From contig NW_018408906.1 of the NCBI RefSeq assembly GCF_002113885.1, positions 594,890 through 658,889 on the forward strand: a stretch of 64,000 nucleotides of DNA, in the 5' to 3' direction. Shown one piece after another: positions 1 through 64,000 of this stretch. The notes under the pieces are model-generated. The model worked only from the letters and a program-made list of their open reading frames with translations. It did not search any database and was not told the DNA's origin. Every line of letters begins with the position of its first letter. The stretch's first letter is position 1. This DNA comes from Mizuhopecten yessoensis (Eukaryota). The translations under genes and the position numbers were made by a program.

Positions 1-3000
1 CAATATTTTTTCTGAAAAGAATGACATGAGAGATAGACAGTCGGTTTAGTGAAAACTATATTATTTGTAAAATTTGACAGTCTGGCATAGAAAAACAGAC
101 AAATACGAAACAAGGACTTTCGAATCGCAAAACAATGGCTGGATATTGGGACAATCGTGTTACATGTAGCTGTGGTTGCATTATCTAGACTCGTCTGTGT
201 TGAAGGCGTCCATCTATACTAAAAATGCATCACCTGAGCAATACAATTCCAGAACACTACCTGTATATTGCAAATAGCGTTATATTCACCACGTGTCCTA
301 TCTCAAGCTGTCATCCGCGATGACATTTTTTATCATGCATAGATTTTTGTTGAAAATGGGCTACCTTTGTTTGTTATAACTTTACCTGAGATTTTTAACA
401 CATTTCTTTTGACGACCAGGTGTGAAAATTACAGGTATCAACTTTTGTAGCACGTGAACACTTTATATGATAAAACCCATTTTCGCTCTAAAACCACTTT
501 TACCCGTCATTCTGTTGATTTGAGTTAATAGTTGATATTTTTCACCGATAATCTGATGTCCTATGAATGAAAATGCAATTATATTTAACTTGAAAGGTAC
601 GGATTTCATTAGACTTCTATCCTCGTGCTGATATATGGCTAAGTTATTAAACAATGTTTGGAATTATCGTAATATTTAATTGTGGGTATAAGGAAGGGTA
701 AAAAAGAAATTAAAAGATAAAATTCAATAACTGTGCTTCAAATTACATCTGTATATGTTGAATAGAGGTAAAACTTAGTTGAAACGTCAGATCGCCCTGA
801 TCAAACACATTTAATTTGTTTAAGGAAAAAGCAATGAAAATTTATGATCTTAAACCGCCAATACAGTTTAACAGAACACGGTGTCATACATAACAAGCAA
901 CAATTCGCAAAAGACCACCAAGGATTATATCTACAAAACGATTTTCACACAACAATTTTATCAAAATAAAGTTATCATTCCAATCTTAACGTTTTCTCCG
1001 TTGGACCGGATGTTTTTAAAATCTTCACAGTTGCATTTTAAAAATTGCTACATTTAAATATATCGATTCATCATTTATAAAAAATGATAAATATTCGATA
1101 CATCAATAATTGATGAATGAATTTGCATGTATCAATACTTGGATAGTGAATATATCTGAAGAAAGTACGCTCAAAGTGATTATTCAAGTCGATAAGGGCA
1201 AGATCAAATGTCCTCTGTCACCCTTATCTGTATTTACATTTTTATTATTATTCCAATCTGTCATGACAATGGCTTTATAACTGTGATATAACGTTTGTTA
1301 CAAAATATATTGGAATTTCTTCATATTGATTTTTATAAACTATTTCATTAACCTGTCAAATAAAATCGAATGGTTTTCGAGGCGACATAGTTTCAATCTT
1401 AATTATTTCAATTCCGCAAAAATATATATATAAATATTTAAGTAATAGGGAAGCTGTCAGTACTTGACTGAAACACATGTTTTATATATTACAAATATTA
1501 TAGTTATGCAGGTATTCGTCGAATTATAAAAAAAATACACAAGGAATTTATTATTAGTAATGGCGCTATAAACACATGAACACACGTTATTCATCAACTT
1601 CAACAATAAAAGGTGTATGCATAAACATTGTTTAAAGTTTTTGACCAATTTTACATCGACCTTTGAGGTATGTCAGTCTGAAAATGATTGTCTTAGAGCA
1701 GAACAATTTTTCTTGTTTGCTTATGTATCTCCTTTCGTAAATCATTCATGTTTACATATGCTCGTTTTGGTTGATTCGCTTTTCCTGCTGTCGACTTGCA
1801 GACCCAATTTTATTCTCATGCATCGTCCCAAATGTAAAAATTGTATGAACTTTAGGTCACATTGTCTGAACTGTTAAAGAATTATTAAATATTCAACTTC
1901 GCACGACATAACCCGTATATAACCCTTTAGCACACAGAGGTACAGAAGCAAGGGTCAATTATGACGTCTTCATCGCTGTCAAGTGATGTTGATGTCCGAG
2001 CTATGTAGATAGTGACATTCTACAACCTTTGGTTCACCAATATTGTGCGTTTTAACGTCAGTATATCAGCCAGTTGTTTTAAGGGTGTCGTTTTGTCTTC
2101 CATTTTGTTTTGGATTTTAGCCTTGTATGTTGCTCTATGATACACTTTTTTGTCATTTGTTTTTTATAAATCAGGTTCAATTTGGTAACATTATATATCT
2201 ATAATACATCTGGTCATTCTCATTTTATATACCAACATCTGAGAAATATATATATAAAGTATGCCCTACGTGTACAGCGCCACCACTTAATGACAAATTG
2301 GATAGACCAGTCCAGTAAAAAAATACCAACGAAAACTGAACGGACATTAAAAAATGACGTCATTAGTCACAATCAATTACAGATAAAAGCACGTGATCCA
2401 GGAGAATTACCGTTTCCTGCACCACATGTGGTACCCACCATGAAACTTCCCGTCAACTACAGGAAAGTTAGCTGGTTATGAATTATCTAAGATACTTACA
2501 GGAAGTATAAAAAAGGCAATCCATTATATTTGACTTTCGCCTGCCTTCTCTGCAATGAAGTTTTCTCAAGATCGACTACCAGACTGAAGTGCACGAAGGG
2601 CATTTCTTAAATAAAGTTTATCCATTGTGTAAAACTGAATCACTACAAATCTGCATCAAAACTTTCATCTTGCTTCACGACGCCTCGAGAGACAATATGT
2701 TTGTCTCCACTGGCAGTTTGATTCATATATATCTATCACTTTAGCATCATCTTAGATAAGTACACAATGCTCATATTTTAAATTAGGTATGTAAATGAGA
2801 AGCAATTAACAGGAAAAAGATATCTATAATCTATTAAAATGTTAACAAATCTTCAAACCATCGAAATAAACAACGAAGCTGAAACTGATTGCATTAACTT
2901 TCGCCTTCACAATAAACGTTAACGATTTCTGTGTCCGTTAAGTACCCGGTAACTAAGCAGTAATTTTGAAAAACATTTCCATGATAATTCTTTATTTTTT

Positions 3001-4569
3001 TGCGTGATTTGTGGCTTGACTTTCTTTGTCCGTAATTTACACAAAAAAAATATGGGTTAATTGCCTCGTCTTGTGTGCCACGTCACACATCCTGTGACCT
3101 CTTAACCTCATTAACTACAAATGACATGGCTAGGGTTTTAAATCTATTATGTTTTAAAAGTCATTAGTACCCATAAGAGTGGTAATTTTAACTAATACCC
3201 TTCACTCCAGGCACCATGTTACAAATTAAGATTTAATTATGTAATTTTCTTGATGGAGTATGTCATAATTTCATTTTTTGTGTAAACAGAGACTTAAATT
3301 ATCACCGACTGACATATAATTAAAAATTCAAATAACTAATTTTCTAATTAAAGTGAATTAAGTAGTAGACAACATTTCAGTGTGTCCAGAAAGAAGAATG
3401 ATTCGCTAAATCATTTCCATAGCTTTGTCTGTTAAATAGATAAATAATGAAACGATAAAAACTTTTTTTTTCAACATTCTTTCAAATGTTTGCTAATTTG
3501 TTTACATGTGCCACCTGCCTCGGTCAATTAATAAACGGAAGTTTAACAACATGTCTTTCCATAGCAATTGCAAATATATAAGTTGGAAAAGATGTTTGAT
3601 AAATGAAATATTCAACTTGTCAAAATAACGAAGAAAATATTATTACTTCAATTTGTGTCTTTATATCGAAATGATACATTAATTGTTCCAGATTTTTTGC
3701 GACCCAATGTCTTTGTAAGGATGAAGCAAAGGCAATGAGTAAATCAGTTTGACAGATTGATTTACTTAAAAATATATACATTTATATATATTATTAATAT
3801 AGTAATATTACTTTTATATAAAGGTATCAAATTCATATTATATATAATTATATATATTATATATAGATACACCATAGTTTCAACACAGTATTTTCCATAA
3901 TATGCCATTGTAATTTGTAAACAAATATACAGAAAAATGGATGAATATAATGGCGACGTCCTATTAGTTTATTTTTGTTTTTGTTTTTATTGTTTTTTGT
4001 TTGTAACAAGAAAATGGAGGTCATTATAGATATCAGAACCAAGGTGGATGGTTTGATATTTACCCTCTAACAATAACGATCAATCGTACCAGGTTTGGGA
4101 GCTCGAGAGAAGATCATTAGGGAGGGTCATCAAGACTGAGATACTATAAAGTTTAACGTAGGTCAGGGGTCAAACAATTAGATTACGCGGAATAATATTG
4201 TAATACATATTGAATAACCACATGTACAGGCATTTTGGCGAAGATGTCTACTGATATACAACGAATGGGAACCGTTCAATAAGGTGCAATGTTTGTCGTC
4301 GTGTGGTTACAGGACAACGGGACATATGTTCGAAAGTTGACATCGTGGGCAATATCTGCAATTTGTTTTACACTTTTATCTCCAATTAGTGAAGTTGAAA
4401 TCAAGTTTCCTTGTTTTGAGAAAAAAGAGCTATGATCATCATAGGCTATACAATAAATGGTCCCATCGGATGAGTGTTCGTATTAGACCAATATAGTATC
4501 AAACAGTTGTCCGAAGCAAAAGTGAATATGAAGCGCTGTTTTTTTCCCAGAAGAACTGACTAAGCGTAT

Positions 4570-4774
4570 ATTGATGTCTTTCTTGTTGTTTTGGTGTCTA
4601 CTCGGTTTCCCTTGATATGTTTCCTTTATATTTGGTATCTCCACAGTTCCTGTTATTGTCTTTCTTTTAGTTTTGGCGTCTCTTCAGTTTATAAGGTTGT
4701 CTTCCCTTCTGTTTCAGTTTTGTTGTCTCTTCAGTAACCGTTGTTGCCTTTTGTTTTATTTTGGTGTCTCCTCA
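4570..4774 (-). repeat. Degenerate ~41-bp tandem units, reverse complement of the 62.8-63.6 kb array
   Basis: About 5 units such as GTTTTGGTGTCTCCTCA and TTGGCGTCTCTTCAGTT, matching the reverse complement of AACAGGAACTGAGGAGACACCAAAAC. The array ends abruptly where the SINE starts at 4775. Confidence 0.75.
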
Positions 4775-5379
4775 CCCCTGTATGTGGGGATCGGGAAAAG
4801 AATACACCCACAGTTACCCACGGCATGTATCGTAGGAGGCGACTAAAGTGTGAACCCCCCTGCAGAATTGGGAATTTGCTTTGGTGTCCTCTATTTAGGG
4901 ACACAAAAGCGACCACATTAAATCTGCTGCGCAAACTGCAATATTATGGATCTTTGTTTTTTTCTACTTCTAACTACCTTATATTTCCTAGCGCCTTGCT
5001 TAGCAACACCTCATTTTTGGCTTTAATGTTGAACGTTCGACCAGGTGAGGAAGGCAATGGGTTCTGTCCCCAGGCCGGAACATACCAAAGTCCTTAGAAA
5101 TGGTAGTTGTTATTCCCTGCTTAACTTTCAGCATAAAGGGGAATGGCAACAACTGGTTCACCCGTTGCTATTATAATGTGACCGGGCGGAACGATGTGCA
5201 TGGTTCCTTCGGCATGGTATTTCATTGAGATAGCAATATAAGTCGGTATCATATCCGCGCTATCACAAGGAGGCAAGCACACCAACATACCCTGTCTTCT
5301 GCACACACACGCACAAGCACGCATACATTACACACATGGAGGCAGATCTTTAAATGATCTTAGCTGTTAATAGGACGTT
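4775..5379 (+). mobile_element. Composite SINE copy 1: structured 5' module, tRNA-derived head, Meta/MESC-type domain and LINE-like tail
   Basis: Aligns by eye with 44633-45905 and with the reverse complement of 8307-8658. A-box-like TGGCTTTAATGTTG near 5018 and B-box-like GGGTTCTGTCCCC at 5059. Meta-like ATACCAAAGTCCTTAGAAATGGTAG...CCCTGCTTAAC..TCAGCAT and ATAATGTGACCGGG. Tail TAAATGATCTTAGCTGTTAATAGGACGTT. Confidence 0.85.
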
Positions 5380-5394
5380 CAGAAACTGTTCCAC

Positions 5395-5640
5395 GGTCAA
5401 TACACAAGGACAAAATATTGACACTGACACGAAAAAAACAGCAGGAAGAGACGCGACACCAAAATAATAGGTATGCTCTCACAAACCCTCACACAAAAGG
5501 ACATGAAAGAATATTCAGCTTGGTCAAATAGCTTCCTCTGTCACATCGTCAGTACATAAGGGCATAACAGGAAATGAGGCGACATATCAAAACAAAAGGT
5601 AAACTAAACAAGAAATCCGGGTAGGAAACGACTATTCTTT
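5395..5640 (+). repeat. Decayed copy of the element carrying the 41-bp units
   Basis: GTCAATACACAAGGACAAAA resembles GTCAACACACAAGGTCTAAAA at ~62790. It is followed by unit-like AACAGGAAATGAGGCGACATATCAAAACAAAAGG. Confidence 0.4.
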
Positions 5641-5828
5641 CAAGAATATGACAAACATCATTATGTCTCATGTCGAATTCTGGTAAATATTTGGTCATCA
5701 TAGACCAAAGACACTCTAAGTGAGTCTTTAATTATAATAAAACATTGACCACATACATGAAGCTGAAACCTTTATTTATTAACGAAAATATTATTAACGG
5801 TATTAAATCAATAACAATTTACCATCTA

Positions 5829-5848
5829 GGGGGGGGGGGGGGGGGGGG
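5829..5848 (+). repeat. Poly-G tract (G20)
   Basis: Direct read. Confidence 0.95.
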
Positions 5849-8306
5849 TTCGAAGCCTATTTCGAAATTTTGGTAATTCAATTTTAAACTTAATTGACAC
5901 AACAGGTGTGTTTTACTATGTATGTTGATATGAAATATTTTTGAAATTGATTAAGCCTCGGTGACAGTTTATGAGGCGAATTTAGCAGTCTAATATGCAT
6001 TCGAACGATTTAAATATTTCGCATTTATTTAGTCACTTTGTTTCTTACTAAGGAACGGGAATACATTTCGAATCAATTTCGTTTAAGTTGATGATTAAAC
6101 TCGAGAATATTTTCGCGTTGAATAATTGGTTATATAAATATCATTATGCCATTCTATTACCACCGCAGACATTTGAAGATAACAGGTTTTTTTTTATTTA
6201 TTTGTGAAATCGGCGTACTTTAGTGGAAACAGGCGTCATTTTTGGACCTCATTAAAAACGGGTAAACTTATTAAATTTGGTACGGTATACAAAACCTTTA
6301 TACACTTGAAACGATTAAGTCTCATTAAAGATCTATTTAGAAACCTATTTTCTTAGGGAAATGGTGTCCTTTTACTAATTATGGGAAATTTGCTAACTTT
6401 AAATTGACTTTTTAGTACATATAATGGTTTGATCTGACGGTAAACTCACACGAAAGTCCATAAATTAGTTTTAAGACAAGTAAACGTACAGAGATACAAG
6501 GGTAATTTAATTTTGTTTATTTTAAAATTTCTTTAATAAGAAATTTGAGTAAGATTGATATCATGATTAAAATCATTTACATTCTAGACCAAAACTCTCT
6601 GATTCATCCCACATGTAATATTACGTTTTCACACCGATATCAATACACAAATCAATCAAACTCATCGATAATCTGTCAAGGTTTTCAAGATATCAACAGA
6701 CAGACGTCTTTGAATCCTGTGTGAAAATCCTGTAATATCATCGCCGGCGAAAAGAATCAAGATACCCCCAAGGAACTGTTTATGCAATACATTATGTTTT
6801 GCTTTGAATGTTTGAAGGTGATCACATGTATTGGTAATCAGATTTTGTTATCTATAAATTTGAAAATACTTTCATTAAAGTTTTCCCTAGGTTCGATCCT
6901 TTATTTTTTTGAGATAGATATTTGACGATTATTGGTAACAAGAGTATTATTATTCAAAAAGGTGTGTTGGTGTGTGTCTGAGACACTTACGCAGATACGC
7001 TACCTTTTTCGTAATTTCACGTTTGTTTGAAGAAAAGATGATGTTTGATAATCCTCAAAAAGTAGAACTGATTGTAATTATACTGAGCAAATGAAAAGAC
7101 TGTTTTGTATTAAATACAGCCAAAGTTAAAGCCCGTCCTCGTGTGACCTTGGCGGGTACGAGGAAGTGTTTCAAGAACATACTTAGAAAACAGGTTTAAG
7201 GTGCAGTGTAGTTCATTTCAGGCATATCGTATCTTTTACCAATTTTTATTTTAGATGCAATCACTTTTGTTCTTCCTTAAATTATACTCATATCTTCTTA
7301 ATGTAGATTGCATGTTCGTACATGTATGTCTAAGAAGGATTCCTCTTTCAATTAAAACCAGAGAAAAAACCGACAATACAGTGTTTGTACCTTAGAGGCA
7401 ATAAAGTCAATTGGTATATTGACAAGAAAGCTATAAATCGAAATTGCCTTATCTTAAAAAGTCATTCAGTACTGTTTCAACTACCTAGTCAGCAGACGAG
7501 ACACTATCAGCCGGCGTATGTACTCGTTATCATCAAAAACAATTGAATGATGTTTCACCATAAATCTTTACAATCGGAACGTCGCTATGACATATTGTAT
7601 CTGGACTTCTTTGTACACATGTAAAATATACATGGATATGCGAAATCAATTTATCAAAACGGAGGGAAAATTATTCTTCAAAACCTGGAAATAAATTGAT
7701 TGTAGTATTTTCGAAGCCACAACGGACGTCGAAGATTTGATTTTAATTACAGATGAAAGGGGATTATTATGACGTCGATTTTTAAGATAAGGCTTCGAAA
7801 AAGGTACTCGTGTACATGTTAAAACAAGGAAACTGGCTGTCTGAGTTTAGTCATATTGTGTTTCATTAGAATCACTGTATTAGCAGAATCACGGAAAATA
7901 TACCTGTTTGAGCTTCAGAAAGGACACAGACTTTTCCAGGAGAAAGATCATGTTCTTTCTAAAGGAAATTATGAACTGCAAAACGATTAATGACATTTGC
8001 AAAATAATTGCTCTGTCGTGTTATTTACGTATGAATGAAAGACTTCCATTTCTAATATCGGCCGAATAAGAATTTCAATAAAAAAAAGAATTATTGTTTT
8101 TGTATATATCTTTGTAATACATAAAACATATTCATATGTGTACCTCCCATTTGAAAATGCGTGTTATTTGTTTGAAAATGGTACAAATTACAAAAACTTT
8201 AGGTAATTTCAGGGAAAGAAAAACAAACCATTGGTTATTTATCGTGTTACGTAGCTTTTCGGTTTACAAACGTAGTTGTGTAAGTAGGCATAAATTGAAC
8301 TTGAAG

Positions 8307-8658
8307 TTTGGTTTGGGTTTATTTGTATCATCAGCTATGGTCATTTAAGGACGTGCCTCAATGTGTGTATCTGTGCATGTATGTATGTGTGGTGGAGGCA
8401 GGGTATGTTGGTGTGTTTGCCTCCTTGTGATAGTGTGGATCTGATGCCGACACTAGAGTGCTACCTCACTGAAATATTCCACCCGGTCACATTATACTAA
8501 TAACGAGTAAACCAGTTGTTGCCATTGGCCTAAATGCTGAACGTTAAGCAGGGCATAACATCTACCATTTTAAAGAACTTTGGTGGTCCATGGCATGGGA
8601 ACAGAACCCGTTGTCTGTCTTCACTTTGGTGAACATTCATCACTAAGGCAAAACGTGA
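8307..8658 (-). mobile_element. Meta-type tRNA SINE of the same family as 4775-5379, lacking the 5' module
   Basis: The reverse complement matches ~5010-5379: GGGTTCTGTTCCC, AAAATGGTAG, CCCTGCTTAACGTTCAGCAT, ATAATGTGACCGGGTGG, CTATCACAAGGAGGCAAACACACCAACATACCCTG, and a tail ending in an AAACC-type repeat. Confidence 0.85.
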
Positions 8659-9369
8659 ATTAAAAATTGCAGATTCTATCGTTACTACAGTGTATGTTCT
8701 ATAGCTTAAGAGTTTTCTATATGCGTTGATCTATTTCTGTCAATTAGCTTTCTTATAAATTTGCTTCCCGAGATTTTATACGACCATTGTTTTCAAGAGT
8801 TTTATTTTCAATCATTCAAAACAGTAGTTCTGTCTTCGCGTACTAATCTCCCAGTTTAGCTACTTGTACAATTGTTGTAAGTGTCTTTGTAAAACCACAT
8901 CCTCTTGATTCATATGTGTAGTACTCTCTTCATATAGACGCTTTGTTCCGTGTTTTTCTTTATAGAACTAATCACACTCGCTGCAAGTATTGCAGTATGG
9001 ATGTTCTCCTGGTCTTTTCAATCATTCAAAACTGTACATTTCTGGTTTCACAGCATAACCGCGGCACTATAAAACATAAAAAAAAATATTCTGTCTGGCT
9101 TGATGTTACAGTTTTATTCCCCGTTTCCATCAATTTAGCGGCTTATATTGTGGAATTATCCTTCTGAGACTTGTGGGCCATATATCATACCCCACATCAT
9201 AAACCTAATATAACTTTGGCAGAATCTGGCTGATTCCTTCACTACAATATTCGATTATGAGATAGAGGTCAACTCTGGCGACATAGTCGAACGCGCCTGG
9301 ATGGCAGCCATAATAGATTCCGGTCCTATCTCGTTAAATTAATATCAAAATGTCGCTTAGATTTGTATG

Positions 9370-9640
9370 CAGGGTCGTAGAAGGAGGCTTAAGGTCTCAA
9401 AACTTGGATGGTTTTTCGATGTTAATAGGCAGTTGTTTCTATTATTCTACGATTCATTTGAGAAAATAATTTGGAACGAGACATTTTTTTAAACAATGCT
9501 TGAAAGACAAATTGTCATTACTTGATACCAGTAGCCCCATAAACTATGCCTCAGACTGTTTCTTCGGCGGGAAGGGCTCTCGCTCCGTCTGTGGTTATTT
9601 GCACTCGCCCTCTGCTTGCAAATCATCTTCCTGACGTCTG
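9370..9640. mobile_element. Possible hAT-like MITE
   Basis: Ends CAGGGTCGTAGAAG and CTTCCTGACGTCTG form an imperfect inverted repeat with CAG/CTG termini. Flanks TTTGTATG and CTTGTATA match at 6 of 8 positions, like an 8-bp TSD. Confidence 0.4.
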
Positions 9641-11051
9641 CTTGTATATTGAACGTACGACTTCCGGTAAGTAGATAAATTTATAGGAGTTCGACATCCG
9701 GTTTCATCTAATACCATACAAAATCAACAAAATAAAACAGATGACCACTGAACTGTATGATAGAACTTATATAGTTATCTTTCTTTCTTTTTTCTTTCTC
9801 TCTGTTTAAGCTTCTATATTGGATATTGTGTAATTGTATATTATATACAGCTTTCGCCTGCATCAATATTATTGCATTCTTGAATATCGAGTAATTCGAT
9901 CAAAAACTTATACAATTAATTTGTCCGCACTGTTAATTATAACTGTTATGTTTAATATACTTTGAAATAAGTGAATCTAATGTATGCCAGAATCGATGAC
10001 GTGGCACTCGTGACTTCAGAATTAAAGTGTGATTTAATTGTCTTTCTATAAGTAGATAAAAACAGGATCGTTCCTATAATGTATGACAGAATGAGTTTAT
10101 TTCCCATCCTTAACATTTCCGTGTGAGATTTCCTTCTCACACTCCAGGATGAAACACATTGCATGTTTTTTTTCCGACAATTATAATTATTGAATATGCA
10201 GTAATTTTTACAATCATATAACATCATATGATAATTGGGCGTTCGGTGTATTAAGCATGATATTTTGCCAAAACCATTCCTCTGAAAGGGTTAGAGAAAA
10301 AATAGTCCCTCCTCCTTTTGAAATTACCACTTGAACGTTTCCCTGTAATGTAAATGATTTCTATATAAACTATCATTATCATCTGAAAGAATTTAAATGT
10401 TTAAAATATAATCTGTAATACTGGTATACATCTTAAGGATCCGGACCTCTTACCGCTGCCAAAAGCTGTAACTACGAATCAGAAACTATTTTTTTCCGGT
10501 ACATGTATGATTATACAGATTTGAAAAAGGATACATGTAGCATAACTTGCGGGAATTTTATGGGGGAAAATATGGAAAAAAAATTATAATCGACAATAAT
10601 GTTCTTAGTTAAATCAAAATCAGCGAGACTCTACCGGTATTCGAACCCTTGGATTTAAATTGTTATTCTACCTCTTTTTTTCTCTCTTGAGAATGTATCA
10701 AGCATTTATTGGTCCAGCCATAGGGCCCATGGGTTTGGGACCCCCGATGTTCCTCACAATGCATATAACTATATTTTCAATCAACAAAAAATGTTCACAG
10801 ATAATACATGCAATATGAATATAGATTTGTCACTTGACGCATTTGTTTTAAGTAATATCAGAATAATGAACACTATATATAATCAAATAAAAAGGATACA
10901 CTGGCAAACATGTAATTGCTCCAAGATTTAAAACTCAATTTGAACATCACAATCTCTCAACAAAACAATGTCATTGTTATAAATGAAATATTTGGTAAAT
11001 AATGCCGTAATATTCTCTTTGTTATAACATGTAAAAATATATTTTACAAAA

Positions 11052-11112
11052 CGTTTGAAGGTGAATTTAAAAAGCTATATACCGTTTGAAGGTGAATTTA
11101 AAAAGCTATATA
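11052..11112 (+). repeat. 31-bp direct tandem duplication
   Basis: CGTTTGAAGGTGAATTTAAAAAGCTATATA occurs twice, at the 3' junction of the adjacent L2-like end. Confidence 0.9.
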
Positions 11113-11335
11113 ACGCCCTATCTAGCTAACATAAGCCACTCTAACGCGCTTTACAGTACATGGATATACAATTTAATACAATGAATACAATTAGCATAAC
11201 ATTAATCAATACAATTTTGAGGAATTCGCAGGAGCTGCTTTATCAGGCGCTAATTACTAGTTCTATACCACCTGGCTAATATCTCCCTATGTGTGTATGC
11301 ATGCGTGTGTGCTGGAGATGTATTGTGTTCTGTTT
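11105..11335 (-). mobile_element. 3' end of an L2-type LINE or SINE (copy A)
   Basis: The reverse complement closely matches 46895-47130 and ends in an L2-like TGTAAAGCGCGTTAGAG...TAGGGCGTTATAT. Confidence 0.75.
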
Positions 11336-11658
11336 GTAGTGGGACCGTACTTCCAACGGTAGCATTTATAGTGCCACCTCACTTGAACGCTACAGCACAG
11401 ATACCGCAACATCCACCCCAGACCATTGTATACTCCGCCTGGGTTGTTGGAGTTGTGTGGGCAGGAGAAAAACATATAATTGTTTACTCTCTTCCATTTT
11501 TCATGAAATTTTAATAAAACTCGGCGGTCAATATGTATTCTACCTCTCTAACCGACCGAGCTATCTGTCCAACGGAAGTGTCCTGGCAAATCTGTGCTTC
11601 AGTTTTATCCAAAACGTAACTAAGGGGAATGGAATTGGGCGGGGATTACTGTATGTAA

Positions 11659-12007
11659 GGAGACACGGTAGTCTAGTGGTAGGATACCGGGCTCGTGACC
11701 GAAGGTTTGCGAGTTCCAGCCACGGCACGGCACTGTGTTGTATCTTTGAGCAAGATACTTCACTCCGCTTGTTCCAGTTTACTCAGCTGTAAATGAGTCC
11801 CACGTTGGGTAGTGCTAGAATTGTTGAATGCTAGTTGTGAGCGCCGAAATGGCAGCCCCGGCTGTATGCTCCCCATAGAGTTGAGAAAGATGTTGGCTTG
11901 TTGCAAAGGCCCTATAACCACGGATAATAATTTGTGAACCGCTTTGTGACGACCTACGAACTAGGTTGTGATAAGCGGTATATAAGAACCTCCAATTATT
12001 AATTATT
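11659..12007 (+). mobile_element. tRNA-derived SINE with V-like and Deu-like domains and an L2-like tail
   Basis: Head GGAGACACGGTAGTCTAGTGG (A box) and GAGTTCCAGCC (B-box-like). V-like GTGTTGTATCTTTGAGCAAGATACTTCAC. Deu-like AATGGCAGCC..GGCTGTATGCTCCCC. Tail TGTGAACCGCTTTG...AAGCGGTATATAAGAAC..TTATT. Domain names are assigned from recall. Confidence 0.75.
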
Positions 12008-12429
12008 AAAGTTATGTACAAAAACACATTACGGCGAGACAAGGATCCTTAAACAAAAAATACAAAAAAAAATTAAGGCGATCATACATCACCAACCTTT
12101 CGGCGAGTGACAAATACAGACAGCCTTCATAAGTTTGTACAGTACATAAAGAACTAATCAAATATATGATTATAATAATTCATCGGAACAGAATTTAGAC
12201 CAAGTAACCATGTATTATTAATTAAACATTTGTTTTTGTGTGGAAATGTGATGACGTCACGCAATCGTATAAAACTAAACTGAATGATATTTATCAGTTA
12301 GCATCAAAGTCCGATCAACACCGCACACAACTATTTTTTCTGTGTGTTTGCTTAAGGTTTTGCGTCATCACAATGGCAAAGGTGTCGAAGGAAGACTTAT
12401 GTGCGATGAGGCCACTCAGGAAGCACTTG

Positions 12430-12512
12430 AAAATGTCATCTCGCTGAAATGTCGTTACCTAGATACTATAGCGTGACACCTTACCCGGTCACGTTACCCT
12501 GACAACGGGCTA
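12430..12512 (-). mobile_element. Internal fragment of a Meta-type SINE
   Basis: ACCCGGTCACGTTACCCTGACAACGGG resembles the reverse complement of CCCGTTGTCAGTATAATGTGACCGGG at ~44952. Confidence 0.45.
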
Positions 12513-12944
12513 GCGAGAGGTAGATAAGATGAGGACACCGCGGAAAAGTAAGACTAAGTTCAGATAAAAAAAAATCCAGACAGAAAGCGATCCACACCAA
12601 GGTGTAAAAATGGGGGAGGTAGATTAATGTTTTATGATACCTAGACGAGAGCGCAGAAGAATATCACGATTTCACATTCAAGTTTTCTCTTTCGCTGATG
12701 AAATGAATACGACATGCCGATTCTACCACATTGCCCTCGAATCTGCACGAGACTTTCTCAGAATATTTTTTTCCCCACGTGACTACCGTCTTATGCTGTG
12801 AATACGTCGATGTCAAATTTTCTTGGCGTAAAACCTCGTGAAGGAATGCTCATTTTGACGCAAACAAAAATATTTACGCCACATACCGGAAGTAAGTACT
12901 ATTAACACATCTCGTTTCAAAGTGGGTTTTTTTTGGTTGTAGCA

Positions 12945-12985
12945 GGGGATGGGGTGGGAATGGGATGGGGTGGAGGGTTTGGGGG
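12945..12985 (+). other. Potential G-quadruplex sequence
   Basis: GGGGATGGGGTGGGAATGGGATGGGGTGGAGGGTTTGGGGG has seven runs of at least 3 G with short loops. Confidence 0.7.
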
Positions 12986-15900
12986 TCACATGGTACAGAT
13001 ACGGTATTGTATATATATGTACCAAAAACAAAATATGGTATGCAGTTTTGTGAACAACCCGCTTTTTGGTTATTCCTTAAACATTCCTGATGATGTAATA
13101 AAGCAGTATCTTGAATTAGTTTTGGTTTCTTATGGGATTTATGAAACACTTTTTAGTTCAACAGAGCCTCGCTAAAAAATATTTTTTTAAACCTCTTATG
13201 AAAATGGAACTTATCAAAGACCTTACGTTTGTTTTATGTATTTAATTGTTTAACTATTCATAAAATATGCAATGTATTTTTTGATTTCACAGATGGTTTA
13301 ACTATAAACTATTTTATTTCAGTCTATATATTCACTTTTCTATCGATGAAATTCACTTTTTTGGAGAAAGGAATCTAGAAAGAATACAGATATGTAACAG
13401 CGCCTGTGATTGGTTCAGAAGTGGATCACGTGCTTTTAATTGGATATAATTTGAACAAATGAAAGGAAACCAAACTAATGAAAACCATGAAAATAAAAAG
13501 ATGACAAAAAGATTAAGCGAAGCAGTAGAGGTCAATGGCCAAGGACACGAATTTATTTATGAAATTGGGGAAATATCTTATTATTTACGACATGTTGACA
13601 ATATTGAATCTATTTATCTAGCTGCCACTCTCGATAAACTGCAAACACCAACTCAATATAACCCACACACTGGTAAAAATGCCAATCATTCGATTGTTAC
13701 ATCTCAATAAAACTATCCGTGATGTTTCGAGTTAGTTTCTTTCAATCAAACGAGTCGGAACGAGTCGCCGGCTTAGCCAATTTACGACTTGTCATGGGAT
13801 TTGGTTTGTTACCGTAAGCATAGTGTCATAGAATAGATCTGTTACACTATCTCCAGTGACCAAGCCAATGATACGCTTTAGCCGTTTACGTTGCGTCTAG
13901 AAGTCTGTAGAAATCGGAGTACATTTACTTGATTGATTCGTAGGAATCCGTCCTCGGCAAGGATTAGGTGGAAAAGCCCCGTAAATGAAATGACACAAAC
14001 AATAATTAGGTTTTTAATAGATTTCTTGCCTGAAACCTTTATTTTATGTGTAGAGTAATCTTGGGGATATGAATTGTATTAAGTCTCGTGAATTATTGAA
14101 ATGTTGACTAGGAAATATTGTCTAGCGAACTGCATTACCAGGAGCTTGCAATGACAAAATACTGATCGCAATATTGGAACGTAATTATTTTGGCTGTCAC
14201 CATCTGGGGAAACTACGTCCCGGCAGGATCAGCCCTCTAAGAGGAGTCTGACAAATGGACCCTCTACAGCGATGCGATATGACAAAAATCAATGTTGAAT
14301 TAAAACAATAACATGTTTGGTGCTAGCCTCACGGGTCGAGAGACGTACAAACGAAAAATCCTCTTTGACAGCCAAATAGAATAGCAAATTTTAGATGTAG
14401 GGAGATAAAAGCTTCGACATTAATTCGGGATAAATCCGTCGCGCTTTCGTTCCCCAAGCCGATTCTGTCCTCCAGGGAGTCTGGCATTAGATTCTTCTGT
14501 TTCAGCTTCAAATCTCCTTCACAGAATTCTTCTGGGAGACGTGTAACTATCGCCTACAAGACATGTTTGTATGTTCGTTAAGTAGCCTTGTTACGAATAC
14601 TCCTGACATTTGTACTTTAGTTGATAAAACTCTCAAAATCTCTCCTGGTGACGTCATTAACGTTGTTGTGACAGCTTTGTGACGTTTCGTGCAATGACAA
14701 ATGTCGGACGTTTGGCGACACCGAGTTTATCCTAGCCTTGTTTATGTCCAATATGGGTTGACATCACAATACACAAATACATATCGATATATATTTACAG
14801 GACCATTTTTTCCCTAGGATTATATAGCACTCTTCGGAAAAGAACAACATACGATAAAGATTGGATTTGATCTTAAGATTTCTCAACTATTCGTACTAAC
14901 ATTCACCGATATTTCTACGTTATAAAATGGTGTATTTGCTATTTATTGTAACATTTAAAAAAAAATGGTTGTATCGAAAAAGAATAAAAAAAACCCATCT
15001 CAAAATACGCTAAAGTTATGAATAATCGATTGAATTTGAAATGTGAGATTCATTTCTTATCACACCGTCTCTTTGTTAGTTTCAGTGAAGGTACAAATCT
15101 ATCAAAAATCTTCTAAAATGAACGTTTTATCGATTTTCACTTTACAAGTGCTTTATTGCGTTTTATTTGCTTGAGATCGTTGGAATACAAAGTCGTTCAC
15201 GCGAGGAAGGCGACCATTTTTGATGGCGTGATCTTAGAGGCGAACTCTTACGAAAATGTCACATCTTGGACACAACTTGTGTATCAGCCCACCAGGTCCA
15301 TCATACCGATAACGGGTTGGCAAGAAAGGTCAGGGCCGACATCAGGGAGACATCATGAAATTTTGAAAGATCATGGGCGGTGGTAGTGGTGATGGGGACA
15401 GTTGTAAACGTGATGGGCAACACATTGGGAGGGGAGCAGGCGACAATCAGAGGAGAACAGTGACCAGGGATGAAGGACCGTTGATATTGGGGAAGAGGGC
15501 AATACTCAGTTCAAAATCAAAAATTTATTGGAACATGTCAATAACAAGAATGAGTTCAAAAAAGGAGGCCGGGAAGGATGGAGGACAAAATGTCTCGATG
15601 AGGGGAAAAGGCACAGATATCGGCGGATCTGGTCGGTTTTCCTTCCAAACAGACAGCAGTGTCCAGTCCTCCAAGTTGTCGTTGCTCGGATTCTCAGCGA
15701 AAGTGGTTTTCTCCTGCCCACACACCTCTTGTAGCTCAGATGGAGTATAAAATGGTCAGGAGTATAGGTGTTACAGTGTCTGTGTTGTAACATTCAAGGG
15801 AGGGTAGCACGGTCCCATCGCAACCAAAAAAGCCTATATATGGCTAGTATATCTCCAGCATAGAGGTAGGCGTCGGGGAGTAACAGCTATCGCTTACCTG

Positions 15901-16269
15901 TTAACATTAAAGATACGTGACTCATCATTTTCAAAGTCGCTGGGTTTCTTTATCTATCAGTAAGGATGCTGCCTCCTCATTTTCAAAAAATGATCTAGTT
16001 TTCCTTAAAACTATATGGGTTATTTTCGTAGCAATATTAATTGATGCATAAAATGAGATTAAGATGTTAAGCATCAAAGAAACAAAAAAAACGAAAACTG
16101 ATATCAATGAACAGGGTGCCAATATCGAGAGGCACTGTGGGACATTAGATGCCAGTAGATATACACATAGTGTAGGTATATAGACAGGTGAAAGGTTTGG
16201 ACAGCAGCTGGTTTATATAGGCAGGTGAAAGATACAGATGGTCGACATAGACAGGCGTTTGTTGTTGAC

Positions 16270-19140
16270 AGGTGGCAGCTATAGACAGATGGCTGCTAAG
16301 GACAGATGGCTGCTATAGACAGATGGCAGCCATAGACAGGTAGCGGAATATAGACAGATGGCCGTCATAGACAGGTAACGGCTATAGACAGATGGCAGTC
16401 ATAGACAGGTGGCGGCTTTAGACAGATGGCAGTCATAGACAGATCGCTGCTATATACAGATGCCAGTCATAGACAGGTGGCGGCTACAGATAGGTGGCAA
16501 TCATAGACAGGTGGCGACTTTAGACAGATGGCAGTCATAGACAGATGGCAGTCATAGACAGGTGGCAGTTATAGACAGGTGGTAGTCATAGACAAGTAGC
16601 GGCTATAGACAGGTGGCAGTCATAGACAGGTGGCGGGTATAGACAGATGGTAGTAATAGATAGATGTCTGCTATAGACAGATGGCAGTCATAGCCAAGTG
16701 GTGGCTATAGACAGATGGCAGCCATAGACATGTGGCAGTCAAAGACAGATGGCAGTCATAGTCAGGTGGCGGCTATCGACAGATGGCAGTCACAGACAGG
16801 TGGCGGCTATAGACAGATGGCAGTCATAGACAGGTGGCGGCTATAGACAGATGGCAGTCATAGATAGGTGACGGCTATAGACAGATGGCAGTCATAGACA
16901 TGTGGCAGTCATAGACAGGTGGTGGCTGTAGAAAGATGACAGTCATAGACAGGTGGCGGCTACAGACAGGTGGCAGTCATAGACAGGTGGCGGCTACAGA
17001 CAGGTGGCAGTCATAGACAGCTGGCGGCTATAGGCAGATGGCAATCATAGACAGGTGGCAGTCATAGACAGGTGGGGGCTATTGACAGGTGGCAGTCATA
17101 GACAGGTGGCGGCTACAGACAGGTGGCAGTCATAGACAGGTGGCGGCTACAGACAGGTGGCAGTCATAGACAGGTTGCGGCTTTAGACAAATTGCAGTCA
17201 TAGTCAGGTGGCAGTCATAGACATGTGGCGGCTATGGACAGATGACGGCTATAGGTAGATGACAGGCATAGACAGATGGCAGTCATAGACAGGTGACAAC
17301 TTAGGCAGATGGCGGCTATAGACAGATGGCAGTCATAGACAGGTGGCAGTCATAGACAGATGGCGGCTAAAGATAGGTGACAGTCATAGACATGTGGAAG
17401 TCATATACAGGTAACAGCTATAGACAGGTGGCAGTCATAGATAGTTGGCAGTCATAGAAAGGTGGCAGTCATAGACAGGTAGTGGCTATAGACAGATGGC
17501 AGTCATAGACATGTGGCAGTCAAAGACAGATGGCAGTCATAGTCAGGTGGCGGATATCGACAGATGGCAATCATAGACAGGTGGCGGCTATAGACAGATG
17601 GCAGTCATAGCCAGGTGGTGGCTATAGACAGATGGCAGTCATAGACATGTGGCAGTCAAAGACAGATGGCAGGCATAGTCAGGTGGCGGATATCGACAGA
17701 TGGCAATCATAGACATGTGGCAGTCAAAGACAGATGGCAGTCATAGACAGGTGGCGGCTATAGACAGATGGCAGTCATAGACAGGTTGCGGCTTTAGACA
17801 AATTGCAGTCATAGTCAGGTGGCAGTCATAGATATGTGGCGGCTATGGACAGATGACGGCTATAGGTAGATGACAGGCATAGACAGATGGCAGTCATAGA
17901 CAGGTGACAACTTAGGCAGATGGCGGCTATAGACAGATGGCAGTCATAGACAGATGGCAGTCATAGACAGATGGCGGCTAAAGATAGGTGACAGTCATAG
18001 ACAGGTGGCGGCTACAGATAGGTGGCAGTCATAGACAGGTGGCGGCTATATACATATGGCAGTCATAGACATGTGGCAGTCATAGACAGGTGGCGGCTAT
18101 AGACAGATGGCAGTCATAGACAGGTGGCGGCTATAGACAGATGGCAGTAACAGACAGGTGGCGGCTTAGACAGATGGCTGTCATAGACATGTGGCAGTCA
18201 TAGACAGGTGGCGGCTATAGGCAGATGGCAGTCATAGACAGGTAGCGGCTATAGACAGATGGCAGTCATAGACAGGTGGCGACTATATACAGATGGCAGT
18301 CATAGAAATGTGGAAGTCATATACAGGTAACAGCTATAGACAGATGGCAGTCATATACAGGTGGCAGTCATAGATAGTTGGCAGTCATAGACAGGTGGCA
18401 GTCATAGACAGGTAGTGGCTATAGATAGGTGGCAGTCATAGACAGGTGGCAGTCATAGACAGATGACAGTCATAGACAGGTAGCGGCTATAGACAGATGA
18501 CAGTCATGGACATGTGGCGGCTACAGACAGATGGCAGTCATAGACAGGTGGCAGTCATAGACATGTAGCTGTAATAGACAGGTGGCAGTCATAGACAGAT
18601 AGCAGTCATAGACAGATAGCAGTCATAGACAGATGGCAGTCATAGACATGTGGCGGGTAAATACATGTAGCTGTTATAGACAGGTAGTGGCTATAGACAG
18701 GGTGCAGTCATAGACAGATGGCAGTCATATACATGTAGCTGTTATAGACAGGTGTCAGTCATAGACATGTGGCAGTCATAGACAGGCAACGGCTATAGAC
18801 AGATGACAAACATAGACACGTGGCGGGTATAGACATGTAGCTGTTATAGACAGATGGCAGTCATAGACAGGTGGCATATATAGACAGATGGCAGTCATAG
18901 CCAGGTGACGGTTATAGCTATAGACAGGTGGCTGTTATAGACAGATGTAAGCCATAGGCAGGTGGCGGCTTTAAACAGATGGCAGTCATCGACAGGTTGC
19001 GGCTATAGACAGGTGGCTGTTATAGACATATGTAAGCCATAGACAGGTGTCGGCTTTAGACATTTGGCAGTCATCGACAGGTGGCGGCTATAGACAGATG
19101 GCAGCCATAGACAGTGGACGGCTTTAAATAGGTTGCTGTT
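16270..19140 (+). repeat. 17-bp minisatellite (~170 units, often as a 34-bp dimer)
   Basis: Units CATAGACAGGTGGCGGC and TATAGACAGATGGCAGT alternate, with many point variants. Confidence 0.97.
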
Positions 19141-19830
19141 ATAGACTAAGGCAGGTTTGACAGTAGTTATAGACAGATGGTCTCTTAGACAGGTTTTACT
19201 GTAGTTATAGACGGGTGGTGTCTAAGGCAGGGTTTACTGTAGTTATAGACAGGTGGTCTCTTAGGCAGGTTTGACTAGTTATAGACAGGTGGTCTCTTAG
19301 GCAGGTTTGACTGTAGTTATAGATAGGTGGTCTTTAAGACAGGTTTAACTGTATTTATAAACAGATGGTAGCTAATGCAGGTTTGACTGTAGTCATAGAC
19401 AGGTGGTCTCTTAGGCAGGTTTGACTGTAGTTATAGACAGATGGTCTCTAATGCAGATTTGACTGTAGTTTTAGACAGGTGGTCTCTAATGCAGATTTGA
19501 CTGTAGTTTTCGACAGGTGGTCTCTTCGGCAGGTTTGACTGTATTTATAGACAGATGGTCTCGTATGCAGATTTGACTGTAGTTATATACAGGTGGTTTA
19601 TAATGCAGGTTTGACTGTAGTTATAGACAGGTGGTCTCTTAGGCAGGTTTGACTGTAGTCATAGACAGGTGGTCTCTCAGGTAGGTGTGACAGTAGTTAT
19701 AGACAGGTGGTCTCTAAGGCAGGTTTGACAGTAGTTATAGGCAGATGGTACCTAATGCAGGTTTGACTGTAGTTATATACAGGTGGTCTATTAGGCAGGG
19801 TTGACTTTACTTATAGACCTGTAGTACTAT
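19141..19830 (+). repeat. 38-bp tandem array (~18 units) containing a MITE-like terminus
   Basis: Unit TTATAGACAGGTGGTCTCTTAGGCAGGTTTGACTGTAG. It shares ATAGACAGGTGG with the 17-mer and adds GCAGGTTTGACTG plus TA. Confidence 0.95.
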
Positions 19831-22071
19831 AGATAGGTTTTAGCTGTGTTTTGGAATTAAGCATTGATGAGAACCTTAATTTTGAAAATACAACCAAATG
19901 TCATTTAACCTATTTATAAATTCTTGTTAAAGGGTTTATGCTTCGAGACCTAAGTAATAAGGATCAAGTCTTATAAAGTAATTAAGTGTGACGTGTTTTT
20001 TAAAATTTAATTACCTTATACGCATTTAATTCCCCCTACCATATATTGTCTTTCGTCAAAGTTCATTTAGAATACCTACATCTAAAATATTTGCCACTTA
20101 TTCCGATTTTTAAAACGTAATTTTATATGAAAACGTAAGCTGAATGAACAGACAAATAAGCTAACAATAAGAGCGACAAAGACAATATTGGGTCGATGTA
20201 TTTTTTCAGATACTTACCCTTTTTCGTAGATGTGTTTTAATTGCACTTAAATGTCTTTATTTATATTTGCTTGATGTGACATTAAATCGTTGTGAAATTG
20301 ACAACAGGTCCTTGTGGTATTGTCACGTGATAGACTTTTGAGGGTGCCATAGTGTTTGTCTAGCGCTGTGTTGGGCCGGTACCGCATTCCTTTTCAGTAA
20401 GTGTGGTGCAGTTTGACATATACTTGTATTGTCTTTAATTTTAAATGAAATTCGTCAATGTCATATATGGCCAATGCATGACAAGCTTACATCTTTGAAG
20501 AAGAGAATTTCAATATCCCTTTTTAACCAACATAAAATAAATTTTTAAACATCCCAACAATTGATAAAAAAAATATATTAAAAAAGCGTAACTGTATATT
20601 CTTTAATAGCATACAAAACTTTGATATTTTTGAAATAGTTTATAACGTGAATTAAAAAAAATAAGTTAGGTAAATTAAGCTTTTTTCTTCTTTAAAACAT
20701 AATTACAGGTTGTGTTCGTTTAATATGTGTATACTGGCCTTATTGAACAGGAATTTAGAGGACAAAAACCCCACCGCTACGGACCTCCCCGTGTAGCACA
20801 ATAAAATGAAGTCCGTTGAATTAGGTGTTACTAAATAAACATATCAGACTCGAGTGCCGGTGGCCAATTATCCGGTTTCATTTTATTTAAAATGGATGGA
20901 AATATTGACTCTATACAAACGTGAAAGCAGGAAAAGTGTGTCCCTTTAACATCACCTGTTAAATGTCTTTATACTTTCAATTCAAAGTAACAAAATAACC
21001 ATCACCTGCAACACTTTATAGAATTTTACAAGCGTGGCATGTAAACATCCATTTGTGAGATTTAATAGCGAGGTCCGGATAATCTGTCACCGTCATTGTT
21101 TCGAACTTTTATTTGATACGTACTGTCTCTGGAGCTAATAGACACCCGGCAGCCAATTCCGGATATGGCAAGATTCCGACCTCAGAGACAAAATGGCTAT
21201 CTTTGGTTGCGATTCAAATGTAGTAACTGTATCAATATTTGTAGTTAACAATTTAATCAATTGATGATTTTAACAAAAGAGGGTTTATGGCCGATCGTAC
21301 CCTAACATATTCCGAAGGGCTTAATGAGAACCTGTCCATTAGATTTTGAATTGGCCGTGTTTCCGCCGTTCTCAAAATTCTGTGTTAGTTTAGTAACGAC
21401 CCATACAATATCTATTTGATATAATTAAACATTTATTGTGAATGATAACAGCGTCATATAAATCCGGCGAAAAATATAAATCAGTGATTCGATAGTTTTG
21501 AAGTCGGTTCAGCACAGCAATATTAGCTTGAGTACATAAAAGAATATTTCTAGCATTGTATACATTTTAAATAATTGGACCAAAATTCCCCAAAAATATA
21601 CGACTTGGATTAATAAGTTTCTGTAAGGAAAAATTCAAATCAAGTTTGAAAAAAGAGAACATTTTTTTCAGACTTTATAGATGGAGTGTTAAGCTGACAT
21701 TATAAATGTCTTTCAGAATCAAGAATCACATGTTAGTTGATTCTAATGAACTATATGGGTAAACATAGGTTGGTTCCCCTTGGTGATCAGTTGATGAGAA
21801 TTGTATCTTAGAGGCCTGATAACATAGATTTGACCAACCGGGTAGCCGTTTTACGCTATCTCCGTCATTTAGTTTCCCAGGTGGCAAACTGATAGTACAT
21901 TTTCTCGTTAACAGTTTCATTGTTTCGATCAAATTGAATTAGTGGCACTGTTTTAAGATGAACGTTCGTATGCTAGCACGCAGTTCATTTCATGATCCTT
22001 ACGGATTTCTTAAGATATTTTGGCAATGTTCGTGTTGTTAAAGAGCATGCAAGAATCTTGAAACGTGTCAC

Positions 22072-22335
22072 CTGGGCCTTTATTCATGAAACCGTTCTCA
22101 AACTCAGATTCTGTTCGTAAGCCCAATTTCTTGTTCCGGTAATAGATTAGTAAAAATCCTCATTTTCTCAAAGATTTGGGGAAAAAGTTGGAGAGACTAA
22201 AATCTGGATACCGTTTTAAATATTTAAACTTTACCTTTTGGCCGTATCACAGGATTAAAGCAAGTTGCAAGAAAAATGGTTCGAGCACAGAAACCGTGCT
22301 TGATTATGAGAACGATTTCATGAATACGGGCCGAG
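22072..22335. mobile_element. MITE with ~29-bp TIRs, PIF/Harbinger-like
   Basis: Left end CTGGGCCTTTATTCATGAAACCGTTCTCA; reverse complement of right end CTCGGCCCGTATTCATGAAATCGTTCTCA. Confidence 0.75.
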
Positions 22336-25077
22336 ACATTTTATTTTGGTTATGACGACATTTTATCATTGTCATTTCGACGCTTGACACTCCGCTTCAA
22401 TAAATTTTATGAACGGATGAGGATGAAACGCTCAGATGTGTACGATGTTTAAAGAGCTGTTCCGTCAATACCGTTTTATTGACGATATATATATATACAA
22501 AAAATAAGTATTAGAAACCGCGTTTTATTCGATGACTGGTGGATAGTGTTTTAAAATAAATAAAATATAATGATCAAAGCATGTGCCTTTAACGAGTCTT
22601 CTTTTCCTCGTCCAGATAGGGTCACCACAGATCAAAGCAATTCGACAAAAATAAGAAAACGCAACTTTTCTAGAAACAGACCAACATTATCGATTCTTCA
22701 GGCGTTTTATTCGATATATAGATGACATTTCCTCAGAAACACCGAATAATCAAATTTTAGACATTTTACATTATTTTGAAGGTTTTCCCCAATAAAGCAG
22801 CTTCGTAATATGTCTCCAATCTCTTTAACTTTGAAAATAATCAAATGCTATCTTTTACACACAAAAAATCTGTAAGACCTTTATTCTGCATGAGATAATA
22901 TTGAATCACTTCTCTTGGGTAGCGATCATTTATGATCGCTGTTACGTTTAACTTCGATCTATTCTAACATACTTGTGGCATTAAGCGCGATCCCCAAGGA
23001 CGCTTGTAACACATATATGCACCGTTTGTGTGTTGTTCCTCGGATAATAAAGTGAACTTAAGCTCAATTAGGATCACCCATTATCATTATAGAGAATCGC
23101 AATCTAACAAATTTTAGTTCATTACCGACTCTAATTGGTAATTATTTCTCACATTAGCTCGTCTCAAACCCGCAATCCTCTTATCGAATTACACGAACGC
23201 TTTCAACGAAATAAATTGCCGAAAAGTTTACAAACTTTAGAATTTAACGGTCGTAAATTTTCGTGTAAAAAAAGGTAGAAGAAAAAAAACGATTCTCTTC
23301 AACAAGGAAGATTTTTTATTTGGTTTTGTGAAGAACTTGTTTATTTTTCTCAGTTTTGTCCAATCATCACAAGCATATCTATTCCATCGCGGATACCGGC
23401 GTCCGCCAAGGTTGTCCGTCTAGGCCTATCGGTTTTTAAAGAATAGTTAGCTTGATTTAAATTTAAAAATATATGTTGCGGTTGTTCTCTTCTTATCTAC
23501 AGGAACACATCATACTTTTTATAATAATTCATCCTTTTTTCGAACAATATCTTTTGTTTCATAAGGATCCACTTGTCTCTTAATATGAATTACACTCAGT
23601 TTAAAAACTCATTTACGGCGAAATAAGCTATTGAGTATTTTTCGAATCGAACATATAAACTTTGGTATGTTTAAACCTTGTTGTTTCTTTACGTAATGAA
23701 ATACCGGTGGTTAAGGCGATTTTATCACGGCACTGAATCAATTAAAGCTTTTCTAATCTGTTGTATTGACGACATCTTGTCTTGTAATTGAAAATTCTTG
23801 ACGAACTTTAGACGATGTCCAAGTAAAGAGCGCCCCTGTGATCATCGACACACCAAAGGGTTGGGACCCCATTGTCCTATCACATGCTCCTTACAGATAA
23901 AATAAAGAAGGGTTCAAACAAAACTGTCATAGGATACGACAACAAAAAAAACACAACCTTTTTTTTATCTACAAATAAAGTGATGGGAAATTAATTTCTG
24001 TTATCTTTCTTTGAAACGATTAATTGATTATTTACGGAGTTGATAATTAAATGAAGAATACTGTTAATGTTGTACATCAAAGATATATGTAAAGAATATT
24101 TCGGTATTCTGTTTCTAATGTATCTTCTTTAGATTGGAAGTAAAGATAACGTTTTGGCCGGAAGGAAGATTTGTTTAGCATAAAAACGGCGTTCATAGGG
24201 AGAGCTAGCCAACCTACAGTAATACTTGTCAAATAATTTTCTGAAACAACAAAAACAAAACAAAAATCTTGGCTTGTCGTGTAATAAATTTTAGTGTACT
24301 AATACAAAAAAAGTTGAAAATGTTTAGCAAATTGCATTTAAAGTATGAAAAGTAAAAAAAAAAAAAAAAAGATAGATCATGAAAGGGGTCGTATTTTCGG
24401 GAATTCTGTCAAAACATATTTTATTCTTGTGAAATGAGAAATAATGCAATTAAATGATTTATTATAGTGTATTTATTTTCTTTAATAGGTGAAAACAAAT
24501 ATACACACAATTATCAAATTTTGTTTCAAGAGATTGAATGTTTAAATCTTGTATATACGCTTCCACCGGAAAGCTCCCATTCCTTAAAATACGTTTGTTT
24601 TTACTGCAAACAAGGAATCGTATGTCGTTTGATTTTAAATAGATTTGTCTTCTTTTATGGTAAATATAGACAATTACACAGCAAAAATGCTTTGGGAGAA
24701 AATGGCTTGTTTTTACAGACGTAATCCCACGTGAATTCGTCTTATTTACATATATGGAATTCTAAAGGTTGGTGGATTTTTATTCCATTTAAATCAAATC
24801 AATTTTCTATTTTGCTGGAATCTCGTCAAACTGCACAGAGTATTAGATTTCTATCAGGGAAATAAGAAACCTGTTTTTCTATTTTATTATAGCTTTTGTA
24901 CAACCGACGTTTCGATTTTTAAGTTGAAGGTTTCAAAAACCCGAAAGCTCTTAATTCCAAAGATTGTTTTTCGCGTTCCAAGACATCGATTATCTATTGT
25001 GAACAAAGACAAATAAAATGACCGCAGTGTAATCCAAATTAATAACCCCCTCTCGAAAGACCGAACATGCGTACCTC

Positions 25078-25350
25078 TACTGAAATGAAAAGGCAATTTG
25101 TTTTTCATTTATAATACATAAAATGTCTCTCAAATCTCATACAAAATATGGTTCAGAGTTTAAAGTTAAGGGTATATGCTACCTTACCATGATATGACTT
25201 GTTCCGTAAATGTACTGAAATGAAAAGGCAGTTTGCTTTTCACATATTATGCATTAGTCATGAATGTGTCATCAATCTTAAGAAAAACATGGCGTAGAGT
25301 TTAAATTTAAGGAGGTATGCTACCTTACTGTATTATGACTATTTTCCATA
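25078..25350 (+). repeat. Old ~135-bp tandem duplication
   Basis: TACTGAAATGAAAAGGCA...AGAGTTTAAA.TTAAGG...TATGCTACCTTAC occurs twice. Confidence 0.8.
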
Positions 25351-25694
25351 AGAGTTATACAGAAATGTACATGTTGAGATATATTTTACGAAGTGTGAAT
25401 TTGGACCTGTTAATTCATTAATAATACTGAGGTATTTAGATATTGATAATTATACTAATTAAAGTACATTAAAGGGGGTTAACTAAAGCCATACAGAGTT
25501 ATCTTTAAGAATGATCTTTAAGCATAAAGGGACCTTCTTTTCTACGTTTTTGTTTTTAAGAAGAGTGGTGACTTCCTGCATCTATCACTCCAGTTGTATT
25601 TTCTTTCTTTCCACATTTGTAAACCAATTATTTAGCGCATTACGGTAAAACATTTATCAAACTAACCTATTAGGGATCGTATAATAGTTGTACA

Positions 25695-25910
25695 TAATTA
25701 TGATAGAATATGAATAAACTGAACTAATGAAGTTGTCATGAATATTCATTGCAAATAATTCTAATTATGATAGAATATGACGAAACCAAACTAATGAGGA
25801 TCTTATGAATATTCATAAGATATATATTATAATTATGATAGAATATGACGAAACCAAACTAATGAGGATCTTATGAATATTCATAAGACATATATATTAT
25901 AATTATAAAA
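25695..25910 (+). repeat. ~68-bp tandem repeat (3+ units) with an internal palindrome
   Basis: TAATTATGATAGAATATGA at 25695, 25762 and 25830; palindrome TCTTATGAATATTCATAAGA. Confidence 0.85.
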
Positions 25911-26356
25911 CCAAACTGAAGGGGATCGTATAAATAATTATTTGATACACAAAGAAATGCACTTACTCGTAACACTTCGATGACGATCTGTCATATTTAT
26001 CAAGATAACTAACTAAAGATGTATAATCTTTTTAACATCAAGAAATGTTTCAAGATAATCGAACAAGACTAAACGTCAATAATTAAAATAGCACGGAAAA
26101 TCAAATATCACTTGTTAACATAATCAATCCTTATTAATTTGCCCTAGCCGGTCCTTTAAAAGCATGCTCTTATATAAGTATACGGGATCCAAGACGAGTT
26201 ACAATTAAAGATGATATTTATAAACCTAGCTTAAGCGAGTCGAAACATTTTCAGAGGAAATCAGAACGTGTTTGAGATGCTATTTATCATACGTTTAACC
26301 TAATTGTGTAGAATAACAAATGCTATGGTCATAAATATATTATTTGTGATGTCACC

Positions 26357-26445
26357 ATCAGTGTTACTATATGTAATATCAGTGTTACTACATGCAATAT
26401 CAGTACTAGTGTTACAAAATGTAATATCAGTGTTACTACATGTAA
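26357..26445 (+). repeat. 21-bp tandem repeat (~4 units)
   Basis: ATCAGTGTTACTACATGTAAT repeated. Confidence 0.85.
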
Positions 26446-28911
26446 TGATGTTTTTTTTTATAGATTTCATCTTGTGGTTGAAGGAGGATTGACTGGGATA
26501 GGGGCTGATTTTTTTTGGGATGGGAGAGACGGCCGAGGTGGAGGCGGTGGGGATTGAAAATATTCTCAGACTTGTCGGGGTAGGGGGTTCTTCAATCCCA
26601 GAAGACCTCTCTAAATCCGCCGCTTTTCTTAATGTTGGCCCATTTCATGTCAACTTATAGCTTTATGTCGTTTCCTGTTTTCTTTTTTCATTTTTTATCT
26701 TTTGTTTTATTAATGTTTCTATTCAGTTTAACTAACAAATATATCTAGTCTTTGAGCTGACTAAATGTAAAGAGAAGATGAACCGTTGAAGAATAATTCT
26801 GTTCCTAGTGTTTTCTTTTTACACATTTTTTTTTTAGAATTTCTGTTTATAAAAAAAAGTGTTTTTTTCGCATTTAAAAACTTTACATTCTACAAAATGC
26901 AATATCAGTTGGTTTCAAATCCCCCCCCGGTCCCACTTCCCTCCATATTCGGTAATAAGAGGCGCCCGCACCTGTTAGTGCAATAATGAACATCCCTTCT
27001 TTTGTGAAAGAAACAGAAATAAAATCAATTTCTTTTCAGAGTGTGTCATGCCGATGACATACAAGAGAGCCGAATAGATTTCCTTGTGTAATATCAATAG
27101 AAATGGTATTTTAAACAAGACCTATGACACTTTCTAAACATGAACCATACCCTTTAACAATGGGTACAAAATCGTACCAATGGCTACCTGAATAGCAAGT
27201 CGTGAGTTTTTGGTGTTTACTGGCTTAATATAAATTACATTCTATTAGTAAATACACCGCACATATTGAGGTACAGAAAATTAAAACATGCTCTCTCGAG
27301 CTAATATTTAAGCAGGTAATTGACCGCTGACACATTCCGAAGTTTTTTAATTTTGGAAAGTAGACACATATATATAATCCAAATTTAGAAGGATGTCACT
27401 TTCTTTATCATTTGTTTAATTGTTTTCCAATTAAATCGAAGAAAAAGAACGCGCCACGGAAATGCTTGAAAAATTCAATATCTCCGGCCTTTTATTACGG
27501 CGGAGCTGAAATAGACATCTCCTTATGAAATATACATCGCGGTGATCTGACAGCTGTGATTCATTGAGATGATACAAGTCTTTGTTTTCCTAACCACGGT
27601 CTTGTGTGGTACGACTCACCAAGACGTAGCCAAGTGGTCATAAGTTTGAAATGTAAATATTTCTGACAGTAAAATCAAATATTTGAGGAATATGACGTCT
27701 GAATAGATTGCTAAGTCTCGAGTTCGCAATGTTTGTCAAATTTATTAATTGCTCTGAATTGTCTATTTATGCGTCCGTTTTAACACTCCAGATAGGATTT
27801 AATTCAATTAATGTCTGTACTTTCTGTGCGGAAGATCGTCGAAAAGCGATGTGGTTGTGTTGGAGTTTATACGTCGATCGTGCCATAATCATATCTTTTA
27901 CAGTTGTTTGCTAATCAGAGAGGTCACCGTCAAACTCAAACCCGACCTAAATCCATTGAATAGGCTTATTCAACACACAATAATCAGTACCGCAAAATGT
28001 TGACATGTGTATTCAAAGATATGAGAACGGAACCAAAAAAAACCCCAAAACCTTCCATCGTTAGCTTGAAATGAAACTGTAGTTACAAAAAAAATGTTTC
28101 GAATGAATGCGCTAAGGTTCCCTTTTTGAAATATGCCCATTGCAATGTATTGCTCAATGAATGCAGTTTTACAACTGTTAATAAATATAGCGTATGGTTA
28201 TTTCTAAACTAATTTTAGGATGCTTTGGTAAATCGTTTCAAAGCAGAGAAGTTGCAGATAACAGACTCAAACATTTAGCCATCGCTACATTTTGAGTAGT
28301 TAGAAAATTACACCTGCATGTTGAAAACATTTCTTGGCAGTTTTGCTAATTACTGTTTCAAGTGCTCTTCTAGTTTCAAATTAAGATTAATGACTCAACC
28401 TTACATATATTGAAAGAAGTAAGTGTGTCCCCATGTTTTGCTCCCAACATTATTTCGACTATTTAATTAACACTTCTTACATATGTGAGAATGCCTATTA
28501 GTATAGATGTATTTGGTTCAATAGTTGGGGTGACAATGTTTCAAGAGAGAAAATGCAGTAGGAAGGGGCTGTCACAGTATTGTCTCTTTTTTATATTTCG
28601 TACTGTCCCTCGCTCTTCTAAGTCAATGTATCTTGTTTTTAGAGTAATATTTGATTAGTAAATTGTTTTAAAGTTCATCAAAGTTTTTCCAAGTCAATTT
28701 ATATAAAAAAAAATGTTTTTTTTTTAATATTTAAGAAATATATGTTGATACATAGAAACATTGATTCATTTATATTAAATTGTCGCACTTATAAATTTAA
28801 TGGAAAATATTTCTTTTGTCATGGAAAAGGTGTTTTCATAACTTTTTTTTTTTACTTTTGAAAATGCGTAAATATATTTCCATTGAAGACTTTAATCAGG
28901 ATAATATGTTG

Positions 28912-28935
28912 TATTATTATTATTATTATTATTAT
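28912..28935 (+). repeat. (TAT)8 microsatellite
   Basis: Direct read. Confidence 0.9.
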
Positions 28936-31900
28936 TTTTTATTTAAAAATAAAATAAAAAATGGAATCAGTAGGGAGCATCAGAAACACCCTGCCTGACA
29001 CTCATTCTAGAGTAAAAATAATCCATATTACAACAATTTTGCTTCCTGGTTCAAGAGGTGTGTCTTGTGTTTCATTATTGTATTCCCTCTATAGGCATTT
29101 TAAAATGAATAATGAAAATGCAAAATATTATTATTTTTGGTGGGAAAAAAAATCGTAAAATTAAGAAGTTTCCAGTAATTTAGTGTTAAGCTGAACAGAC
29201 TTTTAACTTAAATAGTCTTTTTTAAGCGCACAGGTACAGGTAAATATTTACAGGGAAGTTTGACACTGGGTTTAACGTTTTTCAAATTTGATCTGCTTGA
29301 ATTAATCACCTGCCTGTTACTATTTAAAACGTGTGATACGGATTCCATAGCTGACAAGGCTTTCGCTAAGATATCATAACTTAAGAATTTCTACAAAAGA
29401 AAACATATGTCTTTGCATTTAAACTATTTATAAAATTGACCGAATGCTTACGATGGCTGACAGGTAAGCTTGACACTCCAATAATTTCCCCTTCGAATTT
29501 AAACCATTTAAATGAATCATCTGAGATCGTATCTTGTGAGGTATTTATTTGAAATGTTGAATATGACTAACAAAGCTTCGGGCCGGATACCATAACTTTT
29601 GAATTTAAAAAAAAATATTAACATTTTTTTATTTTGCATTTAAAATTGTAAATGATTGACCAAATGGCTGTGCTGTTTTATTTATTTCCTCAACCGCAGA
29701 AAGGAACAATCTCCCGCGATATTTTTTAAACATTAAATGTTCTCTTTCTTCTTATCTTCGAATAATTGAGTTATCAGAATTTTATATAAATTTAGATCTT
29801 ATCAAAATGTATATAATTTTATCAGAAGTGTGAAAATGCTTTTTATTCGTTTTTTCTTTCTTACCGGCGTTGTACGATACTGCCATCAGATTTAGATACC
29901 GATCTTTTATATTAAACATCTACATTTGCAGGTAAAAAATGCAATTTTGATAAGAGGTTTCCTAGGTACGTTCATGATATCAATCGGGATGAAAGGCAAT
30001 CAGATTCAAATTAGATTTGAATTAGTCAGTTGTGATGACTTATTTGTTAAAATATGTCATATTTCTTCACCACCTGACTAATTGAGCTGTTTCATTGTCC
30101 CGCAGTTTGGCCATTTTCTGAGCGTGGATCAGAAGAGACGTATGGACGCGTGGGTTTATTTGCGACATACCGCTGGGTCTATTTGCTGGTGTTTATACTG
30201 CAGTTTAACGACCTTAAATGGAATTTAAGAAAAATCATATACCGTTTACTTAATTAAGAAGGCCGAGACAAAGTAACACCCGAACCGTTTTTAATGGATT
30301 TTTATCAGTTTATATAGTTTTAACGAGTTTATAAATTATATTAATCATGTACTAGGACTTAAAGATGTGTTTTATGGTGTGGTCAGTGTGTCGCGCATGG
30401 CTAACCATGCTTGTTAACTTGCTGTAACTGTCAAATTTTAGCCATGAGCACGTGTAAGTGACCAATAACAATGGCTGGCATGACATGTTTGTTAGTTTTT
30501 GTTTTTATGTACACACACTGGTGTTAACATTGAGGCGATTTCAGTTGTAAATGAAAACTGGAGGGTGATCCATCTTTCTCCGTGTGTTGGTCAGTGTTTA
30601 CCATACACAGCCTCCGGCCAATTTCTGGACACTGAGACGAAGCCTGTAAAATTAATGCATTCGATTACAGCTCTTTAGCATACAGCTTTCCGTGGCCTAA
30701 GGCTTTACTTCCAAGACGGACGCATATAAGGGGCATCACAAAAAGTGCGAACGCAACCAAGTCAAATCGTAGCAGAACAACGAAGGAGCTAATACGCCAC
30801 CCTGACGTCTTGTAACATACATTATATCATTTACTCTCACATTATTATTCGCTACTGTGTCTTTTTAAGTGCACCAGGCAGTGTTTGAAAGATCTGTTGA
30901 GGAAATGAGAACAAAACTCATGAAAAGCTATTAATTATTATTAACATTTTTTATTTTTCGGTAAACTTCGTTTGCAATGAGAACCCACTGAAGATACTTT
31001 CAAATCCAAACAGTGAAATATATGGTTAATCCAGAATTCGGATTTCGATCATTCGGACTGAACTCACTTTCCGGATACTTCTGTCGATATTTTCTTGTCG
31101 TTAATCCCGAAAATATGTTAATTCGGACGATGAAATTGTCTGATCGAAACATACATGTTCAAATTACAAAGTTGGTATTTCGTAATTCAAATATATATAA
31201 GGAAATAGTATAGTGTTGTTATTATTGCATTTTTTGGATAATGTACCATAATGCTGCAATAATAACAACTATTATCAACGAATAGAAAAGTCTAAAATTA
31301 ATGTAATATATTTCATTAATATGTTTCATTCATTTTAAACTTTTCTATTCGTTAATAACTCACGTCTGTCGAATCACTGTCTCTCGCTTGGTTTTTTCCG
31401 AAAGAGAGACATTATGTTCAGGCATTACAGTAGGTCTGAACCCCTTACGTTCGTTTGTTCGGCTGAATGCCCTCAATAAGTAGTTTGCCAACGTGATATG
31501 AAATATGAAACTTTTGTATTCCTAAATTTCAGATTGTTCAAATTATATATCAAGCATTAAATTTTACAAACTCATTTCTCTGTAATTATTCCTCAAGACG
31601 TTTTGTTAAGCCTTCACTCAATGTGTTCATCGCACGTATGTATAAGTTATTGATAGTTATTGGTATGTAACGCGAATTGAGGCGAAAAATAATCACGGGA
31701 ATTTTATGCAATTTACAGCATCCAGATTTTCACAAAATAGTATATATTGTAATAAGTTAGGTACAATAGCTGTATAATTTTTTTTTCAACTTTTAACTAG
31801 CTAGACTATTTATTCCACAATGAAATACATGTTTAACTTGGTGTAGTGTATGCATACCCTTAAGATTTATTTTCAAGCGTTCAAAATATCTTTAAATAAC

Positions 31901-34900
31901 AACAAATCTATCTTCTATAGGTCGATATAAATGAATTACGATAAAGCCGTCAATTGAAACAGATTTAAACAGAAAGCCTGCTGCTTATAATTAGGGGTTT
32001 CTCAGCCTACCATAGCGTTCAACCTCGTCCTCAGGTATATAGATGTCATTCTCCGAAGTTTAACTAATAGTTGCGGTGAAAGGAGTGAACCCTGTCTCAC
32101 ACCGCAGTACGCATATAATAGCATTAACGGCAAATATATCACACGGGAAATTTAATGATTAATTAATTTTCTCGATTATATCCTGTCGATTTGGGGAACC
32201 ACAGGATTGTTAAGACTTGATTGTGGGTCATCATGAATCCTAGTTTACATCTTGATTTATTAACTTAAATTACAAATCTGGTTTCAAGAGTCATCCCCGC
32301 CCATTCTGTCTAAGTGAAAAGGTGGGAGGCATCGCTAACAGAAGATAATAATTAGATCCCGCTACAAGCGGACAATCACAAGCGCTTGACCTACCCCGAT
32401 GCATCCTGTTAATCGGGTGCTTTGCAGCTTGTATTTTGCAACGCGTCGGCTGTGTGAAATACGGCGGTGAAACGTGATCGTCTGATCGTTCCTATTTATG
32501 GCACGGTTCAATGACATCGTACCCCGAATTAATGGTTAAATCTCCTACAGATTCGCTTTTGATGTAACGATACCGTCCATTGGCTACTAATTGGTCACAG
32601 ACTTTACTTGATCGTTCAATCTTCCGCCGCTTATGACCGTAAATTGTCCAAATTCGGAGGCTTGTTATCCTGTGGTCATACCGAATTGACGGAGCGTTAC
32701 ACCATACATAATCCCCAATACTTTGACTGCAAGTCAAACTGATAAATACACCCGAATCTTTCTGTGTTCGACACAATTCATCCCCTATCGATTTCCGCAA
32801 AACTACCCTAAAATTGGCCCCTTTAAAGCTACAATATCCTTTCTGGATACTTGAAATGAACTTCTAATGAAAAGGAACAATGGAAACCTAATCTACAATT
32901 AGCATAGTTTTAAGTCTAATTATATGAGTTTCATTTTACACAGTACACTAATAAATTGAAGGTTTTTTCTACCCTCCTGTATCAATTTGTTATGTTATAA
33001 ATAATTACTGCCTCACTTATGGGTTTTTTGTAGTGTTTGTATTTTTTTGCCAAACAGACATTTTAGGTATAACGCCTCTAATTTCTGGCGAATCCTATTT
33101 TTACATTGATTAAAATATAACATTATTCATTTTATTATATTACAAAAATGTTATATCCCAAAAGGTATTTTACTAAAAAAAATTGTCGTCCACAGATAGT
33201 TTTAATGATTAAGGCCACTATATAAAGGCTATTACCTGGGCATGGTATAAAATTTATACTTTGAATTGTTTAACAAAAGTCCCCGAACAATGGAAATGCA
33301 ACGCATGTCGTTTCCTCAAATCCCAGTATTAAAGTACATCATGATGTTCAAACATCATAAAAATCTTTTGAAATGATTTTTTTGTATTTTTATTACCTCG
33401 TAAACAAACACTGTGATTTCATAAAAATTAAAATGTCTGGGTTAATTAGTCTTAAATTGTATTACGTTCAGTTTCATTGCATGCGGTGTGTCTCATTGTG
33501 ACTGAATAACAGGTTCGTAACAGGTTTTTTTCTCAATTATGTTTTACATCTGTGCAATGAATTAGAATAGGAAAACTGTAATGTGAGGGGAAAATTTCAT
33601 TTCAAACCCATAGAAGAAAGTAATGGCATGTTAAAACACTTTTAAAAAACGTGGTCATCCATTAAGTTTTCGTAAATGCCAAAGAGGAATTCGGGGGAAA
33701 GAATGCTGAAAATGTAGACACTTACATTCCGTTTAGCACGAAAATAATTATTTGGGAACTGTTCTGCTCCACCGAGACATATTAAGAAAATGAAATAAAA
33801 ACAAATCATGTTGTGAAATTCATATATCTATGACAAGTATAACGTATTTTCCTAAAATACATCATTTGTGAAAAAAATAAAAGACCACCAATCAATTTTT
33901 TACTTCAAAATTAAAATTGAACTAGTTCTGGAGGTAGTTCTGAAGTTTTATTCGATATCATTTCTAATTTGCTTAGAGATAGCTGGCGTTTGTTTTCAGT
34001 TGTCCTTACACAATTCTATCATTTAATGAGACCTGTCAAAGTTATCATATCTTGACGTTATACATGCACATTTCGCATTAATGATAGATGTGCATGGATT
34101 TCAAATTTTACCAATTCATGTGTGTAACTCGATAGATACTCATTGTGTCGTATTATAGCAATATTGAAAACATTTTCATGTAAAACACTTGTTTAATTGT
34201 CTACATATCTTCGTTTCGATCAGAAACGACCTTATGAGCAATTTGGTGTTTTTCATAACATACCCATTGCATGCAATGTGCATGTATTGTCAATTTCGGC
34301 AGTCTGCGTATGGCAGATGTTTATGGTACTAAAGCCTGCATTCAAACGAAGATCGTATTACAACGTATTAGGAGGTCATTATCAATAATAATGTTTAAAG
34401 GTGTTTGTCCTCTAGCTAATTTGAGGACAAGATATATCAATATTATTAAATCAAGCTAAAATAATTATCCAAATTAGTACAAATGAGGGCAAGGGTTTTT
34501 TCTAGTCTTTTAATAAATGTGTAATTTTGCATGACATATCTGTTTGGAAATCGCGTATTCACATTATTTAAATGTGTGTTTATATGTCTCATTTGAGAAA
34601 GCTTCTTGTCAGAAAAGCGACAGCTGTATACGGAAGTTCAAAAATACAAACATTTTGTGAGATTGATAACACAGTATTCATATAATACTCGTATAGATAT
34701 AACATTATATAAGCAAAATTAATAAAAAAAAACACAAAAACAAATGAAGAATTAAAAAAAATATAAGCACTATTAAACACAACGTAACACACAGACAGGT
34801 GATTGCACCATTCAAATGAGGTAATAGATACAGTATGCCAAAATGAATCACATCGAGTAATAGAGCTGTTTCGTCCTTCTAGACATCATTGTTGTTGCTA

Positions 34901-35000
34901 GGGGTCTAACAGTTGGAAAATAGAATTGGTCTAAACTTTTGTTGAATCAGTAAGGGAGGTGCGTAAAAGTCTATGAACTCCTCAAAATGTTAAAGTTGAT

Positions 35001-38000
35001 ACCTTCCATGATATCTCTCTAGTTATCCGTCGTTATATGACATGTGTGTTGTTTCTCTACTGCGTTGCTATATTACCCATGATATCTCTCTAGATATCTG
35101 TCGTTATATGACCTGTGTGTTGTTTCTCTACTCTGTAGTAACCTTCCATGATATCTCTTTAGATATCTGTCGTGATATGACCTGTGTGTTATTTCTCTAC
35201 TGCGTTGCTATATTTACCCCTCATATCTCTCTAGATATCCGTCGTTATAAGACCTGTGTGTTGTTTCTCTACTTCGTTGCTATATTTACCCATGATATCT
35301 CTCTAGATATCTGTCGTTATATGACCTGTGTGTTGTTTCTCTACTGCGTTGCTATATTTACCCATGATATCTCTCTAGATATCTGTCGATATATGACCTG
35401 TGTGTTGTTTCCCTACTGCCTTGCTATATTTACCCATGATTTCACTCTAGATATCTGTCGTTATATGGCCTGTGTGTTGTTTCTCTACTGCGTTGCTATA
35501 TTTACCCATGATATCTCTCTAGATATCTGTCGTTATATGACCTGTATATTGTTTCTCTACTGCGTTGATATTTTTACCCATGATATCTCTCTAGATATCT
35601 GTCGTTATATGACATGTGTGTTGTTTCCCTACTGCGTTGCTATATTTACCCATGATTTCACTCTAGATATCTGTCGTTAAAGGACCTGTGTGTTATTTCT
35701 CTGTTGTTTCTCTACTGCGTTGCTATATGTACCCATGATATCTCTCTAGATATCTGTCGTTATATGACCTGTGTGTTGTTTCTCTACTGCGTTGCTATAT
35801 TTACCCATGATATATCTCTAGATATCCGTCGTTATATGACATGTGTGTTGTTTCTCTACTGCGTTGCTATATCTACCCATGATTTCACTCTAGATATCAG
35901 TCGTTAAAGGACCTGTGTGTTGTTTCTCTACTGCGTTGCTATATCTACCCATGATTTCACTCTAGATATCAGTCGTTAAAGGCCCTGTGTGTTGTTTCTC
36001 TACTGCGTTGCTATATTTAACCCTGATATCTCTCTAGTTATCCGTCGTTATATGACCTGTGTGTTGTTTCTCTACTGCGTTGCTATATTTACCCATGATA
36101 TTTCTCTAGATTTCCGTCGTTATATGACCTTTATATTGTTTCTCTACTGCGTTGCTATATTTACCCCTGATATCTCTCTAGTTATCCGTCGTTATATGAC
36201 CTGTGTGTTGTTTCTCTACCGCGTTGCTATATTTACCCATGATATCTCTCTAGATATCAGTCGTTATATGACCTGTGTGTTATTTCTCTACTCTGTAGCT
36301 ACCTTCAATGATGTCGTTATATGACCTGTTTGTTGTTTCTCTACTGTGTGCTATATTTACCCATGTTATCTTCGTTATATGACCTGTGTGTTGTTTCTCT
36401 ACTGAGTTGCTATATTTTCCAATGAAATCTCTCTAGATATCTGTCGTTATATGACCTGTGTGTTGTTTGTTGCTATATTTACCCATGATATCTCTCTAGT
36501 TTCTCTACTGCGTTGCTATATTTACCCATCATATCTCTCTAGATATCCTTCATTATATGACCTGTGTGTTGTTTCTCTACTGCATTGATATATTTACCCA
36601 TGATATCTCTCTAGATATCCGTCGTTATATGACCTGTTTGTTATTTCTCTACTGCGTTGCTATATTTACCCATGATATTTGTCTAGATATCCGTCGTTAT
36701 ATGACCTGTGTGTTGTTTCTCTACTGTGTGCTATATTTACCCATGTTATCTTCGTTATATGACCTGTGTGTTGTTTCTCTACCGCGTTGCTATATTTACC
36801 CCTGATATCTCTCTAGTTATCCGTCGTTATATGACCTGTGTGTTGTTTCTCTACCGCGTTGCTATATTTACCCATGATATCTCTCTAGATATCTGTCGTT
36901 ACATGACCAATGTGTTGTTTCTCTACTGCGTTGCTATATTTACCCATGATATCTCTCTAGATATCCGTCGTTATATGGCCTCTGTGTTGTTTCTCTACTG
37001 CGTTGCTATATTTACCCATCATATCTCTCTAGATATCCGTCATTATATGACCTGTGTGTTGTTTCTCTACTGCGTTGCTATATTAACCCATGATATCTCT
37101 CTAGATATCCGTCGTTATATGACCTGTGTGTTATGACCTGTGTGTTGTTTCTCTACTGTTGCTATATTTACCCATGATATTTCTCTAGAGATCCGTCGTT
37201 ATATGACCTGTGTGTTGTTTCTCTACTGCATTGATATATTTACCCATGATATCTCTCTAAATATCCGTCGTTATATGACCTGTGTGTTATTTCTCTACTG
37301 TGTTGCTTTATTTACCCATGTTATCTCTCTAAATATCCGTCGTTATATGACCTGTTTGTTATTTCTCTACTGCGTTGCTATATTAACCCATGATATCTCT
37401 CTAGATATTCGTCGTTATATGACGTACTCTAGATATCAGTCGTTAAAGGACCTGTGTGTTGTTTCTCTACTATATCCGTCGTTATATGACATGTGTGTTG
37501 TTTCTTTACTGCGTTGCTATATTTACCCAGGATAACTTTCTAGATATCCGTCGTTATATGAACTGTGTGTTGTTTCTCTACTGCGTTTCTATATTTCCCC
37601 ATGATATCTCTCTAGATATCTGTCGTTATATGACATGTGTTTTGTTTCTCTACTGCGTTGCTATATTTACCCATGTTATCTCTCTAAATATCCGTCGTTA
37701 TATGACCTGTTTGTTATTTCTCTACTGCGTTGCTATATTTGCCCATGATATCTCTCTAGATATCTCTCGTTATATGACCTGTGTGTTGTTTGTTGCTATA
37801 TTTACCCATGATATATCTCTTCATATCCGTCGTTATATGACCTGTTTGTTGTTTCTCTACTGCGTTGCTATATTAACACATGATATCTCTCTAGATATCT
37901 GCCTGTGTGTTGTTTCCCTACTGCGTTGCTATATTTACCCATGACATCTCTCTAGATATCCGTCGTTATATAACCTGTGTGTTGTTTCTCTACTGCGTTG

Positions 38001-41000
38001 CTATATTTACCCATGATATCTATCTAGATATCCGTCGTTATATGACGTGTGTTTTTTCTCTACTCTGTAGCTACCTTCAATGATATCTCTCTAGATATCA
38101 GTCGTTATATGACCTGTGTGTTGTTTCTCTACTGCGTTGATATATTTACCCATGACATCTCTCTAGATATCCGTCGTTATATAACCTGTGTGTTGTTTCT
38201 CTACTGCGTTGCTATATTTGCCCATGATATCTCTCTAAATATCCGTCGTTATATGACCTGTGTGTTATTTCTCTACTGTGTTGCTATATTTACCTATCAT
38301 ATCTCTCTAGATGTCCGTCGTTATATGACCTGTGTATTATTTCTCTACTCTGTAGCTACCTTGAATGATATCTCTCTAGATATCCGTCGTTATATGACCT
38401 GTGTGTTATTTCTCTACTGCGTTGCTATATTTACCCATGATATCTCTCTAGATATCCGTCGTTATATGACGTGTGTTTTTTCTCTACTCTGTAGCTACCT
38501 TCAATGATATCTCTCTAGATATCTGTCGTTATATGGCCTGTGTGTTGTTTCTCTGCTGCGTTGCTATATTTACCCATGAATTCACTCTAGATATCTGTCG
38601 TTAAAGGACCTGTGTGTTATTTCTCTACTGCGTTGCTATAGTTACCCATGATATCTCTCTAGATATTCGTCGTTATATGACGTGTGTTGTTTCTCTACTG
38701 CGTTGCTATATTTACCAATGATATCTCTCTAGATATCTGTCGTTATATGACCTGTGGGTTATTTCTCTACTGTGTTGCTTTATTTACCCATGTTATCTCT
38801 CTAGATATCTGTCGTCATATGGCCTGTGTGTTTTTCTCTACTGTGTTGCTATATTTACCCATGATATCTCTCTTGATATCCGTCGTTATATGACCTGTGT
38901 GTTATTTCTCTACTGCGTTGCTATATTTACCCATGCTTTCACTCTAGATATCAGTCGTTATATGACCTGTGTGTTGTTTCCCACTGCGTTGCTATATTTA
39001 CCCATGATATCTCTCTAGATATCCGTCGTTATATGACCTGTGTGTTGTTTTCCTACTGAGTTGCTATATTTACCCATGATATCTCTCTAGAAATCTGTCG
39101 TTATATGACCTGTGGGTTGTTTCTCTACTGCGTTGCTATATTTACCCATGCTTTCACTCTAGATATCAGTCGTTATATGACCTGTGTGTTGTTTCCCACT
39201 GCGTTGCTATATTTACCCATGATATCTCTCTAGATATCCGTCGTTATATGACCTGTGTTTTGTTTCCCTAGTGCGATGCTATATATTCCCATGATATCTC
39301 TCTAGATATCTGTCGTTATATGCCTTTGTGTTGTTTCTCTACTCTGTAGCTTCCTACCATGATATATCTCTAGATATCCGTCGTTATATGACCTGTTTGT
39401 TGTTCTGTACTGCGTTGCTATATTTACCCATGATATCTCTCTAGAAATCTGTCGTTATATGACCTGTGTGTTGTTTCTCTACTGCGTTGCTATATTTTCC
39501 CATGATATCTCTCTAGATATCTGTCGTTATATGACCTGTGTGTTGTTTCTCTACTGCGTTGTTATATTTATCCATGATATCTCTCTAGATATCCGTCGTT
39601 ATATGACCTGGGTGTTGTTTCTCTACTGCCTTGCTATATTTACCCATCATATCTCTCTAGATATCAGTAGTTATATGACGTGTGTTGATTCTCTACTCTG
39701 TAGGTTCCTACCATGATATAGCTCTAGATATCCGCCGTTATATGACCTGTTTGTTATTTCCCTACTGCCATGCTATATTTCCCCATGATATCTCTCTCGA
39801 TATCTGTCGTTATATGCCCTGTGTGTTATTTCCCCACTGCGATGCTATATTTACTCTACTGCGTTGCTATATTTTACCATGATATCTCTCTAGGTATCTG
39901 TCGTTATATGACCTATGTGTTGTTTCTCTACTCTGCGTTGTTATATTTATCCATGATACGTCGTTATATGACCTGGTTGTTGTTTCTCTACTGCCTTGCT
40001 ATATTTACCCATACTGCGTTGTTATATTTATCCATGATATCTCTCTAGGTATCTGTCGTTATATGATTAGATATCTGTCGTGATATGACCTGTGTGTTGT
40101 TTTCCTACTGAGTTGCTATATTTACCCACGATATCTCTCTAGATACCCATGCTTTCACTCTAGATATCTGTCGTGATATGACCTGAGTGTTATTTCTCTA
40201 CTGTGTTGCTTTATTTACCCATGTTATCTCTCTAGATATTTGTCGTTATATGACCTGTTTGTTGTTTCTCTACTGAGTTGCTATATTTACCAATGAAATC
40301 TCTCTAGATATCTGACGTTATATGACCTGTGTGCTGTTTCTCTACTGCGTTACTATATTTTTACCATGATATCCCTCTAGATATCAGTCGTTACAGGACC
40401 TGTGTGTTGTTTCTCCACTGCGTTGCTATATTTGCCCAGGATATCTTTCTAGATATCTGTCGTTACATCACCTGTGTGTTGTTTCTCCACTGCGTTGCTA
40501 TATTTCCCCATGATATCTCTCTACTCTACTGTGTTGCTATATTTACCCATGAAATCTCTCTAGATATCTGACGTTATATGACCTGTGTTTTGTTTCCCTA
40601 GTGCGATGCTATATATTCCCATGATATCTCTCTCGATATCTGTCGTTATCTGCGTTGCTATATTTACCCCTGATATCTCTCTAGTTATCCGTCGTTATAT
40701 GACCTGTTTGTTATTTCCCTACTGCCATGCCATATTTACCCATGATATAGCAACGCAGTAGAGTAAATATAGCATCGCAGTGGGGAAATAACACACAGGG
40801 CATATAACGACGGATATCTCTCTAGATATCACTCGTTATATGACGTGTGCTGTTTCTCTACTGCGTTGATATATTTACCCATGATATCGCTCGAGAAATC
40901 TGTCGTTAAAGGACCTGTGTGTTATTTCCCCACTGCGATGCTATATTTACCCATGTCATCTCTCTAGATATCTGTCGATATATGACCTGTGTGTTAGTTC

Positions 41001-41990
41001 TCTACTGCGTTGCTGTATTTACCAATGATATCTTTCTAGATATCTGTCGTTAAAAGACCTGTGTGTTATTTCCCTACTTCCATGCTATATTTACCCATGA
41101 TTTCACTCTAGATATCTGTCGTGATATGACCTGAGTGTTATTTCTCTACTCTGTAGCTACTTTCAATGATATCTCTCTAGATATCTGTCGTGATATGACC
41201 TGTGTGTTATTTCCCTACTGCCATGCTATATTTACCCATGATATCTCTCTCGATATCTGTCGTTATATGACCTGTGTGTTATTTCCCTACTGCGATGCTA
41301 TATTTACCCATGATATCTCTCTAGATATCAGTCGTTATATGACGTGTGATGCTTCTCTACTGCGTTGCTATATTTTTACCATGATATCTCTCTGGATATC
41401 CGTCGTTATATGACCTGTGTGTTGTTTCCCTACTGCCATGCTATATTTACCCATTATATCTCTCTAGATATCTGTCGTTATATGAACTGTGTGTTATTTC
41501 TCTACTGCGTTGCTTTATTTTTACCATGATATCGCTCTAGATATCCGTCGTTATATGACCTGTGTGTTATTTCCCCACTGCGATGCTATATTTACCCATG
41601 ATATCTCTCTCGATATCTGTCGTTATATGACCTGTGTGTTATTTCTCTACTGCGTTGCTTTATTTTTACCATGATATCTCTCTAGATATCCGTCGTTATA
41701 TGACCTGTTTGTTGTTTCTCTACTGCGTTGCTAATTTACCCATGATATCTAGATATCCGTCGGTATACAACCTGTGTGTTATTTCTCTACTCTGTAGCTA
41801 CCTTCAATGATATCTCTCTAAATATCTGTCGTTATATGACCTGTGTGTTGTTTCTCTACTCTGTAGCTACCTTCAATGATATCTCTCTAGATATCTGTCG
41901 TGATATGACCTGTGTGTTGTTTCTCTACTGCGTTGCTATATTTTCCCGTAATATCTCTCTTGACACTCGGTCGTCATTTGACCTGCAAGT
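35001..41990 (+). repeat. 72-bp satellite array (~7 kb, roughly 95 units)
   Basis: Consensus CCATGATATCTCTCTAGATATCTGTCGTTATATGACCTGTGTGTTGTTTCTCTACTGCGTTGCTATATTTAC. The period is 72 (e.g. 35290 to 35362). A recurrent variant reads CTCTGTAGCTACCTTCAATGA. Confidence 0.98.
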
Positions 41991-42518
41991 GTTGCAACGG
42001 CGTAAATTTCAAACAAACAAACAAATGTAGCCTTCTTTCTCCTTTGCAATATTTTTTTCGACCGGCTACAGAGAAGAGGTTGTATATAGGTCATCCCTTT
42101 TCTTCCTTCAAAATGGAGTTTAGGCCGGCTACGGCATATTATTGACCATACACATATTTATATTAGCGCATTAATATTTTACCTCACAGGGTACATCATT
42201 TCTATTAACGCTATCGTTTATAAGTGAATCGACTCATTCGTTAGGGAAACTACGTCACGGATCACAGATTTTCATTGTTAGCGCTGTGCATAACATCATG
42301 TTATGTGATAAAAATAAAAAATACCGCTCTAATACGTACGTTTACAGTGTTTATTTTAGGTATCACTTCCAGAATCGTTTTCAGTAGCGTAGTTCTATAC
42401 TTTGCCTCCAACATCAGTGGATTAGTTAATCAACTACGATACTAACATTGTAGTGAACTTGCTAAATAGCAGAAAGAATTAAAGAAGAAAAATTGGACTT
42501 TTTGGGTACAATAGATCC

Positions 42519-42691
42519 TACCGTAAATTTGTGTATTTAACACGCGAGATATTTTTTTAACGATTATTCGCTGGGAGATTCAGACGCCATTGAAGAGGAG
42601 ATATATATATGTAACCGTTGTGTTCCTTTTGCAAATTATATCCTGGCGAACACGAAAATAAGCCCACGCAAAAATTAACTGATTTACATTA
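42519..42691. mobile_element. Tc1/mariner-type MITE (TA-flanked), decayed
   Basis: TA|CCGTAAA...GATTTACAT|TA ends with internal CGCGA/CGAAAATAA-type subrepeats, recalled as typical of bivalve MITEs. Confidence 0.5.
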
Positions 42692-44632
42692 TGCGCTGTA
42701 CTTACATGGGAGTTAACGCAGAAAGTATGGGTTTAAAAATCATAAATAGTCTTCTCTGCATATTTGAGACCAAGACTCAACCTGATGTCCACCACTACAT
42801 GATCGAATGAGGCGACTAATTAGACAGAATGGGAGAATGTGTATTTTTCCTCTCAGGATGTACGCTTTCCTGGTCAATGTATCATATACAATATCATTTT
42901 TTTTAGGGAACGAATTGGAATTGTCACAGTACAAAATGTTGCAGCTTCTACTTAAAATAAAATAATGCGATTGACAGGTTGTCACGAATTCGAATATTGA
43001 GGTGTATATTAATATGAAACTAAAAACAAGAAATATGATAATCATGGCCGTGAGGTCGCCAATGATATTCAAAATTGGTGAGAGAATTGATTAGACCTGA
43101 AGTAATATACGACACATGAGATGTATATACATGTGAAACTAAGCAGAGTATTATGTTCTAGATGTCGCTACCGGCCTTACTAAAAAGGTGAGAGAGTAAA
43201 ATAAAAAATTACAATTGAAGTTATATCCGACGTAAATGTGTAAATTTCATGAAAGAATGTTGAACTGTAAATACCCTTATAGAAGGGAGACTGGGTCATA
43301 TCAAGATATAGCTTAAGGAACGTATTTAATTAGGAACACCTGTGTGCCTCATCAGTATTTGAGATCTTCGGTTGATGTGAATATTTTCTTTATCTGCGGA
43401 TGATTTCTATCATAAAATAACTCGCATCGAAGAACTAGGGGTGTATTTCAATTGAAGGTAATTGCTCTATCCAACTCGCCCCAGATCCTTTTCACTCCTC
43501 GTCAACAAGTTGTTTATCATTCATCTTTCCACCAACATCATTACATCTCAAGGGATAAAAATAACGTCTCTTTATATAGCTCCAAGATAAAATATGTAGA
43601 GTTTTCAAACCGGAAGGTATCATACATGCTATCGCTGCCCGCGGGAAATAATTTTGGTCGGTAACATTTGAAATGACGCCTCGCTGATCATGGGTATTTT
43701 ATGGTACACCTCAGGACGCGATTCACACGATGACCTTCGCGATAATAATATGATTGTTTTCTATATCTTTAAATTATTCTCATTGTTTTATACGACGTAT
43801 AATCTAAAAGGAAAAACAATTTTGCCCATCCCGGAATACGGAGATATTGAAATATATTTGAATATGATTGAAATGCCGTTACGGTCACTTGGTTTTATAG
43901 TAACAGTTAGGTATGCACTGTATTTAACTGTTAGGTGCCGCTATCGTCAAATATGGCGCGGTATGTAGCCATCCTACACATGTACCATCCTAAGGCTAAG
44001 ATATACACAGCACTGGTTTTGAAATGATAACAGACCTGCTGTATATCATATGAAATCTATGATAAGAGTCCGTTCTTCAATTTTCATTTGAGCGAGCCAA
44101 TGACGAGCTAAAATGAAAACTGTGTGACTAGTTCCATAACTTTCGTATAATAAGGAATGGAGGAATCGAATATAGTTTTCATCATGTCATCAAGAATTCC
44201 ACTGTTTAAAAAAAAAAAAAATCCAACTTTTTATTTGCTCGATATCTATTTGCTTTAATGTCACAATATGATCTGAGAATTTCTTGATAACGTCGCTATA
44301 GGTTGTTTTAAAACTATTGTTTGTGCAAATTGCAACATGAATGTACGTACTGTTAGACCTGTCAATTAGAGCACTCCTGATGCCAATGCTGCCGTTCATA
44401 TTAGTCAGATTATTTTTAATTACACAGAATCAAGTCACATCAATACATGTTTGTATACATGTACAGTGGGGCCTAGTTAATATCTGTTTTACGCAGAGGT
44501 ACTGAGTGCACAGGTTCTGTTTACACAAATATGTATAAGTTAGGCCTTGTTAAAAGTGGGTTGATGTACTTCTCTAGATTCGATATTTAACTGTTATAGT
44601 ATATAAATAAAAAAATAATTGCATAACCTTGA

Positions 44633-45905
44633 CCCCCCTGCAGGTGGGGGATCGGGAAAAGAATACCCCTGCTATTACCCACTGCATGTATAGTAGGAGG
44701 CGACTAATGTAGGAACTCCTGCAGAATTGGGGATTTGCTTTGGTGTCCTCTATTTTGGGACACAAAAGCGACCACAATAAATCTGCTGCGCCCATTGTAA
44801 TATTTGGGATATTTATCTCTCTTTCTACTTCTAACTACCTTTTATTTCCTAGCACCTTTCTTGGCAACACCGGGACATACTGTAGTCCTTACTGGCAGTT
44901 GTTATTCCCTGCTTAACGTTCAGCATTTAGGGGAATGGCAACAACTGGTTCACCCGTTGTCAGTATAATGTGACCGGGCGGAATGCTGTGATTGGTGCCT
45001 TCGGCGTGGCATTTAAGGTCATATGAGTGTATTGTTAAACGGAAATAGGAAGTACATCCCAAGTTGAAAATCCAATGTAGGGAGACGGTATCATAATTTC
45101 CGCATATTCTAATGTTTAATATTAAACTGATGAATACTGTATGCTAATTATTGACAGAACATTGTGTTCTTTCAATATTAAAGTATTGCAAAGCAATCCA
45201 GGCCTTAATTCAGTTGTTTTTAAATCAATGAGTCACATGTGTCCATTTTTCTGTACTTCAGGAAACCGGCTACCTATTTCACTACTGTGAAGTTTTTCAA
45301 GAACGATAACGCTTGCATGCAATTACTATGTGTATATGGTTTTATTATAAAATGTCAATTTTTAATCGTTTATAGATGATTAATTTTACACAATTTCAGC
45401 ATTTATGAAATTGACATACATTAATGCAATACTAATCTATGTTATTATCATTTTTATTGACATTATTTTGCAAAATAAATGTGTGTTTCAATTATTTTTT
45501 ACATGAATTTCCATTTAAAATCCTTAACATTCTGACAACCTATTTTTTTTTTGTGGCAGAACATTTTCTTTACTTCAAAGCAATATAACTACAAAATTTG
45601 AATAAATTCTACTGAGAAATGGCGACACAATCTTATTACCTTAAGTGAGATATAGTAGCACTATAACGTCGGCTTCAGATCCGCGCTATCACAAGGAGGC
45701 AAGCACACCAATATACCCTGTCTGCTGCATACACATACGCAAGCACGCTTACATTACACACATGGAGGTACGTCCTTAACAGCTAATGTCATTTAAGGAC
45801 GTATTTTTCAAGGTCATGCTTGATTTGGTTGGGTTTAATTTTGTTTAACGTCCTATTAACAGCTAATGTCATTTAATAGGACGTTAAACAAAATTAAACC
45901 CAACC
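44633..45905 (+). mobile_element. Composite SINE copy 2: 5' module present, tRNA head deleted, split by a TTAA insertion, rearranged tail
   Basis: 44633-44872 matches 4775-5010. The sequence then jumps directly to GGGACATAC (equivalent to ~5077). It resumes after the insertion at 45645 with CCGCGCTATCACAAGGAGGCAAGCACACCAA. Confidence 0.85.
45017..45640. mobile_element. Non-autonomous Kolobok-like DNA transposon (624 bp)
   Basis: TTAA duplicated at 45013-45016 and 45641-45644. Termini GGTCATATGAGTGT and (reverse complement) GGTAATAAGATTGT. Removing it restores the SINE seen intact in copy 1. A TTAA TSD with 5'-RR ends is the Kolobok signature. Confidence 0.8.
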
Positions 45906-45930
45906 AAATCAAGCATTACCTTGAAAAATA
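45802..45930. repeat. 58-bp near-perfect inverted repeat with a 13-nt spacer
   Basis: 45802-45859 is the reverse complement of 45873-45930 with one mismatch. Confidence 0.93.
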
Positions 45931-46376
45931 TTACTATTTGATTGGGGATTTTCTGCAAATGCTGACGGACCTGAATCCCAATGCTAGCTTAATTCAAGGC
46001 AAAGAGATTACTCAACGTTAGTCTGAAACTGAATATGACTTATGCGAAATTAAATAGAGACTTCCACCGCATTGTTGTACATATATCCCTCTGCTTATAT
46101 CAATCAGATTTCAATGCACCGCTAAATTACAAACTGCGAACACAATGAAGTGTTACGAAGAACAGTTATTCCGAATCCGCAATTTGAACGGTTCTCTTAG
46201 AGAGGAACTAGTGAGTTTAGGCATTTAATGTAGATGGTTTAATATGGGCTTGTGCCATTTATTTTACGAGAAAATATTAAAACACTTACGATGAAATGCA
46301 ACATCAATTCAATATAATATTTAGTGACGTTTTTTAGTCTTAGATTATGAGACGGAGAACAAAACAATTGCAATGA

Positions 46377-46504
46377 TACTGGTAGCGTACATATTTAAGC
46401 GGTACTCTAATTTTAGCGCTTTTCGCCTTTTAAATATTGCGCTAATTTATGATTGTGCTAAATGAAGCTTTGTACATAGTTTAATTTTGCAAACATTTAC
46501 AGTA
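46377..46504. mobile_element. Decayed Tc1/mariner-type MITE
   Basis: TACTG...TTTACAGTA ends with inverted TTTAGCG and CGCTAA subrepeats. Confidence 0.4.
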
Positions 46505-46705
46505 CTGCGCCAATCTGTTAATGTTGGCGATACGTTGAAGTTGCAGTCCCCTAAAGCAAGTACCTTTACAGTATGCAATTTGCATGTAAAATTGATAATA
46601 AGGTGTTCATGATAAAAACATAATTAGCACACCATTGTAGAGAGTAATGCATTATTAACCCCAGAAATACCTCTATTGTTTGAGGGTAAGAAGAATTGGC
46701 CAGCA

Positions 46706-46762
46706 TTTTGTTTGAGTGATTGGGGTTTAACGTCATTAAACAGCTAAAGTCATTTGGAGACG
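46706..46762 (-). mobile_element. Isolated SINE 3' tail
   Basis: GTTTAACGTCATTAAACAGCTAAAGTCATTT is the reverse complement of the Meta-SINE tail. Confidence 0.55.
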
Positions 46763-46894
46763 GGTGGGTAGTGGAACGAAATGATTGCGATCCCAAGGGC
46801 TACAATAGGGGCAGCATATTAAGTTTGGCTAATCCAATATCCCCTTAGAAGAAGACATAGAAAAAAAAACACCAGATTTTACAATACATTCGGA

Positions 46895-47130
46895 TACAAT
46901 ACAATACATCTCCAGCACACACGCAAGCATACACCCATAGGGAGATATTAGCTAGGTGGCATAGGTCTAGTAGTTAGCGCCTGATAAGGCAGTTCCTGCG
47001 AATTCCTCAAAATTGAATTTATTGATGTATATGCTAATTGTATTAATTGTATATCTATGTACTGTAAAGCGCTTTAGAGTGGCTTATGTTAGCTAGATAG
47101 GGCACTATATCAAATGTTGTATATTATTAA
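46895..47130 (+). mobile_element. 3' end of an L2-type LINE or SINE (copy B)
   Basis: Matches the reverse complement of 11105-11335. Ends TGTAAAGCGCTTTAGAG...GGGCACTATATCAAATG...TATTATT. Confidence 0.75.
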
Positions 47131-50100
47131 TAGGTATATTCTCTCCCCAATGAACCTGTAGAGGTTTCAGTCTGAATGCCAGTATCCAACTGCATTACCG
47201 TATGAGGTGACTTTTGATAGACCCCCTACATAATCTGGGATATTTATTTTTCGTCGCTGTTGTAATAGTTCTTGTTCGTGGTGTCCCCTTAGACACCTCT
47301 GGTTATTCCGTTGTCAGAATAGTGAGCGTCGCAACTGTAAACAAGTTATGACAGTGTATAGTGTTCCTTTGGTTGGCACCATCACAACTAGACAGTGTCT
47401 TCATGTGATTATTCTCTTTTTCAAAGACGTTAAACCCCAAAACCAACACACTCCCGATACACATACTTTGGTTAGAGAAAATAAGCTAGATACGAGGAGG
47501 GCATGGTAATGACTCGGGAGTTAAACAACAAAATTCAATAATTTAAAAGAATATTGAAATACTGTTGCAATATATTGTTAAGAAAGGAATAACTAACATC
47601 AAGTTATTTTTTCCTTGTATATAGCATAACCGCTCTGTTTCTCGACTCTCGACTAAAACTGATGACTTTATAAAGCTCGGTTTTTTAAATCTTAAATGAT
47701 AAATTTCTCAGATATCCTGATTTTTTATTTTTCAGTTTTATAAACTTTAAATTAACAAAACAAAATTTTGGTATTTATAGAATATCGATTTTTATTGTTT
47801 ATTTATGCAGTTTGAATGGGGTTAGAACTACTAACATACAGCTGTAAATGTTAACATTTTCAGTTTTAAAGTAACAGACGCCACTGTGGTGTTAAATTGA
47901 TGCCGAATTTTTAGAACTACCTGCTCATTTTTTAAGACAACATGAACCTCAGTGTAGACTACATGAATTAGTATGTAGAAAAAAAAATCATGTTAGCGCA
48001 TGAATTCATGGGCAAATTGATTTTGCATAGTGTGACGATTGGTCGAAATAATTTATAGAGAATTAAAAAGAAATCTGGTAACATTTATCTGCACCGGAAA
48101 TATTGAATGCAAGATATGTTTCAAGATAAAAAAAATATCCGCCAGAACCGGTTTCCTTGGCATTGGCCTTGTTGCCTTATCAGGTATATTCTATGTCATT
48201 AGTAGTAATGATTCATTTTTTGTGTGTGTTTAACATATTGATATCAGTATTTAAAACGAACACTGACCCTTACACAGTAAGTCTAACGTCTAATCACAAG
48301 TATCTGTAAAAAAAAAGAGAAGAACTTTGACTTTTCAAGGTAATTTCAGTTGTGAATTTCAACTAATTAAGTCATAAGTAATTAAATATATACCTGTAGC
48401 CATTGTTATGCATTATTTATAGGTACGTTAATGAATCTAAATGCCGAGGATTGTATTCGAGGTTCTGTCAACGAAAACAATCCGGTGGTGTTATTTATCA
48501 TGGTTCCTTGAAAATGAGCTATTCTGATACGTTGGTCTTGACACCATGTCTATTGTGTACGTTTGAACTAAACGGTCTTTTAAGGGATAATTACATGAAC
48601 ACGGGTGAACAGGTACATGGCCGTTAAAAACAGAATTCCTTAAAGGTACCTGACGATTCTTGACGATAGGGTCTTTACGAAAACGAAATACCTTAAAGTC
48701 CATACCGTCTATATTGATATACTTCTGTGAAATTCTGTTGGTCGTGGCTGCCAATGTCCAGGAGGCTAAGTACTGCTTACTTGAATTAAAAGATTAACAT
48801 ATATGTTTGTCAGAACTTTGGACATATTTGGCAAAAAGAAACATATGGGGCATACAAAATGATAAACAAATATAACGATATTTTTTTTGATTTTTTTTTG
48901 GATTTTTTTACTATTAATGCCTCAAATTTTAAAATTCCTTTTCTTGAAATTATTGTAGATGTATGCTGACGATACTTCTTAACCTTTAATGTCCGAAGGT
49001 CATGGCGCGGAATAGATCACTGGGACGAAATTCCTATGAACCACATCGACTTTGCCAGTGTTTTTGGTAGAGAACGCAAAGGGAATGATTCCGGGATCGA
49101 ATTACTACAAGACAACATGATCAAGGACCAACAAAGCACTGAGCCTACCAGGTCACTGCCGACAATGGCGAACTGTGTTTAACCATAGGCTCAGCAGATC
49201 ACACATAGGAGTAAAGACCATTCCGAGTGCATCTCCTCTTTTATGTTGCAACATAATCTCTGATCGAGTGCAGTTCATCCCCATTGCGGCTGATGACCAG
49301 TGGCTGGTATCGTTAAGGAAATGGAACATCACAGTAGCCGTACTATATTCACTCGCCCTGTATGTAAAAACATAGACTGAAGTTAAAAGATCGATGAAGT
49401 TCAAAGGGTCGTTCTTAGACGTGAAAAAAATACATGGACGGACACAAATACTGAAAGAACTGTTAAACCTGTTTTGTTAATTTCTGATTTAAAAGTGATT
49501 GTTTTTAATTGATTTTGGGGATGATATGTCTTTAATGAAATATTTTTTTTCTTAAAAATCATGCTTAAAAGCATCAAAACATTACTGATGTTCACATCAC
49601 ACTACAACATATTTTGGTGATTTGATATTTTTTAATACGGTTTCCTCTAATAATATATGAATAAATACAAGGTTTTCACCGTTTTATTGCACCTCTGTTC
49701 GTGGTGCATTGACTCTTCTGAGCTGTAAAACAAAACGTCACTAGCTACCTTTTAGAACCGCTTAATCGTTAAATTCATTTTTGACTTGACATCCAACAGT
49801 TAAACTTTCGTCATTCTCTGTTGTAATTTCGTGTCATATGCCAATATAGCTATTAATTACACTTTTTAGTCATAAACGAATATATATATCTTTTACGAGT
49901 GGCTTCCTCTAATACGCAATCGTTTAATTTCACACGAATGTGTCGTCATTTTGCGCCGCTCGCCAATAGTGCAGTATAACAGCAAAGTCATTTCCCCGTT
50001 ATTCTTGAACTTCAATGTGTACTTCGATATATAACTTTTGTTTTAATGTCAAAAGTACTACGTTTAAGAGAATGACTTCCCTCAGAACTCGTCGTCTGAC

Positions 50101-50966
50101 TTTCACCCCCGTTGTGTGGTCATTGAGTACCCCATTGAAGTCAACCTCCGTGATATGATTGCTCATACAACCTACTATTATAACTGTACGCACTGACGCT
50201 GAAGATAAATGCTTGGGAAAGCTACCCCAAGACGAAAATCATAAGCTCCGTAGATATATGAAGTTAACAATTAGCTTAAGAAAGTTTTACATATTTTCAT
50301 TTTTGTTTTGGTCATAAAAGAAGCAAATTTTGACTCAAACGCGAGCAAGGACAATATGAAAATAATTTCTGTTGATAATTATCATCATTAAACGTTTCAA
50401 GAACATTTTCACCAGGTTGTGTATCTTTGAATATCCTTGTACCTGTATAGACCACCAAAGTAGGGAAGGTCAGCTCATGTGACTGGCGATGACTTTCGAC
50501 TTTTCAAGTTCATCTCCAACCCATAATTACCGCCATGGTTTAAAATTTTAAGTCAAGAAATCAACAACCTTAAAACCACAAATCGGTAAATGTAATTCAC
50601 TCAAAGTGCGTTCTTACTATCAAACCCCTTAATTAAAAAGAACCAAGAACCCTATAACGAGACTGTTACGAATCAAAGAAGAAACAGTGGATAAGTGGAA
50701 TAAAAATGTACAATATACTCATTGTTTAAGGATGTTATACTTATTTTGATTTTTATCTCCTTTGCAAACGTCACTGCAGCTTGTAAAATACTTAACCAGA
50801 ATGCACAGTACTGCACTCATTGATGAAACTTGAAAGGTAATGCTGAATGGGATATTCATAATGAAAAACCCAAGGAAGGTGACTATCAAAACAAATCACA
50901 TTGAAGCTATATGTGAGGTACATGTACATTAATAGATAGTCTTGATATATCCATTCATCACACACC

Positions 50967-51073
50967 AAATCATGGCATACTGACGGAAAATCATGGCATA
51001 CTGACGGAAAATCATGGCATACTGACGGAAAATCATGGCATACTGACGGAGAATCATAGCATACTGACGGAGA
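50967..51073 (+). repeat. 21-bp minisatellite, 5 units
   Basis: AAATCATGGCATACTGACGGA repeated nearly perfectly. Confidence 0.95.
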
Positions 51074-51613
51074 ACATTGTTACGTCAAATGGCCTGCTTC
51101 ATCCCACAGCATGGTAGGACGGAGAAACCAATATCGGGTTTTATTTTCAGAATTGTGTGTCTTTTGCTAGGTTCCCTGAATGTACCGTAGAGTGACGACA
51201 GACTTTAGTGAAAATTGACCATGTCTATATCATATTAAATGGCCATACTGTATCATTTAAATAAGGTCTCCTCCAAATTTGGCTCACACCACATTTTGGC
51301 ACTGTCATATGAAGGACATTCTCTTGTAAATTTATTGAATCATTCAGGAAACCATCGTTGAAAGAAACTCTTCTTTGAAGCATCATACTAGAGAGAATGC
51401 ATGGACCTGGTTTACTCGACTACATGATCGTAAGAGGCGAATAATGTACTGACTTGAACAGTATTTTATGTCCTCTTTCAAGTGGCAATGGAGAAAAAGC
51501 TTGATATGGCACCTTTGCAGTACTTAAGATATTTTCCTCTACTTCATATATTTTCGTTCTTGATATATCTGTCGTTCATCATCACTTGCTTACTCTTACT
51601 ATATATATAGTAA

Positions 51614-51703
51614 GACCTGCTGTTAGTGAGACCATGCGACAGAAGGTTCCTCACTTTCATCTTCTACGATAAATATGACAAGTTTAATTTCAGCAATGCA
51701 AAT
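51614..51703 (+). pseudogene. Penelope-like element reverse-transcriptase remnant
   Basis: Translates to DLLLVRPCDRRFLTFIFYDKYDKFNFSNAN. This resembles the recalled bivalve PLE (Naiad/Chlamys-type) motif LDL...LYDKRDDFNF.I.N. Confidence 0.55.

Positions 51704-64000: not shown

Follow-up and report, generated by a model that had tools for sequence, protein, structure and literature searches.

Within a 64,000-nucleotide stretch of Mizuhopecten yessoensis DNA (contig NW_018408906.1, positions 594,890 to 658,889; the whole stretch is here called the window) lies a copy of a SINE family with a unit of about 635 bp. This copy, copy 1, has 90.8% identity to the family consensus, with 10.6% divergence in the full-length alignment, and its last ~25 bp, the terminal ATTAAA and (AAACC)n, are missing or diverged 3′ of position 5379. 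Its extent and parts, in window coordinates, are:

4773 to 5379, plus strand: copy 1 of the ~635-bp SINE family, consensus positions 1–610
4773 to 4855, plus strand: head, consensus 1–82, with first bases CACCCCTGCAGG; the best conserved part between subfamilies
4856 to 4947, plus strand: extra segment, consensus 83–175, with two hairpin-like inverted repeats
4948 to 5010, plus strand: C/T-rich spacer, consensus 176–240, which includes a TTTT run
5011 to 5076, plus strand: tRNA-like region, consensus 241–305, with A-box-like TGGCTTTAATGTTG, B-box-like GGTTCTGTCCC (5060–5070) and a second TTTT run at its start
5077 to 5171, plus strand: core, placed where the published layout (PMC4758252) has its MESC/Meta domain, the match being by position only
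5341 to 5379, plus strand: stem-loop of the tail (ACGTCCT...AGGACGT in the consensus), common to a canonical tRNA SINE family

By manual count 47 of the 65 bases at consensus 176–240 are C or T, and it is this C/T-rich stretch that separates the head and extra segment from the tRNA-like region. Neither ARAGORN nor Rfam at gathering thresholds gave a match within the window, Pfam returned nothing useful for four of its open reading frames, and no tandem array was found by TRF around copy 1. The DNA 5′ of copy 1 (4560–4770) consists of loosely repeated T-rich units containing TTTTGGTGTCT, and an inverted match to them, GACACCAAAA, is present 3′ of it at 5440–5470; copy 1 may be located inside an older inverted-repeat element.

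Further copies, fragments and relics are present elsewhere in the window:

8306 to 8658, minus strand: copy 3, which starts at consensus 241, has 77% identity and ends in AAACC-type repeats
42756 to 42830, plus strand: old and decayed head-like relic, not continued by the body of the SINE
44633 to 45779, plus strand: copy 2, with consensus 3–240 of the module (94%), a deletion of 241–304, then 305–455, a nested repeat and 461–584
45770 to 45908, strand not assigned: three short tail fragments, consensus 575–633, in inverted orientation directly 3′ of copy 2
47143 to 47260, plus strand: old head-like relic of O-type (see below), with the second hairpin present
51360 to 51470, plus strand: old head-like relic, a head-profile match
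60784 to 60912, minus strand: 129-bp 3′ fragment of the family, consensus 504–632, 80.6% identity

An earlier note, made from the letters of the window, had proposed that copies 1 and 2 share a module of ~240 bp upstream of the tRNA-like head, and both alignment and the family consensus bear this out. Its account of copy 2, in which the tRNA head was lost at a CC microhomology, is right as far as it goes: consensus 241–304 is missing, with CC on either side of the break, and the copy is also interrupted by a nested 638-bp repeat (45018–45655). The deletion junction is private to copy 2, occurring once genome-wide at ≤2 mismatches, so the head-less copies do not form the multi-copy subfamily that the note had envisaged. 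For the nested repeat itself, 1700 candidate sites were flagged in a first search pass, and 39 of 39 other scored matches cover it from its first base to ~628 at 90–94% identity. The inverted tail fragments make up a small palindromic structure beside copy 2. Copy 3, in which the B-box-like string reads GGTTCTGTTCC (minus strand, near 8600), lacks a clear target-site duplication. The matches retrieved with it, all from query base 8, were considered as an older family beginning with its tRNA head and are mostly module-bearing or randomly truncated copies; copy 3 is a single older copy and there is no sign of a head-first subfamily.

The family is a large one. When used alone against the source genome, the module (4775–5010) had 3319 candidate sites in the first pass, and the 40 of these that were scored are 85–88% identical to it; the body alone (5011–5379) had 5438, of which 40 were likewise scored. 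In all 29 non-self loci that were fetched with the module it leads into the same SINE sequence, most of them reaching the 3′ end; the loci retrieved with the body reach different distances upstream into the module. Sharing of the module is far beyond chance. The family consensus, consA, is 635 bp long and was derived from 28 full-length copies, 27 that diverge from it by 4.7–9.1% and the more divergent copy 1; it begins with CACCCCTGCAGG and ends in ...AATAGGACGTTAAACAAAATTAAACC(AAACC)n. An exact match to AATTAAAC, the string with the polyA-type hexamer, is present in 31 of 63 copies, ATTAAA being followed by the (AAACC)n repeats.

Target-site duplications of 9–15 bp, directly 5′ of base 1 and 3′ of the tail repeats, were recognized under strict criteria in 17 of 42 full-length copies versus 1 of 42 when flanks were mismatched. 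In the truncated set, which includes a few tail-only fragments, 3 of 31 pass the same test. The 3′ end of copies is constant and their 5′ end variable. Such duplications, and 5′ truncation of variable extent, are hallmarks of LINE-mediated retroposition.

Where the copied RNA begins was deduced from the 5′ starts in two samples collected independently of the module, 29 loci found with the body and 29 found with copy 3 (the starts at loci L058 and L065 being assigned by hand). Starts at consensus ≤5 are seen in 14 of the former and 8 of the latter (22/58 together), and starts at consensus 230–250 in none of either 29; the unit does not start at the tRNA-like head. Two other copies start at 258 and 275, and the rest are scattered over 9–228 with a mild excess near 203–218. 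Among the copies found with the module, 27 of 28 start at consensus 1–5. The distribution in the two unbiased samples shows that the RNA copied back into the genome begins at base 1 of the head and not in the tRNA-like part, and the module belongs to the family as its 5′ portion, with which the retroposed unit begins. The common start point that had been claimed for copies 1 and 2 is thus real, in that full-length copies with target-site duplications start at base 1 of the module, but its placing has to be shifted: the element starts at 4773, with CACCCCTGCAGG, not at 4775.

The tRNA-like region has an odd B box. Of 79 copies, 42 have exactly GGTTCTGTCCC, 63 have its TTCTG core and none has the canonical GGTTCGANNCC; 12 of 22 older, more diverged copies have exact GGTTCTGT, and again none has the canonical box. 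Since the odd box is also found in the older copies, it is an old, common state rather than the product of recent decay, and the suggestion that the defect is family-wide is extended to older subfamilies. The opposite finding, most young copies starting at the tRNA head with an intact B box, would have told against the earlier note; starts there number 0 of 58 and canonical boxes 0 of 79. ARAGORN calls the tRNA-like region only at its loosest setting, and the neighbouring canonical SINE family one step earlier. Pairings like those of a D arm and a T arm can be seen by eye in the consensus. Rfam at E up to 10, applied to two good copies (L045, L052), gave no tRNA, small-RNA or ribozyme family inside the element. 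The identity between subfamilies is 79.5% for the tRNA-like region versus 81.9% for the core, and with the one about as conserved as the other, the description of the tRNA part as vestigial is unsupported by that measure.

The head is the best conserved region between diverged subfamilies, with 86.9% identity versus 73–82% elsewhere in a comparison of only 4 copies. A 15-mer from its core, TCGTAAGAGGCGACT (the non-A form), has 2546 exact matches in the genome versus 1 for the reversed control, from which it follows that head-bearing elements far outnumber this one family; they are among the commonest repeats of the genome. The family of copy 1, here A-type, has the extra segment (consensus 83–175). 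Old copies with a divergent head, O-type, have the same downstream order and keep the extra segment (L080, L062 and the relic at window 47143). A shorter layout without the extra segment, B-type, has the head joined to consensus 171–635 (L059, L081). Head, spacer and odd B box are common to the older subfamilies, and this, together with the number of head core 15-mers, does not accord with a recent date for the promoter swap that the earlier note had suggested: the design is old. A stretch 5′ of the old module copy in L062 was considered as a true tRNA head and rejected, being the end of an unrelated young repeat. That high-copy repeat (L062:1080–1213), which adjoins the old module copy, has a B-box-like end, and 39 of 39 other matches to it are 95–98% identical, all ending at ...GGCTCGAACCCAC.

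The last ~55 bp of the unit, with the stem ACGTCCT/AGGACGT, are also the end of a canonical tRNA SINE whose A and B boxes are good, which suggests that the two have a partner LINE in common. The copies of it are:

L045:1190–1403, L058:1060–1345, L073:2298–2520 (minus strand) and L090:2690–2906: canonical tRNA SINE of ~220 bp, with an internal T4–T7 run and clear A and B boxes

Three routes to a LINE with the head or the tail were followed. Tail-only fragments with their upstream DNA led to another family of SINEs and to truncated copies, but to no open reading frame, a head profile run over the DNA examined gave old relics only, and the open reading frames beside relics gave none that was useful. 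A metagenome pattern scan with the head gave at least 120 loci; among the matches listed, at most ~77 bases aligned, at 67% identity, and these are read as chance. A variant of the tail follows ACACGCATGCATCTTGCACACAGGGGAGGC at L069:677–761 and ends in (CAAA)n.

Four raw RNA-seq runs with the same organism label were placed, at ≥85% likeness, on L034:1060–2100, where an element occupies 1260–1895. Depth is 0 in the upstream flank and increases towards the 3′ end, with 8–58 in the head, 5–120 in the module, 70–1300 in the body and 500–1800 in the tail; it is equal for the two mate orientations. No pile-up of read starts or ends was found on the L034 element in the four runs, so transcription from the module, which the earlier note had inferred, left no direct sign there. 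Of the placed reads, 77–88% continue into unlike sequence. Several of the loose ends have one sharp consensus, which implies truncated copies within other transcripts, or sister families. The RNA-seq neither shows nor excludes a unit-length transcript; the family, 5–7% diverged from its consensus, may be silent. Two of the RNA runs have loose read ends at L034:1836 (143 in one, 576 in the other) whose consensus is the same 30 letters as in the L069 tail variant, so some copy of that variant is expressed. The downstream flank at L034:1900–2000 contains a short satellite-like repeat transcribed in all four runs, which is seen in the reads as joints that go back 21–59 letters and as inserts of 24–38 letters.

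An arrangement of this kind has been described. Matetovici et al. in 2016 reported LP (LINE promoter) SINEs with a MESC domain from pectinoid scallops, laid out as a head derived from a LINE 5′ UTR, a CT-rich spacer, a tRNA-derived region, a MESC/Meta core, a polyA signal and tail repeats (PMC4758252). According to that account, the opening ~68 bp of these scallop SINEs correspond to the 5′ UTR starts of Nimb-17_LMi, I-3_DR and RTE-9_CPB, an 88-bp CT-rich stretch follows the 68-bp head, the MESC central domain of ~95 bp comes after the tRNA part, and target-site duplications vary in size; that the 68-bp head is a possible promoter, possibly for Pol II, is put forward there as a hypothesis for which the authors call for experiments (PMC4758252). 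The complete Mizuhopecten element is given as absent from the 2016 data set (PMC4758252). In a literature search for the LP-SINE idea, PMC4758252 was the only relevant match. Nishihara et al. in 2016 consider MESC to be basically the Meta domain and describe a tail shared by bivalve Meta and V SINEs (PMC4824008). Martelossi et al. in 2024 link the tails of V and Meta SINEs with Nimb LINEs, in sections that leave MESC and LP-SINEs unmentioned (PMC11481361).

The element of copy 1 is probably a non-autonomous non-LTR retroposon of this pectinoid MESC-domain LP-SINE type, with its start set by the LINE-derived head. The unit would then consist, in order, of the conserved head of ~80 nt, a linker and C/T-rich spacer, a decayed tRNA-derived region, a conserved core, a CA-rich stretch and the ~55-nt stem-loop tail, which would precede ATTAAA and (AAACC)n. 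Box A/B promoters set the start of transcription only some 10–20 bp upstream of box A. By that rule tRNA-like boxes 240 bp downstream should be unable to set a start at base 1, and with these excluded as start setters it would have to be the head that defines the 5′ end. The head most likely serves as an internal promoter that came from the 5′ UTR of a LINE and may be read by Pol II, in line with the proposal of Matetovici et al. (PMC4758252). At the other end, the partner LINE would recognize the 3′ stem-loop and repeats, the stem-loop being the presumed handle for its reverse transcriptase, while the tRNA-like part may be a retained relic of an ancestral MESC/Meta SINE.

There are other ways in which a 5′ end can be made. 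HDV-like ribozymes define the 5′ ends of R2, RTE and L1Tc elements, and the head could similarly be an RNA-processing site (e.g. for self-cleavage) in longer host or read-through transcripts and contain no promoter. This is unlikely, but several features of the head and of the reads are in keeping with it. The 5′ end is very sharp in the module-found copies, and RNA reads are mostly within longer transcripts. The head of one copy folds somewhat better than shuffles (−38.4 kcal/mol, z = −2.14; 7 of 200 shuffles do as well). By eye, its first hairpin, CCCC/GGGG in A-type versus GTCCT/AGGGC in B-type, and a CCCAC/GTGGG helix have pairing that is kept between subfamilies through two-sided changes. 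The trypanosome Pr77 cited in PMC4758252 is a precedent. However, RNAalifold returned no consensus structure from an alignment of 9 heads, an alignment that shifts register between subfamilies, and no nested fold of the HDV type is seen by eye, bases 1–6 pairing with 14–18 in a simple hairpin. The lack of a match to an Rfam ribozyme family at E up to 10 in L045 and L052 also counts against such processing, though an undescribed ribozyme would be compatible with that result.

Which polymerase would read the element is the subject of clues that are weak both ways. The TTTT runs of consA at 209 and 245, and its ATTAAA at 618 before the repeats, favour Pol II. As evidence against Pol III the TTTT runs are weak, since an internal T4–T7 run is also present in the canonical tRNA SINE, and AATAAA at consensus 145, inside the module, is awkward for a Pol II transcript. 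It is quite unlikely that the element is still a Pol III one that starts at base 1 by means of box-like motifs in the head, or of an upstream type-3-like promoter at master copies, and reads through weak T4 runs. Box-like strings can be picked out by eye in the head, TGCAGGTGG near position 7 and GTGGGAACCCC near 76, but on the same reading, done with no statistics, they fit the box consensus poorly. The tolerance of the canonical tRNA SINE of this genome for an internal T4–T7 run is in favour of such read-through; nevertheless two T4 runs are in its path, no Rfam small-RNA family was found in the two good copies at E up to 10, and the head comes, reportedly, from LINE 5′ UTRs and not from a Pol III gene (PMC4758252).

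Far less probable is an internally deleted LINE, 5′ UTR plus 3′ UTR, with an accidental likeness to tRNA. The tRNA-like part is weak, and head and tail may both stem from Nimb-type LINEs (PMC4758252, PMC11481361), as this would have it. Against that, a tRNA-derived region and MESC/Meta core are aligned, in the published comparisons, between the scallop elements and head-less relatives of other molluscs (PMC4758252, PMC4824008), and the D-arm-like and T-arm-like pairings of the consensus also speak for a tRNA origin. The possibility raised in the earlier note, that the two module-bearing copies result from a single segmental duplication or a chance nested insertion, is refuted by the 3319 candidate sites for the module genome-wide and by copies with their own target-site duplications and unrelated flanks.

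A broader and rather speculative extension of the LINE-derived reading is that the ~80-nt head is a portable structured module which defines 5′ ends, working like Pr77 as an internal promoter for Pol II, as an RNA that cleaves itself, or in both ways, and which might have passed between LINEs and SINEs across animal phyla and now head many thousands of elements here. The UGCA palindromes in the loops of its first two hairpins might in addition serve for loop-loop pairing or RNA dimerization.

By definition, SINEs are Pol III elements whose heads come from small RNAs. A lineage driven by a 5′ end taken over from a LINE departs from this, and is relevant to the ways in which promoters are gained by non-autonomous elements. 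Such a departure was reported from scallops and other molluscs in 2016 (PMC4758252). The architecture seen here fits that description part by part, so the inference of the earlier note restates a published hypothesis: the reading of the head as LINE-derived is reasonable and sound, has been in print since 2016 (PMC4758252), and leaves the promoter role putative. What is added here is complete copies with target-site duplications, start statistics, a longer subfamily, a tail common to a canonical SINE and a negative look at RNA-seq; the question at issue is to which polymerase, or to which kind of RNA processing, the 5′ end is due.

The closest counterparts are the Cfa_MESC and Mye_MESC LP-SINEs, known here from their published description, which have the same order of parts, variable target-site duplications, 5′ truncation and the same LINE-promoter hypothesis (PMC4758252). 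As in these, the element here begins with the head, directly flanked by a target-site duplication of variable size (in 17 of 42). The unit in Chlamys farreri is 520 bp, with 68 + 88 bp before the tRNA part (PMC4758252), whereas here it is ~635 bp with ~240 bp before that part; the greater length is due to the extra segment at consensus 83–175, and the B-type layout is closer than the A-type to the published LP-SINE size (PMC4758252). In the MetaSINE superfamily (BivaMeta-SINE1 and others) the 3′ tail is shared with V SINEs (PMC4824008); here the tail is common to a canonical tRNA SINE, and the family differs from that superfamily in beginning 240 bp upstream of its tRNA-like part.

Sharing of a 5′ end between SINE and LINE families is also seen with SINEU and Tx1 LINEs (Kojima 2015, cited in PMC4758252). 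The shared piece in that case is U1/U2 snRNA, while the head here has no small-RNA match in Rfam. For Pr77 both promoter and ribozyme activity have reportedly been shown; the head here is a candidate only, and no sequence relation is claimed. Pr77 is 77 nt long and stands, like the head here, at the exact 5′ end, common to LINEs and their non-autonomous partners in the trypanosomatid pairs L1Tc/NARTc and ingi/RIME (cited in PMC4758252). In the 5S-plus-tRNA composite DeuSINEs (Nishihara et al. 2006, cited in PMC4758252) a second promoter module was likewise joined to the 5′ side of a tRNA-derived head and assumed its role, but the module added there was a Pol III gene (5S rRNA) and the one here is reportedly a piece of LINE 5′ UTR (PMC4758252).

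Follow-up and report, generated by a model that had tools for sequence, protein, structure and literature searches.

A predicted double-pseudoknot RNA fold heads a Mizuhopecten yessoensis SINE, recurs in LINEs and RNA viruses, and may be an exoribonuclease-resistant RNA

The window analysed here, a 64,000-nt stretch of the Mizuhopecten yessoensis genome, carries at positions 44633-44713 the 5′ head of a SINE of ~630 nt, the start of a very abundant mobile element. Across families, this head covaries as two consecutive pseudoknots accompanied by a T-loop-like hairpin and a UAA triplet. The original prediction of a conserved structured RNA at the 5′ end of a retroposon is therefore borne out by covariation over 25 families, although the structure consists of two pseudoknots and not of the row of hairpins that had been described. 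Our preferred reading, held tentatively, is that the head belongs to a new class of exoribonuclease-resistant RNA (xrRNA) that would make the 5′ end of the element from read-through transcripts. The element itself is known; what is new is the RNA fold, and its function lies between two testable options, an xrRNA and a ribozyme. Papers given by PMC number are cited for the parts consulted.

The features of the element were located as follows.

44621..44632, + strand: 5′ target-site duplication, 12 nt (partner 45913-45924, one mismatch)
44633, + strand: 5′ end of the element, 6 nt upstream of loop U44639
44633..44672, + strand: pseudoknot I of the head (S1 44636-38/44648-50; loop U44639; S2 44640-46/44666-72)
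44660-65, + strand: AGAATA at the end of the pseudoknot I linker, within 44633..44672
44673..44713, + strand: pseudoknot II with an inserted hairpin (Px 44673-75/44684-86; Pz 44678-82/44709-13)
44688(+TA bulge)-44693/44701-04, + strand: P4 hairpin in pseudoknot II, with a 7-nt T-loop-like loop at 44694-44700 (pattern placed by what we take to be tRNA numbering) and UAA at 44705-07
44716..44808, + strand: second, internal double-pseudoknot copy without P4 and without UAA (S2 44721-25/44782-86)
44737-44769, + strand: hairpin insertion in the linker of the internal copy, placed by alignment to the first head
44809..44871, + strand: CT-rich spacer; the 66-nt degenerate tRNA segment that comes next in other copies is deleted here
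44872..45014, + strand: end of the tRNA-related part and MESC core domain
45656..45912, + strand: 3′ body with a tail of AAACC-type repeats; ~640 nt with no relation to the SINE (45015-45655) lie between the core and this part
45913..45924, + strand: 3′ target-site duplication
4773..5379, + strand: the other copy of the SINE in the window, comprising the head, a degenerate tRNA part and the MESC core

The DNA search of the same genome returned 3793 first-look candidates, of which 40 were scored and 30 taken; these were chosen for a full head and so say nothing on the share of full-length copies. The aligned copies ran to ~630 nt, from a sharp 5′ start through CT-rich spacer, degenerate tRNA segment and core to an AAACC-type tail, and 15 of 29 were flanked by a target-site duplication of 7-16 nt (12 nt for the copy at 44633). 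The tRNA part begins ~245 nt into the element, has a B box without RA and T4 runs upstream, and yielded no tRNA with ARAGORN. An ordinary Pol III tRNA-SINE, which would open with a tRNA head whose A and B boxes are intact, was rejected on the position of this part and the degenerate state of its B box. Both copies in the window are likely decayed and inactive, to judge from their broken stems. Relative to the family, the copy at 44633 loses one S2 pair by A>C at 44667, and substitutions at 44674, 44692 (C>A) and 44711 each cost another; because all four break a pair, this copy is likely decayed. In the copy at 4773-5379, which scores 49.3 bits with the head model, S2 is broken by substitutions.

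Other repeats were observed in the window. A 129-nt palindrome at 45802-45930 is an inverted duplication of the SINE tail, target-site duplication and flank, and yields spurious miRNA-family matches below the gathering score. A headless tRNA-MESC relative of the SINE lies on the minus strand at 8326-8653 (73% like the 4773-5379 copy), and a further dispersed repeat pair, inverted, occupies 11108-11329 and 46898-47110 (223 nt, 87%). Tandem arrays of 17, 72 and 41 nt are found at 16267-19114, 35006-41985, 62813-63596 and 4571-4774; the SINE copy at 4773-5379 adjoins a decayed inverted copy of the 41-nt array.

The structured region had been delimited as 44633..44793, which is really one ~80-nt motif followed by a second copy that lacks the core. 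Indeed, the internal copy at 44716-44808 aligns to the first head at 44633-44713. By eye, its 3′ side resembles the junction between the single Chlamys head and the CT-rich sequence in the supplement of PMC4758252. The two heads may have come about either by duplication, with the inner copy losing the core, or by gain of a complete head in front; both routes would imply that the core is required at the very start of the element. Linker hairpin insertions were also seen in the first, complete head of three subfamilies (L032, L041 and L047). In locus L051 (G000:C76737:55500-56100), tandem 38-47-nt units made of the second pseudoknot and the P4 hairpin stand ahead of an MESC body, and this array is a satellite derived from the head motif.

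Homologues were collected by scanning metagenomes, genome contigs and viral contigs. An 18-mer had been said to recur in repeats of distant invertebrates, and this recurrence was seen in the metagenome scan. Its exact 19-mer search gave at least 120 stretches, which grouped into 8 clusters (at least two members each) plus 20 singletons, and which are read as animal repeats by their copy structure, target-site duplications aside. In one cluster (L117, L140), a tRNA-like segment follows the head directly in the SINE of another animal, which is a second case of fusion between the head and a tRNA-SINE. The genome contig scan gave 13 matches, 9 of them with the fold or part of it; in L191 and L196 the head stands ahead of ORF1 and an APE-RT ORF2. 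Occurrence in bacteria was considered and rejected: four of the 13 (L186, L187, L194 and L198) score as chance, and the other nine lie at contig ends, beside microsatellites or on LINE ORFs, which points to eukaryotic contamination. At L189, L190, L191, L195, L196 and L197, SINE or LINE sequence of eukaryotic type lies at the ends of contigs or within them in bacterial genome bins, and probably stems from contamination or chimeric assembly.

Among viral contigs, the initial scan gave 9 matches, 7 with the fold. Of the relaxed scans that followed, four added no locus (19, 11, 0 and at least 120 matches), one with 18 matches added L222 and one with 47 added L315. The pattern that found L315 made no demand for the hairpin, and the same 7-nt loop occurs there where it would be expected; strong S2 pairing occurred in only two loci among the 47 matches of this pattern, both with the 7-nt loop region. 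A model built from the non-viral rows gave the viral copies 42-69 bits, versus 21-26 for chance matches to the 18-mer.

Covariation was assessed in 25 representatives picked by hand, 18 of retroposon type and 7 viral; truncated or decayed singletons and six chance 18-mer matches were left out. The fold runs from S1 through a one-base loop (U in 23 of the 25) to S2, then through a linker of variable length ending in AGAAUW to pseudoknot II, formed by Px and Pz, which holds hairpin P4 and UAA inside its linker. Partner-swap tests between families, with anchors taken from sequence motifs and checked by eye, gave p values of 5e-5 for S2, 5e-5 for Px, 2e-4 for Pz and 1e-4 for S1, the last partly built in since the 5′ anchor needed downstream Gs. 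Five non-partner pairs of windows, used as controls, gave p from 0.14 to 0.94. The covariation that had been proposed as a check was thus found in all four helices (p≤2e-4); most of it is carried by two pseudoknot helices and a small stem that were absent from the hairpins first described. Viral rows alone gave 1e-4 for S2, 0.03 for Px, 0.29 for Pz and 0.05 for S1, with 0.045 for Pz and 0.16 for S1 by energy. Pz is poor in L178, L179 and L182, and the viral-only support for Pz and S1 is weak.

With 16 non-viral rows aligned by MAFFT, pairing held in 86.3% of 350 cells, compared with 36-47% in slid controls, and 50 double changes were counted versus 20.6 after shuffling (0 of 500 shuffles as high). 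Pz is under-counted here, at 68.8% paired, as MAFFT sets long and short families one column apart; the partner-swap test covers it without an alignment. Kinship among host families remains in these controls, and the viral rows are the most independent support. RNAalifold recovered S2, Px and P4 unaided, and the sense strand carried 31 G.U against 13 A.C combinations. P4 showed no covariation in the 16-row alignment, being invariant in part since the scans required it. Its loop fits what we take to be the T-loop pattern, G-UNNRA-NN-C, in 25 of 25 representatives, the scans having selected for the loop. Pairing of the loop U with the third T-loop base is compensated in viral L222 only and not in L196, and was not accepted. 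Folding of single copies is weak evidence for the fold, with z of -2.0 at 44633-44793 (7 of 200 shuffles as good) and -0.7 for the copy at 4773-5379 (49 of 200). Tandem complete or near-complete heads with compensatory differences between copies were observed in the repeat L073, as in L177 and L222.

Set against this fold, the five stems named at the outset are all in the sequence at 44633-44793 and fared differently. CCCCC/GGGGG is S1, as family and cross-family comparison show. TCGT/GCGA followed by CTAA is P4, broken here by C>A at 44692 and intact in the 4773-5379 copy, just as had been stated. The GCAGA/TCTGC stem is also real, but it belongs to the second, internal copy as its pseudoknot stem; likewise, the GTGTCC hairpin at 44737-44769 exists as a family-specific insertion in the linker of that copy. 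GGGAAA/TTACCC was discarded, as it contains an A.A mismatch and its left arm falls in a linker that varies between families. TGTAGG/CCTGCA occurs in the 44633 copy only: the family sequence TGTGGG pairs with CCCAC at 44678-82, and the 4773-5379 copy reads AGTGTG. Because this stem is not kept in both copies, the alternative fold that it had suggested is unsupported. Several of the hairpins first named are thus copy-specific.

The position of the 5′ end was determined from 20 of 29 copies of this family and from 23 of 33, 21 of 28 and 13 of 22 copies of three others. Six nucleotides upstream of the loop U, the base was C in 19 of 20 copies of this family, whereas the other three had A (19 of 23), G (19 of 21) and G (11 of 13); at -7, agreement was at background level in all four. 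The start was blurred in a fifth family of 12 copies (8 used). Over the 25 families, each of the four bases occurs at -7 and at -6, and the conserved blocks lie 20-139 nt from the first loop U. The 5′ end is thus a structural ruler and not a sequence start site, and variable bases at -7 and -6 would be expected of the footprint of an enzyme, less so of a catalytic pocket. Four random-fragment runs of raw reads held 1068-1712 family reads each, from both mate strands and with no pile-up at the start, and 7-23 reads of the LINE head; random fragments are uninformative on 5′ ends.

In viral contigs the motif lies on the coding strand at the start of 3′ UTRs or in intergenic regions. By Pfam, the genes ahead of it encode a tetra-like capsid (L178, L183), a toti-like RdRp (L180), an RdRp and a noda-like capsid (L182), an RdRp (L184) and an S-domain coat protein (L222); L177 and L315 gave no Pfam match. 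The motif begins 4 (L182), 9 (L178), 20 (L180), 72 (L184) or 99 (L177) nt past the last stop codon, is followed by 14-119 nt in six contigs, and is in tandem in L177 and L222. L179, a DNA virus contig of 212 kb that also encodes an NAD-dependent DNA ligase, has it between a 157-codon ORF and a 959-codon frame. RNA viruses have no DNA stage, and their possession of the motif together with its covariation therefore excludes a role as DNA only.

A further line of evidence came from a LINE. A search with the L196 protein brought up a young LINE family of the M. yessoensis genome (52% identity); its ORF1 matches a zinc knuckle weakly, and its ORF2, of 1222 aa, is of the APE-RT-RNase H type. The 5′ UTR of this LINE shares homology with those of L196 and L191, but the first ~140 nt differ: the LP head (0 matches, 6 regions) is absent, and in 13 of 30 copies (0 of 500 shuffles) the start can be read as an HDV-like ribozyme, with a G.U first pair, P3/L3, P1.1 and a C-containing J4/2. 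The descriptor, nested P1-P2-P3/L3-P1.1-P4-J4/2, is what we take to define the HDV fold. Copies begin at G1 in 19 of 23. The same 5′ UTR therefore sits behind the LP head in L196 and L191 and behind the HDV-like fold in the LINE of this genome, so that the LP head and a predicted HDV-like fold occupy the same slot, apparently the one where the 5′ end is made. Many near-identical intact copies of this young, putatively I-group LINE, whose first base is G1 of a canonical HDV-like fold in which P4 is long, were noted in the genome (L240:1523-1650 and L246-L275 in G000, e.g., C3396:504822 onward). Its tail weakly resembles that of the present SINE (72% over 53 nt, E 0.11), making it a candidate partner only. 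PMC5786205 lists six clades with 5′ ribozymes, Nimb/I not being among them in the part consulted.

Searches for known RNA classes bore out the earlier failure to fit the sequence to HDV, hammerhead or twister. Rfam gave nothing at gathering in the window and no ribozyme match on the head in 28 loci (E≤10 for 14 loci and E≤5 for 14), with twister, twister-sister, pistol, hatchet and hairpin included; weak twister-P1 and hammerhead rows lay elsewhere in their loci. Rfam also missed the HDV-like fold in L240, a mutated copy of the LINE, and this test is therefore insensitive to distant members. The HDV descriptor matched 0 of 50 strands of the 25 heads and 0 of 4 window strands, and the hammerhead core CUGANGA plus GAAA was in 0 of 50. 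Attempts to fit the head by hand to the HDV, twister (with P3/P5 permutations), pistol and hatchet folds failed on strand order. Among xrRNAs, classes 1 and 2 of flaviviruses need a three-way junction with a double pseudoknot (PMC12397905), whereas the head has two H-type pseudoknots and no junction. The definition of class 3 does not apply either, as there is no J1/2-P2 and the T-loop is outside the apical loop.

The precise 5′ ends of non-site-specific LINEs and promoter-less SINEs have so far been ascribed to internal promoters or self-cleaving ribozymes. The head points either to a third route, in which an exonuclease trims the RNA back to a roadblock, or to a new class of ribozyme. On the reading that we prefer, the head would fold in cells as two pseudoknots with the T-loop-like hairpin, and would stall the 5′-to-3′ exoribonucleases Xrn1 and Xrn2. 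A host read-through transcript would then be trimmed to the first base of the element, which would need no promoter of its own; the trimmed, uncapped RNA would be copied via its tail by the protein of an I-group (APE-RT-RNase H) LINE, and the viral copies would yield a short non-coding 3′ RNA. That the head makes the 5′ end is suggested by the structural ruler and the slot swap; that it does so as an xrRNA is suggested by the viral 3′ position and tandem copies, which fit exonuclease blocking, by the fixed 6-nt offset with no conserved base at the boundary, and by the parts held in common with class 3 xrRNA. Moreover, a flavivirus xrRNA stalls Xrn2 in vitro (PMC9512700). Against it, frameshift-type H-pseudoknots do not stall Xrn1 (PMC10321173), and pseudoknot I is of the H type. 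The order of its parts is unlike that of every xrRNA class, with the T-loop on a separate downstream hairpin and the three-way junction absent; a ribozyme would fit the slot swap no less well, and an uncapped LINE RNA would still need a route to translation. In its broader form, the proposal is of a new compact RNA class passed between retroposons (LINEs and SINEs), RNA viruses and a large DNA virus, a host-genome xrRNA acting as a nuclease roadblock with which animal retrotransposons carve their 5′ ends from host transcripts and functionally interchangeable with HDV-like ribozymes; we hold this to be possible, at slightly less than an even chance.

A self-cleaving ribozyme of an undescribed class, cutting 6 nt upstream of the first loop and freeing the element RNA, is unlikely by our estimate. 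It would account for the exact 5′ end and for the head replacing an HDV-like fold in the same LINE slot, and it would agree with known LINE biology, as HDV-like and twister ribozymes occur at other LINEs (PMC6765202, PMC5786205, PMC8501958) and PMC4758252 reports the head from an RTE element, RTE being a clade in which 5′ ribozymes occur (PMC5786205). The size, pseudoknots and invariant unpaired nucleotides are those sought in candidates by PMC10085705, where, on the other hand, 10 of 10 similar-looking candidates did not cleave. Linear RNA viruses carry small ribozymes in their UTRs, tandem pairs included, but mostly in 5′ UTRs or ahead of ORFs (PMC13725137), whereas a cut a few nucleotides past the last stop codon would sever the whole viral 3′ end. 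Neither an HDV parse nor a hammerhead core was found in the 50 strands, and no Rfam ribozyme matched the head. Self-cleavage ranks second to the xrRNA because no conserved base flanks the presumed cut and the viral copies are at xrRNA-type sites.

The two other explanations leave the 5′ end to be made otherwise or on DNA. That the fold binds a protein or the ribosome, for stability, cap-independent translation or as a signal to the LINE protein or a host endonuclease, is distinctly improbable in our judgement. The near-invariant 18-mer and AGAAUA across phyla and viruses do suggest a conserved host partner, the motif of L179 lies 119 nt behind one ORF and ~140 nt ahead of the 959-codon frame, and HDV-like LINE heads are also thought to help translation (PMC6765202). 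This would leave unexplained why non-coding SINEs keep the head at base 1 with a fixed 6-nt offset, and why the present family has placed a complete head ahead of one that lacks the core. That the head works as DNA, as the internal RNA polymerase II promoter which Matetovici 2016 proposed under the name "LINE promoter", with the RNA fold secondary, seems very unlikely. The position of the head at the 5′ end, the degenerate tRNA B box behind it and the T4 runs, which would stop Pol III, fit Pol II, and the L1Tc head of trypanosomes serves as a promoter as well as a ribozyme (PMC4758252), making a dual role possible; yet long-range covariation with a G.U bias on one strand, presence in RNA viruses, a start base of C, A or G, and conserved blocks 20 to 139 nt from the first loop, unlike core promoter elements with their fixed spacing, all argue against it.

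The motif would offer an account of the conserved "LP" head that was left open in 2016. The shared cis-element ties retroposons to RNA viruses, the HDV/LP swap in sister LINEs is a built-in comparison, and the head would offer a compact natural fold for RNA stabilisation.

The head was already in print as the LP head of pectinoid MESC SINEs (PMC4758252, Matetovici 2016), LINE-derived and named for a presumed LINE promoter that was left untested. There, the first ~70 nt of MESC SINEs correspond to the start of Nimb and RTE LINEs, and a 5′ domain is common to Nimb-17_LMi, I-3_DR and RTE-9_CPB. The layout of the present element is that of the pectinoid MESC SINEs, or LP-SINEs. It has a LINE-derived ~70-nt head clearly homologous, by eye, to the Chlamys head of Fig. 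S2, a head also found ahead of APE-RT ORFs in L191 and L196; CT-rich spacer, degenerate tRNA-derived segment and MESC core follow in the same order, and the tandem-repeat tail and variable target-site duplications agree too. At ~630 nt versus 520, the family is longer because it has two head copies, and it may be one of those drawn in the figures of that paper. The account in the consulted parts of PMC4758252 differs in proposing a promoter and in having neither an RNA structure nor an occurrence in viruses. A literature search covering sources other than subscription papers, Repbase notes and bioRxiv supplements found no description of the fold, of its viral copies or of a retrotransposon xrRNA.

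Among known RNAs, coremin xrRNA (PMC10520033) is similar in being a short conserved motif of viral UTRs that needs a downstream hairpin; the head lacks its 4-bp hairpin with YGAD loop and conserved spacer, and differs in sequence and order. The twister variants of Schistosoma Perere-3 (PMC8501958) are likewise structured 5′ modules that set the 5′ end of a non-site-specific LINE, but cleavage there is internal to the fold, and the head has no twister match in Rfam. Closer is class 3 xrRNA, which consists of P1, a J1/2 bulge, P2, an apical loop with a T-loop, an AGY linker and a pseudoknot (PMC12397905); xrRNAs lie in 3′ UTRs and intergenic regions, and class 3 halts Xrn1 at the base of P1 (PMC6299227, PMC12397905). 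The head shares a loop pairing downstream, an AG-led linker, a T-loop, the 3′ UTR or intergenic position and, as predicted for the head, a product that begins at the base of the first stem. It departs from class 3 in having no J1/2 bulge or P2, a T-loop on a separate downstream hairpin, a second pseudoknot and a place in host retroposons, and its resistance is only predicted. From the HDV-like ribozymes of LINEs (R2, RTE, Ingi/L1Tc and LOA; PMC6765202, PMC5786205), it differs in lacking P3/L3 and P1.1, and therefore an HDV active site, and in its variable first base; it has in common with them the same slot, the apparent job, a double pseudoknot and, in the CUAA before its last strand, a resemblance to HDV J4/2.
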